Source of the DNA: Rubritepida sp.
Lineage (GTDB): Bacteria; Pseudomonadota; Alphaproteobacteria; Acetobacterales; Acetobacteraceae
Direction: 5' to 3'
Length of the DNA: 59,952 nucleotides
Assembly (NCBI GenBank): GCA_028291455.1
Contig: JAQGHY010000180.1
Coordinates: 1-59,952 of the forward strand
The translations under genes and the position numbers were made by a program. A model generated the notes under the pieces. It saw only the letters and a program-made list of their open reading frames with translations. It was not told the origin of the DNA and ran no database searches. This document shows, piece by piece, positions 1 to 59,952 of the stretch (the first letter of the stretch is position 1; each line of letters opens with the position of its first letter).

Positions 1-82
1 TGGAGTTTCCCGGGGCAGATTTGCCGCCTATCATGCCCTGGCCATCCTGGCCGGCAAAGCCGGCATCTTCCGGCGCCGCCAT

Positions 83-1330
83 TTGGAGAGTCTTCTTGCC
101 GCCTTCCCGCAACTGCGCCGCGAGGACATGGACGCCCGGATGAGCGAGGCTTACCAGATCGCCGGCATCAGCGAAGTCATGGGCGGCCCGGTGCCGACCA
201 GCCGGTTCTCCCGGCAGATCATCGATCCGCACCAGGCCTTCTTCGGCGGGCTTTCGGTGCTCGACACGCCGGATCTCCGCCGGGAATTGGCGCTGCCCAT
301 CGGGCCGGGCATCACGGAGCCAGGGCTGGCCGAGCGCTGGCAGGCCTATGACGAGCAGTACCGCGGCGAGGCGCGCCTCTCGCGCTTCTGGGTCGTCGAG
401 CTGGAGCAGGCGACCGTCTATCCGCCCTTCGGCATCGTGGCCGTGGGGGACCGCCTCGTCCGCGACACGATCCGCCATCCGAAGATGCTGAAATCGGTAT
501 TCCCCGACGGGGAGATGGAGGGGTTCCGGGCGGCCATGGGGTCTTCGAGCACGCCGATTGCCGGGGGCACCGTCCCGCCCGCCTATCGCGTGCCCGGCCG
601 GAGCTTCCTGCTCGGCTACGGGCTGGCCGACAACTACTTCAACTGGACGCTGCGCTACGCCTCGCGCGTGGCGCAGTACCAGGCCATGCCGGACGTCGCG
701 CAGCTCGCCGTGCCGATGCCGCGCAAGCGCTACGTCCCGGAGACGCTGGAGTTCCTCGGAGTGCCGCAGCAGGAGGTCATCCACCTCGAGGCGCCGATGA
801 TCTTCGACCGGCTCGTGCTGGTCTCGCCCATGGCCTTCGGCCGCTACGAGATCTCGCCGCAGATCGTCGGGACGCTGCGCGACCACCCGCGCGTGCAGGA
901 GCTCTGGCGGCACCCGAAGCGCAGGATCTACATCCCGCGCCGCAACGTCGGCATGCGCCGCGTGGTCAACGAACCGGCGGTGGAGGCGGCGCTGCGCAAG
1001 CTGGGCTTCGAGGTCTTCGACAATGCGGAGCATCCGGTGCGCGAGCAGATCCGCGCCTTCCGCCACGCTGCGCTGGTCGTCTCGCCGCATGGCGCGGGCC
1101 TGTCCAACATCGCCTATTGCGACCCTGGCACGCCGGTGGTGGAGCTGGTGCCCGAGGGCTACGACCAGGGCGTCACCTCCTACCGCAGCCTCTCGGATCT
1201 TTTCGGCCTGCCCTACACGCAGCTCTTCGCGAAGGAGGCGAAGCCGGACCGCAAGGGCAACCGCTGCAACTCCGACATCGAGATCGACGTCGAGGAACTG
1301 GTGCGGACCATCGGTGGGGTGGCGGCATGA
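83..1330 (+). CDS. Glycosyltransferase family 61 (DUF563) protein
   Basis: NYFNW, IYIPRR..RRVVNE and VVSPHGAGLSN..C.PGT.VVEL motifs typical of GT61; start (TTG) uncertain. Confidence 0.8.
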   Translation: MESLLAAFPQLRREDMDARMSEAYQIAGISEVMGGPVPTSRFSRQIIDPHQAFFGGLSVLDTPDLRRELALPIGPGITEPGLAERWQAYDEQYRGEARLSRFWVVELEQATVYPPFGIVAVGDRLVRDTIRHPKMLKSVFPDGEMEGFRAAMGSSSTPIAGGTVPPAYRVPGRSFLLGYGLADNYFNWTLRYASRVAQYQAMPDVAQLAVPMPRKRYVPETLEFLGVPQQEVIHLEAPMIFDRLVLVSPMAFGRYEISPQIVGTLRDHPRVQELWRHPKRRIYIPRRNVGMRRVVNEPAVEAALRKLGFEVFDNAEHPVREQIRAFRHAALVVSPHGAGLSNIAYCDPGTPVVELVPEGYDQGVTSYRSLSDLFGLPYTQLFAKEAKPDRKGNRCNSDIEIDVEELVRTIGGVAA

Positions 1331-1346
1331 CCGGTCGGTCGCGCGG

Positions 1347-2135
1347 ATGGTGAGGGCCGTCCCGCAGCCGGCGCCGGAGCTGGCCCAGGCGCCGCGCGTG
1401 ATTCGCGACATTTCGGCGCGGGTGCCGGGCTACGACTTCCGGACTATCCTGGATGTCGGCGCCAATCTGGGCCAGTCCTGCCTGCCGCTGGCCGAGGCGC
1501 TGCCGCGCGCCCGCATCTATGCCTTCGAGCCGGCCGCCCGCAGCTTCGCGGTCCTCCAGGCCAATGTCGCGGACCAGCCGGGCGTCGAGGCGGTGAACCT
1601 CGCCTTGGGGGCCAGGACGGAGCGCGGTGCCATGACGGGCCGCGGGACTTCGGTCGTGAACCGGCTCACTTTGCCGCCGCCTTCGGTGCAGACCAGTCTG
1701 GCGCGAACAAGTCTGGCGCAGGCATTGGGGCGGGCGCCTGGAGGTCCTCCACCCGTCCTCGAACCGCCGCGAAGGGCGCGGCAGCAGGAGGTGGAGATCG
1801 TCGCCGGCGCGGATTTCTGCCGCGACCGGGGCATCGACCACATCTCCTTCCTCAAGGTCGATACCGAGGGGCACGACCTGGAAGTGGTGCGCGGCTTCGG
1901 CCCGCTGCTCCAGATCGTCGACTTCGTGCAGGTCGAGGCCGCGACGAACGAGTACAACGAGACCCACGTGCCGCTGCGCGACTTCCTGACGGTGCTGGGC
2001 CAGGCCGGCTTTTATCTGTTCCGCATCTACGGGGAGGCCTTCGAATTCAAGGGCGGCGGGCGGCCGGTGTCGCGGCGCTGCAATCCCGTGTTCATCCATC
2101 GCCGCCTCGTCGGCGACATGGAGGGGATCAGCTAG
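1347..2135 (+). CDS. FkbM family SAM-dependent methyltransferase
   Basis: ILDVGANLG, YAFEP and FLKVDTEGHDLEVVRG motifs; start moved to ATG 1347. Confidence 0.85.
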   Translation: MVRAVPQPAPELAQAPRVIRDISARVPGYDFRTILDVGANLGQSCLPLAEALPRARIYAFEPAARSFAVLQANVADQPGVEAVNLALGARTERGAMTGRGTSVVNRLTLPPPSVQTSLARTSLAQALGRAPGGPPPVLEPPRRARQQEVEIVAGADFCRDRGIDHISFLKVDTEGHDLEVVRGFGPLLQIVDFVQVEAATNEYNETHVPLRDFLTVLGQAGFYLFRIYGEAFEFKGGGRPVSRRCNPVFIHRRLVGDMEGIS

Positions 2136-2142
2136 CCGCGCC

Positions 2143-2955
2143 TCAGCTCAGCGCGGCCTTGCGGACTTCCTCCCGGATCTCGCCCATCAGCAGCGCCTTG
2201 AGGGCGGCGAATTCCGGCGTGGTCTTCATCGTCCAGTCGCGCGGATAGGGCAGCGGCACCGGCACATCCGCCTTGATGCGCCCGGGCCGTGCCGACATGA
2301 CGATCACCCGGTTCGCCAGGAAGATCGACTCGTCGATGTCGTGGGTGACGAAGAGCACCGTCTTGCGACCCTCGGCGGAGCCGGAATCGTCGCCATCCTC
2401 CCAGATCTCGAGCAGCAATTCCTGCATCAGCTCCCGCGTCTGGTGGTCGAGGGCGCCGAAGGGCTCGTCCAGCAGCAGGATCTCGGGGTCGTTCGCCAGC
2501 GCGCGGGCCAGCGCGCAGCGCTGCTGCATGCCGCCCGAAAGCTGCCGCGGCCAGTGGTTCTCGAAGCCCTTCAGGCCCGTGCGGGCAATGAAACGCGCGG
2601 CGATGGCCTGTTGCTCGGCCTCGGGCAGACCGCGCTCGGCGAGGCCGAAGCGGATGTTCTGTGCGACGGTCAGCCAGGGGAACAGCGTGTAGGACTGGAA
2701 CACCATGCCGCGGTCGGGGCCGGGGCCGGTGACCGGTGCCCCATCGAGCGTCACCTGGCCAGCGGTCGGCTGGTCGAGGCCCGCGACGATGCGCAGCAGC
2801 GTGGACTTGCAGCAGCCGGAGGGGCCGAGGATGGCGACGAACTCGCCGGGAGCAACCGTCAGGTCCGTCGGCTGCAGCGCCAGCATCGGCCCGGCCGCCC
2901 CTCGGCTGGGGAAGGAGCGCGTGACGCCGCTGATCTGAAGGGTCTTGCGGCTCAT
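2143..2955 (-). CDS. ABC transporter ATP-binding protein (NitT/TauT family) with altered Walker A
   Basis: LSGGMQQR signature, LLLDEPFGALD Walker B, FVTHDIDE; Walker A reads GPSGCCKST; ATG 2955 overlaps permease stop. Confidence 0.9.
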   Translation of the reverse strand: MSRKTLQISGVTRSFPSRGAAGPMLALQPTDLTVAPGEFVAILGPSGCCKSTLLRIVAGLDQPTAGQVTLDGAPVTGPGPDRGMVFQSYTLFPWLTVAQNIRFGLAERGLPEAEQQAIAARFIARTGLKGFENHWPRQLSGGMQQRCALARALANDPEILLLDEPFGALDHQTRELMQELLLEIWEDGDDSGSAEGRKTVLFVTHDIDESIFLANRVIVMSARPGRIKADVPVPLPYPRDWTMKTTPEFAALKALLMGEIREEVRKAALS

Positions 2956-3725
2956 AGCACCGCCCAGGGGAAGAGCGCCCGGTTCAGCGCCTTGAACAGG
3001 AAGTCGGTGACGAGGCCGATCACCCCGATGACCACGATGCCGAAGATCATCTGCCCGGTGTCGAGCAGCCTCTGGCTGTCCATGATCATGTGCCCGATCC
3101 CGGACGTCGCGCCGATGAGCTCGGCGACGATCACGTAGGTCCAGGCCCAGCCGAGCACGAGGCGCAGCGTCTCCATCACCTGCGGCCCGGAGGAGGGGAT
3201 GATTACCCGCCGGACGATGCCGCGAGACCGCGCGCCAAGGGTATAGGCCGCCTCCACCAGGTCCATCCGCGTGGCGCCCGCCGTCACCGCGACCATGATG
3301 ACGATCTGGAAGAAGGTGCCGATGAAGATCACCGACAGCTTCTGCGCCTCGCCCACACCGGCCCAGAGGATCAGCAGCGGGATGAAGGCGCTCGCCGGCA
3401 GGTACCGCGCGAAGGAGATGAAGGGTTCGAAGAAGGCCTCGACCGGCTTGAACGCGCCCATCATCAGCCCGAGCGGAACGGCCAGCACTGCCGCGATCAG
3501 GAAGCCGGACAGCACGCGGGCGATGGTGACGGCGATATCGCCGGCGAAACCGAACTCGGTCAGCAGGCTCCATCCGGCGATGAGCGTCTTGCCGGGATCG
3601 GCCAGGAACAGCGGCGGCACCCAGCCGGAGTAGGTCGCTGCCGCCCAGGCCCCGATGAACACGGCGAAGAAGCCGGCGCCCAGCATGATGCGGGCGCCGG
3701 TCGAGACCGGAACGAGTGGCTTCAC
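2952..3725 (-). CDS. ABC transporter permease (NitT/TauT family)
   Basis: Multiple TM segments, EAAYTLGA (EAA) loop, WTYVIVAELIGA; GTG 3725 overlaps upstream stop. Confidence 0.9.
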   Translation of the reverse strand: MKPLVPVSTGARIMLGAGFFAVFIGAWAAATYSGWVPPLFLADPGKTLIAGWSLLTEFGFAGDIAVTIARVLSGFLIAAVLAVPLGLMMGAFKPVEAFFEPFISFARYLPASAFIPLLILWAGVGEAQKLSVIFIGTFFQIVIMVAVTAGATRMDLVEAAYTLGARSRGIVRRVIIPSSGPQVMETLRLVLGWAWTYVIVAELIGATSGIGHMIMDSQRLLDTGQMIFGIVVIGVIGLVTDFLFKALNRALFPWAVL

Positions 3726-4684
3726 CCGAGGAAGGAGGTGTCGAGCAGCCCGCCCAGATTCACGTCCTGACGCACCACGCCGCTTTCGCGCTGCACCGTG
3801 TGCGCCTTCTGCATGAACTGCGGCAGGCCGTCGGCGACATAGGCCTTGTTCTTCGCCTGATCGAGCCATTCGATGAACTGCGCGCTGGCCTTGAACTGCT
3901 CGCCAGTCTGGTTCACCCGGCGGCCCATGATCTCGTAAGAGCGATCCGGCTCGCGCTCGATCATGGCGAGCGCGTCGTACCAGGACTTCACCACGCGGCG
4001 CACCGCGTCCGGATTGGCCCGGACGAAGGCAGGCTGGAAGCCGAGCGTATCGACCACGCAAGGGTAGTCCAGCGTCGTCGCGAGGATCCTGCCCTTGTCG
4101 GCGCCCATGGTGCGGACCTGGGAGAGATAGGGCTCGTAGGTCGAGCAGCCGTCGAACTGCCCGGCGACGAAGGCCTGGGCGGCGGGCTGCGGGGCGAGGG
4201 CCGCCGTGGTCACGTCGCGAATGGACAGCCCGTTCTCGCGCAGCATGTAGGCGAGCACGAAATAGGGCGTGGTCCCGGCGCCATCGACTGCAAGCGTCTT
4301 GCCCTTGAGGTCGGCCCAGCCGGTGATGGCGGGCCGCACGGCCACGCCGTCACCGCCGCGCGAGCGGTCGAGCACCAGCACCTGCACCAGCGGCGCGGCG
4401 CTGGCCCATAGGATCATGGTGTCCACCGTGGTGACCACGCAGTTCAGCGAACCACCGACGAGGGCGAGGTTGCGCTCGCGCTGCGGCACGAACTTGGTCT
4501 CGACCTCGATGCCGTTGGCGCGGAAGAGGCCGGCGCCCTCGGCCAGGCTCAGCGGTGCGAAGCCGGTCCAGCCGGACATGCCGATGGTGATCTTGGGCAG
4601 CGTCTGGGCACGCAGCAGGGAGGGCGCTGCAATAAGCCCCGTTGTCGTGGCGCTGAGGAAGAGACGGCGGTCCATCTGAGTCAC
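3722..4684 (-). CDS. ABC transporter substrate-binding protein (SsuA/THI5-like)
   Basis: Tat-like RRLFL leader, WTGFAPL, DLKGKTLAV, TYEPYLS; first gene of ABC operon. Confidence 0.85.
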   Translation of the reverse strand: MTQMDRRLFLSATTTGLIAAPSLLRAQTLPKITIGMSGWTGFAPLSLAEGAGLFRANGIEVETKFVPQRERNLALVGGSLNCVVTTVDTMILWASAAPLVQVLVLDRSRGGDGVAVRPAITGWADLKGKTLAVDGAGTTPYFVLAYMLRENGLSIRDVTTAALAPQPAAQAFVAGQFDGCSTYEPYLSQVRTMGADKGRILATTLDYPCVVDTLGFQPAFVRANPDAVRRVVKSWYDALAMIEREPDRSYEIMGRRVNQTGEQFKASAQFIEWLDQAKNKAYVADGLPQFMQKAHTVQRESGVVRQDVNLGGLLDTSFLG

Positions 4685-4828
4685 TCCGATATCGGGACTA
4701 TCCTACCCTACCTAAGTGTAACCCCAGGGCAAGCGCAGCCAGGGCTCCTCGCCGCCCGCCGCCGCGGGGAATGCCGCTTGCGACGGCAGCCCACCCGCGC
4801 CGTGCGCCCCCTGCGGGCAGGCGGCGGC

Positions 4829-5800
4829 TTATTCCGTCAGGATATTGTGGCTCCGGATCAGCTGCGTATACGCCTCGGTCTGTTCCGCCAGCCAGTTTCC
4901 GAAGGTCTCGGGACCATCGGTGCGCTGCGTGGCCCCGAGGTCGACGAGCCGTGCCGCGAGCTGGGGCTGCGCCAGCGCGTCGCGCATCGCGGCATGCAAG
5001 CGGTTGATGAGGACGGGCGGCGTGCCGGCAGCCACGAGCGCGCCTTGCCAGGTTCCGGCATCGACGCCGGGCCAGCCCAGCTCGCGGAAGGTCGGCACCT
5101 GCGGCAGCGCGGCGAAGCGTGTTGGGCCGGTCACGGCCACCGCCCGCATCTGGTTGTTCACTGCGAAGGGCAGGGACTGCGTGGCGCCTGCCATCGTCAT
5201 GCTGGCCTCGCCCGTGGTGACGGCGAGCAGCGCGGGCGCACCGCCGCGATAGGGCACATGCGTCATCGGGGTGCCCCAGGCGTCCTCCAGCATGACGGCG
5301 GTGAGATGCGAGGAGGTTCCGGTGCCCGAATTCGCCACGTTCAGCGTGTTCGGATGCGCCTTGGCATGAGCGACGAGCCCCGCCGCGTCCTGGACGGGCA
5401 AGGCATTCGCCACGCCCAGGATATAGGGCGCGTAGATCACCATGCTGACGGGCGCGAGGTCGGCGGGCTTGAAGGACAGGCGCGGAAAGAGGGCCGGGTT
5501 GGTCGCCAGCGTCGTCACGTCCATCAGCAGGATGGTGTGGCCGTCCGGCGGGCTTTTCGCCACGAAATCGGCGCCGATATTGCCGCCCGCGCCGGTGCGG
5601 TTCTCGATGACGACGTTCTGGCCGAGGGTGCGCGTCAGCTCCGGGCCCATGAGGCGCGCCAGGATGTCGCTGGTGCCGCCGGGCGCATTGGGAATGATGA
5701 AGCGGATCGGGTGGTCGAAGGTCTGCGCCCGCAGGGCCGGCGCCGCGAGTGGCAACGTGGCGGCACCAAGTGCCAGGCGCATGATGGAACGACGATTCAT
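4829..5800 (-). CDS. Bug/TctC tripartite tricarboxylate transporter receptor
   Basis: PGGTSDILAR, VIENRTGAGGNIG, PPDGHT, HVPYRGG motifs. Confidence 0.9.
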   Translation of the reverse strand: MNRRSIMRLALGAATLPLAAPALRAQTFDHPIRFIIPNAPGGTSDILARLMGPELTRTLGQNVVIENRTGAGGNIGADFVAKSPPDGHTILLMDVTTLATNPALFPRLSFKPADLAPVSMVIYAPYILGVANALPVQDAAGLVAHAKAHPNTLNVANSGTGTSSHLTAVMLEDAWGTPMTHVPYRGGAPALLAVTTGEASMTMAGATQSLPFAVNNQMRAVAVTGPTRFAALPQVPTFRELGWPGVDAGTWQGALVAAGTPPVLINRLHAAMRDALAQPQLAARLVDLGATQRTDGPETFGNWLAEQTEAYTQLIRSHNILTE

Positions 5801-5838
5801 TTTTAAGTTTCCTCCTGGGCTCGATCCTATCCTGGCCG

Positions 5839-6762
5839 TCAGGCCGCTGTCGCCCTTTTCCCCACTTCGGCGAGGCTACAGCCCAGCCGCTGCAGCAGCA
5901 GGTCGATGTCGCCGATATCCTCCGGCGTCAGCCGCGGGCCGGGCTGGCGCATGGCGGCGCTGCGAATGGCGCCGCGGCGGCGCAGCACTTCCTTCCGCGC
6001 GGCCACGCCCCAGAAGCCCTGGCCCTCGTAATTCAGCAGCGGCAGGTAGCGGTCGAACACGTCCCGCGCCGCGTCGCGCTGGCCGGAGGCGTGCAGCCGG
6101 TACACCTCGGACAGCATCTCGGGATGGGAGAAGCCGGCCATGGGCCCGTCCGCTCCGTGGTCCATTTCCGTCGGCAGGTAGAGCGCATTGTTGCCCGTCA
6201 GGATCGCGACCCGCCTTCCCTGCGAGGCACGCAGGCGGGAGATCTTGGCCGGGCTCGGGATGTCCTCCGCCTTCACCACCTGGATCTGCGGAAAGGCTTC
6301 GATCAGCCGGAGAATGGAGGGCACGGACATCCAGACGCCGGTCGAGAACGGAAAGTCCTGCAGCACCGTCGGCACGTCGCCGATCTTGCGGAACACCGCG
6401 TCGAAGTAGCCGAACAGCTCCTCCTCTGTGCGGGTGCCGCCGGGTGGGGCGATCATCACCCCCGCGGCGCCGCGGTCCATCACCTTGCCCGCCAGCTCCG
6501 CGAGCGCGGCCAGGCTCGGATTGCTCACGCCGACAATCACCGGATGGCCCTGCGCCCGCTGGATGAAGCGGCCGGCGACGGAAAGTGCCTCCTCCGCGCC
6601 GAGCTTGCCGCTCTCCCCGCTCACGCCCAGCACCGTCAGCCCGTTGGCGCCGTGGCGGAAGTAGAAATCGGTCAGCGTGTCGACGCTGTCGAGGTCGATC
6701 GCGCCGTCCTCGCCGAAGGGCGTCTGCGCGATGATGTAGACGCCGCGAATGTGATCGAGCAT
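5839..6762 (-). CDS. Dihydrodipicolinate synthase (DapA)-family aldolase/dehydratase
   Basis: TPF..DG.ID, G..VLGVSGE, GAAGVMIAPP motifs; start MLDHIRG after AAGGAA. Confidence 0.85.
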   Translation of the reverse strand: MLDHIRGVYIIAQTPFGEDGAIDLDSVDTLTDFYFRHGANGLTVLGVSGESGKLGAEEALSVAGRFIQRAQGHPVIVGVSNPSLAALAELAGKVMDRGAAGVMIAPPGGTRTEEELFGYFDAVFRKIGDVPTVLQDFPFSTGVWMSVPSILRLIEAFPQIQVVKAEDIPSPAKISRLRASQGRRVAILTGNNALYLPTEMDHGADGPMAGFSHPEMLSEVYRLHASGQRDAARDVFDRYLPLLNYEGQGFWGVAARKEVLRRRGAIRSAAMRQPGPRLTPEDIGDIDLLLQRLGCSLAEVGKRATAA

Positions 6763-6778
6763 CGATTGGTTCCTTTGT

Positions 6779-7984
6779 TCAGGCGTTCTGCACGCTCTCG
6801 CGCACCACGGCGTCCGGCCGCGTCCGCACCCCATCCTGCAGCCGCATGCCGAGACCCGGCGCGGTGGGTGCCTGCACCATTCCGTTCCGCAACACGGGCA
6901 GATCGGTGACGAGATCGCGATACCAGGTGGCGAGCGTCGCGCGCACCACCTCCTGGAAGATCGCGGTGGGCGCGTGCAGGGCCAGGTGCAGCCCGGCCAT
7001 CAGCGTCACCGGGCCGGTGCAGTCGTGCGGGGCCAGCGGCTTCGCATAGGCCTCGGCGAGGGCCGCGATCTTGCGCCCCTCGGTCAGCCCGCCGCACCAG
7101 GCGAGGTCGAGCATCACCATGTCCAGCGCGTCGCCGGCCAGCAAGTCGCGGAAGGGCACCACGCCGCCCAGAGTCTCGCTGCCGCAGATCGGCGTGCGGG
7201 TCTGGCGCCGCAGATCGGCCAGGGTGCGGACATCGTCCATCTTGGCGATTGGGTCCTCCGCCCAGAAGACGCCGACATCCTCCAGCGCGCGGCAGATGCG
7301 GATGGCGGCGTGGCTGCTCCAGAGGCTGTGGAGCTCGGCCATCACCTCGATCCGGTCGCCCACCGCGGCGCGGATTTTGCGGAAGGGCTCGATGCCGGCC
7401 TTGAGGTCCTGCAGGGAGATCATGTGACCGCCCGAGGCCTCGGCGTAGATGTCGAGCGGCCAGATCTTCATGGCGGCGTAGCCCTCGGAGAGCAGGCTCT
7501 CGGCCAGCCTGCCGGCGTCGTTCATGAAGGCGATCTGGTCGTCATAGGGGCCGGCGGCCTCGTCCTGCCCGGAGACGTCGCGGCGGCCGCCGGCGGTGTT
7601 GTAGGAATAGCCCGCGCAGGTGTTGTAGGCGCGGATTTCCGTCCTGACAGCGCCGCCCAGCGCCTCGTGCACGGGAATGCCATGGCGCTGCCCGGCGAGG
7701 TCCCAGAGTGCGATATCCACAGCACTCGCCGCGCGGATCTCCGCGCCCGCGCTGTTGAAGCCAAGATAGGGCGTCATGAGGTGGCGGGAGACGGCCTCGA
7801 TGCGGCGGGCGTCGCCGCCGAGGAGGAAGGGTGCCACCTGCTCGTGGATTACCGCCTCGACGGCCTGCGCGCCGCGGAAGGATTCGCCGAGGCCGGTCAG
7901 CCCTTCATCGGTCTCGATCTCAAGCCAGATCAGGTTGGGGCGTTCGGCAATGCGGATGGTACGGAGGCGGGTGATGCGGGACAA
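6779..7984 (-). CDS. Mandelate racemase/muconate lactonizing enzyme family protein
   Basis: TDEGLTGLGE, SAVDIALWDLAG, KIWP, WAEDP, GSET, APHDC motifs; TTG start after AGGAG. Confidence 0.9.
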   Translation of the reverse strand: MSRITRLRTIRIAERPNLIWLEIETDEGLTGLGESFRGAQAVEAVIHEQVAPFLLGGDARRIEAVSRHLMTPYLGFNSAGAEIRAASAVDIALWDLAGQRHGIPVHEALGGAVRTEIRAYNTCAGYSYNTAGGRRDVSGQDEAAGPYDDQIAFMNDAGRLAESLLSEGYAAMKIWPLDIYAEASGGHMISLQDLKAGIEPFRKIRAAVGDRIEVMAELHSLWSSHAAIRICRALEDVGVFWAEDPIAKMDDVRTLADLRRQTRTPICGSETLGGVVPFRDLLAGDALDMVMLDLAWCGGLTEGRKIAALAEAYAKPLAPHDCTGPVTLMAGLHLALHAPTAIFQEVVRATLATWYRDLVTDLPVLRNGMVQAPTAPGLGMRLQDGVRTRPDAVVRESVQNA

Positions 7985-8231
7985 GCAAAGGGCTCCTGTT
8001 CGGCGCTCGTGCGGTGGGAGCTGCGGAGGTGTTCGCCATGTGCTCGGCGGTCCCCGCAGCGATGTCACCGCCGCGCCCAGGATCGATCCTCACCCAATTC
8101 CCTGGAAAGGTGAATGCCTTCGGCGGGATCCGAACCTACGGTGGTGTCTTCATCCGCGCGCGGCTCACGGTCCAGATCGCGGCATCGCCGGTACGATGCG
8201 ATCGCCGCTATCGCGGTGAGTGCGCGCTGGC

Positions 8232-8807
8232 CTAGCCGGCTACCAGTGTCCAGCCATTCGCGGGGAGCCAGGTCTTCAAGGTGCTCGGCATGGCGTGGGC
8301 GGCATCGAGGCGCACGAAAAACTGCTCCTCGTGCAGTGGGAAAGTCAGCTGGTAAGTCACGATAACTGCTTCCGAGCAGGTCACGTTCTTGATCACCTCG
8401 TTTCCGGCCTGCGCAAAAAGTGCAGGCGTGCCCTTATTGGCCTCGTACCGCTCCCGGTATTTCATCAATCTTGTAAAGGCGTCCGGGCCGAAGGCGGACG
8501 AGCCGAGCAGGAGGCGAACCGCTCGATAAGCACCGTAAACGGCACCGACCGAAATAGCGTCCGACACTCGCTGAAGCGTGGCCTTGCGCGCAGCTGCATC
8601 TGGGCATTTCGCCCATGGCGGCCGAAAGACCAAAATGCCCGCGCCACTGGCCATATAGGAGAGAACCCCACCTTTGTCTTTCTGGTTAGGTTCCTTGTGG
8701 AAGTTTCCGAAGAACTGGGCATGGATGATCGTCTTATTGTCGTAAGCCATGCCAATGTGCCCGGCACCACCCGGCATGTAGAGAATGTCACCAGTTTCGA
8801 TGGCCAA
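8232..8807 (-). CDS. Permuted papain-like NlpC/P60 (YiiX/YaeF-type) protein
   Basis: GGAGG-N5-TTG start; GDIL...GHIGMA...IIHA precedes a C-terminal TCSEAV, i.e. His-before-Cys order; lower GC than flanks. Confidence 0.6.
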   Translation of the reverse strand: MAIETGDILYMPGGAGHIGMAYDNKTIIHAQFFGNFHKEPNQKDKGGVLSYMASGAGILVFRPPWAKCPDAAARKATLQRVSDAISVGAVYGAYRAVRLLLGSSAFGPDAFTRLMKYRERYEANKGTPALFAQAGNEVIKNVTCSEAVIVTYQLTFPLHEEQFFVRLDAAHAMPSTLKTWLPANGWTLVAG

Positions 8808-8975
8808 GATTGCCTCCCGCAGAGCAATGCCGCGAACGCTAACCGTGCGCGGGATGATCTCTATGCAAGAGATTTGCACGCATAAGTCGAAACTGCATAG
8901 GTGATTTACTCTATTGCGTTGAGCGGGGGCGCCTATCGCGAGCGCCCGTTCCTGCACTGAGCAATCCACTGGAAA

Positions 8976-9022
8976 GTGGCGTCCCCGGCGGGATTCGAAC
9001 CCACGGCCCCCAGATTAGGAAT
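8976..9022. repeat. att direct repeat: 47 bp copy of the tRNA-Arg 3' half
   Basis: GTGGCGTCCCCGGCGGGATTCGAACCCACGGCCCCCAGATTAGGAAT identical to 26776-26822. Confidence 0.97.
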
Positions 9023-9043
9023 ATGCGAGCGCGACGCGACATT

Positions 9044-9201
9044 GCGGACCCAGACGCGACGTAAACCGCCATTTGCCTTGCCTTCCAGAAGGTGTCCCTC
9101 TTATCGTCCCGACGTAAACCGACACGCGGACCCGTAGCGGACCTAACCGCCGGGTCCGCATGGGGTCCGCAAAAACAAAATAAGAGGGTCGAATAAGAGG
9201 G
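9044..9201. promoter_or_regulatory. Putative integrase arm-type sites, left end
   Basis: GCGGACC at 9044, 9126, 9137 and GGTCCGC at 9153, 9164 (11 bp period); the same heptamer is clustered at the other end. Confidence 0.7.
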
Positions 9202-9203
9202 CC

Positions 9204-10559
9204 ATGCCGAAGCTGACGGACCGGTTCATTCTAGCATTTGCCCCGGCTGAGGGCGCGAAGGATCGGCTCACCTTCGACACTGAGGTGAAGGGGCTCGGCC
9301 TCCGCGCCACGTCCTCCGGAACAAAGACATTCATCGTCCAGTGGACGGACAAGGCCACGGCGCGGAAGGTCCGGGAGCCCATCGGCGTGTGGGGTGCCAT
9401 CACCCTGGAGCAGGCGCGCGAGGCAGCCCGGATCCGGCTTGGACGCGTGGCTGCCGGCTTCAATCCAAAGGCCGAACGCACAGCTCGAGCCGCCGAGGAG
9501 GCAAAGCAGCGCGAAGAGGTGGCTCAGGCGAAGATTGACGCCGCCTTCACGCTTGAAGCTTTGATCGATGATTGGGCCCGGCTCCACCTCTCCAGCCGCC
9601 GGCCGCGCTACTCGGCCGAAGCGCAGCGCGCTCTCCGGCTGACCTTTAAGGCCCAGCTGGGCCGCTCCGCAGCGACCTTGAGGCATGATGCCGTCATCGC
9701 CGCGCTGGACAACCTGGTGGGTGAGGGCAAGGCCGCCACGGCGCGCCTGACGATGGCCTATGGACGCTCCTGCTATGGCTGGGCGGTGAAGCGTCGTCGA
9801 CTGGTCCTAAACCCCTTCGCTGGGCTTCCTGCCATCGAGGGAAGCAGCACCTCTCGCGACCGTGTCCTAAGCGACGAGGAGATCGGACAAGCTTGGCGCG
9901 CGGCAGTGAAGGTGCCAGCGCCTCACGGTCCATTAGTGCGCTTCCTATTGCTGACGCTGGCCCGGCGGGATGAAGGGGCCCGGATGACCTGGGGGGAGAT
10001 CGCCGCGGATCTCTCGACCTGGACGCAGCCCGGGGAGCGGACGAAGAACGGGAAGCCCCACGTCGTGCACCTGGCTGACCCGGCGAAGGCGATCCTCCGC
10101 GAGCTGCTCGGGGTGCCGGAGCGAAAGCCGCTGCCTGCGCTGCCTCCTGCCAGCCAGCTGATCTTCGGCCTTGCCCGCAATCGGCCGATCACGGCCTTCA
10201 GTTGGATCAAGCGGGAGATGGAAGCGGCGATCGCTGCTGAGCTCGAGATGCGGCCAACTAGGGCCGATAGGACGGCTTCCGCGTTGGCGGCGTGGGTGCT
10301 GCATGATTTCCGGCGCTCGGGCGTCACCTGGCTCGCTGGGGCCGGGTTCCCGCCGCACGTCGCCGACCGACTGCTCAACCATGTTGGCGGGACGATCTCT
10401 GGCGTTGCGGCGGTCTATCAGCGCGGAGAGTTCTTGGCTGAGAGGAAGGCGGCACTGGATGCTTGGGCGGTGCACGTTGTGGCGTGTGCTGGGGGGCGAG
10501 AGGCGACGCCTAAGGTAACGAGCCTCGATAGCGAGAGAAAACGGCGACGCGCACGGTGA
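9204..10559 (+). CDS. int: Tyrosine integrase with N-terminal arm-binding domain (P4-like)
   Basis: D.EVKGLGLR..SGTKTF arm domain; catalytic R (LARRDE), K (TKN), HDFRR, LNH, AVY all present. Confidence 0.95.
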   Translation: MPKLTDRFILAFAPAEGAKDRLTFDTEVKGLGLRATSSGTKTFIVQWTDKATARKVREPIGVWGAITLEQAREAARIRLGRVAAGFNPKAERTARAAEEAKQREEVAQAKIDAAFTLEALIDDWARLHLSSRRPRYSAEAQRALRLTFKAQLGRSAATLRHDAVIAALDNLVGEGKAATARLTMAYGRSCYGWAVKRRRLVLNPFAGLPAIEGSSTSRDRVLSDEEIGQAWRAAVKVPAPHGPLVRFLLLTLARRDEGARMTWGEIAADLSTWTQPGERTKNGKPHVVHLADPAKAILRELLGVPERKPLPALPPASQLIFGLARNRPITAFSWIKREMEAAIAAELEMRPTRADRTASALAAWVLHDFRRSGVTWLAGAGFPPHVADRLLNHVGGTISGVAAVYQRGEFLAERKAALDAWAVHVVACAGGREATPKVTSLDSERKRRRAR

Positions 10560-10699
10560 GGTTGGAGAGCGCCCAGCGGGCCGTGGAATTAGGCCCGCCG
10601 CTACAGCCGCGCAAGATGGCCGCTTCGGTGATTGACAAGGGGAAGAGCGCCATGGCGGCGGCCGAGTCCAAGAAAGAAAATTTATTTGTCAAGGGGACT

Positions 10700-10728
10700 C
10701 TTGCGTGTGCAGATTTCCGAGTCTAAAT
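10700..10728 (+). promoter_or_regulatory. Putative RpoD promoter for the small RNA
   Basis: CTTGCG-N17-CTAAAT versus alphaproteobacterial consensus CTTGAC-N17-CTATAT; AT-rich tract upstream. Confidence 0.55.
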
Positions 10729-10731
10729 AGG

Positions 10732-10811
10732 GGCTAGCTCATCTACCAGCCTACGGGCGTCAGTGTGGAAGGAGTTTCAGCCCCGTTCCCGTAAGGGGGC
10801 GGGGCTAGCCA
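10732..10811 (+). ncRNA. Candidate structured small RNA convergent with the DUF3800 operon
   Basis: AGCUC/GAGUU and UCUAC/GUGGA stems, C(UACG)G tetraloop, 12 bp stem with GUAA tetraloop; four G-U wobbles pair only on the + strand. Confidence 0.6.
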
Positions 10812-11290
10812 TTTGTGGACGAGTATGTGCGCCAACGCTTGATAAATTTATTGACCTGATGCGCGTAGGGCAGCGGATAGGCTGTCCAGGGCAAGACGAA
10901 GTCCTCACGCTCCGCCAAAATAAATATATATCCGGCGTCTTCGCATAAAATATAAGTCCGCCTACCCCTGGACCCTTCCTCAGACCAAATCTTAAGGCAA
11001 CTATCCTCGCAGTTTTCAATAATGGCTTTTGGCCAAGCAATGCGCTCACACCGCCGCATATCCGGCGTGCGATCTTCCTCGATCGACCCTTCTGATATGA
11101 AATGCCAGAAGGTGGCCTCTCGTCCGAGAATAACTGGATTCCGCTTTAAGCCTACGCGTTTACCTCGAAATTTCAGGGGTGCGCCCCGGAAGTCCAGTTT
11201 GAATTGATCATATAACGCATCGAGGTATTTATCCCAATCACCTCTATGCTCGTCTAAAGTCAACAGCGGAGGAAGCCATAGCGGATTCAT
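10805..11290 (-). CDS. DUF3800 partner protein (resembles phage P1 RlfB-like family, from recollection)
   Basis: 161 aa AT-rich ORF with WLP..L, FWHFISEG, PD.RRCERI.W, WTAY motifs; ATGA overlap with DUF3800 gene. Confidence 0.7.
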   Translation of the reverse strand: MNPLWLPPLLTLDEHRGDWDKYLDALYDQFKLDFRGAPLKFRGKRVGLKRNPVILGREATFWHFISEGSIEEDRTPDMRRCERIAWPKAIIENCEDSCLKIWSEEGSRGRRTYILCEDAGYIFILAEREDFVLPWTAYPLPYAHQVNKFIKRWRTYSSTNG

Positions 11291-11994
11291 GGCTCTTCTG
11301 AACCACGCCAGATCAAGATGTTAAACTTCTCCTCGCGGTACAAAGTATTTTTGTCAAGGGTGTATCCGCTACGCTTAGATATCCGATCGATTAATGCAGT
11401 CTTACCGGCATTAGCATTTAATCCCCTCGCGCGATATGCCATTGCACCGATGAGAACGTCGGCCAGTTGCGCTTGCTGAGTCTCATGGGATCGAACTTGC
11501 TGTACACGCTGAATGACAGTGCGGGAAAAATCATAAGCGTTGTTGCAGAGGACATCGTGCAGTTTGTTTACTTTAGAATTGCTACGAGTGTCTTTAATAT
11601 CCAGATAAATTCTGTAAGCTGAATCTGGTTTCAAAATGACTTTAAGCATGTTAAAATACATTTTATAATACCAATCATCATGGGATTGGTTAAAATGATT
11701 ATGGTTTATTACAGATTTGTTCGGGATTACGAGACATCTAAAGTTCAAATGGTCATCGTCAAAGAAATAGTCGATTAAATCCATATAGAGTTGAATTTTT
11801 CCGAGGCTAACTTTTGTCCATTTGAACTCGAAATCCTTTGGCATTTTGTGCCGCAAACGAATCTCGTTAATGCGTTCAGCGATTTCGCGCTTCTTAGCTT
11901 CCGGGCACCATAAAGCACCGAAGACCATAGCGCGTTGTCCGTCATGCTCTAAGTGGCAAGACTCGTCGCAATAAACGTTCGTTACCCCATCCAT
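11287..11994 (-). CDS. DUF3800 domain protein
   Basis: N-terminal VYCDES and C-terminal QLAD hallmarks; AT-rich; start reassigned to MDGVTNVYCDES. Confidence 0.85.
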   Translation of the reverse strand: MDGVTNVYCDESCHLEHDGQRAMVFGALWCPEAKKREIAERINEIRLRHKMPKDFEFKWTKVSLGKIQLYMDLIDYFFDDDHLNFRCLVIPNKSVINHNHFNQSHDDWYYKMYFNMLKVILKPDSAYRIYLDIKDTRSNSKVNKLHDVLCNNAYDFSRTVIQRVQQVRSHETQQAQLADVLIGAMAYRARGLNANAGKTALIDRISKRSGYTLDKNTLYREEKFNILIWRGSEEP

Positions 11995-12151
11995 GTTGGA
12001 TAAATGATCGCCCTGCAGGGTGTTGTCGAGACCCATTTCGACGAAAGTGGCCCGCCAGTTCACTCTGACCTTCTGCTCGCTTGCATCGGCGGCTATAGAT
12101 TGCCATACGGTGCAGATCAAAAAATGGGCATTTATAAGGACTTGGAGCCTC

Positions 12152-12316
12152 GTGGCGATAAACTCAAAGGCTTGGCTGGAAGGCCGGGTTGCGGGGCTCA
12201 AAGGCGAGCCGGAGCATAAGAACCCCTATCGCGGCGCCGACTTTGAGACCTGGTACCGAGGGTGGAAGACGGGACGGGCAGGCACTGAGCCAGAAAACAG
12301 CAGCAAAGGGTCATAG
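12152..12316 (+). CDS. Small Rmf/CrpP-fold-like protein (54 aa)
   Basis: GGAG RBS then GTG; AWLEG..AG..G.....NPY......W..GW..G pattern. Confidence 0.6.
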   Translation: MAINSKAWLEGRVAGLKGEPEHKNPYRGADFETWYRGWKTGRAGTEPENSSKGS

Positions 12317-12510
12317 AGGCTACAATGCTTGAGGTGGAGGAGAGGATGCCCGATGTTCGCCAGCAGGCCCTCACAGTGCGATAGCGGCCGGGTGTCGCGA
12401 AAGCGGTGAGATGCCCGGACTGGACGCCACTATCGTCCTGAGGTGAACGGCCCGGCTGGCGTGGCCTACACAGCCACGGGCGTGATTCTGAGCTGCTGAG
12501 GAGGAGTCAC

Positions 12511-13044
12511 ATGGCCGACAAGGTACCCCGCACTGAACTCACAAGGGCTATAGGCGAATCATCCAAGCCCTTTGAGGAGACAGCGCGCAAAGGCGAAGAG
12601 ATTGCCGCCAACATTGTCCGAGACGGCCTAAAAACCATCGTGCTGCTTAACTCTGGCGCAGCCCTAGCCATGCCCGCCGTCACCACCTTCATCGGCTTCG
12701 ATGCAGCAGCAAAGGCGTCGCTGATCTACCCGATGGGGCTGTTTGCCGTGGGCGTGATCAGCGGCGTGTTCGCGATGGCGACTGCTTATTTCGCAATGTG
12801 CATGCACATTGAGGGCAGCCGGGCCGATGGGGAATTGCGGCAGCACCAGCATCTTCACTTCCTCACCGACACGATGGAAGCATCCGGCGTCAAAGAGTTG
12901 GAAGCGAAAAAGACCGAGAAGCGCGATGACTGGTGGCGTCGCTATAAGCGCTGGCGACTCGCCGGTATGGTGCTATTCGCGCTTGCCTTGGCCGTTTTCG
13001 TCGCCGGCGCGATCTGGGTCTTCTGGCTCGCGTTGATGAAGTGA
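12511..13044 (+). CDS. Hypothetical membrane protein (about 3 TM)
   Basis: GAGGAG RBS; three hydrophobic segments, basic stretch before last TM. Confidence 0.7.
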   Translation: MADKVPRTELTRAIGESSKPFEETARKGEEIAANIVRDGLKTIVLLNSGAALAMPAVTTFIGFDAAAKASLIYPMGLFAVGVISGVFAMATAYFAMCMHIEGSRADGELRQHQHLHFLTDTMEASGVKELEAKKTEKRDDWWRRYKRWRLAGMVLFALALAVFVAGAIWVFWLALMK

Positions 13045-13093
13045 CGGCGTGTGGAGAGCGGCAATTGCTCGCGCTCCCGGAAATCGTCGATGC

Positions 13094-13969
13094 TCACGGA
13101 CCCGCGCGCCTGTCATGCGCGAGCTTCATGAGCGCGGCTAAGACCTCGGCTTTGCCCTTCACGTCCGACGAAGAGAGACGGAGCCGGTACAGGCTCCAAC
13201 GGGCGTTGTATTCGAGCTTGTCGAGCCCGGCTTCCTCGATAATCGCGTCCACATCATCGCTCTGGGGCAGCTTGAACTCGATGGTCAGCGTCGATTTCTT
13301 GGGCCGAAAGGCCACGAAGTTGTAGGGAAGCCCATCGCGGCCGAGCCCAATATAGTGCTTGTTGTATTTAAGGGCCACAGAGGGATCAAGCTTGCGGATC
13401 ATCTCTAGGCACTGGTCGACCAGACCCAGCGTCGCTTTTGATCCTTTGCCTTCCCAGTAGGGTCTGTCAGCAGGAAACGCCTCAGCCTCTTCATCCTCGT
13501 CTACGAGCCCGCGGGCCATCTCGTCCATGACACGCGTGAAGATGATCGTGGTCTTACCCCCCACCTTGAGAGCCTGCATCTGAAGGGCAATCAGCGGGAT
13601 GGTACCGTTGAAAAGAGCGATTACGTTGAGAAAACGGCTCGTGATGTCCTCGGCGATCATCACGGCGCAGTGGTCATACTGCGGGTAACGCTTTCGCTCG
13701 ATATCCCAATATTCGATTGTTCGGATGATATGCGTCTCGTCGGTCGGGCCGAGTTGCAGTTCGACCTCGTAGCGGCGCTTGGTGTCGGGATCTTGCAGGA
13801 GCAAATCGAGGCGGCCGGCGCGGGGCTGGATGCGCTCTTTCTGGCGCAGTTCCAGGTCGCCGAGGCCCAGGATGCTCGGATCGTCGGCGATGAGGTCCTG
13901 CACCCACTTCTCAGTCAACTCAGGGTGTGCGCGCAGCGAAAGACGCTCCGCCCGCTCGAAATCTACCAT
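13094..13969 (-). CDS. PD-(D/E)XK nuclease-like protein (NucS-like N-terminus, DUF5655-like C-terminus)
   Basis: AAGGAG RBS; E..VQD.I..DPSILGL, GRLDLL, EVELQ, AVMIAEDI motifs. Confidence 0.7.
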   Translation of the reverse strand: MVDFERAERLSLRAHPELTEKWVQDLIADDPSILGLGDLELRQKERIQPRAGRLDLLLQDPDTKRRYEVELQLGPTDETHIIRTIEYWDIERKRYPQYDHCAVMIAEDITSRFLNVIALFNGTIPLIALQMQALKVGGKTTIIFTRVMDEMARGLVDEDEEAEAFPADRPYWEGKGSKATLGLVDQCLEMIRKLDPSVALKYNKHYIGLGRDGLPYNFVAFRPKKSTLTIEFKLPQSDDVDAIIEEAGLDKLEYNARWSLYRLRLSSSDVKGKAEVLAALMKLAHDRRAGP

Positions 13970-14164
13970 GGAGGCTCCTTAGTGCCCGCGGCGACTATCT
14001 AGAAGGCAACGGCATGCATCAAGGAAGTCAACCGAAAGCGCACGTCCGGGGCCGAGCGCGGGGCCTGTCCCTGCTCCACTACTAAGGGCATGCTAGGTAG
14101 ACCCGCATCCAGGCGAAGAAGCCGACGGCTTCTGCCGGGGTAGTGGCGATTCCATCTGCCCCTC

Positions 14165-14371
14165 TCAGGGCGTCTTCGCTCCGGTATCGAAGGAGTCGCA
14201 CCACGCCTGGGCCTGCTCCTGCGTCTTTGGCCGCCAGTCGGCATCGCGGTGCCATAGCCCGGGAGCACGCTCGGTCTCGGCGAAGAAGATCTCCTGCTCG
14301 TCGCCGGAGCTCGTCTCAATAGTTCTGACGACCACGCGTCGCGCGGAGCTCTTGCCTGTGATGACGGTCAT
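14165..14371 (-). CDS. Small hypothetical protein (68 aa)
   Basis: GGAGG RBS, ATG start, co-oriented with neighbours. Confidence 0.55.
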   Translation of the reverse strand: MTVITGKSSARRVVVRTIETSSGDEQEIFFAETERAPGLWHRDADWRPKTQEQAQAWCDSFDTGAKTP

Positions 14372-14449
14372 TCTCGCCTCCCCGATCCATCAATTGTATC
14401 AGGCATCCTCTATCAGGTCCCCCAGAGGCACCAGCGCGTTTGCCAGGCG

Positions 14450-14932
14450 TTACCTATCCGCCTGCATGGCTGCGAGCGTTCGCTTCGCCTTCTCGACGAC
14501 GTCAGCCGGCAGCTCTGCCGCGAAGTCGATCGCGATCTGCTCATACGAGCAGTCGAGCCGGTGGTACTCGGCCAGTCGCTTGAGCCCGTCCGTCGGCTTG
14601 CCGCTCTTCAACGCTACAAGCAGCGCTCCCTTCGGGCCGTGGTCCCTGATCGCGCGCTCTGTGTAGCCCGCCGGCTGATTACGTCCGTGCTTGTGCTTCA
14701 GGATCTCGCGATACACGCGCAGTGCCTCAAGGACGCGGCCCTCCAGCGTGTCGCCGCCCGCTTTCACTTTTAAGGCCTTCGCCAGATCTACGTCGCGGAT
14801 GCGAGCCTCGGTAAGGGAGGCGACGGTTTCGTTCCCCGCCTTCCGGTTGTGCTCGAGGCAGCTGCGGAGCCAGGCTAAATCCGTCGAAGCGTTGATTGCC
14901 ACGATAAGGTTGGACGGCGCTGCATCAGCCAT
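14450..14932 (-). CDS. Hypothetical helical protein
   Basis: GGAG RBS, 160 aa ORF with normal composition in the leftward cluster. Confidence 0.7.
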   Translation of the reverse strand: MADAAPSNLIVAINASTDLAWLRSCLEHNRKAGNETVASLTEARIRDVDLAKALKVKAGGDTLEGRVLEALRVYREILKHKHGRNQPAGYTERAIRDHGPKGALLVALKSGKPTDGLKRLAEYHRLDCSYEQIAIDFAAELPADVVEKAKRTLAAMQADR

Positions 14933-15033
14933 TGGTGGAATACTCCGGTAGCGTCTTCCTCAGCCTCACCCCGGGCCTCGCCATCCTTTTGCATGGATCG
15001 TTTTGACCCTTCCTGAATACGGCTGCACGCGCC

Positions 15034-15228
15034 CTAGCGGGTCAGGGTTCGCCACCAATAGTCCAGAGCATGCGAGTTGACGCTAAACCAAACCGCAAGG
15101 TTTCCGACTACGCATGATCCGAACCAAAGACGAGCAGGTTTTGTATCTGACTTAAGGCAGGCGACAGCCAGACCAGTTGCAAGCACCAGAAAAATCAAGC
15201 TGCCGGGATTGAACTCTCGATTTTGCAC
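15034..15228 (-). CDS. Small two-TM hypothetical protein
   Basis: GTG start 1 nt after the RHH gene stop; two hydrophobic segments. Confidence 0.5.
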   Translation of the reverse strand: MQNREFNPGSLIFLVLATGLAVACLKSDTKPARLWFGSCVVGNLAVWFSVNSHALDYWWRTLTR

Positions 15229-15229
15229 G

Positions 15230-15391
15230 TCACTTGCCCGCGCTGGCTTTCAGCCCCCACACCACCAGCCGGCGAATTGCTTCTGATCGCGAAGGAAGGT
15301 CTGGCTGCGCGCGTCGCCAGTCGTCCACTGACGCTATGAATGCCTTAGAAGTCACTAGCTGAACGCGCTGATCAAGCTTCGGGTCATCCAT
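15230..15391 (-). CDS. Ribbon-helix-helix (CopG/Arc-like) regulator, 53 aa, not in ORF track
   Basis: MDDPKLDQRVQLVTSKAFIASVDDWRRAQPDLPSRSEAIRRLVVWGLKASAGK; DDWR..Q...PSRSEAIRRLV is a typical RHH pattern. Confidence 0.8.
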   Translation of the reverse strand: MDDPKLDQRVQLVTSKAFIASVDDWRRAQPDLPSRSEAIRRLVVWGLKASAGK

Positions 15392-15428
15392 AAGACAACG
15401 TTACGCCAAACGCGTCGGTTGCTGCAAG

Positions 15429-15469
15429 TGTGTAACTTGCTTGACGACCCGAGCAACATGTGTAAGTTG
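15429..15469 (+). promoter_or_regulatory. Rightward promoter with two operator-like repeats
   Basis: TTGACG (15441)-N16-TAAGTT (15463); TGTGTAACTTG (15429) and TGTGTAAGTTG (15459). Confidence 0.6.
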
Positions 15470-15539
15470 AGGCGGCCAGGTGAAGCGGCTGAAACGCTCC
15501 ATCTGGCCTAACCACAACCCGCTGTGGAGCAACAGGATC

Positions 15540-15941
15540 ATGGCTACCCAAAAGAATAGCACCCCGCGCAAGCCCGCGAAGGGTGAAAGGAAAGCTGCGA
15601 ACCAAGACGAGCGCAAGGCCACTGTAGCCGACTACGCGAGGCTGGAGTTTGACGGTGATGGCGGAGCGACACTTGCTGCGCTGAAGGGCGTCGACGACTT
15701 GGGCGATCGTCTAAGTAGCCATGCAACGGCGGTCACGATCGCGGCCCGCTTGCTTGGCCAAGATCACCATCAGGTGCGCCAAGCCTGCATCAGCGAACCT
15801 GACGCCATGATCGAGGTCTCTGGCTCTATCGAATCCTCAATGGCTTTCTTTCGCGCCGCGCTAGAGATCCTGCAGAGCGCGAATGTCCGCATCTTGGCGG
15901 GCCTTAGCTACGCCGCTCACCTGCCGGGCGCGCCAGCATGA
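15540..15941 (+). CDS. Hypothetical phage-type protein
   Basis: AGGA RBS, ATG 15540; first gene of rightward operon. Confidence 0.65.
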   Translation: MATQKNSTPRKPAKGERKAANQDERKATVADYARLEFDGDGGATLAALKGVDDLGDRLSSHATAVTIAARLLGQDHHQVRQACISEPDAMIEVSGSIESSMAFFRAALEILQSANVRILAGLSYAAHLPGAPA

Positions 15942-16321
15942 GCGCGGCAGGCGTGATCGTCTCCTGCGCCATTCTGGACGCGGCGAGCATCGCTGAGCTG
16001 GTTTCGTGTAGCCGGCTCATGAACGCGGCAATGGATGGATTGCCGCAGTGCTTCCAGGACGAGCACATAGGCGGTTTGGTGGAGATGGACGACCGGCTCT
16101 TGGAGTACCTGGCGCAGCGCGTGCCGGGCTCGGCCGAGGATTTCGCCCACAAGGCGGCCTATCTGCTCGCACGGCAGAGCGCGAAGGATATGTCGGCCGA
16201 TGTTGCCGATCTGGTCGTGGAGGCGCTGGAGGCGGATGCCGCGGCCCGCCTGCTTAGGCAAGATCACCATCAGGTGCGCGACGGCATGCTGCTACAGGCC
16301 GCTGGCGGCACAGCGTCGTGA
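15938..16321 (+). CDS. Hypothetical protein
   Basis: ATGA overlap with previous gene; shares AARLL.QDHHQVR with it. Confidence 0.55.
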   Translation: MSAAGVIVSCAILDAASIAELVSCSRLMNAAMDGLPQCFQDEHIGGLVEMDDRLLEYLAQRVPGSAEDFAHKAAYLLARQSAKDMSADVADLVVEALEADAAARLLRQDHHQVRDGMLLQAAGGTAS

Positions 16322-16432
16322 CAAGGTATCCATCGACTGACGGGGCTAGGCTTGGCCGCCGATCGCCTGGCTCTCCGCGCTGGGATGCCCCGTCTACTTT
16401 CACCTGCGGATGGCGCTGCGGAGGCGTAAGTG

Positions 16433-17101
16433 ATGAGCGACGAGGCGACCGATCACGCAGCCCAGTTGGCCGCCCATTTGGCCGCCATCGACTGGGAGGC
16501 GAGTATCGAAACCTTCCATGCACTAGCGAAAGAAACGCAGAACCCGATTTACGCTTGGCACGCGCTCGAGGCGCGCTTCAAGGGCAAGCTCGGCGCCGGG
16601 TTCGAGAAGGACATCGGCGGAGAGTTCACAATTCCCGGATGGGTTGCGGAGTATCTGCTCGCCGTGATGTTGAACGTTCTCGACCTAGCCGCCGGAATCG
16701 ATCCACGCATCGAGAAATCCGGGGCAGATCCTGGCGAGGCCACAAAACCGAGTGTCGCGCAGTACCGCACTCCGGAGGAGATCCTTCAGTCACCGGAGTG
16801 GAAGGCGCACATGGAATCGGTAAGCATCTCGCCCAACGACGCGATGAAGCTCCTGCCTATGGTACTGGGGCTGACGCGCAGGGGTGGGTGGAACGCCTTC
16901 TCCGCGTTCAAGGCGAGCACCGCCAAAATGCACGAAGCGAACTCGTACGACGCCATGCGAGAAGGCGGCGTGCCGTCGAAGATCGCTCTCCACGCCATCA
17001 GCAGCGTCATTGGCGTGGGCGATCCATCGCATATGAGTCGGCGGATCCGCGATGGGCGACAACTCGTCAAGCGCGCAAAGGCGGCGAAGCGACCAGGGTA
17101 G
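16433..17101 (+). CDS. Hypothetical protein with possible C-terminal HTH
   Basis: GGAGG RBS; 222 aa ORF upstream of the AlpA-like gene. Confidence 0.65.
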   Translation: MSDEATDHAAQLAAHLAAIDWEASIETFHALAKETQNPIYAWHALEARFKGKLGAGFEKDIGGEFTIPGWVAEYLLAVMLNVLDLAAGIDPRIEKSGADPGEATKPSVAQYRTPEEILQSPEWKAHMESVSISPNDAMKLLPMVLGLTRRGGWNAFSAFKASTAKMHEANSYDAMREGGVPSKIALHAISSVIGVGDPSHMSRRIRDGRQLVKRAKAAKRPG

Positions 17102-17254
17102 GTTTCGACATGGCGAAACCACCCCATTTGGTTGCGCCATGGCGGAACTAGTGGGGGTGTCGAAACCACCCCTTAGCTGTTCCTAAACACGTTTCTGCGC
17201 AGCTATTTGTTTGCCCGGCGGCGCGTGTCGCGCCGCTTCACGAAAGGGCAGTTC

Positions 17255-17470
17255 ATGCAGCGCCACCTGACACCGGAAATGCTGGCCGAGCGGCATCACG
17301 TTTCTCTCCGTACCCTCGAGCGTCAGAGAGGAGATGGCTCCGGGCCTCGGTGGATTCGGATTGGCCCGAGGAAGGTCATCTATTCCATCGCCGAAGTGGA
17401 GGCATGGGAAGCTTCGCGCATGTACGCCAGCCGCGCCGCCGAGCTTTCCTCGCGGTCGAGGGCTGCATGA
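17255..17470 (+). CDS. AlpA/excisionase-like HTH protein
   Basis: LTPE.LAER..VS.RTLER.R..G.GP.W..IG.RKV.Y....V.AW pattern. Confidence 0.85.
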   Translation: MQRHLTPEMLAERHHVSLRTLERQRGDGSGPRWIRIGPRKVIYSIAEVEAWEASRMYASRAAELSSRSRAA

Positions 17471-17684
17471 TGCGTCACGCGGTTCTGGCCGGCGTCTCGC
17501 TCACCGTGATGCTCGGCTTCGTCGTCACAGCTGATCTCCAGAAGATCCGCACGCCCTGAAACGCAGAACGCCCGGCACAAGACCGAGCGTTCCGAGAGCT
17601 ACTAACCATGAAGAGGCCATTATCTACGCCTCGCTCTCGCTGCGTTCAAGGGCTTTGTGTCGAGCATGTCCGGAGACCCGAGAC

Positions 17685-18203
17685 ATGACGATCAGTTTCC
17701 AAACTATGCGGCCCGAGAAGGTGCCGGAACTCATCGCGAAGGCACATCGCATAGGCGCGCCGTGGACAGTGCCGATGCTCCGGGGCGCCGAGAGGGGCTT
17801 GGTGCGCCTGGTGATGGCCGGACCCGGGCAGAGCTTCCCCCTGTCTCTGCTCGACATGCAGAAGAATCCGCAGCCGGCGATCGTGGTGCTTGGCGGAGAC
17901 GCGTTCAACGCCATTGGGCCAGAAGGATTTCCTCGCGCAACCCGCCTACTGCGCTGGGCCGGCTACAGCGTCCTGCACGGCGCCGGTGGCGAGCCTTGGC
18001 ACTACGCCATGACCGTCGACGCGGCACTGCTGTGGCGCCGCGTCCTGCTGGTCGAGTGCCGTGGTGACCACCTGCAGGCTTGGATCGATCTAAAACGACA
18101 GATTGCCCCATCAGCCCCCGGTCTCGTGTTCGGGGTCGCGGAAGGGAAGCCGGCTCACCTGGGTGAGATGCGCCCTCCCGCGGCCGGGACAGTGTTCAAT
18201 TGA
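17685..18203 (+). CDS. Hypothetical protein of the replication operon
   Basis: GGAG RBS, 172 aa, coupled to downstream genes. Confidence 0.65.
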   Translation: MTISFQTMRPEKVPELIAKAHRIGAPWTVPMLRGAERGLVRLVMAGPGQSFPLSLLDMQKNPQPAIVVLGGDAFNAIGPEGFPRATRLLRWAGYSVLHGAGGEPWHYAMTVDAALLWRRVLLVECRGDHLQAWIDLKRQIAPSAPGLVFGVAEGKPAHLGEMRPPAAGTVFN

Positions 18204-18412
18204 GACAGCACCGCAAACAGGTTCAGCAGCCCGTCCGCGCGCCGCTCGCAGCGTCCGATGAGCCGCCGCGCCTCTGCATCATTCATGGCCTCTGCAATGC
18301 GGCCGGCGAGCCGCTGATTGTCCGCGCGACGGGATCCAGGCGCCGGCCACTGCTGATGGCATTTGCAAGCATCGCGACTGCTCTTGCCGCGAGCGAGGGA
18401 AGCGCGGCGTGA
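18200..18412 (+). CDS. Small hypothetical protein
   Basis: 4 bp overlaps with both neighbours. Confidence 0.45.
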   Translation: MRQHRKQVQQPVRAPLAASDEPPRLCIIHGLCNAAGEPLIVRATGSRRRPLLMAFASIATALAASEGSAA

Positions 18413-19353
18413 ACAGGCCAATCAAACCCTCGCTGGACATCGCATCCGTCAACGACCTGCTGCTCAGCTGCATGGCCGTCCTAGCCGAGCGCTTGGCCGG
18501 AGAACCGACCCAGCGCGTCCGCGACACGTTGCGTTTCGGCTCAAAGGGCAGTCTGGCTGTGCAGGTTCATGGCGCGAAGCGGGGCGTTTGGCACGACCAT
18601 GAGGCCGGCGTCGGCGGCGATCCCCTTGGCCTCATCGCGCACCTCCTGCGGATCCCAATGCGCGACGCCTATCGCTGGGCCCTTGAGTGGCTGGGTGAGA
18701 CCGGTGGGCGCGGTACAACTTATGTTGAGGATCGGGCGAAGCACCCCGAGAGTGCAGCACCATCCAGCACGCTGGATCTCGCGCGCCGCATCTGGCGCGA
18801 GGCAATAGCACCCGCTGGAACGCCGGTCGAAACCTACCTCGCGTCGCGCGGGCTGCAGCTGGAACCCGGACCTTTGCGCTTCCACCCCGCGTGCCCACGG
18901 GGATCTGAGCTGTTGCCGTGCATGGTCGCGCTAATGACTCATGCTGTCACAGGGGAGCCGTGCGGTGCCCACCGAACGTTCTTGGCCGTCGACGGCCTTG
19001 GGAAGGCGGCCGGACAGTCGAAGATGATGGCTGGCAGTGCGGGCGTCATCCGTCTCACTCGTGACGAGGATGTTGGCGGAGGCCTTGGTATCGCGGAGGG
19101 GATCGAAACGGCCCTTTCTGTCGCTCAGGGCTTCGGCTGGCGTCCGGTCTGGGCCGCCACCAGTGCGGGCGCCATTACGAAGTTCCCAGTGCTAGGCGGC
19201 ATCGAGGCTTTGACCATCTTCGCCGACCCAGACGGGCCGGGCACGCAGGCGGCGGCGACCTGCGCGGAGCGCTGGAATGCGGAGGGGCGTGAGGCTCGGA
19301 TCATCGCGCCGCCGGCAGGTGATTGGAATGACCTGCACCGGAGCGCTGGCTGA
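18409..19353 (+). CDS. Toprim-domain DNA primase
   Basis: G.W.D...G.GGD.L.L, YL.SRG, LRFHP.CP, HRTFL, IAEGIETALS, IFADPD..G..AA, GDWND. Confidence 0.9.
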   Translation: MNRPIKPSLDIASVNDLLLSCMAVLAERLAGEPTQRVRDTLRFGSKGSLAVQVHGAKRGVWHDHEAGVGGDPLGLIAHLLRIPMRDAYRWALEWLGETGGRGTTYVEDRAKHPESAAPSSTLDLARRIWREAIAPAGTPVETYLASRGLQLEPGPLRFHPACPRGSELLPCMVALMTHAVTGEPCGAHRTFLAVDGLGKAAGQSKMMAGSAGVIRLTRDEDVGGGLGIAEGIETALSVAQGFGWRPVWAATSAGAITKFPVLGGIEALTIFADPDGPGTQAAATCAERWNAEGREARIIAPPAGDWNDLHRSAG

Positions 19354-20774
19354 TGGACGGCCTTAACCCAGACGCTCGGCTCCTTGCTGCGGGCGCGACG
19401 ATCGAGATGCCAAAGCGGCGAAGCAGCAGTCGGCCGGCTCAGCAGCTAACCGGAGGCGCTGAGATCGAGTACTCGGACGACGCAATCGCCCTCGCATTCT
19501 CCGACCGCCATGCGACAGATCTGCTATTCGTGCCTGAATGGGGACACTGGCTCCGCTGGGATGGTTCACGATGGTCGCGGGACACCACTTTGGCTGTCTA
19601 CGACCTAGCGCGAGCCCTATGCCGTGAAAAGGCTGCAAAGGCGCAGTTCGCCGCCAAAGGCGGCAGCGACAAGGGCCTGAGCATTGCAAGCGCGCAGAAG
19701 GTCGCGGCCGTCGAAAAGATGGCGCGCTCCGACCGGCGCCATGTGAGGGAGGCATCGCTCTTTGATGCGGACCCGTGGGCTCTTAATACGCCTAGCGGCG
19801 TCATCGACCTTTCAACGGGCAAGATGAGGTCGCACCGAGATAGTGATCTCTGCACAAAAGTCACAACGATCTCGCCGGCAGGCGCTTGCCCCCTCTGGGA
19901 GTCTTTCGTTTCGGAAATCGCGAAAGGTGATGACGACTTGGTCGTCTACCTGCAGCGGTGGGCCGGCTACATGCTCACGGGCTCCACGCGAGAGCATGCC
20001 TTCCTCGTTCCTCATGGACCTGGAGGAAACGGCAAGGGCGTCTTCGTCAACACGCTTGCTGGAGTGATGGGGGACTACGCGACGACGGCTCCAATGGAAA
20101 CGTTCATGGCCTCCCTACATGATCGGCATCCGACGGACCTAGCCAGCCTGCGCGGCGCCCGCCTCGTCGTGGCTCAAGAAACCGAAGCTGGACGAGTTCT
20201 AGCGGAAGCGCGGATCAAGGCGCTGACGGGGGGTGACAGGATCTCCGCCCGCTTCATGCGAGGCGACTTTTTCGAGTTCACCCCGATCTTCAAGCTGGTG
20301 ATGGTCGGCAATCACCGCCCGGTTATTCGCAACCCAGATGACGCGATGCGCCGGCGCCTGCACCTGTTGCCGCTCACGTTCAAACCGACCCAGCCCGATC
20401 ATACGCTTCCCCAGCGCCTGAAAGCGGAGATGCCCGGCATCCTAGCCTGGGCCATCAAGGGTTGCCTCGCCTGGCAGCGCGACGGCCTCGGCATGCCGAA
20501 GATCGTGAAGGCGGCGACCGATGAGTATTTCACTGAGCAGGATCTCCTCGGCCAATGGCTGGAAAACCGATGCGAGTTGGCCAACGGCAGTGAGACCGCC
20601 TCCTCTGCGCTCTTCCGCGACTGGAAAAGCTGGGTAGAGGCGCGAGGGGATGAGGCGGGGACCGGGAAAGCCTTCTCCGCCACGCTGGAGCGGCACTACG
20701 CGAAGAAGAAAACCAGGGATGGAGCGATGTTTTGCGGGCTCCGTCTACGACCCCATACGGGGGGTGTTTGGTGA
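19353..20774 (+). CDS. P4/D5-family primase-helicase (D5_N + SF3 helicase)
   Basis: W..WDG.RW, LNTPSGVIDL.TG, Walker A GPGGNGKG, IKALTGGD.ISARFM, NHRP. Confidence 0.93.
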   Translation: MDGLNPDARLLAAGATIEMPKRRSSSRPAQQLTGGAEIEYSDDAIALAFSDRHATDLLFVPEWGHWLRWDGSRWSRDTTLAVYDLARALCREKAAKAQFAAKGGSDKGLSIASAQKVAAVEKMARSDRRHVREASLFDADPWALNTPSGVIDLSTGKMRSHRDSDLCTKVTTISPAGACPLWESFVSEIAKGDDDLVVYLQRWAGYMLTGSTREHAFLVPHGPGGNGKGVFVNTLAGVMGDYATTAPMETFMASLHDRHPTDLASLRGARLVVAQETEAGRVLAEARIKALTGGDRISARFMRGDFFEFTPIFKLVMVGNHRPVIRNPDDAMRRRLHLLPLTFKPTQPDHTLPQRLKAEMPGILAWAIKGCLAWQRDGLGMPKIVKAATDEYFTEQDLLGQWLENRCELANGSETASSALFRDWKSWVEARGDEAGTGKAFSATLERHYAKKKTRDGAMFCGLRLRPHTGGVW

Positions 20775-20776
20775 TG

Positions 20777-20879
20777 CCTGTGACGGGTGTGACGGGTTCT
20801 CCCTTATCAACGTTCCGCGCGTGTGCACGCACGCACGCAAGACGGGTGATAAAGCGCGACCCGTCACACCCGTCACAGG
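20777..20879. repeat. Putative replication origin of the element
   Basis: Perfect 21 bp inverted repeat CCTGTGACGGGTGTGACGGGT / ACCCGTCACACCCGTCACAGG, each arm two 9-mers, directly after the helicase stop. Confidence 0.75.
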
Positions 20880-21001
20880 GTCTTGAGTGTGCCGCTCCAG
20901 CGCGGCGCCGCAGCACCCCCGATCAGCCACGAAATCACTTCGCCACGCGCCTCGTCGCCGCGCTGGGGAAGCACGTCATCGGCGACCACAGGAGCACCAC
21001 C

Positions 21002-21583
21002 ATGAACATCTTGAGAGTTCCACATCGCTTCGCGCACTTGCTCGGCTTCGGGTCGAAGTCGAGGGCTCCATCGAAGCCCGGGCCCCGTCGCGCCGGGCTT
21101 CAATCGAAGAGGCCTACGCCGGCCAAGCGCATCGAGCCCACGGTCTCGAAGCCCAAGCCCGCGGCCAGCCACTCGCCCGCCTATACGGCCAGCAGCTTCG
21201 CCCACCTCGGTTCGATGCCGCGGGAACAATGGTCCGCGATGTGGCGGGACAAGACTGCCATGGGCGGCGACGCCTCCGGCAGCAAAGAGCGAGCGCGGAT
21301 GCTCTCCATCCTCGGATCGCCAGAGGCCGCAAAGCACCCCCCGCTTGCCGCCCATTTGGCGTTCGCGACGGAACTCAGCGCGGCGAACGCCATCAGCCTG
21401 CTGAGCACCGCTGCGCCGCTCGCTATCTCCCAGCCGCGCATCAGCCTGTCCGACCGGATGGCCGGCATCGCTCAGCCGCGCGTCGGAACCGAGGCCCCGC
21501 AGCCCGCGGCCGATACGCCGGAAGCTCAGGCGGCCAGCGTCCTCAATGCCATGAACCGCGCCCGCCCCCCGGCCCGCAACTGA
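21002..21583 (+). CDS. Capsid scaffolding-like protein (lambda Nu3 / S49 protease C-terminal type)
   Basis: AGGAG RBS; FAHLLG, low-complexity linker, ERAR..SILGSPEA......AAHLAF.T.LSA..AI.LL..A, L..RM. Confidence 0.55.
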   Translation: MNILRVPHRFAHLLGFGSKSRAPSKPGPRRAGLQSKRPTPAKRIEPTVSKPKPAASHSPAYTASSFAHLGSMPREQWSAMWRDKTAMGGDASGSKERARMLSILGSPEAAKHPPLAAHLAFATELSAANAISLLSTAAPLAISQPRISLSDRMAGIAQPRVGTEAPQPAADTPEAQAASVLNAMNRARPPARN

Positions 21584-21594
21584 AGGAGACCACC

Positions 21595-22140
21595 ATGAAA
21601 CTAGAAGACATCCTCGCGTTGCGGCCGACGACCGGCACCAGCGCCGACTTCCACGAAGCGATCAGGCGGGCCGAAGTTCTGCGGCAGGAACTCACGGCCC
21701 GTGCCGCCGAGCTCGACAAGACGCGGGCTGATGGCCTTCTCACCATCGACGACAAAACCATCCTGAAGGCCGAGCAGGAGGCCGCAGCGTCCCGCCTGGC
21801 CGTCGATCGCATCACCGCCCTGCTTCCGTCCATTCGAGAGGATGAGGCGAAGGCGGCCGGCGCGGAGACCTTAGCCGAGCTGCGGGCCGAGGTTGCCGGC
21901 GTCACTGCGACGGTGAACGCCTTCGCGGAATGGCAGGCAACCGAGTGGCCGAACATCCCCAGGCTGGTCGGCGAGGGGAGGAGGCTGGAGAGCGCGGCTA
22001 GAGATGCGCGCAGCCGCTTCCTCGCCAAAGCCGCGTCGATCTACTCGCGGCAGGAAGTCCGCGATGCCGGACCGCTCGACGTCGAGATTCCCGATCTGAC
22101 GACTCCCAGCCCCATCAGCCTCTTCGCGCACTGGAACTGA
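21595..22140 (+). CDS. Hypothetical coiled-coil protein
   Basis: AAGGAG RBS; A/E/L/R-rich helical pattern. Confidence 0.7.
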   Translation: MKLEDILALRPTTGTSADFHEAIRRAEVLRQELTARAAELDKTRADGLLTIDDKTILKAEQEAAASRLAVDRITALLPSIREDEAKAAGAETLAELRAEVAGVTATVNAFAEWQATEWPNIPRLVGEGRRLESAARDARSRFLAKAASIYSRQEVRDAGPLDVEIPDLTTPSPISLFAHWN

Positions 22141-22142
22141 CA

Positions 22143-22637
22143 ATGAGCACTTTGAATGAAACTGTCCTGGTGACCGTAGCGCCCTTTGAGAGCGTTACCG
22201 TCAGCCCCCACCCGTCCGGGATCCCCGGCTTAGCGCCGCTGGTTCTGAGGGGCGGCGATACTCTTCGCGTGTCTCCACCCGAAGCGGAGCGGCTCTATGA
22301 TCTGCGCAAGGTGGTGGGGCTTAAAACGGGAGAGGTGAAGCCGAACGACCCGCCGTCGAGCCGGCCGCTTGGCCCCAGCATCAGCTTCAACAACGGGCCG
22401 CTGATCCCGCTATCCGACGGGGCCCGTGTCGCCGGCGCAAGCATGATGGCCGCGCGCGAGTCCGCGGAGAAGATCAACGCCGGCGAGGAGGCGAGGCGGG
22501 TAGCGCGCAATGCTGAGCGACAGGGCGGCCCGCAAGACGTGCGCCGCGCCACTGTCCGCTTGTTCGGCGAGGAATTCGGCCTCGATCCACTTGGGCCGTT
22601 GCCAGGCATCACCGCCAAAGAGGGGGGCTGGGAATGA
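22143..22637 (+). CDS. Hypothetical protein
   Basis: ATG 2 nt after previous stop; 164 aa. Confidence 0.6.
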   Translation: MSTLNETVLVTVAPFESVTVSPHPSGIPGLAPLVLRGGDTLRVSPPEAERLYDLRKVVGLKTGEVKPNDPPSSRPLGPSISFNNGPLIPLSDGARVAGASMMAARESAEKINAGEEARRVARNAERQGGPQDVRRATVRLFGEEFGLDPLGPLPGITAKEGGWE

Positions 22638-22804
22638 CCAGCCCTCGCTCCGACGCGCTTCCGACCGCGGGCGCCGAACACGTGGAGCCCACACCGAAGC
22701 TCTCAGGAATGCTGAGGCTCGGTGAGAGGCTGGGCAAGAGAAACGAGAGCGGGGTGCTGCCAGGCGGCACCTCCTCCAAACCACACACGGAGAATAGCAA
22801 ATGA
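22634..22804 (+). CDS. Possible 56 aa linker ORF
   Basis: ATGA overlaps with both neighbours; no recognisable motif. Confidence 0.3.
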   Translation: MTSPRSDALPTAGAEHVEPTPKLSGMLRLGERLGKRNESGVLPGGTSSKPHTENSK

Positions 22805-23628
22805 GGCGCTTAGCGAACGGTACGCAGGTCGGCACGCTGCCCGCGGTTGTGGCCGCGGTCGGAACCCCCGGCTACGGCACAAACGGTGACCCTGGAGCCG
22901 GGCAGCTCGGCTCGATCTGGGATGCGGAGCAGTACAACCGCATTCAGGAAGAGCTGATGTCCTTCCTCACGGCCGCCGGTATCACGCCCGACGGCGCTAA
23001 CAACGGCCAGGTGCTTGCCGCAATCCGGCAAATGTTCGGGGGTGGCATGCAAGCCTTCACATCGAGCGGCAACTTCATCGTGCCGGCCGGCGTGACGAAG
23101 GTTCGAGTTCGGGTCTGGGCTGCGGGCGGCGGTGGCGGCGGTGCTGGTTCAAGTTCGGCAGCGGGTCGGGGCGGCGGCGCCGGGGGATATGCCGAGGGCT
23201 GGGTCGCTGTCACGCCTGGCGCCAGCATTCCCATCACATTGAGCGGGCCTGGTGGCGGCGGCAGCGCAGCCGGTGGCTCCGGCTCAGCGGGTAGCGCCTC
23301 GTCCTTTGGGGCGTTTGTTTCCGCCACCGGCGGCGATGGCGGCTTCGGTGCTGGCGGCGGCATCGCCACGGGAGGCGGCAACGGCGGAATCGGGCTTGGC
23401 GGAACCCTGCAGATCTCCGGCGGCGCCGGCGCACCGGGCATCGTCTTTGGCGGCACCTACAACGCCGGCCAGGGCGGCGCCGCCTGGATGGGTGGCATGA
23501 ATTACGCCGTAGGCGGCGGCTCGGCCGGCGGCGCCGGCTTCTTCCCAGGCATGGGCGGCGCCGGTGCGGCCGGCGGCGCACTGAACGGTGGCAACGGTGC
23601 CGCCGGCCTCGTGATTGTGGAGTGGTAG
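22801..23628 (+). CDS. Phage tail fibre protein (Mu-type N-terminal anchor + glycine-rich domain)
   Basis: GTPGY.TNGDP..G...S..DA...N.IQEEL...L.AAGITPD.....Q.LAAI anchor; FTSSG.F.VPAGVT.VRV..W..GGGGG ... G.VIVEW. Confidence 0.8.
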   Translation: MRRLANGTQVGTLPAVVAAVGTPGYGTNGDPGAGQLGSIWDAEQYNRIQEELMSFLTAAGITPDGANNGQVLAAIRQMFGGGMQAFTSSGNFIVPAGVTKVRVRVWAAGGGGGGAGSSSAAGRGGGAGGYAEGWVAVTPGASIPITLSGPGGGGSAAGGSGSAGSASSFGAFVSATGGDGGFGAGGGIATGGGNGGIGLGGTLQISGGAGAPGIVFGGTYNAGQGGAAWMGGMNYAVGGGSAGGAGFFPGMGGAGAAGGALNGGNGAAGLVIVEW

Positions 23629-23631
23629 GAC

Positions 23632-24081
23632 ATGAGCATGCAGCGTTTCGCGCGAATTACGACGGATGGCTTCGCGGCCGAGATCATCGAGATTGAGGAG
23701 GGAGGCGCGCCTATCAGCGAGCGGTTCAATCCCTCAATCGCGTCCACCTTCGTCGAAGTTCCGGCTGAGGTGGTGACCGGGTGGAGCCTCTCGGGCAGCA
23801 CCTGGTCGGCGCCGGAACCGCCTGCGCATGGTGACGTGGCTACCCAGCCTCTGACCGCGCGCCAGCTGCGCCTGTGGCTACTGAGCCGCGGCATCACCGG
23901 CGCGATGGTGGAGACCGCTCTGGCACAAGTGCCGGAAGGTCAACGCGAGCGGGCTCAGATCGAGTGGGAGTACGCGACCGAGTACCTGCGCAGTCACCCG
24001 CTGATCGATCAGGTGGGAGCCGCCTTCGACCTGGCTGCTCCTGACATCGACGAGGCTTGGCCTGAGGCCGCAGCGCTCTGA
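23632..24081 (+). CDS. Tail fibre assembly chaperone-like protein
   Basis: Directly follows fibre gene; F.P......VEVP..V..GW...G..W.AP and TARQLRL.L...IEWEYAT...R.HPLI motifs. Confidence 0.7.
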   Translation: MSMQRFARITTDGFAAEIIEIEEGGAPISERFNPSIASTFVEVPAEVVTGWSLSGSTWSAPEPPAHGDVATQPLTARQLRLWLLSRGITGAMVETALAQVPEGQRERAQIEWEYATEYLRSHPLIDQVGAAFDLAAPDIDEAWPEAAAL

Positions 24082-24223
24082 CACCTTCGGCATCGCAAGG
24101 AGGCGCGGAGGAGCTTCGGTGCGGGCGCTGGAGGGGCACTCAGCCTCTCCAGCACCTCGGGTGCCACTGGGGAGCTTCCGAGCCGCCTACGGGCGTCCAG
24201 CGGGACTCCACCCCCCCCGGTCT

Positions 24224-24280
24224 GGGTCCTTCCCAGGCACGATTGCAACGCGGGGGTTTCGCGAGCGCGCCACGCCGCTA
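24224..24280 (+). other. Lambda-like cos site (cosQ-cosN)
   Basis: GGGTCCT, 23 nt, GGGTTTCGCGAG, CGCG, then CGCTA in the same register as lambda cos. Confidence 0.7.
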
Positions 24281-24313
24281 GCCAAACTCCTCCAAAGTAG
24301 GGTGACAGGTGAC

Positions 24314-24874
24314 ATGACGACTATGACGATCAGCGCTTTCGCGCGCCTGCAGGACGTCTCGCGCAAGACGGCCTACCAGTGGAAATCCATGGATTACCTT
24401 GCGTTCCATGGAAGGGAGGTGGACGTGGAGCGGTCTAACGAGCGCCTCGCTGCAGCCGGCCTGTCGCGTCTGAAACCTGCAACCCTGCGGGTCTCAGTGT
24501 CACGTCAGTTGGGCCAGCGCGTCGCTCCCGACCTTACCTCCCGCGAAGCACTGATCCGACACGCGCACCAGTTTCCTTGCGTGTCCAGAATGTCGGTCTT
24601 CGCCGCCAGCAAATGGGACGTTGCACTGGAGATGCGGGCGCACCTGCCGCTCGCGACGGTCCAGGCGATAGTGGCGCGGGTCGTCGCCACAGATCGACAA
24701 TCTGCCTACGAAATTGCGCTGAACGACGGCGAGGGCCCGCCTCTCGGCTTCGCGAGCTGGGCCGACCACCCCTGGTTCGCCCGTCCTGCCATGACCGAGG
24801 AGGATTGGCAGGAACTCGAGGAAGAGCACCGGGCCTCGTGCTCGATCCAGGCCAGCGCCCCGGCTCCGCCATGA
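24314..24874 (+). CDS. TerS/Rpp-like winged-HTH packaging protein
   Basis: MT..T.SAFARL..VSRKT.Y.WK....L...G..VDVE.SN N-terminus; immediately downstream of cos. Confidence 0.65.
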   Translation: MTTMTISAFARLQDVSRKTAYQWKSMDYLAFHGREVDVERSNERLAAAGLSRLKPATLRVSVSRQLGQRVAPDLTSREALIRHAHQFPCVSRMSVFAASKWDVALEMRAHLPLATVQAIVARVVATDRQSAYEIALNDGEGPPLGFASWADHPWFARPAMTEEDWQELEEEHRASCSIQASAPAPP

Positions 24875-25108
24875 TCGTCTATGCCTTCAGCCGCACCATC
24901 ACCGGCGCGACCCAACTCGACGCAACGTGTGGACGGTCGCGGCGGTAGGTCGTGGTGGACCGAATCCTTCACGGCGGTGGAGGATCGCGGCGTCTCACCG
25001 ACCAGTTGGGAGCCGTCTGCCATCCACCTCCTCACCGAGGTCGAGGGCAAGCACTTGGTCGCGCTATCCGACTGCGAGGACCTGTCGGCGCAGCTCCGAC
25101 GGGACCTC

Positions 25109-25891
25109 CTATGGCACTCTGCCGCTCAACGCCTCGGCAGGATAGCACCTCGCGGAATACCATCCATTCTCGGCCATGTACTGCCGGAAAGCCGTCCCGA
25201 TCGGGATGGTGCAGGACGTCGTCAACGGGCGGCTAAATCCGACCATATTAACCCGGAACGTAAGTCTCATCTGGGTGGCAGCTTCGATCTGGCTCAGGAA
25301 TTCAGCCGGAGCAACGAAGTTGACGTCGGAATTACAGGCTTGGCCTTCAGACTGGCTAGGTTGAGGTGGGCAGGCCTGTTCAAACGGCGCGAAGGAGACA
25401 GTCTGACTAACCGCGCCGCCTCCTGACACGGGGAAAGGGTGAGCAGACTCCCGCGGCTCGACCTGCAGGCGCATCTCCACGCGGCGCACCGTGACGAAGC
25501 TGAGCCACTCCTGAACATTGTTGAAGCGCCCCGCAGTGACGTTCAGGCTGACGCTACGGACGATCGCGTCCCGCCCCGCATCCGCCGTGTTTACGAAGGA
25601 AAGTTGCGAAACGAACCGCACTACAGTCCGATTATTGGCGTATTGATCGAAGGTCACATAGACCAAATCCGGTGGGTACACGCTGGGCGAGGCTCCATTG
25701 GCCCAGGACGAGATCTGATACGCGACGGAGATCATCGACAGGACGAAGGCGGTCGCCGCAAGCAAGTCCGACTTTGTGACGATCACGAATCCTAAGAACG
25801 AAATCCAACGTTCGGGCGGCTTGTCGAAGCCGCTGCGCTTTCCGTTCGAGACACCTTCCGGCGCTCCCTCCGTATTGCTTTCGAGGGTCAC
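25109..25891 (-). CDS. Hypothetical membrane-anchored protein
   Basis: 260 aa, N-terminal TM, beta-rich body, four Cys in C-terminal half. Confidence 0.6.
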   Translation of the reverse strand: MTLESNTEGAPEGVSNGKRSGFDKPPERWISFLGFVIVTKSDLLAATAFVLSMISVAYQISSWANGASPSVYPPDLVYVTFDQYANNRTVVRFVSQLSFVNTADAGRDAIVRSVSLNVTAGRFNNVQEWLSFVTVRRVEMRLQVEPRESAHPFPVSGGGAVSQTVSFAPFEQACPPQPSQSEGQACNSDVNFVAPAEFLSQIEAATQMRLTFRVNMVGFSRPLTTSCTIPIGTAFRQYMAENGWYSARCYPAEALSGRVP

Positions 25892-26212
25892 TTATCGGCG
25901 TCGCGATCTGGCTAGGCAGCCGGGATAGTCAGGCATACTTTTGAGAGAGGGAACGGCCTCGGCCATCGCGAGCAGATTGGCGCACTGGGTGGCGCTGGGA
26001 TCGTCCCCAGATATGACCCCCCTGGGCGCCGCATCCCTGCTCATGGGTGCCACCTGCGATCCCGAAGAGTAGGTATTCCCACCGGGCGGCGCATTCAAAA
26101 ACAAGCCGGTCGGATTTCCGCTTGGATTTGCCTGAGGGAGCGCAGTTTGGGGAAGGATGGCCCACGCAACCATGACAATAAATGTAAACACTCTCGTAGA
26201 ATTTTCCGACAT
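25892..26212 (-). CDS. Hypothetical small secreted protein
   Basis: Hydrophobic signal-like N-terminus, two Cys; stop abuts next start; start uncertain. Confidence 0.45.
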   Translation of the reverse strand: MSENSTRVFTFIVMVAWAILPQTALPQANPSGNPTGLFLNAPPGGNTYSSGSQVAPMSRDAAPRGVISGDDPSATQCANLLAMAEAVPSLKSMPDYPGCLARSRRR

Positions 26213-26703
26213 GACCATGCCCCTCGAAAATTCGCTTCCGCGTACGGTATCTAGCGGCTGCATCTCAAGTATTTTCCGAGCACGTGAAGAATTGAAGCCG
26301 AAATCGGGGCGGCAGGCTTGAGATTTGGTAGAGGGGGACTGCTGGTCGCCATCAGTCCACGTGCGACATCCAGTCATCGGAGGAGCGCGATTGCCGGACC
26401 CGAGAATGCTGCTGCGTTTGAGGCTCTGACGCTGCGAGCCACCACACTGATCAAAAGAGCTATGGCGGCGAGTGCATACAAGACGGCCGCATCGGGCATC
26501 AGGACTTCTCAGCGGCCGGAGAGCGTTGCCGCCTTCTGGTGCCGGGTTTCACAATGTCGAGCGGATGGCTGTACGTCTCGGGAGATCGATGAACGGGCCG
26601 CCGACCTGATGGCGGACTACGAAGCCCACCGGCCGCGCTCGCGGCTCCGGTTCAGCGGCAGGCTCAGGTCCATTTGCTGACAAGATGGCGAATCTGCCTC
26701 AGA

Positions 26704-26736
26704 GGTCCGCAACAGGTCCGCAGCAGAGAGGTCCGC
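26704..26736. promoter_or_regulatory. Putative integrase arm-type sites, right end
   Basis: GGTCCGC at 26704, 26715, 26730, each preceded by A. Confidence 0.7.
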
Positions 26737-26776
26737 GAAATATGCGGGTAAAATATCTGGTAACCCTTGGAAAATG

Positions 26777-26853
26777 TGGCGTCCCCGGCGGGATTCGAAC
26801 CCACGGCCCCCAGATTAGGAATCTGGTGCTCTATCCGGCTGAGCTACGGAGAC
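26777..26853 (-). tRNA. tRNA-Arg (anticodon CCT)
   Basis: 77 nt cloverleaf GTCTCCG...CCAGA-TTCCTAA-TCTGG...GTTCGAATC...CGGGGAC-G-CCA. Confidence 0.97.
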
Positions 26854-26931
26854 TCACCCAGCGCACATAACACACCCCCCATGCCCGGCGAAGTCTGGTC
26901 TTGTTCGCGTTTTGCCCCCAAATAGGCAGCG

Positions 26932-29709
26932 ATGGTCCAGATTCGCCCGCGCCTGCTGCTGCCCGAGGCTCCGGCACTGGTTGCTTCCCATGGCCGCGCC
27001 ACGCTGCTCACGCCCGATGGCGAGGTGCTGACCCTCACTGGCGCCCGCATCGCCGAGGCGCTGGACGAATACCCCGCGCCCATGCTCGTCCACGCCCCCG
27101 CCACCGCGCGCCGTCTGGACCTGCCGCGCTTCATAGATGCGTTGGACCTGCTGGAGCTCTTTGCCTTCGCCATGCCGGCCCGCAACACGCCGCCGACCCC
27201 GCGCGGCCTGGCCCTGGTGCTCGACCTCCCGCCGCCCGAGGATGACGAGGCCGCCGCCGCCCTCCTGCCCGAGATCGCCTCCCGCCTGCTGCGCGCACTG
27301 GCAGACGAGGCAAAGGCTTCCTCGGGGCGCGAGGCCGCCGGCATGGCCGCGCAGCTCGCCGGTGCCGCCGGCTGGCCCTGGGTGCCCAGCGTTCTCGCCG
27401 CCCTCGGCTTGCCCGATGCCCAGCCCTCGCGCGACGCCTTCAAGACCTGGCGCCGCCTGCCGGAATGGGAGGAGACCCCGCCGCCGCCGCCGCCCGCGAG
27501 CTTCGCCGTCAGCGGCGCCGATGCCCGCAAGCGGCTCGCGGAAATGCTGGGCGCGGGCGCCGAGCAGCGGCCCCAGCAGGCCGATTTCGCCTCCGCCGCC
27601 GCCAATGCCTTCGCCCCGCGTGAGGCCGAGGGTGCGCCGCACATGGTCCTGGCCGAGGCCGGCACCGGCACCGGCAAGACGCTGGGCTACATCGCCCCCG
27701 CCTCGCTTTGGGCCGAGCGCAACGGCGCGCCGGTCTGGATCAGCACCTATACGCGCAACCTGCAGCGCCAGATCGACCAGGAGCTGATGCAGCTCTTCCC
27801 CGATCCGGAGGAGCGGCGGGCACGCGTCGCCGTCCGCAAGGGGCGTGAGAACTACCTCTGCCTGCTCAACCTGGACGAGGCGCTGGGTCAGTACGGGCTG
27901 CGCAACATGGCGCTGCCGCTGGCGCTGGTCTCGCGCTGGGCCGGCGCGACGCGCGACGGCGATATCACCGGCGGCGATTTCCCGGGCTGGATCGGTGAGC
28001 TCTTCACCCCCGGGACGCTGTTCGGCCTGGCCGACCGTCGCGGCGAATGCATCCGCTCGGCCTGCCAGCACTACAAGAAGTGCTTCGTGGAGCACTCCAT
28101 CCGCCGCGCCCGCACCGCCCGCCTTGTCGTCGCAAACCACGCGCTGGTGATGGTCCAGGCGGCACTCGGCGGCGGCGAGGACGGCAAGCCCACGCGCTAC
28201 GTTTTCGACGAGGGCCATCACCTCTTCGACGCGGCGGACAGCGCCTTCTCCGCCGCGCTTTCCGGCGTCGAAGCGGCGGAGCTGCGCCGCTGGCTGCTGG
28301 GCGCCGAGGGCGGCCGCAGCCGTGCCAAGGGCCTGCGCGCCCGCATCCAGGAACTCGCCGGCGATATCCCGGAGCTGCTGGAACCGATGGAGGCCGCGCT
28401 GCACGCCGCGCGCTGCCTGCCGAGCGGCGGCTGGTATGCGCGGCTTTCCGAAGGCGGCGGCTCGCCGGACAACACGGTCACAGAGAACTTCCTCCGCGCG
28501 GCCCGCACGCAAATCCTGGCGCGCGTGCCCGAGGATGACGGCATCTACACGCTGGAGGTGGACCTCCACCCCGTCAGCGAGTCCGTGGCCGAAACCGGCG
28601 CCGCCCTCGCCGAGGCGTTGCGCGCGCTGGAGCAGCCGCTGACCGCACTCCGCGACCGCCTCGCCGAAAAGCTGGCGACGCCCGAGGGCGAGGACGAGCC
28701 GGAGGTCGGCGAGCGCATCCGCCTCGAGACCGCCATGCGCGGCATCGAGCGTCGCGCGCTGATGCCGCTCGCGGCCTGGCGCGCCATGCTGGGCCAGCTC
28801 GACATGCCGCAGCGTGAGCCCGGCACGCGCCCCGTCATGGTGGACTGGCTCCAGCTCGACCGGCGCGAGGGCCGCGACGTGGATGCCGGCCTGCACCGCC
28901 ACTGGCTCGACCCGACGATCCCCTTCGCGCAGACTGTCGCCGCGCCAGCGCATGGCTTGCTCATCACCTCGGCCACGCTGACCGACGCCGCCAAGCGCGA
29001 CGATCCCGAGGCCGCTTGGCGTGAGGCCGAGGCGCGCAGCGGCGCCGCGCACCTCCCCCTGCCCGCGATCCGCGCCGCCCTGCCCTCGCCGTTCGACTAC
29101 GCCGCCAATACGCGTACCTTCATCGTGACCGATGTGGACGCGCGGAACTCCGGCCCGATCGCCAGCGCCATGCAGCAGCTGTTCCTCGCTTCCGGCGGCG
29201 GCGCGCTCGGCCTTTTCACGGCGATCCGGCGCCTGCGCGAGGTCGCCTCGCGCATCGCTCCCGCGCTGGAGGCACGCGGTATCCCGCTCTATTCCCAGCA
29301 TGTGGATGCGATGGACAACGCCACCCTCGTCGACATCTTCCGCGCCGAGGAGAACTCCTGCCTGCTCGGCACCGATGCGATGCGCGACGGCGTGGACGTG
29401 CCCGGCCGCGCGCTGCGCCTGCTGGTCTTCGACCGCGTGCCCTGGCCGCGCCGCACCATCTTGCAGCGCGAGCGCCGGCTCTACCTCTCCGAGGGCGATC
29501 CGCAGGGCTATGACGACACCCATGCCCGCCACAAGCTGCGCCAGGCTTTCGGCCGGCTGATCCGGCGCGCGGACGACAAGGGCATTTTCGTCCTGCTCGA
29601 CCGCGCCTGCCCCTCCCGCGTGCTCGCCGGATTGCCGGAAGGCGTGAACCCGGAGCGCGTGACGCTCGCGCAGGCCGTGGCTGGAACGCGCGAGCTATTG
29701 GGGCAGTAA
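26932..29709 (+). CDS. dinG: DinG-family ATP-dependent DNA helicase
   Basis: EAGTGTGKT, KGRENYLC, Cys cluster CIRSACQHYKKC, VANHAL, DEGH, TSATL, GVDVPG, QAFGRLIR. Confidence 0.92.
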   Translation: MVQIRPRLLLPEAPALVASHGRATLLTPDGEVLTLTGARIAEALDEYPAPMLVHAPATARRLDLPRFIDALDLLELFAFAMPARNTPPTPRGLALVLDLPPPEDDEAAAALLPEIASRLLRALADEAKASSGREAAGMAAQLAGAAGWPWVPSVLAALGLPDAQPSRDAFKTWRRLPEWEETPPPPPPASFAVSGADARKRLAEMLGAGAEQRPQQADFASAAANAFAPREAEGAPHMVLAEAGTGTGKTLGYIAPASLWAERNGAPVWISTYTRNLQRQIDQELMQLFPDPEERRARVAVRKGRENYLCLLNLDEALGQYGLRNMALPLALVSRWAGATRDGDITGGDFPGWIGELFTPGTLFGLADRRGECIRSACQHYKKCFVEHSIRRARTARLVVANHALVMVQAALGGGEDGKPTRYVFDEGHHLFDAADSAFSAALSGVEAAELRRWLLGAEGGRSRAKGLRARIQELAGDIPELLEPMEAALHAARCLPSGGWYARLSEGGGSPDNTVTENFLRAARTQILARVPEDDGIYTLEVDLHPVSESVAETGAALAEALRALEQPLTALRDRLAEKLATPEGEDEPEVGERIRLETAMRGIERRALMPLAAWRAMLGQLDMPQREPGTRPVMVDWLQLDRREGRDVDAGLHRHWLDPTIPFAQTVAAPAHGLLITSATLTDAAKRDDPEAAWREAEARSGAAHLPLPAIRAALPSPFDYAANTRTFIVTDVDARNSGPIASAMQQLFLASGGGALGLFTAIRRLREVASRIAPALEARGIPLYSQHVDAMDNATLVDIFRAEENSCLLGTDAMRDGVDVPGRALRLLVFDRVPWPRRTILQRERRLYLSEGDPQGYDDTHARHKLRQAFGRLIRRADDKGIFVLLDRACPSRVLAGLPEGVNPERVTLAQAVAGTRELLGQ

Positions 29710-29734
29710 GGCCGCGGGGGTTCGCCCCGCGGCC
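29710..29734. terminator. Hairpin between convergent genes
   Basis: GGCCGCGGGG-GTTCG-CCCCGCGGCC; no U-tract. Confidence 0.55.
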
Positions 29735-29739
29735 GTGGC

Positions 29740-30561
29740 TCAGCCCTTCAGGAACGCCAGCAAGTCGGCGCTGACCTCGTCCTTCTGCACCGTGCACATC
29801 CCATGCGCGCCGCCCTTGTAGATCTTGAGCGTCGCGTTCGGCACGAGCTTGGAGGAGAGCATCGCCGAAGCGGCGATCGGCACGATCTGGTCGTCGTCGC
29901 CATGGAGGATCAGCGTCGGCACGTCGAACCGCTTCAGATCCTCTGTCAGGTCGGTCTCCGAGAACGCCTTGATGCAGAAATAGCTGGCCGGAAAACCCGC
30001 CATCATGCCCTGCAGCCAGAAGGATTCGCGCACACCCTCCGAGACCTTCGCGCCAGCCCGGTTGTAGCCGTAGAAGGGCGTGGAGAGGTCCTTGAAGAAC
30101 TGCGAACGGTCGGCCAACACACCGGCGCGGATGCCGTCGAAGGCGTCCATCGGCGTGCCGCCGGGATTGGCTTCGGTCTTCAGCATCAGCGGCGGTACGG
30201 CGCCGATGAGGACGGCCTTGGCCACGCGACTAGTGCCATGGCGGCCGATGTAGCGAGCGACCTCGCCGCCGCCCGTGGAATGGCCGACATGAACCGCATC
30301 CTTCAGGTCCAGGGCCGCGGTCAGCTCGGCGAGGTCGTCGGCATAGGTGTCCATGTCGTTGCCCTGCCAGGGCTGGCTCGAGCGTCCGTGGCCGCGGCGG
30401 TCATGGGCAATGGCGCGGTAGCCCTGCGAGGCGAGGGCGAACATCTGGTCCTCGAAGGCGTCGCCGCTCAGCGGCCAGCCATGGCTGAACACCACGGGCT
30501 GACCCGTTCCCCAGTCGCGGTAATAGATTTCGGTGCCGTCCTTGGTCTCGATCGTGCTCAA
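29740..30561 (-). CDS. cpo: Non-heme chloroperoxidase / arylesterase (alpha/beta hydrolase)
   Basis: [36 protein letters not shown]. Confidence 0.92.
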
Positions 30562-30780
30562 TTGAGCGCTCCTTCAGCTTGGGTCGGGGAACCCGTAGCA
30601 CGGGAACGTTACGGCAAAGTGTCGCCTAGCTTGGCGCAGGTTATCAGACGCTCTGTCGCACTCGGGCAAGCCAATGTCGCGCCAGGGCTTGCGCGCGATG
30701 CCGGCGGGCAGGACGCTGCGGATCGAGCGGGCAATCGAACTCGCCGAAAGGGATGCCAGCGACGTTATAAGGATCCGGAC

Positions 30781-31758
30781 ATGCTGCGCCGCGCGTTCAC
30801 CCTGTCGCTTCCCGCCCTCCTTTCAGCCCGCAAGGCCGCAGCCCAAGCACCGGCAGCCTCCTCGTGGCAGCCATCCCGGTCTATCCGCATCATTGTCGGC
30901 TATAGCGTCGCTACCACCAGCGACCTCCTCGCGCGGCTGGTCGGCCAAAAGCTCGGCGAGCGGCTGGGCATTCCCATCGTCATCGAAAATCGCGAGGGCG
31001 GCGGCGGGACCATCGCGGCCGGGCTGGTGCTGCGTGCCCCGCCCGACGGCTACACCCTGCTGATGGGCGCGACGGCGCTGACCATGGGGCCGCGCCTCTT
31101 CCGCGACGTGGCCTTCAAGCCGCTGGAGGATTTCGGGCCCATCGGCCTCATCGGCTTCGCGCCCAATGTGGTGGTGGTGCGGCCCCAATCGCCGATCGGC
31201 TCCATGGCCGACCTGCTTGCCGCCGCTCGCGCCGCTCCCGGCCGCCTCAGCTATGCATCCTCCGGCCCCGGTTCGGGCTCCTGGGTCGGCTTCGAGGAAC
31301 TGAAGGCGAGGGCCGCCATCCAGCTCGAGGAGATCCCCTATAGCTCGACCGCGCAGGCCACCACGGATGCGATGAGCGGCCAGATCGACCTGCATTGCCC
31401 CAGCCTGGCCGGCGCCATGCCGCATATCCGCTCCGGGCGTTTCCGGCCCCTCGGCATCACCAGCGGCCGCCGCAGCGCCAGCGCGCCCGATATCCCTTCC
31501 ATCGCCGAGACTTTGCCGGGCTACGATGCCTCCGCCTGGTACGGGTTGGTCGCCCCAGCCGGCCTGCCGGAGCCCGTGGTGGCCCGGCTGAACACGGAGC
31601 TCCAGACACTTCTCCGCGAACCCGCCATGCAGACCCGGTTGCAGGATGTGGGCGTGGACGCGCAACCTGGGTCACTGGCCGATATGCGGCAGGTGATGGT
31701 GGATGCGGTCCGCAGCGGCAACGAGATGATGGACCGCATCAACTACCGGGCACGATGA
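30781..31758 (+). CDS. Bug/TctC receptor
   Basis: MLRR leader, VIENREGGGG.IA, PPDGYTLL, LSYASSG.GS, WYGLVAPAG. Confidence 0.88.
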   Translation: MLRRAFTLSLPALLSARKAAAQAPAASSWQPSRSIRIIVGYSVATTSDLLARLVGQKLGERLGIPIVIENREGGGGTIAAGLVLRAPPDGYTLLMGATALTMGPRLFRDVAFKPLEDFGPIGLIGFAPNVVVVRPQSPIGSMADLLAAARAAPGRLSYASSGPGSGSWVGFEELKARAAIQLEEIPYSSTAQATTDAMSGQIDLHCPSLAGAMPHIRSGRFRPLGITSGRRSASAPDIPSIAETLPGYDASAWYGLVAPAGLPEPVVARLNTELQTLLREPAMQTRLQDVGVDAQPGSLADMRQVMVDAVRSGNEMMDRINYRAR

Positions 31759-31783
31759 GCCGGCTTGGACAGGAGACGTTCAG

Positions 31784-33523
31784 ATGAGTGAAGGTGAAAG
31801 CTACGCCCAGCGGCCCGCCTTGCGCGGCACCAGGCATATGGCCTCGGCCGGGCATTACGGCGCGGCGCATGCCGCCTTCGCCGTCCTCGAAGCCGGCGGC
31901 AACGCGGTGGATGCGGCGGTGGCCGGCGGTATCGCGCTCGGCGTGCTGCAGCCCGATATCGTGAACGTCGCGGGCGTTGCGCCCATCATGATCCGCATGG
32001 CCGATGGCGAGGTCTGGACCATCGCGGGCCTCGGCCACTGGCCCGCCGCGGCCGACCCCGAGCACTTCGTCCGCCAGTACAACGGCGCGATTCCGGAGGG
32101 CATCCTGCGCACCATCGTCCCGGCCGCGCCCGATGCCTGGATCACGGCGCTCAAGCGCTTCGGCACCATGAAGTTCGGCGAGGTGGTGCAGGCCGCCATC
32201 CGCTTCGCCGAGGGCTTCCCCGTCTATCCGCTACTGGCCGACATGATCGGCGTGCGCGCGGAGAAATACGCCCGCTGGCCATCCAGCGCCGAGATCTACC
32301 TGCCCGGCGGCAAGCCGCCAGCGGTGGGCCAGCTCTTCGTGCAGGCCGATCTCGCGCGCTCGCTGCGCTACATGGCCGATGAGGAGGCCTCGGCCCTGGC
32401 GCGTGGCGGCGACCGCATCGCCGGGCTCGAAGCCGCGCGGGCGGCGTTCTACACGGGCGACATCGCCCAGGCGATCCTGAAGTACCACCGGCAGGAAGGC
32501 GGCTGGCTCTCCGCCGAGGACCTGTCGAACTTCCATTCCCCGGTGGAGCGCCCGGTCTCGGTCAAGTTCGCGGGCGTGGACGTCTATACCTGCGGCGTCT
32601 GGTGCCAGGGGCCGGTGCTCCCCCAGGCGCTGAACATCCTCGATCCCGCCGCGCTGTACGCGGCCGGCCACAACAGCCCCGACTACCTGCACAGCGTCAC
32701 CGAGGCGATCAAGCTCGCCTTCGCCGACCGCGAGGCCTTCTACGGCGACCCCAACTTCGTCGACGTGCCGATGGACGCCCTGCTCGACCCCGCCTATGGC
32801 GCCGCGCGCGCCAAGCAGATCGACCCCGCTTGCGCCTGGCCGGAAATGCCTCCGCACGGTGACCCCGCCGGCTTCGCGCGCCCACCGCATGCGCGCGAGG
32901 GCATCCGCATGCTGGACGGCGTACCCTCCGGCCCGCCGCGCGACACCTCCTACATCTCCGTCGTGGACAAGTGGGGCAACACGGTCTCGGCCACGCCGAG
33001 CGACGTTTCGAACGACACGCCGGTGATCCCGGGCACCGGGCTATGCCCTTCCTCGCGCGGTTCGCAGTCCTTCATGGCGGCGGGCCATCCGAGCCGCGTG
33101 GCCGCGGGCAAGCGGCCGCGCCTCACGCCCAATCCGGCCATGGCGGTATCCCCGGGCAAATACGTGCTGCCCTTCGGCACGCCGGGCGGCGACGTGCAGT
33201 CCCAGGCCATGCTCCAGGTGCTGCTGAACATGACGCTCTTCGGGATGGACCCGCAGGATGCCGTCGAGCATCCGCGCGTCGCCAGCTACAGCTATCCGGA
33301 CAGCTTCGAGCCGCACACCTATCTGCCGGGGCGGCTGTGCATCGAGTCCCGCATTGCCAAGGAGACCGGCGACGATCTGGCCGCGCGCGGGCACCAGGTG
33401 TCCTGGTGGCCGGAGCGGATCTGGCGGGCGGGCGCGGTCTGCGCGATCCATGCGGATCTGGAGAGCGGCATCCTCACCGGCGGCGCCGATCCGCGCCGGC
33501 CGAGCTATGCTGTGGGCTGGTAG
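31784..33523 (+). CDS. Gamma-glutamyltransferase family (Ntn hydrolase)
   Basis: GGNAVDAAVA, AFADRE..YGDP, nucleophile DTSYISVVD.WGN, FGTPGGD.Q, GGADPRR. Confidence 0.92.
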   Translation: MSEGESYAQRPALRGTRHMASAGHYGAAHAAFAVLEAGGNAVDAAVAGGIALGVLQPDIVNVAGVAPIMIRMADGEVWTIAGLGHWPAAADPEHFVRQYNGAIPEGILRTIVPAAPDAWITALKRFGTMKFGEVVQAAIRFAEGFPVYPLLADMIGVRAEKYARWPSSAEIYLPGGKPPAVGQLFVQADLARSLRYMADEEASALARGGDRIAGLEAARAAFYTGDIAQAILKYHRQEGGWLSAEDLSNFHSPVERPVSVKFAGVDVYTCGVWCQGPVLPQALNILDPAALYAAGHNSPDYLHSVTEAIKLAFADREAFYGDPNFVDVPMDALLDPAYGAARAKQIDPACAWPEMPPHGDPAGFARPPHAREGIRMLDGVPSGPPRDTSYISVVDKWGNTVSATPSDVSNDTPVIPGTGLCPSSRGSQSFMAAGHPSRVAAGKRPRLTPNPAMAVSPGKYVLPFGTPGGDVQSQAMLQVLLNMTLFGMDPQDAVEHPRVASYSYPDSFEPHTYLPGRLCIESRIAKETGDDLAARGHQVSWWPERIWRAGAVCAIHADLESGILTGGADPRRPSYAVGW

Positions 33524-33524
33524 C

Positions 33525-33872
33525 TTAGAGGAAGTCCAAAACGGTCTCGGAAGGGCGCGCAAGCGTCGTGCCCTTCGGCGTCACCACGATGGGCCGGTTC
33601 ACCAGGATCGGATGCGCCACCATTGCATCGAGAATCCGGTCATCCGTCACGTCCGGCTCCAGCAGGCCGAGCTCGGCGGCGGGCGTGCCCTTGGCGCGCA
33701 GGATGTCGCGCGGCGTGGCCTGCATGGCGGCGAGAAGTTCCGTCAGCTGTGGCTTCGTCCAGCCCGCCTTGAGGTACTCGACCACCTTCGGCTCGTGACC
33801 GGCCGCGCGGATCGCCGCCAGCACGTTGCGCGAGGTTCCGCAGGATGGGTTGTGGAAGATGGTGATGCTCAT
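33525..33872 (-). CDS. arsC: Arsenate reductase (glutaredoxin-type ArsC family)
   Basis: HNPSCGTSR, VEYL, HPILVNRPIV, RPSE. Confidence 0.88.
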   Translation of the reverse strand: MSITIFHNPSCGTSRNVLAAIRAAGHEPKVVEYLKAGWTKPQLTELLAAMQATPRDILRAKGTPAAELGLLEPDVTDDRILDAMVAHPILVNRPIVVTPKGTTLARPSETVLDFL

Positions 33873-34744
33873 GCCGACGAGGTTATCAGCGCCAGCGCCG
33901 CCTGGAAAAGCTGGCTCGATGGATCGGCGAATTCCTCGAAGATGTCGAAGTGGTTCCGGCCGGGCACGATGGTTGCGCCGCTGCCCGGGCGGGCCTGCTC
34001 CATCATCGCGCCAAAGCGGCGTGTCTGCGCCACGAAGTCCTCCGTCTCGCCTTGCCCGGCGACGACCCAGTAGCGCCGGCCGAGGAAACTCTCCTTCCGC
34101 ATGGGGCTGAGCGTGGCGGCTTCCTCGGCGGTGATGCGGGATTCGTGGTTGATGCTGGTCAGCAGCATCGGCGCCAGTTCGAAAATGCCGCTGATGGGCA
34201 GCACGCCGTGGAAGCCGTGCCCGCCGAAGCGGTCTGGTGGCATGGTGCTGAGCAGGGCGGAGAGATGCCCGCCGGCGGAATGGCCGGAGATGGTGACGCG
34301 GCTAGCATCGAAACCGAGCCGCGCCGCATGCGCGTTCAGCCAAGCCACGGCCTGGACGATCTGCTCCACGATTCGCGTCAACGTCACCGCTGGCGCCAGC
34401 TCATAGCCGATGAGCGCGACGGCGACGCCGGCCTCGGCGTAGGGCTCGGCCAGGAAGGAGAAAACCCGCTTCTCGCCGCCTCGCCAGAAGCCGCCATGGA
34501 TGAAGATCAGAAGCGGCGCATTCTTCGCGCCCCGTGCGGGAAACCAGTCGATCGTGCAGCGCTCGGGCTCGGCATAGCGCAGGCATTCCCAGGGACCCGC
34601 ATCGCGGAAATGCTGGCTGCGCGCGGTGTAGCCGGCATAGATCGCCTCGCGCTCGGGATGGCGGGCCTTGAGGTTGTACTGGCCCTCCAGCCAGGCGGCG
34701 ATCTCCGGTAGGCGCGCGATCTCCGCCTCGGTCGGGATCATCAT
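33869..34744 (-). CDS. Alpha/beta hydrolase, arylformamidase-like
   Basis: FIHGGFW, GHSAGGHL, ISGIFEL, NHF. Confidence 0.85.
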   Translation of the reverse strand: MMIPTEAEIARLPEIAAWLEGQYNLKARHPEREAIYAGYTARSQHFRDAGPWECLRYAEPERCTIDWFPARGAKNAPLLIFIHGGFWRGGEKRVFSFLAEPYAEAGVAVALIGYELAPAVTLTRIVEQIVQAVAWLNAHAARLGFDASRVTISGHSAGGHLSALLSTMPPDRFGGHGFHGVLPISGIFELAPMLLTSINHESRITAEEAATLSPMRKESFLGRRYWVVAGQGETEDFVAQTRRFGAMMEQARPGSGATIVPGRNHFDIFEEFADPSSQLFQAALALITSSA

Positions 34745-35709
34745 TCGGCGGTGATGCCGAGGCGCCGGACGACGGCCGACCAGGTCGCGATCTCGGCGGT
34801 GAGGAAGGCGCGGAATTCCTCCGGCGTGCTGCCGACCGGCTCGATGCCGATGTCCAGGATGCGGCGGCGAATCTCCGGCACGGCAAGCGCGCCGACCACG
34901 GCCGCCTGCATCTGGCGGATCATCGGCGCGGGCGTGCGGGCGGGGGCGAAGATGCCGTTCCAGTCGTAGCTTTCGAAGCCGGGGAAGCCGGATTCCGCGA
35001 TGGTCGGCAATTCCGGCAAGCTGGGCGCGCGGCCTCCGCCCGTCGTCGCCAGCGCCTTTAATCGCCCCTCGCGGATGTGCTGGCTGGCCGAGGGGATGAA
35101 CGCGAAATAGACCTGCACATGCCCGGCCATCAGGTCGATCAGCGCCGGGCCGCCGCCGCGATAGGGAACGTGCGTCATCTGCAGCCCCGCCCGCTCCTTG
35201 AAGATTTCCATGGCCAGGTGCTGGGCCGAACCGATGCCAGAGGAGGCGTAGGAGAGGTCGCCCTTCTTCTCGCGCGCATAGGCGATGAACTCGGCGATAT
35301 TGCTCACCGGCAGCGACGGATGGACGGCCAGGGCATTGGCGCCACGGATGACCTGCGTGACGGGCACGAGATCCTCCAGCACCGTGTAGGGCATCTGCCG
35401 GCCGAGCGCGGGATTGACCGAGTGCGTGGCGATATCCAGCAGGAATGTGTACCCGTCCGGCGCCTGCTGCGCGACGTATCCGCCAGCGATGAGGCCCGAG
35501 CCGCCCGGGCGGCTTTCGATCACGACGGTTGCGCCCAGCCGCTCGGTCAGCTGCGGCGCGATCAGCCGCAGCGTCACATCCGCGCCGCCGCCGGGCGCGG
35601 TGCTGAGGACCATGTGGACCGGCCGCGTGAAGAGGGATTGTGCCTGGGCGGTACCCGCCAGGCCGAGGGCGGGGAGCGTCAGCAGGAACTGCTTGCGGGA
35701 CAGGCGCAT
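34741..35709 (-). CDS. Bug/TctC receptor
   Basis: PGGGAD, APDGYT, YASSGIGSAQHL, HVPYRGGGPA. Confidence 0.9.
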   Translation of the reverse strand: MRLSRKQFLLTLPALGLAGTAQAQSLFTRPVHMVLSTAPGGGADVTLRLIAPQLTERLGATVVIESRPGGSGLIAGGYVAQQAPDGYTFLLDIATHSVNPALGRQMPYTVLEDLVPVTQVIRGANALAVHPSLPVSNIAEFIAYAREKKGDLSYASSGIGSAQHLAMEIFKERAGLQMTHVPYRGGGPALIDLMAGHVQVYFAFIPSASQHIREGRLKALATTGGGRAPSLPELPTIAESGFPGFESYDWNGIFAPARTPAPMIRQMQAAVVGALAVPEIRRRILDIGIEPVGSTPEEFRAFLTAEIATWSAVVRRLGITAE

Positions 35710-35852
35710 CGTGAAAATCTCCTCGATTTGCCGTTCGGCCGCTTCCCCTCGGGGATCATGGCACAGGCCGGGAGAAAACACAGGGCGGCGGAGTCAGCCC
35801 AACAACGCTCCCGCAGGGCGCGCCGCCTCCGCGGCGCGCGGATGTTGCAGGA

Positions 35853-36791
35853 TTATCCCGTCACCCAATCACGAAACATTGGCAGGTCGATATTGCCGCC
35901 GCTGAGCACGACCGCGACACGCTTGCCCGCCATGGCCTCCCGCTCCTGCATCAGCGCCGCGAAGCCCGCCGCGCCGGCGCCTTCGGCGAGGTTGTGCGTG
36001 TCGGTCCAATAGGCGCGGATGGCGTCGCGGATTTCGTCATCCGTCACGGTGACGATGCGCGAGGCACCGGCGATGATCATCTCCAGCGCCTTGGGGTCGG
36101 GGATGCGCGTGGCCATGCCGTCTGCCTGGGTAACGGCCGTCGGCGTCTCGATCACATGGCCGGCGGCGTAGCTCTGCGCATAGGCGTCGGCGCCGGTGCT
36201 TTGCACGCCGATGATCTCCGTCTTCAGGCCCAGCAGGTCGCGCGCCATGATGCAGCCGCAGATGCCCGAGCCCAGCCCGATCGGCACGTAGAGCGCGTCC
36301 AGCGGCGGCGCATTGCGGAACAGCTCCAGCGCATAGGTGGCGACGCCCTTCACCAGCGCGGGCGCGAAGGAGGGTGCGAAATCCAGCCCGTGCTCGGCGG
36401 CCATCTGCATGGCGTATTGCCGCGCCACGTCGAAATCGGCGCCGCGCTCGATCAGCTCGGCGCCGAGCGCGCGCATGGAGGCGTTCTTCTCCAGGCTATT
36501 GCCCTCGGGCACCACGATGGTGACGGGAATGCCCCGCTTGGCGCCGGCATAGGCCAGCGACTGGCCGTGATTGCCGCGTGTCGCGCTGATCACGCCCTTG
36601 GACTCGAGCTGATCGAAATAGGTGAGACCGCCGCGCACCTTGAAGGCGCCGGTGGGCGTGTGGTTCTCGTGCTTGACCCAGACCTCGCAGCCGGCACGGG
36701 CGGCAAGGAGGGGCCAGGCGAATTGCGGCGTGGCGGGAAAATACCGGCGGATCAGGGATTCGGCGGCTTCGAGCTCTGGGAGGGTGAACAT
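35853..36791 (-). CDS. Threonine dehydratase family PLP enzyme
   Basis: KHENHTPTGAFKVRG, ATRGNHGQS, PIGLGSG, LSGGNID. Confidence 0.92.
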   Translation of the reverse strand: MFTLPELEAAESLIRRYFPATPQFAWPLLAARAGCEVWVKHENHTPTGAFKVRGGLTYFDQLESKGVISATRGNHGQSLAYAGAKRGIPVTIVVPEGNSLEKNASMRALGAELIERGADFDVARQYAMQMAAEHGLDFAPSFAPALVKGVATYALELFRNAPPLDALYVPIGLGSGICGCIMARDLLGLKTEIIGVQSTGADAYAQSYAAGHVIETPTAVTQADGMATRIPDPKALEMIIAGASRIVTVTDDEIRDAIRAYWTDTHNLAEGAGAAGFAALMQEREAMAGKRVAVVLSGGNIDLPMFRDWVTG

Positions 36792-36835
36792 CGGCGGAGC
36801 CTAGCCAGCGAAACGCCTAGGGGAAAGCATGCCCC

Positions 36836-37735
36836 TCACGGCGTCGCGGCGACTTCCTTTTCGATCCAGTCCAGAACGGAGCCGTGACGTGGAGCCCAGC
36901 CCAGATTGCGGGCCCGCTTGCCGCGCACGCGGCTGTTGGAGCCCAGCGCATAGGTGGACATCTCGTAGCCCCATTCCGCCGAGGCTTCCTCAATGCTCCA
37001 AGGCTGCGCCGGGCCGAGGCCGAGGGCCGTGCCGATCGCGTTGGTCATGTCACGGAAGTTCGCCTCGCCGTTCTCGACGAACATGAAGCTGCCGCCGGGC
37101 ACCTTCTCCAGCGCGAGCAGATAAAGGTCCGCGACATCCGAGATATGGACGTTGGACCAGATGTTCAGCCCACGGCCCACATGGCGCGGCGTGCCGCTTT
37201 TCCGCGCCTGGCGCACCAGCCGGGGAAGCTGGACGCTGTTCTTCGCCAAGCCGAGCCCATGGCCGTAGATCAGCGTGTTGCACAGCACGGCGGAGCGGAT
37301 GCCCTGCGCCGCCGAGGCTACGATCAGCCGGTCGATCGCCACGCGGGCGGCCTTGTCGGCAGTCGGCTGGATGGGAGTGTCGTCCTCGAAGATCCGGTCG
37401 GAGGCTTCGCCACCCGAGGCATCGCCCACGATGCTGGAGCCCGAGGTGTGCAGGAACGGCTTCTGCGACCCGGCAAGCCCGGCGATGATCGCCTCGACGG
37501 CGGCGCGGTGGTCGCTGCTCGCCGCATTCACCACGGCATCGGCGTTCCGCGCCTCGGCCTGCAGGATGCCTGCGTCGTCCAGGCTTCCCATGACGGGGGT
37601 GATGCCCAGCCCGCGCAGGGTGTCCGCCGCATCGGCCTTGCGGACGAGGCCGCGCACCTCATGCCCGGCCTCGATCAGCCGCAAGGCAATCGATCCGCCG
37701 ATATACCCGCCGACACCTGTTACGAAGACCTTCAT
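36836..37735 (-). CDS. NAD-dependent epimerase/dehydratase family protein
   Basis: VFVTGVGGYIG, HTSGS, WSNVHI.D.A.LY. Confidence 0.88.
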   Translation of the reverse strand: MKVFVTGVGGYIGGSIALRLIEAGHEVRGLVRKADAADTLRGLGITPVMGSLDDAGILQAEARNADAVVNAASSDHRAAVEAIIAGLAGSQKPFLHTSGSSIVGDASGGEASDRIFEDDTPIQPTADKAARVAIDRLIVASAAQGIRSAVLCNTLIYGHGLGLAKNSVQLPRLVRQARKSGTPRHVGRGLNIWSNVHISDVADLYLLALEKVPGGSFMFVENGEANFRDMTNAIGTALGLGPAQPWSIEEASAEWGYEMSTYALGSNSRVRGKRARNLGWAPRHGSVLDWIEKEVAATP

Positions 37736-37785
37736 CGTCCGATCGAGTCCCGGCCGGGGCGAGGCCGCCCCGGCCGGAAGTCGTC

Positions 37786-38745
37786 TCAGCCGGTCTGCTG
37801 GATGGCGCTCAGCATCCAGGGGCCGCCCTGCACGCGCACGAAGGTCCAGAGCTCCGTCGTCTCGGTACGGCGTACCGGGTCGCCCTCGGTCACCGCGCCG
37901 GTCTTCACGTCGCGAGTCACGTCGATGAGGCTGAAGCGCATCGCAACCGTCGCGAAGTCGCGGGGGCCGTCGCTCCAGGACTCGGCCAGGTCACCCTGCT
38001 CGAGTTTCACGTCGCTCGTCTCGTTCTTCCAGCCGCGCTGGGTCAGAGCGTCGTAGTCGTCGCGGAAGAAGCGGACCATCTCGGGGGTCGAGATGCGCGA
38101 GAGAGTGGCGATATCCTCGCGCGACCAGGCGGTGTTCACCTCGCCCAGGATGCGCTCGAAGTTCTGGAAATCGGCGGGAGTCACGCCGAGCTCATCGACC
38201 GGCTTGGCAGCGCCACGTGCCATGCCGCCGCCGTTGCCCATCATGGCGGGCTGCTGCTCGCGCATCATCGTGTTGGGCATGCCGGCCGGTACAGGCTGCT
38301 GCGCGCGACGGCGCAGGAAGCCGACCACAAGCGCCACGAGGCCGGCGATGATGGCGATCTGAAACAGGAAGCCGAGCAGCCCGGCCATGCTGCCGAGGCC
38401 GCCGAAGAAGCCGCCGCCGGCGAGCAGGCCAAACAGCCCCGCGCCCAGCATGCCGGCCATCAGCCCGCCCATGAAGGGATTGCGCGAGAAGAAGCCGCCG
38501 CGAGCGGCCTGCTGGCCCATCGCGCCGCCCGGCATGGCGGACGGCGAGGAGGGGCGCTCGGTCATCGAACGGTCGAACTGGCGCGCGCCGCTCGGCGCGG
38601 TGCTCGTCGAGGGCGGTGCGGAATAGGTGCGGCTGCCGCGGCTGCCCGAGGAGAAGCCGCCTCCGGGACGGGCATCGGCGATCATCGGCGCCAGCGCGAA
38701 GGCGGCGGCGGCCAGAAGGGTCAGGAAGCGGGCATTGCGGCGCAT
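37786..38745 (-). CDS. Tim44 domain-containing protein
   Basis: GGGFSSGSRGSRT leader, Gly-rich TMs, QGDLAESW, ATVAMRF, ELWTF.R..GG.W.LSAIQQ. Confidence 0.9.
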   Translation of the reverse strand: MRRNARFLTLLAAAAFALAPMIADARPGGGFSSGSRGSRTYSAPPSTSTAPSGARQFDRSMTERPSSPSAMPGGAMGQQAARGGFFSRNPFMGGLMAGMLGAGLFGLLAGGGFFGGLGSMAGLLGFLFQIAIIAGLVALVVGFLRRRAQQPVPAGMPNTMMREQQPAMMGNGGGMARGAAKPVDELGVTPADFQNFERILGEVNTAWSREDIATLSRISTPEMVRFFRDDYDALTQRGWKNETSDVKLEQGDLAESWSDGPRDFATVAMRFSLIDVTRDVKTGAVTEGDPVRRTETTELWTFVRVQGGPWMLSAIQQTG

Positions 38746-38877
38746 AATGATGGCGACTCCCAGAGGCAGTTTATGTCTTGCTTGCAATATAGTGGCAGGC
38801 CGCGAGGATTGCGACCTCCTTGATCAAAGATCGTCCTTGCGGATCAAACGGGCAGGTCCGAACGCGGTTGCCCGGTT

Positions 38878-39783
38878 TCAGCCGAACCAGGCCGGGTTTG
38901 CCCAGGCGTGCCGGCCGGCCGCATCCACCACGACCACCCGCCCATAGCCGCCATTCTTCACGCGCGGCGTCAGCGGCAGCACCACCCGCGTCTGCAGCGG
39001 CGCGAGGGATTTGGAGGCTGCGGCGCCGCGTCCCAGCACCATCACCGCCGAGGCCGGCGAGCAATGCACCTCCACGCTGTCCTCGCCCCAGAGGACGGCT
39101 TCGATGCTCGGCCCCTGGGTCGCGTAGAAATGCCCGGCCTTCAGCGCTTCGAGCAGCGGTTCGGGCTCGTTCGCCTCGGCCTTCACCATCAGCCAGGCGC
39201 CGAACCAGTCGGCACAGCCGAAATGCGCGTCATCCACCGCGATCACGCTGACGCGCCGCCCCTCCGCGTGGAGTTGGTCCACGAGGTAGGCACCGTCGCC
39301 GCGATCGCAGAGCACCGCGCTGGTGTGGTTGTAGATCTCGACGGCATGCGCGCCCGGGATCGTCGCGGCGTCGCCCGTCGTCAACCCGTACCAGCCCGGA
39401 TGCGGCAGCGCGACGAAGGCCCCGGCGGCAAGGCAGCGCGCGGCCAGCTGCGGGCCGGTCTCGGCCTCGCCGGTCGGCGCGAAATCCAGCGGCAGGCCGA
39501 CGGCCAGGATGTGCCAGATCTCGCCGACCGAGGTCGCGGGCGCATGCACCTCGGCACCGATGATCGTGGTGAACTTGTCGGTGCGGAAGCCCCTGGTATC
39601 CGCGACGGGGAAGCCGTACTTCGCCTGGAAGTGGTCGGTGAGGGCGACAAAGTCGTAGCCGCCCTCCCGATAGGTGGCGCAGACCTCCGCCGGCCCCCGC
39701 ATCCCATCCGAGAGGGTGGAATGCGTGTGGATATTGCCCTTCCAGAAGCGGCCGGGCGCGGCGAAGACGGGATCGAGGCGCAT
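38878..39783 (-). CDS. PHP-family (CehA/McbA-like) metallohydrolase
   Basis: KGNIHTHST.SDG, YDFVALTDH, HP.W, VEIYN, DDAH. Confidence 0.87.
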   Translation of the reverse strand: MRLDPVFAAPGRFWKGNIHTHSTLSDGMRGPAEVCATYREGGYDFVALTDHFQAKYGFPVADTRGFRTDKFTTIIGAEVHAPATSVGEIWHILAVGLPLDFAPTGEAETGPQLAARCLAAGAFVALPHPGWYGLTTGDAATIPGAHAVEIYNHTSAVLCDRGDGAYLVDQLHAEGRRVSVIAVDDAHFGCADWFGAWLMVKAEANEPEPLLEALKAGHFYATQGPSIEAVLWGEDSVEVHCSPASAVMVLGRGAAASKSLAPLQTRVVLPLTPRVKNGGYGRVVVVDAAGRHAWANPAWFG

Positions 39784-39789
39784 GATCGT

Positions 39790-41823
39790 CTAAGCCAATT
39801 GCGCCACGCGCCGCCGCCGCATCGTCTGCAGTCCCAGCAGCCCCGCACCCATGGCGAGGCCGATCCAATGCGGGGCGGGAAGGTTGCCCGATGCCGCCGC
39901 CTGGAGGATCGCCGGAAACACCATCAGCAGTCCGGCCAGCGCCATGGCCCAGCGCTCGAACCCGTTCATCGCGGTGATGGCATAGCCCTGGCAGGCCGAG
40001 GAAAGCGCCGCGAGGCCGAGCGTGGCCAGCACCACCTGCCAGACCACATCGGTCCAGACCATGCCGGGCAGCATGTTCAGCAGCAGGCCGACGCCCTGCG
40101 GATCCGTCACGAAGACGAAGGGCAGCACGAAGGCAGGCAGTGTGTACTTCCAGGCCATCAGCGTCGTCTTGTAGGGGCCCGCGCCGGTAATGGCGGCGGC
40201 CGCGAAGGGCGAAAGCGCCGTCGGTGGCGAAACCTCCGACAGCACCGCGTAGTAGAAGACGAACATATGCGCGGCGTAGTCGGGCACGCCGAGCTTCATC
40301 AGCGCCGGCGCGGCCACGACCGCACAGATGATGTAGCTGGCCGTCACCGGCACCGCGAGGCCGACGACCCAGACGATCAGCGCGGTATAAACCGCCGTGA
40401 TGATGAGGCTGCCGCCCGCCGCCTGGATGGCGATGTCGGAGAACTTCAGCCCAAGCCCGGTCAGCGTGATCGCGCCCACGATGATGCCCGCGCAGGCGCA
40501 GGTGGCGGCGATGCTGAGCGCCTGCTCGGAGCCGGCCGCCAGCGTGCGGATCAGCTTCATCGGGTAGAGCGCGTGCTCACGCGAGAGGAAGGACAGCGCG
40601 ACAGCCAGCAGCATGGCGTAAAGCACGGAAAGCGTTGCCGAATAGCCGATCGACATGAAGAAGATGATCGCGATCAGGCTGCTGAAATGGTACCAGCCGC
40701 GCTTGAACATCGCGCCCACGGTCTCGACGCTCATCGGCGTCTCGTCGCGCGGCCCGCCGGCTGCGGCGATGCGGCGCTGGTCCAGCTCCACCATGAAGAG
40801 CAGCGAGGCGTAGAAGAGGCAGGTGGGGACCACCGCCATCAGCAGCACGTCGAGGTAGGAGATCTTCAGGTATTCGGCGATCAGGAAGGCCGCTGCTCCC
40901 ATGATGGGCGGTGAGATGATCGCGCCCAATCCGCCGGCGGCCAGCAGCCCGCCCGCGTCATGGGGCGTGTAGCCCACGCGCTTCATCATCGGCCAGGCGA
41001 CAGTGCCGATGGTGACGGTGGTGGCCACGCCCGAGCCGGAAGGGCCGCCCAGCAGAAATGCTGAAAGCACCACCGTACGGCCCGCGCTCGAAGGTTTGCC
41101 GCCGGTCGCTGCGAAGGAGAAATCGACGAAGTACTTCCCGGCACCCGTGGCACCCAGGATGGCGCCATAGATGGTAAAGAGGATGATGAGCGTGGCGCTC
41201 ACGTCCACCGCCGTGCCGAAAATACCCTCCAGCGTGATGGCGATATGCGGGATCAGCCGCTCCTCGTCATAGCCGCGATGGGTCCACGGGGCGGGCAGGT
41301 GGTTGCCGAAGAAGGCGTAGAGCAGGAAGCAGATGGCGACGACGGGCATGATCCAGCCTGTGCAGCGCCGCGTCACTTCGAGGACCAGCGCGATCAGGAT
41401 CCAGCCGACCACGATGTCCATCGGCTCGGGGTAGATGATGCGGTCCTGCAGGTCGTCGCCGCCGGAGATCAGGTACCAGGTGACGTAGAGCGCCGTGGCG
41501 ATCAGCAACCAGTCCCAGGGCGGGAAGCGGTCGCGGTAGCGGCGGGCCACCGGGAACAGCATGAAGCCCAGTACCATGGTGAAGCCGACATGGGCGAAGC
41601 GCAGCGTGGTCGTCGGCACGATGCTCCAGGCGGCCCAGAGGTGGAACAGCGACATGGCCACCGCGATGCCGACGGCGATGACGCCCAGGGTGCCGCCGAA
41701 GCGGTTCATCGCGCCTTCTTCGGCTTCGATCAGCTCCGCAACGTGCTGCGCCGTCGCTGCGTCCAAGGTCGCGTCGTCCAAGGAGCCAGGGTCGATGTGG
41801 GGGGGACGGGAGCTGCTGGACAT
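39790..41823 (-). CDS. TRAP transporter fused 4TM/12TM permease
   Basis: LEVTRR..G, EGIFG, SGSGVA, PPIMGAAAF, AHMFVFYYAVLSEVSPP. Confidence 0.92.
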   Translation of the reverse strand: MSSSSRPPHIDPGSLDDATLDAATAQHVAELIEAEEGAMNRFGGTLGVIAVGIAVAMSLFHLWAAWSIVPTTTLRFAHVGFTMVLGFMLFPVARRYRDRFPPWDWLLIATALYVTWYLISGGDDLQDRIIYPEPMDIVVGWILIALVLEVTRRCTGWIMPVVAICFLLYAFFGNHLPAPWTHRGYDEERLIPHIAITLEGIFGTAVDVSATLIILFTIYGAILGATGAGKYFVDFSFAATGGKPSSAGRTVVLSAFLLGGPSGSGVATTVTIGTVAWPMMKRVGYTPHDAGGLLAAGGLGAIISPPIMGAAAFLIAEYLKISYLDVLLMAVVPTCLFYASLLFMVELDQRRIAAAGGPRDETPMSVETVGAMFKRGWYHFSSLIAIIFFMSIGYSATLSVLYAMLLAVALSFLSREHALYPMKLIRTLAAGSEQALSIAATCACAGIIVGAITLTGLGLKFSDIAIQAAGGSLIITAVYTALIVWVVGLAVPVTASYIICAVVAAPALMKLGVPDYAAHMFVFYYAVLSEVSPPTALSPFAAAAITGAGPYKTTLMAWKYTLPAFVLPFVFVTDPQGVGLLLNMLPGMVWTDVVWQVVLATLGLAALSSACQGYAITAMNGFERWAMALAGLLMVFPAILQAAASGNLPAPHWIGLAMGAGLLGLQTMRRRRVAQLA

Positions 41824-41930
41824 ATCGGATGTTTCTTCCCAAACGCGAGGCGGCCGGGCACAAGCCCGGCCGCTGTCTATATCAATCTGGCAAAGGTGCC
41901 CAAGCCCCAAGCACCCAAACCCGGGGCTCC

Positions 41931-42905
41931 TTAGACCAGGTTCGCCCCGGCGCCCTTCCAATAGGCCTCGGCCGCGGGATGCCAGGGCACGCCCGCCGCG
42001 GCCGTCTTCTGCTGCGCGAGCGTGAAGTCGCGCGCGGCGGAATGGACGCGTGCCCAATCCTCGCGGTTGGCCCAGAGCACGGTCAGGATCTGGCGCACCA
42101 GTTCGGCCGGCACATCCGCGCGCATGCCAAGGATATTCGCGACCGAGAGTTGCTGGTTCGGCGCCGTCTGCCCGGGATAGGTGCCCGCGGGGATGGTCTC
42201 GGCGAAGTAGACCGGGCCATGCTCGCGCACGATGTTCCCCACCAGGTCCGCATGGTCGATCATGACCAGGGTCGTACCCGGCGTGGCCGCGAGGTCCGTC
42301 ACGGCGCTGGTCGGCACGCCGGAGACGAAGAAGTAGGCGTCGATCTTGCCGTCGCGGATGGCATTGGTGCTCTCGGCCGGCGAAAGCCGCTCGACCCCGC
42401 GGAAATCCTTGGCGATGTCGAGACCGGCGGCCTCGATGACGCGCCGCGCGAAGAGCTCGGTGGCCGAGGCGGGCGCGCCGGTCGAGACGCGCTTGCCCTT
42501 CAGGTCGGCCACGGTGCGGATGTTGCGGTCCGCCGTAGTCACGATATGCATGCGGTTGGTGTAGAGCACGGCGATCGCCCGCGTCGGCACCATGCGGCCA
42601 CGGAAGGGACCGGCGCCGCGGACGCTGTCCACCGCGGCATCGACCTGGCCGAAGACCAGCTGGGCGCGGCTGGCGCCTAGGAGCTGGAAGTTCGCGGTGG
42701 AGCCGGCGGTGACCTCGGCCGTGGCGGAGAGGCCGGGAATGCCGCGCGTCAGGTAATTCGCGAGCGCGCCGCCGAGGGGATAGTAGACGCCGCCCGTCGT
42801 GCCGGTCGCGATGGACATCTGCTGGGCGGCCTGCGCGAAGGCGGCGGAGCTGCCCAACAAACCCAAACCAGCGCCCATTGCGCCACGGCGTGAGAGAAGT
42901 GTCAT
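41931..42905 (-). CDS. TAXI-family TRAP solute receptor
   Basis: IATGTTGGVYYPLGG, DLKGKRVSTGAP.S.TE, DGKIDA, HP.A..Y. Confidence 0.92.
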   Translation of the reverse strand: MTLLSRRGAMGAGLGLLGSSAAFAQAAQQMSIATGTTGGVYYPLGGALANYLTRGIPGLSATAEVTAGSTANFQLLGASRAQLVFGQVDAAVDSVRGAGPFRGRMVPTRAIAVLYTNRMHIVTTADRNIRTVADLKGKRVSTGAPASATELFARRVIEAAGLDIAKDFRGVERLSPAESTNAIRDGKIDAYFFVSGVPTSAVTDLAATPGTTLVMIDHADLVGNIVREHGPVYFAETIPAGTYPGQTAPNQQLSVANILGMRADVPAELVRQILTVLWANREDWARVHSAARDFTLAQQKTAAAGVPWHPAAEAYWKGAGANLV

Positions 42906-43030
42906 GGATCGTTCCTCCGGGAGCGTGTTTTTCTATCCTTTAAGATAAGTGAATTGCAGCCGCAGGCAAAGGGGCAGCCGAGGCGATCTTCCCTGGCGGC
43001 CGTTTCGCTGCCGGGCCTATCCTCGGCGCC

Positions 43031-44281
43031 CTATCCGTCCAAGCGCGGGCGCGGCACGCTCGCCAGGATCGCGGCACCCACGCCCAGCATGACCAGCACC
43101 ACCGCCATTCCCGCCCGCTGGCTCCCGGTCGCATTCGTGACGATGGCCAGCGCGGCGGGCCCGATGAAGCCGGTCGCGCGGCCGGAGAGCGCGTAGAGGC
43201 CGAAATACGCCGCGACCTCGCCCGGCGGCGCCAGCTGCGCCATCAGGCTGCGGCTCGCCGCCTGGGCGGGGCCGAAGAACAGCCCCAGCATCACGCCCAT
43301 CACCCAGAACATGGCCTTGGTCTCCACCAGCAGCATGCCGGCCCCGAGCACCATCAGCGCCACCAGCGCGAGCAGCACCGTCATCTTCGCGCCCAGCCGC
43401 TCGTCGATCCAGCCGCCGGCGAAGGCGCCGATGCCGCCCGTCACGTTGAGCGCGATGCCGAAGAGCAGGATCTCCTCGAAACCCATGCCAAAGACCCCCG
43501 CCGCGAAGACCGCGCCGAAGGCGAAGAGCACGTTCAGCCCATCCGTATAGAACAGCCGCGCCAGGATGAATCGCGTGATGGAAGGTTGCCGCGGCAGGCT
43601 TCGCAGCACGCGCGCGAGTTCCGTCACCCCGCGACGTGCGGCAACGCCCCAGGGCATCCGCGCGGTCGCATCCGGCACGAAGACCAGCACCGGCCAGGCG
43701 AAGATCAGCACCCAGGCCGCCACCAGCAGCGCGGTGGCGCGCACATGCTCGGCCGCATCGCGGTCCAGCCCGAAATACGAGGGGTTCGGCTGCACCAGCA
43801 GCGCGAGGCACAGCACCAGGCAGGCCAGCCCGCCCGCATAACCCAGCGCCCAGCCAATGCCGGAGATCCGGCCCAGCCGCGCACGCGTCGTCACCTCCGG
43901 CAGCATGGCGTTGTAGAACACCGTGCCCAACTCGAAGCAGAGCGTGCCGAGCGCCACGCAGAGCAGCGCCCACATCGCGTAGCCCGGCTGCGGCAGGGCG
44001 AACCAGATTCCGGCGGTGAAGAAGGACGTCAGCAGCGTGCAGATCAGCAGCAGCGCCCGCCGCCTGCCGCCCGCATCGGCGATGGCACCGAGCAGCGGCG
44101 AGAGCAGCCCGATCGCCAGCCCCACCAGCGCCTGCATCCACCCCCACATCACCTGGCCCGTCACCGGATCGGGCGCGATGCCCTTGGTGAAATAGGCCGC
44201 GATGACGAAGGTCGAAACCACCGTCGGAAAGGCGCTATTCGCCCAATCGTAGCTGGCCCAGGCCCATTCGCGCCGCGTCAC
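43031..44281 (-). CDS. MFS transporter (UMF1-like)
   Basis: WA.YDWANSAF, SPLLGAIAD, FYNAMLP, GRISG.GW..GY.GG, QAASRSL. Confidence 0.9.
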   Translation of the reverse strand: MTRREWAWASYDWANSAFPTVVSTFVIAAYFTKGIAPDPVTGQVMWGWMQALVGLAIGLLSPLLGAIADAGGRRRALLLICTLLTSFFTAGIWFALPQPGYAMWALLCVALGTLCFELGTVFYNAMLPEVTTRARLGRISGIGWALGYAGGLACLVLCLALLVQPNPSYFGLDRDAAEHVRATALLVAAWVLIFAWPVLVFVPDATARMPWGVAARRGVTELARVLRSLPRQPSITRFILARLFYTDGLNVLFAFGAVFAAGVFGMGFEEILLFGIALNVTGGIGAFAGGWIDERLGAKMTVLLALVALMVLGAGMLLVETKAMFWVMGVMLGLFFGPAQAASRSLMAQLAPPGEVAAYFGLYALSGRATGFIGPAALAIVTNATGSQRAGMAVVLVMLGVGAAILASVPRPRLDG

Positions 44282-47200
44282 GGCAAGGTGGCTAGCGCGC
44301 GTGCCGCCACAGTCACCGCCGCGAAGTCGCCCTGCGTCGCGGCCTCGCGCACCAGCTTGCGGATGCCCTCCATCGCGCCATCCTCCGCCGTCTTGCCGGC
44401 GAGGCGCGCGGCCGCCAGCCGCGCCTGCGTCACGCGCAGATCGGCGAGCAGCGAGGCCCGGGCGCGGTCGCCATAGGGGCCGGTGGCCGGCATGCGCCGT
44501 GCCGCATTGGCCAGGGCATCGAGGTGGAAGAAGGCACCGACATCGGCCCAGGCCTTGGCCGCCGCCGCGGGTTCGGCGCCGCTGCTATTGGCCAGCATGA
44601 CCACCGAAGGTGCGGCCGCCAGCCGAGGCGCCGCCGCGACGAAGCCCGCGACATCGCGCGGCAGGCCGTTGGGATCGGCATCCCCGGTCTCGCCGACCTC
44701 GCTGGCGGTGAGGGACGAGATGCCCCCGCCCAGGGTCTTGATCGCCGCCTGCAGGCCCGACTTCGCCGGCGCCATCACCTCGACGGCGGCGGCCTCCAGC
44801 AATTCTCGCAGCACGGCCTGGGCGGCGAGGCGCGGTTCGGCCGGCGCGGCCTCCGCCGCCTCGAAGCGCGCTTCCAGCCCGAACAGCTCGGAAGCCAGCC
44901 AGACGGCGCCGACCACCTCGGCCGGCCCCGCCTCGGCGACGAGCCGCGCGAGCCCGGCGCAGCCCAGCCGGTTCGCGACCATATTGGCCAGCGCGGTGGC
45001 GACGAGGTCGCGCCGCAGCCGGTGCCGCGCGACGAAGCGCGAGAAATTGGCCGCCCGCAGCGCCGTCGGGAAGTACTCGTGCAGCAGCGGCGCAAAGGCG
45101 GGATCGTCGGGCAGGGCGCTGTCCACCACCGCCTCCCCGAGCCAGAGCTTTGCAAAGGGCAGCAGCGCCGCCACCTCGGGCCGTGTCAGCCCCTCGCCCT
45201 TATTGGCCCGCGCAGCCATCGCCGCGGGGTCCGGCAGGCCGGCAAGTGCGCGGTCCAGCAGGCCCTCAGCCTCCAGCCGCGCCATCAGCGCGGCCTGGGC
45301 GGGAAGTGCTGCGGCACCGGCCCGCACTTCCAGCGAGACCGCGACGGATTGCAGCTCGTTGTCGCGCAGCACCAGCGCCGCGACCTCGTCCGTCATGCTC
45401 ACCAGCAGCTCGTCACGCTGGCGTCGCGTCATCACGCCCTCGGCCTCCGCATCCGCCAGCAGGATCTTGATGTTCACCTCATGGTCGGAGGTGCTGACAC
45501 CGGCGGAATTGTCCAGCGCATCCGTGTTGATGCGCGCACCCGCCCGCGCCGCCTCGATGCGCCCGGCCTGGGTCACGGCGAGGTTCGCGCCCTCGCCCAC
45601 CACCTTCGCGCGGACCTCGCGCCCGTCGATGCGGATGGCGTCGTTGGCGCGGTCGCCCGCCTCGGCCTGGCTCTCGGTGCTCGCCTTCACATAGGTGCCG
45701 ATGCCGCCGAAGTAGAGCAGGTCCGCCTCCATCCGCAGGATCGCCTTGAGGATCGCAGCCGGCTCCGCGCGCTCCGCCTTGATGCCGAGCATCGCCTGCG
45801 CCGCGCCGCTCAAGGGGATCGTCTTGAGGTTGCGCGCGAAAACGCCGCCGCCCGCGCTGATCAGCTTCGCGTCGTAATCCGCCCAGGAGGAGCGCGGCAG
45901 CGCGAAGAGGCGTGCCCGTTCCGCGAAGCTGGCCGCCGGATCGGGATCGGGGTCGAGGAAGATGTGGCGGTGGTCGAAGGCCGCCAACAGCTTCGTCTGC
46001 TTGGAGATCAGCAGCCCGTTGCCGAAGACGTCGCCGGACATGTCGCCCACCCCGGCGACGGTGAAGGGCGCGTCGTGGATGGAACGGCCAAGTGCCTCGG
46101 AGAAGTGCCGCTCGATCATCACCCAGGCGCCGCGCGCCGTGATGCCCATGACCTTGTGGTCGTACCCGGCCGAGCCGCCGGAGGCGAAGGCGTCGTCCAG
46201 CCAGAAATGATAGTCGGCCGAAAGGGCGTTCGCGATGTCGCTGAAGGTCGCGGTGCCCTTGTCGGCGGCTGCGACGATATAGGGGTCGTCGCCGTCGCGC
46301 CGGACGATGTCCGCGGGCGTCACCACCTCCATGCCGTTCAGGTTGTCCGCGAGGTCGAGCATGGCGCGCACCAGGGTGCGGTAAGCGGCGATGCCGGTGG
46401 CCTGGAAGGCTTCGCGCTCGGTCGGGATCACGCCCTTCAGCACGAAGCCGCCCTTCGCACCGGTCGGCACGATGACGACGTTCTTGAGGCGCTGGGCCTT
46501 CATCAGGCTCAGGATCTCAGTGCGGAAATCCTCACGCCGGTCGGACCAGCGGATGCCGCCGCGGGCCACCGGGCCGGCGCGGAGGTGGCAGCCCTCCATC
46601 GTCACGCCATGCACGAATATCTCGCGCCAGGGCCGGGGATTGGGCATGTCGCCAGCAATGGCGCTGTCCAGCTTGAAGGCGATGTAGGGCTTACGCTGGT
46701 AGAAATTGGTGCGCAGCATCGCGTCCAGCACGACGCGCATGCGCTGCAGGATGCGGTCCGTATCGGGATCGGCCACCTTGTCGAGCATCGCCGTCCAGGC
46801 CGCATCCAGCGCGGATTCGTCGCGGTCGGCCACCTTCGGGTCGAACCGCTTGTGGAACATGTCGGCCAGCAGTCGCGCCGCCTCGGGCGTCGCCGCCAGC
46901 GCCGCCGTCACGCTCTCCTGCGAGAAGGGGAAGCCGACCTGCTTCAGCCAGCGGTACATGGACCGCAGCAGCCAGCACTCGCGCCAATCGAGCCCCGCGC
47001 GGAGCACCAGCCGGTTGAAGCCGTCGGCCTCCGCCTCGCCGGCTATCAAGGCTTCGAGCGCCTCCAGCAGGGCGGGCGCCCGCTCGGGCACCAGGTCGCT
47101 GCCCGCATCCAGCGCGAAGGCATGGAGCGAAATCTGCGGCGCGCCGGCCGGGGAGAGCCGGTGCGGCACCTCCTCGATCGCGCGCAGGTCCAGGCTGTCG

Positions 47201-48903
47201 AAGAGCGGCAGCGCATCGGCCAGCGCCAGATAGGTTCCCGGCACCGCCAGGCGCAGCACCACGCGGCGCGGGCCCTCGCCGGGCGGTTGCACCACCGCGG
47301 CCTCGGTGCGCCCGCTGGCCAACGCGGCCTCGGCGAGCGCGAGGTCGGCGGCGGCCTGGGTGACGCTCTCCGTCTCGCAATAGGTGGCAGGAAAGGCATC
47401 GCGCCATTGGTCGAGCACGATGCTGGCGGCGGCCTCGCCGCGCTCCTCGACCAGCACCTCCGCCAGCCGGTCGCCGAAGCTGCGCGCGGCCTGCGCGACG
47501 GCGGCGCTCAGCGCGGCGCGATCGGGCGCGGCGGGCTTCGCCGGGTCGGTGCCGATGATGTAGTGGATGCGCGCCAGCGGTGAATCGCCGAGCTCGATAT
47601 AGAAGGCCGAGAGCCGCCCGCCATGGGCGCGGGCCAGCATCTCGCCCACACGGCTCCGCAGTCGCGTGTCGAAGCTCTCGCGCGGCAGCCAGACGATGAC
47701 CGAGACGAAGCGGCCGAAGGGATCGGGCCGGAAATACAGCGCCGGGCGCGGGCGGATCGAAAGGTCCAGCGCCTGCCGGGCGCCGGCCAGGATCTCCTCC
47801 TCCTTGGCCTGGAACAGCTCGTCGCGCGGCCAGGTGTCCAGGATGTTGCGCAGCGCGCGCCCGTCATGGCTCGTGGGGGTGACGCCGGCGGCGGCGAGGA
47901 TGCTCTCCACCTTGGCCGAAAGCAGCGGGATGGAGCGCGGATTGCGGTTGTAGGCGGCGGCGGCGAAGAGGCCGAGGAACAGCCGCACCCCCGTCACATG
48001 CCCTTGGGCGTCGGTGATGCGCGTCGCGATCACATCGGCGTGCTGCGGACGGTGCACGGTGCTGCGCATATTCGCCTTGGCGACCGTGATCGCCGCGTTT
48101 TCCAGCAGTGCGGCGCGCAGGCGCGGGTTGAGCTCGGGCAGCCTGGCCAGCGCGTCGAAGACCGGCACCGAGCCGTCGCGCAGGAGGCCCAGATTCTCCT
48201 CCGTGACCACGCGCGCCCCGTCGCCCTCCAGCACCAGGCGCCGATGGCCGAGCAGCACGAAGTTGTCGTGGCGCATCCAGGTGAGGAATTCCCGCGCCTG
48301 GCCCTCGCCCGCGATCTCGTCATTGGCCTTGTCCAACATCAGCATCATCGCGGGGAAGTCGCCGGTGGCGACGCGGACATCGGCCAGCGCGCGGCGCAGC
48401 GCCTTCTCGACATCCGGCCAGCCGCCCGCGCTCATGCCGGGCAGCAGGTTCCCGGCGCCGGCGCCGATGGTCACGCGCATCAGGCTCTCGCGCGGGCCCT
48501 CGCCGAACGCGGTCAGCGCGCCGGTGTCGCTGCGCGTCACGGAAACGATGGGGTGGAGGAACTCGCGGACGACGCGGCCCTGGCGGGTGAGGGCGGTCAG
48601 CACGCTGTCCACCAGGAAGGGCATGTCGTCGGTGACGATTTCCGCCACGCCATGCGAGCCGCGGCCCGAGGCCGGCGGCAGCAGCCGCAGCTTTATCTCG
48701 CCCGGCCCGCGTTGCGCGGCCAAGGCGGCCAGGGAGGTCGCCGCCTCACCAAGGGATTCCGGCGCCCGGGTGGCCAGCTCCCCCACCGGAAGCTGGGAAT
48801 AGAGGCGCGGCAGCAGGGCGGCGGCCATGGGCTGCAGGCCGGTGGCCGCGGCACGCAGGACCTCTTCCCTCACCGTGTCGGTGGGCAGTGGAGCTTCGGG
48901 CAT
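44278..48903 (-). CDS. gdhB: Large NAD-specific glutamate dehydrogenase
   Basis: DDMPFLVDS, ARGGIRWSDRREDFRTE, KNVVIVPTGAKGGF, DKGTATFSD, GVGDMSGDVFGNG; start MPEAP after GGAGG. Confidence 0.93.
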   Translation of the reverse strand: MPEAPLPTDTVREEVLRAAATGLQPMAAALLPRLYSQLPVGELATRAPESLGEAATSLAALAAQRGPGEIKLRLLPPASGRGSHGVAEIVTDDMPFLVDSVLTALTRQGRVVREFLHPIVSVTRSDTGALTAFGEGPRESLMRVTIGAGAGNLLPGMSAGGWPDVEKALRRALADVRVATGDFPAMMLMLDKANDEIAGEGQAREFLTWMRHDNFVLLGHRRLVLEGDGARVVTEENLGLLRDGSVPVFDALARLPELNPRLRAALLENAAITVAKANMRSTVHRPQHADVIATRITDAQGHVTGVRLFLGLFAAAAYNRNPRSIPLLSAKVESILAAAGVTPTSHDGRALRNILDTWPRDELFQAKEEEILAGARQALDLSIRPRPALYFRPDPFGRFVSVIVWLPRESFDTRLRSRVGEMLARAHGGRLSAFYIELGDSPLARIHYIIGTDPAKPAAPDRAALSAAVAQAARSFGDRLAEVLVEERGEAAASIVLDQWRDAFPATYCETESVTQAAADLALAEAALASGRTEAAVVQPPGEGPRRVVLRLAVPGTYLALADALPLFDSLDLRAIEEVPHRLSPAGAPQISLHAFALDAGSDLVPERAPALLEALEALIAGEAEADGFNRLVLRAGLDWRECWLLRSMYRWLKQVGFPFSQESVTAALAATPEAARLLADMFHKRFDPKVADRDESALDAAWTAMLDKVADPDTDRILQRMRVVLDAMLRTNFYQRKPYIAFKLDSAIAGDMPNPRPWREIFVHGVTMEGCHLRAGPVARGGIRWSDRREDFRTEILSLMKAQRLKNVVIVPTGAKGGFVLKGVIPTEREAFQATGIAAYRTLVRAMLDLADNLNGMEVVTPADIVRRDGDDPYIVAAADKGTATFSDIANALSADYHFWLDDAFASGGSAGYDHKVMGITARGAWVMIERHFSEALGRSIHDAPFTVAGVGDMSGDVFGNGLLISKQTKLLAAFDHRHIFLDPDPDPAASFAERARLFALPRSSWADYDAKLISAGGGVFARNLKTIPLSGAAQAMLGIKAERAEPAAILKAILRMEADLLYFGGIGTYVKASTESQAEAGDRANDAIRIDGREVRAKVVGEGANLAVTQAGRIEAARAGARINTDALDNSAGVSTSDHEVNIKILLADAEAEGVMTRRQRDELLVSMTDEVAALVLRDNELQSVAVSLEVRAGAAALPAQAALMARLEAEGLLDRALAGLPDPAAMAARANKGEGLTRPEVAALLPFAKLWLGEAVVDSALPDDPAFAPLLHEYFPTALRAANFSRFVARHRLRRDLVATALANMVANRLGCAGLARLVAEAGPAEVVGAVWLASELFGLEARFEAAEAAPAEPRLAAQAVLRELLEAAAVEVMAPAKSGLQAAIKTLGGGISSLTASEVGETGDADPNGLPRDVAGFVAAAPRLAAAPSVVMLANSSGAEPAAAAKAWADVGAFFHLDALANAARRMPATGPYGDRARASLLADLRVTQARLAAARLAGKTAEDGAMEGIRKLVREAATQGDFAAVTVAARALATLP

Positions 48904-48993
48904 GGCGTCCTCCATCTTTGGCGGCAGTCTCCGCCGGGCGTACCAGTGGGTGCAAGCGTGGCGTGCCGCAACGTCTTGCGCTAGCGTGCCTGT

Positions 48994-50223
48994 ATGACGA
49001 TGACGCTTGCCCAGCTGCTCGCGCCGATGAGCGTCGAGCAATTCTTTGCCGAACACCACGACAAGTCTCCCTTGCACCTCAAGGGAGACGCGGGGAAGTT
49101 CGCCGCCGTGCTGTCCTGGCGGCAGATCAACCGCCTGCTGGACATGACGCATGCATGGTCCAGCCACTCGCTCCAGATGGTGCTGGACGGCAAGCCGATC
49201 CCGCCCGAGCAGTATTGTATCCGTGCAACCGGACGCGACGCCAATACGCAGCTCATGCAGCCGGTCTCCGCCCGCGTGCGGGAATGGGTGGCCAAGGGCG
49301 CCAGCATCGTCATGAACGACGTGGACAGCCTGACGCCGGGGCTGGCCTCGGTTTCCTCGGCGATCGAGGGCGCCGGGCTGGGGAAGGCGCAGGCCAACGT
49401 CTATATATCCTGGCAGAGCCACAAGGCCTTCCATGCCCATTACGACACGCATGAGGTCTGGGCCGTCCAGGTCGAGGGCGAGAAGTACTGGAACATCTGG
49501 GAGGGCCGCGCCGAATGGCCGATTAGCCACCCGGTCTTCCGCTCGCAGACCCAGGAGCAGCACGAGCAGGCCAAGGGCAAGCTCCGCGCCAAGATCCTGA
49601 TGAAGCCGGGCGACCTGCTCTACCTGCCGCGCGGCTGGTACCATGACGCGCTGGCCGAAGCGCCCGCGAGCGTCCATGTCGCCTATGGCGCCCATGCGCC
49701 GAACGGCATGGACCTCATGACCATCCTGGCGGAGCGCGCACTCTACGAGGTGAGCTTCCGCCAGGCTTTGCCGCGCCAGGATGGAACTTCGGCCGCCCGC
49801 TTCGCGTTGACGCAACGCGCGGGCCAGCTCGGCCTGCGGATCGCCGAGCTCTGCAAGGACCCGAAGGTGATGGAAGTCCTGGAACGCTTCGTGGCCGATT
49901 ACCGCTTCCAGCGCGGCGGCAACGACCTGATGGCCTGGCGTGGCCTCGCGCCGCCTTCCGTCGATACCGAGGACTCATCTGGCGATGCCAGCACGTTCCG
50001 CATCGTGGCCGGTGGTGCCAAGCCGGTCCGGCGCGGCGCGGAATGGGTGCTGAAGACACCCTCAGGCACGCTTTCTCTTACCCCTGCCGAAGCCGAGGCC
50101 GCGCAGTGGCTGCTGGCCCGGCCCGACATTACGGAGGCCGAGTTGCAAAAGGCGCACCCCCAGGCCGGAGCCCCGGCGCTGCTCGCAAAGCTGCGGGACG
50201 CCGCGCTGCTGGTCGCCACGTGA
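48994..50223 (+). CDS. JmjC/cupin_4 2-oxoglutarate oxygenase (RoxA-like)
   Basis: ANVYIS, HYD..V..VQ..G.K.W, PGDLLYLPRGWYH (HxD...H triad). Confidence 0.85.
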   Translation: MTMTLAQLLAPMSVEQFFAEHHDKSPLHLKGDAGKFAAVLSWRQINRLLDMTHAWSSHSLQMVLDGKPIPPEQYCIRATGRDANTQLMQPVSARVREWVAKGASIVMNDVDSLTPGLASVSSAIEGAGLGKAQANVYISWQSHKAFHAHYDTHEVWAVQVEGEKYWNIWEGRAEWPISHPVFRSQTQEQHEQAKGKLRAKILMKPGDLLYLPRGWYHDALAEAPASVHVAYGAHAPNGMDLMTILAERALYEVSFRQALPRQDGTSAARFALTQRAGQLGLRIAELCKDPKVMEVLERFVADYRFQRGGNDLMAWRGLAPPSVDTEDSSGDASTFRIVAGGAKPVRRGAEWVLKTPSGTLSLTPAEAEAAQWLLARPDITEAELQKAHPQAGAPALLAKLRDAALLVAT

Positions 50224-50657
50224 GACGCCTCGTTCTCGGGCTTCCGCTCCTCCTGGCGAGCCTTCCGGTCACGAGCTCACCGGCATGGGCCCAGCCTCGC
50301 CCCTTCAATTGCATCGGCGCCGAGCGGCTGCGGGAGGACGTGGCCGTCGTCACCTTCGCGCGCGGGGCCGACCGCGTCGCGCCGGAGGCTGTCGCCGTGA
50401 TGCAACCGCTCGCCGTGCTGGCGCGCGAGGCGCCGGCGCGCAATTTCTGCGTCCTGGGCTTCGCCTCCAGCAATGAGGGCGGCGCCCAGAGCGGCAGCCG
50501 CCTCGCGGCCCGCCGCGCCCGCGCGGTCGGGCTCGAACTGGCCAAGATGGGCATCGAACGCGATCGCGTCCGGGCCGAGGCTCGCATCCGTGGCTTCGCC
50601 AGCACCGGCGTGGACCGCCGCGCCGGGGCACGCATCGTGCTGCTTCCGGTCCAGTGA
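50220..50657 (+). CDS. OmpA-like domain secreted protein
   Basis: GTGA overlap; signal peptide; F..G...V, V.GFAS, LAARRA.AV..EL...GI. Confidence 0.7.
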   Translation: MRRLVLGLPLLLASLPVTSSPAWAQPRPFNCIGAERLREDVAVVTFARGADRVAPEAVAVMQPLAVLAREAPARNFCVLGFASSNEGGAQSGSRLAARRARAVGLELAKMGIERDRVRAEARIRGFASTGVDRRAGARIVLLPVQ

Positions 50658-50679
50658 ACAAAAACCTGTGAGGTTTCGC

Positions 50680-51795
50680 ATGCGTCGCACGCTTCTCGCT
50701 TTGTTGCTGCTGTCCACGCCCGCTTTCGCCCAGAAGCAGCCTCAGCCCCAGCCCGGTCCTTCGCGGCCAGCGCCGGCCGAGCGGAACATCGTGCTCCGCA
50801 ACAACTCGCAGAGCGTCATCCGCGAGGTCTATCTGTGGGAGACCTCGGCGCGGGCCGAAGGTCCGGACCGCCTCGGCGCCGACGTCGTCCGGCCCAACAG
50901 CACCTTCCGCGTCAACCTCGGCCGCGTCGGCTGCCAGTTCCGGCTGCGGGCCGTCTTCGAGGACGGCGGCGTGGAAACCCGGGCAGTCGATGTCTGCCGG
51001 ACCCAGGAGCTGGTGCTGGACGACCGCAACACCCGGCCCCTCGATGTCGCTAACAACACCGATACGGAGCTGATGCAGCTTTTCCTGTCACGGCCCGGCA
51101 CCATCGGGCCGGACCGGCTGGGCGCCGCCACCGTCCCGGGCAATGACAGCCTGCGCATCCGCCTGCGCGGCGAGACCGCCTGCGAGTTCGACGCCCGCGC
51201 CGTCTTCCGCGGCAACCGCGAGGAGACGCGGGCGAACGTGAACATTTGCACGACGCCGAACATCGCCTTCGGCGACGCTTCGATCCCACTGCGCGAAGTC
51301 ACCGTGGCAAACCGCAGCAGCCGCGTCCTGCGCGAACTCTTCGCGGCAGCTGGGCCGGGCGAATGGGGCGCCGACCGGCTGGGCACGACGGTTCTCAACC
51401 CCGGCCAGAGCTTTCTGCTGCGCACGCGCAGCCAGGAATGCCGCATGAGGATGCGCGCCGTCTTCGCCGATAACCGCGCGCTGGAGCAGCCGGACGTGGA
51501 TATCTGCGCGGGACGGGAGGTCGTCTTCTCGACCGCGCGGCGCGTCACGCTGGTGCAGAGCAATGCCCGCGCCGTCCGCGAGGCCTACCTGTCCCCGGTG
51601 ACGGAGAACGACTGGGGCGCGAACCTGCTCGCCACGCCGTTGCCGCGGGGCGAGCGGCGTGAGATCGGCACCGATGGCGACTGCCAGGCGGACCTGCGGA
51701 TCGTCTTCGACAACGGCAATGCGGAAGAGGCTCGCAACCTGAATATCTGCGAGCGTACCGAGATCGAACTGAAGCCCGGCTGGATCACCGACTGA
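50680..51795 (+). CDS. Secreted protein with four tandem Cys-pair beta domains
   Basis: Signal peptide; four repeats of N.S...E.Y/F...G.D/N.L.......C...R.VF......C. Confidence 0.75.
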   Translation: MRRTLLALLLLSTPAFAQKQPQPQPGPSRPAPAERNIVLRNNSQSVIREVYLWETSARAEGPDRLGADVVRPNSTFRVNLGRVGCQFRLRAVFEDGGVETRAVDVCRTQELVLDDRNTRPLDVANNTDTELMQLFLSRPGTIGPDRLGAATVPGNDSLRIRLRGETACEFDARAVFRGNREETRANVNICTTPNIAFGDASIPLREVTVANRSSRVLRELFAAAGPGEWGADRLGTTVLNPGQSFLLRTRSQECRMRMRAVFADNRALEQPDVDICAGREVVFSTARRVTLVQSNARAVREAYLSPVTENDWGANLLATPLPRGERREIGTDGDCQADLRIVFDNGNAEEARNLNICERTEIELKPGWITD

Positions 51796-53374
51796 CGCTG
51801 GTAGCCGTTACCGCGGGCGAGAACTCCATCGCCCGCGTTTGCTCCTGAAGGCGCGGCGCATAGGCGATGTTCGGCTTGGTCGCCCAGATGTTCACCTGAT
51901 GGTGCAAGGGGATCACCGCGAGGTCCCGCTGGATCGAGTCGCGGATCACCTCCTGGTACAGGGCCTCGCGCTGCTGCGTCGGGATGGTGGCCAGCGCGCG
52001 GTCGATCAGCGCGTCGACCGCCGGGTTCGTATAGTGCGAGGGGCGAAGCGCCGAACCGCGGCCGCGCGGCGGGTCGGGCGTGGCGGACATCACCGTGAGC
52101 GAAGTATCCGCCTCGCCCGTCGAGGAGGACCAGCCGGTCAGGCTGACCGTATATTCGTCACGCAGGCCGCGGCTGAAGAACATGCTGGCCGGCATGGCCG
52201 CGACCTCGGTCCGGACACCGATGCGCGACCACATCTGCGCGATGGCCTGGATGATCTCGCCGTCGTTCACGTAGCGATCGTTCGGGCCGTTGAGAGTGAT
52301 GCGGAAGCCCTGGGGATAGCCAGCCTCGGCGAGCAGGCGTCGCGCGCCCTCGACGTCATAGGCCGGCACCGGGATCGAGGGATCGTAGCCGAGCGCGCCC
52401 TGCGGCATGAGTTGGCCGGTCGGCACCGCGAAGCCCTCCATGAGCTGGCGCGTCATCCCCTCGCGGTTGATCGCCATGGAAAGCGCCCGGCGGACCCGCA
52501 CGTCGGACAAAGGGTTCACCGTCAGCGGCCGGCCCTGATTGTCGGTGACGAAGGGCGTGATGGGGCGGTTCACGTCCACATAGAGATAAATGAGCCGCAG
52601 GCCCGGCCGCTCGGTCACGCGCACGCGGCCTTCGCGGCGGAGCGACGCCACGTCGCGCGTGGGGACCGCGTCGATCGCATCCACGTCGCCCGCACGCAGC
52701 GCCGCCACGCGGGAGCTGTCGTTGGGGATCATGCGATAATTCACGCGCTCCCACGGCTGGGTCGGACCCCACCAGTTCGGGTTCCGCGTGAAGGCGGCGC
52801 GGTCGCCCGGCGTATAGTTGACGAAGCGGTAGGGCCCGGTGCCGACGGCGGCGCGCCCGCTGTTGTAGTCGCTGGTCTGCGCGTTGGTGCCGTGCCGGCG
52901 AGAGACGATGGTGAAGGCCGCCATCATCATCGGCATCAGCGGGACCGGGGCGGCCGTGTGCAGGCGGATGGTGAAGTCGTCCACCACCTCCAGCCGGCTG
53001 ATGATCTGCGTGTAGCGCGCCATGGAGGAGGGGCTGTTGGGCACCGTCGGGACGCGCGAATAGGTGAAGACCACGTCGTCGGCGGTGAAGGGGCTGCCGT
53101 CATGCCAGGTCACGCCGCGGCGCAGCTTCACCTCCCAGAGATTGTCGCCCAGCGCTTCCCAGGACACGGCGAGGCCGGGCGTGGGACGGACCTGGGCATC
53201 CGCCTGCACCAGCGGCTCGAAGATGTGCTGCGTCAGTGCATGGTTGGGCGAGAGATCGTGATAATGCGGATCCATCGAGGTGAAGGCGCCGCCGACGGCG
53301 ATGTTGATGTCGGCCGCGGCGGCGGGAAAGGCGAGGGTGCAGCCCAGGGCAGCGGCGATGGCGGCGAGGCGCAT
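51785..53374 (-). CDS. ABC transporter substrate-binding protein, family 5
   Basis: SMDPH, PGLAVSW, LRRGV.WHDGSPFTADDV, GTGPY, D.RVRRALS.AINR. Confidence 0.92.
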   Translation of the reverse strand: MRLAAIAAALGCTLAFPAAAADINIAVGGAFTSMDPHYHDLSPNHALTQHIFEPLVQADAQVRPTPGLAVSWEALGDNLWEVKLRRGVTWHDGSPFTADDVVFTYSRVPTVPNSPSSMARYTQIISRLEVVDDFTIRLHTAAPVPLMPMMMAAFTIVSRRHGTNAQTSDYNSGRAAVGTGPYRFVNYTPGDRAAFTRNPNWWGPTQPWERVNYRMIPNDSSRVAALRAGDVDAIDAVPTRDVASLRREGRVRVTERPGLRLIYLYVDVNRPITPFVTDNQGRPLTVNPLSDVRVRRALSMAINREGMTRQLMEGFAVPTGQLMPQGALGYDPSIPVPAYDVEGARRLLAEAGYPQGFRITLNGPNDRYVNDGEIIQAIAQMWSRIGVRTEVAAMPASMFFSRGLRDEYTVSLTGWSSSTGEADTSLTVMSATPDPPRGRGSALRPSHYTNPAVDALIDRALATIPTQQREALYQEVIRDSIQRDLAVIPLHHQVNIWATKPNIAYAPRLQEQTRAMEFSPAVTATSVSR

Positions 53375-53497
53375 TCACGGATCCTTCTCTCGGAAGGAAC
53401 GCAGGCTGCCCTCTGCCGCCTCGGCGGAGCAAGGAAAATGGGACCTGAACCCGCACGGCTCTGCGGCAGCGCGACCGGTAATCCAATGACGGAGGGC

Positions 53498-53583
53498 TGG
53501 TGCGGGCCGCGGGACTCGAACCCGCACAGCCTTGCGGCCGAGGGATTTTAAGTCCCTTCCGTCTACCATTCCGGCAGGCCCGC
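53498..53583 (-). tRNA. tRNA-Leu (anticodon TAA)
   Basis: 86 nt, GCGGGCC/GGCCCGC acceptor, AGGGA-CTTAAAA-TCCCT, long variable arm, TTCGAGT loop, CCA. Confidence 0.96.
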
Positions 53584-53625
53584 GCCGGGCGGATCATGCA
53601 ATCGGCGGCCGGATCGCGAAAGACC

Positions 53626-54219
53626 CTAGCCGTGCAGCACGCCGGTATCGCGCAGATACGCCAGCAGCGGCAGCAAGGGCAGCCCCAGGATGGCACTGTG
53701 CTCGCCACGAATGTCGCGCATGAGCTGCACGCCCATGCCCTCCAGCCGGTAGGCGCCGACGCTCGAGGTCACATGCGCGCCCTCCCGCGCCAGATACTCG
53801 TCCAGGAAAGCCTCGGAGAAGTCGCGCATCACCAGGCGCGGCGTCGCCATGTGGTGCCAGCTGCGCTGGCCGCCGCGCCAAACCACCACCGCCGTCATCA
53901 GCTCATGCGCGCGGTTGCGCAGCCGGTGCAGATGCGCGCGCGCCGCGGTGAGATCGACCGGCTTGTCGAACCATTCCCCCTCGCAGACCAGCAGCTGGTC
54001 GGCGCCAATGACGGTCGCGTCCGGATGGCGGCGGGCGATGCGCGCGGCCTTGGCATCGGCGAGGAGGATGGCGGTGTCGGCGGCGGAGACGCCCTCCGCC
54101 TTCGCGCTTTCCTTGATCGTCGCCTCGTCCACCGAGGCGGACATCGCCTCGAACTCCACGCCCGCGCCTTCGAGCAGCGCCCGCCGCGCCAGGCTTTGCG
54201 AGGCGAGGATCAGCCTCAA
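53626..54219 (-). CDS. maf: Maf nucleoside triphosphate pyrophosphatase
   Basis: LILASQS..RR.LL, VIGADQ, KP, GAY.LEG, ILGLPL. Confidence 0.92.
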   Translation of the reverse strand: MRLILASQSLARRALLEGAGVEFEAMSASVDEATIKESAKAEGVSAADTAILLADAKAARIARRHPDATVIGADQLLVCEGEWFDKPVDLTAARAHLHRLRNRAHELMTAVVVWRGGQRSWHHMATPRLVMRDFSEAFLDEYLAREGAHVTSSVGAYRLEGMGVQLMRDIRGEHSAILGLPLLPLLAYLRDTGVLHG

Positions 54220-54229
54220 CGGCCCGGCC

Positions 54230-55120
54230 TCAACGTCTGGGCCCGAGGATGGTCGTGGCCGGATCCAGCGGCTGGGCGGTCGCCTGCCTGCCCTGTTTCA
54301 GGTGCCACAGGTCGACCTGCTGCATGACCGTCGCCGCCGTCTCCTCGATGCTGCGGCGGGTGACGTCGATCACCGGCCATCCCCGCGCCGCACAGAGCCG
54401 CCGCCCGGCTAGGATCTCCTTCTTCACCGCTTCGGGATCGACATATTCGTTCTCGCCCACCCGAACCCCCTCGGCGCCGATGATCTTTAGCCGGTGCCGC
54501 CGGATATCGAGCAAGGCGACGGGGTCGATGGTCAGGCCCACGACCGGGCAGGGCGGGTTGTCCAGCTCGGGCGGCAGCGGCGCGCCGGGAACCAGCGGGA
54601 TATTGGCCGCCTTCACACCGCGATTGGCGAGGTAGAAGCAGGTGGGCGTCTTGCTGCTGCGGGAGACGCCGACGAGCACGACATCGGCATTGGCGATACC
54701 GGCCGTGCCCTGGCCGTCGTCATGGCTCAGCACGTAGTGCATGGCGTCGATGCGGCGGAAGTAGTCGGCGTCCATGACATGCTGTGCCGCGCGTTTTTCC
54801 GTCGCGCGGGCGCCGATCTCGGTCTGCAGCAACTCCATCACGCTATCGAGCGCGGAGATGAAGGGCACGCCGACGCGCCCGCAGGTCTCCTCCAGCGTGT
54901 GGCGCAGGCTGCGGTCGACCAGGGTGAAGATGACGGGGCCGGGCTCCTGCTCGATGCCCTCGATGACGCGGTCGAGATTCATGCGCGAGCGGACCAGGAA
55001 CCAGCGGTGCTGCACCACGCCGGGGTCGTCGAAGCGCGAGAGGGCGGCGCGGGCGATGCTGTTCAGCGTCTCGCCCGTGCTGTCCGAGACCAGGTGCAGG
55101 TTGGTGTTGCGGGGTGCCAT
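54230..55120 (-). CDS. Pyruvate, phosphate/water dikinase regulatory protein (DUF299)
   Basis: [41 protein letters not shown]. Confidence 0.93.
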
Positions 55121-55426
55121 CGGAGCTGTGGATCACTTTGCTGGGAGTTTGGGGATAGTGGGGATGAAATGCCCTGGCCAGCAATCGCCAACCCGTCAGC
55201 GGGGATAAGGCGAACATTTCCGGCGCGGCTGTATGGATCGGCGGCAGGCATGCACCGATCCGGGACAATCGCTTCTAAGCCTTGCTCCAGGCCGGACAGG
55301 GCCGCGTCGATCCATCGGACAGGCCTGTGGATGGTTCGGGGAGGAAATGCGTCCCCATGATTCACACCCCCTACTACCAACCACCACCATTCTTCTTTTT
55401 CTTCTTTCTTGAGTATGGTCCCGGCC
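55121..55426. other. Chromosomal replication origin oriC (predicted)
   Basis: DUF299-hemE intergenic as in Caulobacter; DnaA-box-like 9-mers at 55127, 55150, 55159, 55200, 55326, 55358; CTA/CCA/CTT trio run 55371-55410. Confidence 0.85.
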
Positions 55427-56464
55427 ATGACAGGCAAGCCCATTCTCCAGGTGCTCTCAGGCGAGAGCGTCTGGCCTCCCCCCGTATGGCTTATGCGCCA
55501 GGCGGGGCGCCATCTGCCCGAGTACCGGGCAACGCGCGCGGTGGCCGGCAGTTTCATGGACCTGTGCCTGAACCCCGAACTGGCGGCACAGGTCACGCTG
55601 CAGCCGGTGCGCCGCTACGGCATGGATGCGGCGATCCTCTTCTCCGACATCCTGATCGTCCCCTGGGCCATGGGACAGGGGCTGACCTTCGCCGAGGGCG
55701 AGGGACCGCGCCTGCCGCCGATCCGCGACCGGGCCGATCTCGACAGGCTGGATGCCAAGGGCGCCGCCGCCCGCGCCGCGCCCATCATGAAGACCGTGCG
55801 GAGGGTCCGACTGGCCTTGGACGCCGACCACCCCCGGACCACCCTGATCGGCTTCTCAGGCGCCTTGTGGACGGTCGCCTGCTACATGCTGGAGGGCAAA
55901 GGCGGCGGCGAGTTCAAGCAGGCGCGACGGCTGATCCACGCCGACCCCGAATTCTTCGCAGCCCTGATGGCAAAGTTGGAGGAGGCGACGCTCGCCTATC
56001 TCCTGGCCCAGGCCGAGGCCGGCGCCGAAGTGCTGATGATTTTCGACAGCTGGGCCGGGCAATTGCCGCCCGAGGCTTTTCGCAAATGGGTGATCGAACC
56101 CACGGCGCGGCTGCGTGCGGCCATCAAGGCGGCCCGGCCCGACCTGCCGGTGATCGGCTTCCCCCGCCTGGCCGGTCCCATGCTCGCCGAATACGCGGCG
56201 GCGACGGGCGTGCAGGCCGTGGGCATGGATACCGCGATGGACCCCGCCTGGGCGGCGGCGAATGTCCCGGCGCGGACCGCTTTGCAGGGCAATCTCGATC
56301 CCGAGGCGCTGATCGCGGGCGGCACGGCCCTCCGCACGCAGGCCGAGGGCATCCTGGCGGCCATGAAGGGGCGGCCCTTCATCTTCAACCTTGGCCATGG
56401 GGTGGAGCAGCCGACGCCCATCGAGCACGTCATGCAATTGATGGAAATCCTGCGGGCGGCTTGA
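55427..56464 (+). CDS. hemE: Uroporphyrinogen decarboxylase
   Basis: PVWLMRQAGR.LPEYR, DAAILFSDIL, FDSWAG, LQGNLDP, IFNLGHG. Confidence 0.97.
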   Translation: MTGKPILQVLSGESVWPPPVWLMRQAGRHLPEYRATRAVAGSFMDLCLNPELAAQVTLQPVRRYGMDAAILFSDILIVPWAMGQGLTFAEGEGPRLPPIRDRADLDRLDAKGAAARAAPIMKTVRRVRLALDADHPRTTLIGFSGALWTVACYMLEGKGGGEFKQARRLIHADPEFFAALMAKLEEATLAYLLAQAEAGAEVLMIFDSWAGQLPPEAFRKWVIEPTARLRAAIKAARPDLPVIGFPRLAGPMLAEYAAATGVQAVGMDTAMDPAWAAANVPARTALQGNLDPEALIAGGTALRTQAEGILAAMKGRPFIFNLGHGVEQPTPIEHVMQLMEILRAA

Positions 56465-56516
56465 AGTCCTGGGGATTGGGGGTATGTCCCCGGTCGATTG
56501 CGAGGATGGCTCTGGT

Positions 56517-57599
56517 ATGGCGCGGCGTGTGGCGGTGGTCTTGTTCAACCTCGGCGGGCCCGATGCGCCCTCGAGCGTGCGGCCCTTCCTGGTCAACCTC
56601 TTCACCGATCCCGCGATCCTGCGCGTGCCGCGATTCATCCGCCCCTGGCTCGGCCGGCTGATCGCCTGGCGCCGTACCCCGACGGCGCAGGAGAACTATG
56701 CCGTGATGGGCGGAAGGTCCCCGCTGCGGGAGCTGACGGAAGCCCAGGCGCGGTCGCTGGAGGGCGTGCTGAACGAGCGGGAACCCGGCCTGGACTACAA
56801 ATGCTTCGTCGCCATGCGCTACTGGCACCCGATGAGCCCCGAGGCGGTGCAAGCCGTGAAGGCCTGGAATCCCAGCGAGATCCTGCTGATCCCGCTCTAT
56901 CCGCAATTCTCCACGACCTCGACCGGCAGTTCCATCACCGCCTGGGCCGACGCCTGCAAAGCCGCGGGATTGTCGCTGCCCACCTCGACCCTCTGCTGCT
57001 TCCACTCCGACCCCGGCTTCGTGACCGCCACGGCGCGGCTGGTGGCGGAGGCCTATGCCAAGGCCCGCGCTGAATTGCCGGGGCACGTGCCCTTGCGCGT
57101 CCTTTTCTCGGCGCATGGCCTGCCGGAGACCATCATCAAATCCGGCGATCCCTACCAATGGCAGGTGGAGCAGAGCACCGCCAGCGTGGTGGACGCGCTG
57201 AACATGCGCGGGCTGGACCATGTGGTTTGCTACCAGTCCCGCGTGACGCCGCAAAAATGGCTCGGCCCCTCGACCGAGGCGGAGATCGCGCGTGCGGCGC
57301 GGGAGAAGGTGGCGGTGCTGATCTGCCCGATCGCCTTCGTCTCGGATCATTCGGAGACGCTGGTCGAGCTCGACGTCGAATACCGGCATGGGGCGGATAA
57401 GCTTGGCATTCCCGGTTATTTCCGCGTGCCGGCGCAGAACATCGATGCCGCCTTCATCACCGCCATGGCCGATCTGGTGCAGCGGACCGAGGGCTCGGCG
57501 CGGACGCTGTGCAGCTTCGCCGGCGCCCGCCAATGCCCGCGCGCCCATACCGGCTGCCCGCACACCCATTCCACCTCGCTGCTGGCGAAGGCGGCATGA
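56517..57599 (+). CDS. hemH: Ferrochelatase
   Basis: NLGGP, GG.SPL, AMRYWHP, PLYPQFS, FSAHGLP, YQSR, FVSDHSETL.ELD. Confidence 0.97.
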   Translation: MARRVAVVLFNLGGPDAPSSVRPFLVNLFTDPAILRVPRFIRPWLGRLIAWRRTPTAQENYAVMGGRSPLRELTEAQARSLEGVLNEREPGLDYKCFVAMRYWHPMSPEAVQAVKAWNPSEILLIPLYPQFSTTSTGSSITAWADACKAAGLSLPTSTLCCFHSDPGFVTATARLVAEAYAKARAELPGHVPLRVLFSAHGLPETIIKSGDPYQWQVEQSTASVVDALNMRGLDHVVCYQSRVTPQKWLGPSTEAEIARAAREKVAVLICPIAFVSDHSETLVELDVEYRHGADKLGIPGYFRVPAQNIDAAFITAMADLVQRTEGSARTLCSFAGARQCPRAHTGCPHTHSTSLLAKAA

Positions 57600-58225
57600 T
57601 CCGCGCGGTTCTCTTCGATTGCGACGGCGTTCTGGCGGACAGCGAAGGCGTCGCCAACCACGTCGTCGCGGCAGCGGTCACGGCCCTTGGCTGGCCGATG
57701 GATGCCGAAATGGCCCAGCGCGAATTCCTCGGCATGGCGCTGCCGGATATGGAGCCGCGCATCACTGCCCGCGTCGGACCCTTGCCGAAGGGCTGGTCGC
57801 AGGAGCTGGGCCGGCAGATCGAGACGGACCTCGCCAGTGTGCGCCCCATGGCCGGTGCCGAGGCGGCGCTGCGGGCCGTGGCCGCGGCCGGGCTGCCCAT
57901 GGCGCTCTGCTCGAATTCCTCGCGCGGGGAGTTGGCGGTGAAGCTGCGGGTCCTGGGCTTCGCGGCCTATTTCGAAGGTCGGGTGTTCAGCTTCGAGGAT
58001 GTGGAAAATCCCAAGCCCGCACCGGACATCTACCTCGCCGCCGCGCGTGCCTGCGGCTTCCCGCCCGGCGAATGTCTGGTGGTGGAGGACAGCGCGACGG
58101 GCCTGGCCGCCGGCGCGGCGGCGGGTTGCCGGTTGGCGTCGGTGGTGGAGGGGATGGGGGTGCCGCATCTTGTGCTGGCGCATATCGGTGACCATTTGGG
58201 GCCGATCGAAGATCCAAAGACCTGA
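57596..58225 (+). CDS. HAD-IA family hydrolase
   Basis: FDCDGVLADSE, SNS, KPAPDIY, VVEDS..G. Confidence 0.92.
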   Translation: MIRAVLFDCDGVLADSEGVANHVVAAAVTALGWPMDAEMAQREFLGMALPDMEPRITARVGPLPKGWSQELGRQIETDLASVRPMAGAEAALRAVAAAGLPMALCSNSSRGELAVKLRVLGFAAYFEGRVFSFEDVENPKPAPDIYLAAARACGFPPGECLVVEDSATGLAAGAAAGCRLASVVEGMGVPHLVLAHIGDHLGPIEDPKT

Positions 58226-58561
58226 TCTCCCCCTGATCATGCGCCCGGCTAAAGGGAGCGAACCATAGGGGTCGTGCCCAAAGCGCAGCCGTCATCGACG
58301 CAATATGCCTAAAGCGCAGCCGCTGCCCGTCGGGTGAACGTAAACAAATGCAGAGTAAATGTACGGGCGCGGCCGGTCATGATAACCAATCGGCCGGCGG
58401 CCGGTGGCAGCTGCGCTGAACGACTTGCCGGAGATAGATGATGGTGCCCGCCCGATTCATGTCTGTCCGCCCTGTATGATCGATCGGCCACACGCTGCGT
58501 CGGCCGTGGGCGATCCGAATACGATCAGGATTCTATTCGCAGCCTTGGCAGGCGCTCGTAG

Positions 58562-59952
58562 ATGATCGGCATCGTCCGCATCGCGCTTTCGCGACCCTAT
58601 ACCTTCGTCGTGATGTCGGTGTTGATCGTCATCGGCGGTCTCCTCGCCGCCCTCCGCACCCCGGCCGACATCTTCCCTGCCATCCCGGTCCCCGTGGTCG
58701 CCGCGGCCTGGTCCTTCAACGGCCTCTCCGCCGAGGACATGTCCGGGCGCATCCTCGTGCCTTACCAGCGCTCGCTGACCACGACCGTCAACGACATCGA
58801 GCACATCGAGGCGAACTCCCTGCCGGGCATCGGCATCGTGAAGGTCTTCTTCCAGCCGGGTGCCGACGTGCGGCTCGCCAATGCGCAGATCACCGCCATC
58901 TCGCAGACCCTGCTGCGGCAGCTGCCGCCGGGCACCACGCCGCCGCTGATCCTGAACTACAGCGCCTCGACCGTGCCGATCCTGCAGATAGCCTTGGCCG
59001 GCGAGGGGCTGAACGAGCAGCAGCTCTTCGACCTCGGCGTCAATTTCATCCGCCCCCAGCTGGTGACCATTCCCGGCGCCGCCATGCCTTTCCCCTTCGG
59101 CGGGCGAACGCGGCAGATCCAGATCGACATCGACCCCGTGGCGCTGCAGTCCAAGGGGCTTTCCGCCCAGGATGTCGGCGCCGCCATCGCCGCGCAGACC
59201 CAGATCACGCCCGCCGGTTTCGCGAAGATCGGCGAGTTCCAGTACAGCCTCAACCTCAACAACGCGCCCGGCACCGTGGCCGAACTCGCCGCCCTGCCGA
59301 TCCGCTCCGTCAACGGCGCCACCATCACCATCGGGGACGTGGCCAATGTCCGCGACGGCTCCGCGCCGCAGCAGAACGTCGTGCACGTTGACGGTCAGCG
59401 CTCGGTGCTGCTGACGGTGCTGAAGAACGGCTCGGCCTCGACCATCAACATCGTCAGCGGCATCCTGGGCCTCCTGCCGGGGATGCGGCCGAGCCTGCCG
59501 CCCAACCTCACCGTCACGCCGCTCAACGACCAGTCGATCTTCGTGAAGGCCGCCATCGAGGGCGTGGTCTTCGAAGGCGGGCTGGCCGCGGCGCTGACCT
59601 CGGTGATGATCCTGATCTTCCTGGGCTCCTGGCGCTCCACCGTCATCATCGCGGTGTCGATTCCGCTGGCCGTGCTCTCCGCGGTGTTCATGCTGGCCGC
59701 CTTCGGCCAGACGCTCAACGTCATGACCCTGGGCGGCCTGGCGCTGGCCGTCGGCATCCTGGTGGACGACGACACCGTCACCATCGAGAACATCAACTGG
59801 CACCTGGAGCAGGGCAAGGACGTCAGCTCCGCCATCCTCGACGGTGCCCAACAGATCGTCGTCCCGGCCTTCGTCTCGCTGCTCTGCATCTGCATCGTCT
59901 TCGTGCCGATGTTCTTCCTGCCGGGCGTCTCGGGCTTCCTGTTCGTGCCGAT
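58562..59952 (+). CDS. RND efflux permease (AcrB-like), runs off window end
   Basis: MIGIVRIALSRPYTFVV, DIFP.IPVPVV, FLGSWRST, LNVMTLGGLALAVGILVDD; absent from ORF track because no stop codon is in the window. Confidence 0.92.
   Translation, partial: MIGIVRIALSRPYTFVVMSVLIVIGGLLAALRTPADIFPAIPVPVVAAAWSFNGLSAEDMSGRILVPYQRSLTTTVNDIEHIEANSLPGIGIVKVFFQPGADVRLANAQITAISQTLLRQLPPGTTPPLILNYSASTVPILQIALAGEGLNEQQLFDLGVNFIRPQLVTIPGAAMPFPFGGRTRQIQIDIDPVALQSKGLSAQDVGAAIAAQTQITPAGFAKIGEFQYSLNLNNAPGTVAELAALPIRSVNGATITIGDVANVRDGSAPQQNVVHVDGQRSVLLTVLKNGSASTINIVSGILGLLPGMRPSLPPNLTVTPLNDQSIFVKAAIEGVVFEGGLAAALTSVMILIFLGSWRSTVIIAVSIPLAVLSAVFMLAAFGQTLNVMTLGGLALAVGILVDDDTVTIENINWHLEQGKDVSSAILDGAQQIVVPAFVSLLCICIVFVPMFFLPGVSGFLFVP

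What the first reader, a model, noticed from the sequence alone, without database searches (positions are those of the whole stretch)
22801..24081. Capsid-less satellite carrying its own tail fibre and chaperone
Seen: a tail-fibre gene (Mu-type baseplate anchor plus glycine-rich body) and a coupled assembly chaperone sit between the replication module and cos. No sheath, tube, tape-measure, baseplate, capsid or TerL gene is recognisable inside the att repeats. Known: P4, PICIs and cf-PICIs typically take tails from the helper. Inference: this element may fit its own receptor-binding fibre onto helper tails, setting its own host range or disabling helper virions.
Basis: partly seen in the sequence, partly recalled or inferred. 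Interest (0 to 1): 0.88.

Follow-up and report, generated by a model that had tools for sequence, protein, structure and literature searches.

The report
Phage satellite with swappable tail fibre
A 17.8-kb island with no capsid or tail genes, likely a parasite of contractile-tailed phages, carries an intact tail fibre and chaperone of the phage type, with a tip that differs in a sister island, so it likely fits its own cell-recognition protein onto borrowed tails.

Summary
Observation confirmed and extended. The 17.8-kb element at tRNA-Arg (integrase, AlpA, primase, helicase) has no sheath, tube, tape measure, baseplate, capsid, portal or TerL hit in 100 six-frame ORFs. P0001 is a whole short fibre like cyanophage Pam3 gp24 (Z 23.9) whose N-terminus is homologous to the wedge-docking end of Mu gp49. 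P0002 matches the Pam3 chaperone gp25. Of 68 distinct anchors found, 63 lie in Mu-type tail operons; the other 5 lie in satellite-like elements. A syntenic sister element keeps the anchor and the chaperone C-domain (dN/dS 0.21 and 0.13, like its core genes) but has a different tip with a matching chaperone N-domain. A third relative lacks the cassette, so it is accessory. None is resident in the genome, and expression and incorporation are untested. Best reading: the satellite adds its own fibre to helper baseplates (0.58). My searches found no paper describing this, and SatelliteFinder forbids tail genes in PICIs. Unchecked notes from this scan report similar islands elsewhere.

The parts
8973..9025 (.). 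left att repeat (copy of the tRNA-Arg 3' end; exact core 8976-9021)
9204..10559 (+). tyrosine integrase with arm-binding domain
   Evidence: PF00589, PF13356, phrog_1; 62% to the sister element
10805..12201 (-). two-gene candidate anti-phage system PDC-M04A/B (low-GC cargo)
   Evidence: PADLOC E 4e-96 and 2e-59; GC 0.44 in 11001-12000
12511..13044 (+). predicted membrane protein shared with the sister element, which holds it at the other end
   Evidence: 58% identity
13094..13969 (-). DUF5655-containing cargo protein
17255..17470 (+). AlpA/excisionase-type regulator
   Evidence: phrog_66 E 6e-6; 85% to the sister element
18409..19353 (+). Toprim primase
   Evidence: PF13362, phrog_510
19353..20774 (+). 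D5-type helicase
   Evidence: PF08706, PF19263
21002..21583 (+). scaffold-like protein; its C-half matches the gene between the S49 protease and the head-decoration gene of lambda-head prophages (scaffold role inferred from position)
   Evidence: phrog_6382 E 1e-17; 43% over 97 aa to L013:3105-3827; alignment
21595..22140 (+). conserved family gene, no function assigned
   Evidence: 32% to the G009 copy, 50% to the G484 copy
22143..22637 (+). family gene, no function assigned
   Evidence: 40% to the G484 copy; Atlas hits all below 0.9
22801..23628 (+). short tail fibre P0001: Mu-gp49-type anchor (about 1-80) plus TNF-like/glycine-rich tip, Pam3 gp24 type
23632..24081 (+). fibre chaperone P0002: beta N-domain like Pam3 gp25, helical C-domain
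24211..24314 (+). cos-like packaging motif, also found just upstream of terS-terL in helper-type prophages
   Evidence: 23-nt exact match to the G034 prophage; six-region alignment and one hit in the 4.84-Mb own genome with a pattern drawn from these sites
24323..24874 (+). TerS/Rpp-like protein with an N-terminal HTH (may start at 24314)
   Evidence: 16 of 38 identical to the N-terminus of a prophage TerS, E 1e-6 pairwise; PHROG TerS only E 0.055; 67% to the sister element
25109..26377 (-). two unassigned cargo ORFs
   Evidence: no Pfam, PHROG or PADLOC hit
26773..26853 (-). tRNA-Arg(CCT) with the right att repeat (26773-26825)

Best explanation
The island is a capsid-less, PICI-like element that carries a whole short tail fibre and its chaperone, and it likely works as a satellite of lambda-head, Mu-tail phages that docks its own fibre onto helper-built baseplates. 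Shown: att-bounded anatomy; no head, tail-shaft or TerL genes; a fibre anchor of the family that normally follows the Mu gp48 wedge gene; a matched chaperone; conservation with tip exchange in a sister element. Inferred steps: (1) an incoming helper phage triggers excision and replication; (2) the TerS/Rpp-like protein and the cos-like site redirect helper terminase, as E. coli PICI Rpp does; (3) the scaffold-like protein may steer head assembly; (4) the chaperone folds the fibre trimer, whose N-terminal helices bind the helper gp48 docking loop in competition with the helper's own fibre; (5) particles from that burst then carry the satellite's tip, alone or mixed, and would adsorb to cells the satellite's tip recognises. 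The cassette is an accessory module in a fixed slot, restocked from the phage gene pool.
For: Anchor context: 63 of 68 distinct anchors have a gp48 gene upstream (54 adjacent, 9 within 8 kb); the 5 without are this element, G009:C26, two G250 copies and G477:C251. In Mu the N-terminus of gp49 binds the gp48 docking loop (PMC11915804, passages), and the anchor profile hits that region. The sister element G009:C26 (18.7 kb, 45-nt att at tRNA-Arg(TCT)) is syntenic and has the same anchor but a Gp53-like_C tip. dN/dS between the two elements: anchor 0.21, chaperone C-domain 0.13, versus 0.14-0.24 for integrase, AlpA, primase, helicase and the TerS-like gene. Tip and chaperone N-domain stay matched: among 64 anchor loci, window-type N-domains follow glycine-rich tips in 14 of 14 cases and G009-type N-domains follow gp53-like tips in 5 of 5 (each count includes its own query, and kin are not independent). 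The cos-like motif, scaffold-like gene and TerS-like HTH all point to the same prophage class as the anchor. A separate element in G250 (14.4 kb, 44-nt att at tRNA-Glu) carries a distantly related fibre plus a Mu gp44 hub. Precedent for satellite parts in helper tails: PLEs (PMC12987554, passages).
Against: No Baseplate_J, sheath or GpA terminase in the own genome (89.8% complete) and no gp48 in G000, G009, G250 or G484 (positive control G034), so no helper pairing is shown. A related element in G484:C23 has the flanking genes, the cos-like motif and the HTH gene but no fibre or chaperone. The two anchors are not sisters in the best tree, and G009's groups with prophage anchors (100/91), although a shared origin is not rejected (AU p 0.08). 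The low dN/dS may therefore partly reflect selection while in phages. dS is high (0.9-2.0). In the run that may be the source, depth inside the element (7.1-8.8) is not above the flanks (9.3-12.8) and no att-att joint is listed. Only two complete elements of this family with the cassette were seen.
Confidence: 0.58

Rival explanations
1. The cassette is a passenger: a fibre-chaperone block picked up from a co-infecting phage by recombination, or left over from a reduced prophage, with no use to the element.
For: It is missing from the G484 relative. The anchors of the two elements are not sisters in the best tree. The chaperone C-domain is as close to two prophage tail-end copies without Mu-type genes (55 and 57 of 78 identical) as to the sister element's copy (53 of 78). 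The second G250 copy has a shortened fibre and a broken hub gene.
Against: Two elements about 65% alike in core proteins and at different tRNAs hold the pair intact, in the same slot and orientation, each with a matched tip and chaperone N-domain. The neighbours on both sides are satellite genes, not gp48 or lysis genes, so this is no deletion remnant of a tail operon. GC3 of both genes (0.77) equals that of the integrase.
Confidence: 0.17
2. The fibre is an interference tool: it occupies helper docking loops or forms mixed trimers, so helper virions get a useless tip. The benefit would be population defence rather than a new host range for the satellite.
For: The anchor is the conserved part and the tip is exchangeable. 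Tail-assembly interference by satellites is known (Tai, PMC11364771; PLE Rta, PMC12987554; passages). The element also carries a candidate defence system, and no helper is resident.
Against: A blocker would not need a full 195-residue tip with its own matched chaperone. Satellite particles need the same tails, so poisoning them would also stop satellite spread. This rival and the best explanation are not exclusive.
Confidence: 0.15
3. The fibre acts off the baseplate: as a free trimer that masks the surface receptor after lysis, or as a tether to helper virions, as the MiniFlayer fibre binds its helper's neck.
For: MiniFlayer's own short fibre adsorbs to its helper (PMC10690885, passages).
Against: MiniFlayer has its own capsid to carry the fibre; this element has none. 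A free adhesin would not need the wedge-docking N-terminus, which is the best-conserved part.
Confidence: 0.07

Closest known systems
Gram-negative PICIs (EcCICFT073 type; core definition in PMC10085698, cos-rpp layout in PMC9026076; passages read)
   Same: att-bounded at a tRNA; int, accessory cargo, AlpA, primase/helicase, then packaging genes; a cos-like site directly before a TerS-like HTH gene; no capsid, portal or TerL.
   Different: Carries a tail fibre and chaperone, and tail genes are 'forbidden' components in the SatelliteFinder PICI model. It has a helper-type scaffold-like gene. The likely helper has a contractile Mu-type tail.
PLEs of Vibrio cholerae, chimeric tails (PMC12987554, passages)
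   Same: A satellite supplies its own tail parts to helper-built contractile tails.
   Different: PLEs supply tape measure, tail assembly chaperone and hub, and were proposed to take tail fibres from ICP1. This element supplies only the fibre and its chaperone, and incorporation is untested here.
Cyanophage Pam3 fibre gp24 and chaperone gp25 (PDB 7YPX; PMC9608196, parts 1 and 3 of 5 read; PMC9942802, passages)
   Same: Helical anchor, TNF-like and glycine-rich tip; chaperone with a variable beta N-domain and a helical C-domain; adjacent genes.
   Different: Pam3 fibres attach by Cys28 disulfides, while P0001 has no cysteine. Pam3 is an autonomous phage.
Phage Mu S/U (gp49/gp50) and its invertible alternative (PMC11915804, passages)
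   Same: Homologous baseplate-docking N-terminus; a constant anchor with an exchangeable tip-plus-chaperone block that sets host range.
   Different: No invertase or second cassette here; the exchange is seen between elements, and the tip fold differs.
cf-PICIs and MiniFlayer (PMC10085698 and PMC10690885, passages)
   Same: Satellites that encode some virion proteins; MiniFlayer encodes a tail fibre.
   Different: Both encode their own capsid. cf-PICIs take whole tails; MiniFlayer's fibre binds the helper's neck.

Membership tests
PICI (PMC10085698 model) | integrase | tested here: met
   PF00589 and phrog_1; att repeats
PICI (PMC10085698 model) | AlpA/MerR/Stl regulator | tested here: met
   phrog_66 E 6e-6; Pfam AlpA only E 0.032, below its cut-off
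PICI (PMC10085698 model) | primase-replicase module | tested here: met
   Toprim primase and D5 helicase
PICI (PMC10085698 model) | capsid morphogenesis gene | tested here: inconclusive
   a scaffold-like gene is present, but the model's own profiles were not run
PICI (PMC10085698 model) | small terminase or Rpp beside cos | tested here: inconclusive
   HTH 16 of 38 identical to a prophage TerS, behind a cos-like motif; no TerS family hit past E 0.055 and no PDB hit
PICI (PMC10085698 model) | no tail or holin gene inside the element | tested here: not met
   tail fibre inside the att repeats
PICI (PMC10085698 model) | helper-dependent excision, replication and packaging | not testable with these tools
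   only assembled contigs were available
cf-PICI | own major capsid, portal, TerL and head-tail connectors | tested here: not met
   0 of 100 six-frame ORFs hit such PHROGs
PLE-type chimeric tail module | satellite tape measure, tail assembly chaperone and hub | tested here: not met
   none in this element; hub or tape-measure genes occur in other satellite-like elements of the family
P4-like satellite | Sid, Psu, Delta | not tested
   no dedicated profiles were run; the general PHROG scan named none
Pam3 gp24-type fibre | helical anchor, TNF-like domain and glycine-rich domain | tested here: met
   72 of 195 tip residues are glycine
Pam3 gp24-type fibre | cysteine anchoring to the wedge | tested here: not met
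   0 cysteines
Pam3 gp25/Tfa-type chaperone | fibre-binding beta N-domain | tested here: met
   Z 9.9, rmsd 1.3, 60 aligned, residues 1-64; the G009 counterpart hits phrog_188 Tfa
Pam3 gp25/Tfa-type chaperone | trimerising helical C-domain | tested here: inconclusive
   helical and conserved, but not superposed on gp25 (rmsd 12.1; one search covers 1-64 only)
Mu gp49-type fibre anchor | N-terminal domain that docks on gp48 | tested here: inconclusive
   homology and gene context fit; binding itself was not modelled or measured

The most novel reading that the evidence does not exclude
These acetic-acid-bacteria-family islands are an undescribed satellite class with a plug-in tail slot. They parasitise incoming lambda-head, Mu-tail phages and swap in their own fibre (here and in G009), fibre plus hub (G250, G477) or tape measure (G137, G395). 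Satellites would thus set their own receptor specificity, and genome surveys would miss them because tail genes are used to exclude satellites.
Probability: 0.45. Interest if true: 0.87.

Novelty: new variant of a known kind. Interest (0 to 1): 0.74.

Why it matters
Satellite host range is usually taken to be the helper's. A satellite that brings its own receptor-binding fibre could carry its cargo, here a candidate defence system, into cells the helper cannot infect, and could retarget the helper's own virions. It would extend PLE-type tail piracy to the specificity determinant itself. The standard detection tool rejects PICI-like elements that contain tail genes (PMC10085698), so this class would be absent from current counts by design. 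The two natural alleles, with the same anchor and different tip-chaperone blocks, make the idea directly testable by deletion and swap.

Tried and rejected
Complex prediction of the anchor trimer with a prophage gp48 was not available, so docking rests on homology and gene context. No RNA holder was listed for 21000-25000, and the one RNA run laid gave only short pieces, the longest shown being at the att/tRNA sequence; this says nothing on expression. A resident helper was sought and not found. The own genome's C193 tail end shares only the chaperone C-domain (71% over 76 aa) and no Mu-type tail gene hit it. Further family members: the TerS-like profile gave 8 of 401 family genomes, 0 of 29 in one other genus and one weak, unrelated viral contig. 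The scaffold profile gave none in viral contigs. There was no plasmid hit. Other primase/helicase matches examined in the same genus and in G034's genus were other islands or prophages without the cassette (part of the output was cut). The idea that the chaperone C-domain is satellite-specific was dropped: it occurs in Mu-type phage contigs L150, L152 and L229 and in prophage tail ends. The chaperone tree (45 of 89 rows, 79 columns) did not resolve the two satellite copies. No sigma-70 promoter was found in 20700-25200. Neither the scaffold-like nor the TerS-like profile hit a relevant PDB sequence. The Atlas gave no usable lead for 22143-22637 and did not answer for 21595-22140. Earlier-findings look-ups by sequence, by narrow words and by genome were empty. 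Literature searches listed no capsid-less satellite with its own fibre. PMC9618062 (passages), PMC10111431 (term search, 0 hits) and PMC11773190 (passages) added nothing. The library omits most subscription papers, and no supplements were read. The GGGTCCT motif as lambda cosQ is recalled: PMC4669245 (passages) confirms a conserved 7-bp cosQ but does not print it.

Full report
The element. Direct repeats of 53 nt at 8973-9025 and 26773-26825 (exact core 46 nt) bound 17.8 kb ending in tRNA-Arg(CCT). GC is mostly 0.59-0.70 inside, with 0.44 over the defence cargo, against 0.66-0.74 in most of the flanks. Gene order: integrase; cargo, including the PADLOC pair PDC-M04A/B; AlpA; Toprim primase; D5 helicase; a co-oriented block from 21002 to 24874; two unassigned ORFs. 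Named homologues come from Roseomonas, Roseococcus, Falsiroseomonas and acetic acid bacteria, so the host is inferred to belong to that family. All 100 six-frame ORFs of 85 aa or more were scanned against PHROGs. None hit sheath, tube, tape measure, baseplate, major capsid, portal or TerL.

The two proteins. P0001 was modelled from 31 homologues (mean pLDDT 84; residues 1-18 under 50). Its best structural match is Pam3 fibre gp24 (Foldseek E 3e-10; Z 23.9, rmsd 3.9, 231 aligned over 36-275). By sequence profile it hits gp24 (E 1.6e-31) and residues 1-88 of Mu fibre S (E 3e-6). In Mu that N-terminus binds the gp48 docking loop (PMC11915804, passages). [quoted passage not shown] P0002 (pLDDT 94) has Pam3 chaperone gp25 as its only PDB hit at E<=0.001, with Z 9.9 and rmsd 1.3 over the N-domain. 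Its family has a variable N-half and a conserved C-half, as described for gp25.

Where the anchor normally lives. Loci were collected from all-species genomes (9), metagenomes (12), viral contigs (7, 16 and 80) and genome searches (53 of 401 family genomes; only part of those matches were fetched). Across everything fetched there are 68 distinct anchors: 54 directly follow a gp48 gene, 9 have one within 8 kb upstream, and 5 have none. The fullest example, G034:C49, has a lambda-type portal, S49 protease, capsid E and GpA terminase with a Mu-type sheath, Baseplate_J and gp48, and a fibre 49% identical to P0001.

The sister element. G009:C26 holds an 18.7-kb element with 45-nt repeats at tRNA-Arg(TCT), syntenic from integrase to the TerS-like gene at 32-85% identity. 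Its fibre has the same anchor (68% over 80 codons) but a Gp53-like_C tip. Its chaperone shares the C-domain (53 of 77) but has a Tfa-type N-domain. dN/dS is 0.21 for the anchor and 0.13 for the chaperone C-domain, against 0.14-0.24 for five core genes; the scaffold-like gene gives 0.36 and the 21595 gene 0.79 (Nei-Gojobori, dS 0.9-2.0, near saturation). Among 64 anchor loci, 29 have glycine-rich tips and 11 have gp53-like tips. Window-type chaperone N-domains occur only after the former (14 of 14) and G009-type only after the latter (5 of 5) (self hits included, kin not independent). Each element thus keeps a matched tip-chaperone pair. A probable third case is a metagenomic chaperone (55% over its length) and a TerS-like protein (62%), both on a 5,810-nt contig; only the length is shared, so the same contig is not shown.

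Origin. In a tree of 77 anchors (82 columns; one duplicate row dropped; 13 rows without context), both satellite anchors nest among prophage anchors of the same bacterial group. They are not sisters, but holding them together is not rejected (AU p 0.08). The G250 anchors lie far away. This fits at least two captures from phages, and it weakens dN/dS as proof of selection inside satellites.

Packaging parts point to the same helper class. The gene at 21002 matches the gene between protease and head-decoration genes in G034 (43% over 97 aa); calling it a scaffold rests on that position. A motif at 24211-24314 shares 23 exact bases with the DNA just upstream of terS-terL in G034. It aligns with the same region of the G248 prophage and of three other elements, and a pattern drawn from these sites hits once in the own 4.84-Mb genome. 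The gene behind it has an HTH like a prophage TerS N-terminus and a different body. This is the cos-rpp layout of E. coli PICIs (PMC9026076, passages), but membership of the Rpp family is not shown.

Against the reading. G484:C23 has the flanking genes, the motif, the HTH gene and a true TerS, with an unrelated 108-aa ORF where the cassette would be; no integrase was seen in the 30 kb fetched. The own genome has no Baseplate_J, sheath or GpA hit (89.8% complete), and gp48 is missing from all four satellite-bearing genomes tested, so the helper would have to be an incoming phage. Contig depth in the possible source run is not raised over the element and no att-att joint is listed.

Wider family. 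G250:C7 holds a 14.4-kb element with a 44-nt att at tRNA-Glu, a different replicon, a protease-like gene, a glycine-rich fibre, an 83-aa chaperone N-domain, a full Mu gp44 hub and TerS. A 5.3-kb contig of G477 has hub plus fibre without gp47/gp48. G137 and G395 elements carry tape-measure genes. These suggest a general slot for helper tail parts.

Mechanism. Most likely (0.58) a helper-triggered satellite redirects terminase to its cos and adds its own fibre to helper baseplates, so its particles would bind cells chosen by its tip. Rivals: passenger (0.17), tail poisoning (0.15), off-baseplate adhesin (0.07). Anatomy, homology and conservation are shown; every assembly step is inferred.

Known versus new. 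It works like a PICI, but it fails the published PICI model, which forbids tail genes (PMC10085698, passages). PLEs build chimeric tails with their own tape measure and hub but were proposed to take fibres from the helper (PMC12987554, passages). MiniFlayer has a fibre but also a capsid. Six searches listed no capsid-less satellite with its own fibre, within a library that lacks most subscription papers. Unchecked notes from this scan describe similar islands in other genomes (8 of 67 shown). I did not test them; they make uniqueness unlikely and are not support. Verdict: a real, conserved feature; a new variant of a known kind; interest 0.74.

Noticed in passing
L083:8238-10545 (G009:C30): At the tRNA-Arg(CCT) site orthologous to the window's, G009 has a 2.2-kb att-bounded remnant with a fragment of the TerS-like gene, so this family has visited and decayed at the same site.
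   Followed up: partly
L078 and L122 (G250:C7, about 235500-250000); L077 (G250:C8): 14.4-kb satellite-like element with DnaB replicon, protease-like gene, fibre, short chaperone, Mu gp44 hub and TerS. A second copy, 95-98% identical, has a shortened fibre and a broken hub gene.
   Followed up: partly
L080 and L123 (G137:C1); L079 (G395:C328): Satellite-like elements with the cos-like motif, a TerS-like gene and a full tape-measure gene, but no other tail gene seen.
   Followed up: partly
L246 (G477:C251): 5.3-kb contig with a hub gene and fibre anchor but no gp47/gp48; neighbours resemble those in the G137 element by eye.
   Followed up: partly
L144:175-3980 (G015:C7): cos-like motif, TerS-like ORF and a gp44 hub fragment next to tRNA-Arg(CCG); possibly another decayed member.
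   Followed up: no
window 10805-12201: Low-GC PDC-M04A/B candidate defence pair (DUF3800 protein plus partner).
   Followed up: partly
window 20777-20879: Imperfect inverted repeat right after the helicase, with a similar palindrome at the same place in G009; a candidate replication origin.
   Followed up: no
window 15740-15779 and 16240-16279: 40-nt direct repeat (93%) at the ends of two adjacent small ORFs; possibly a local duplication.
   Followed up: no
window 8232-8969: Unassigned low-GC ORF just outside the left att repeat, with no family hit past cut-off; possibly left by an earlier insertion.
   Followed up: no
G000:C193:94-9515: Prophage tail end with endolysin in the own genome; its chaperone C-domain is 71% identical to P0002, although no Mu-type tail gene hit it.
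   Followed up: partly
L140:6570-16952 (G005:C2): Small island at tRNA-Phe with primase and what look by eye like HNH, terminase, capsid, protease and portal genes; a possible cf-PICI-like element.
   Followed up: no
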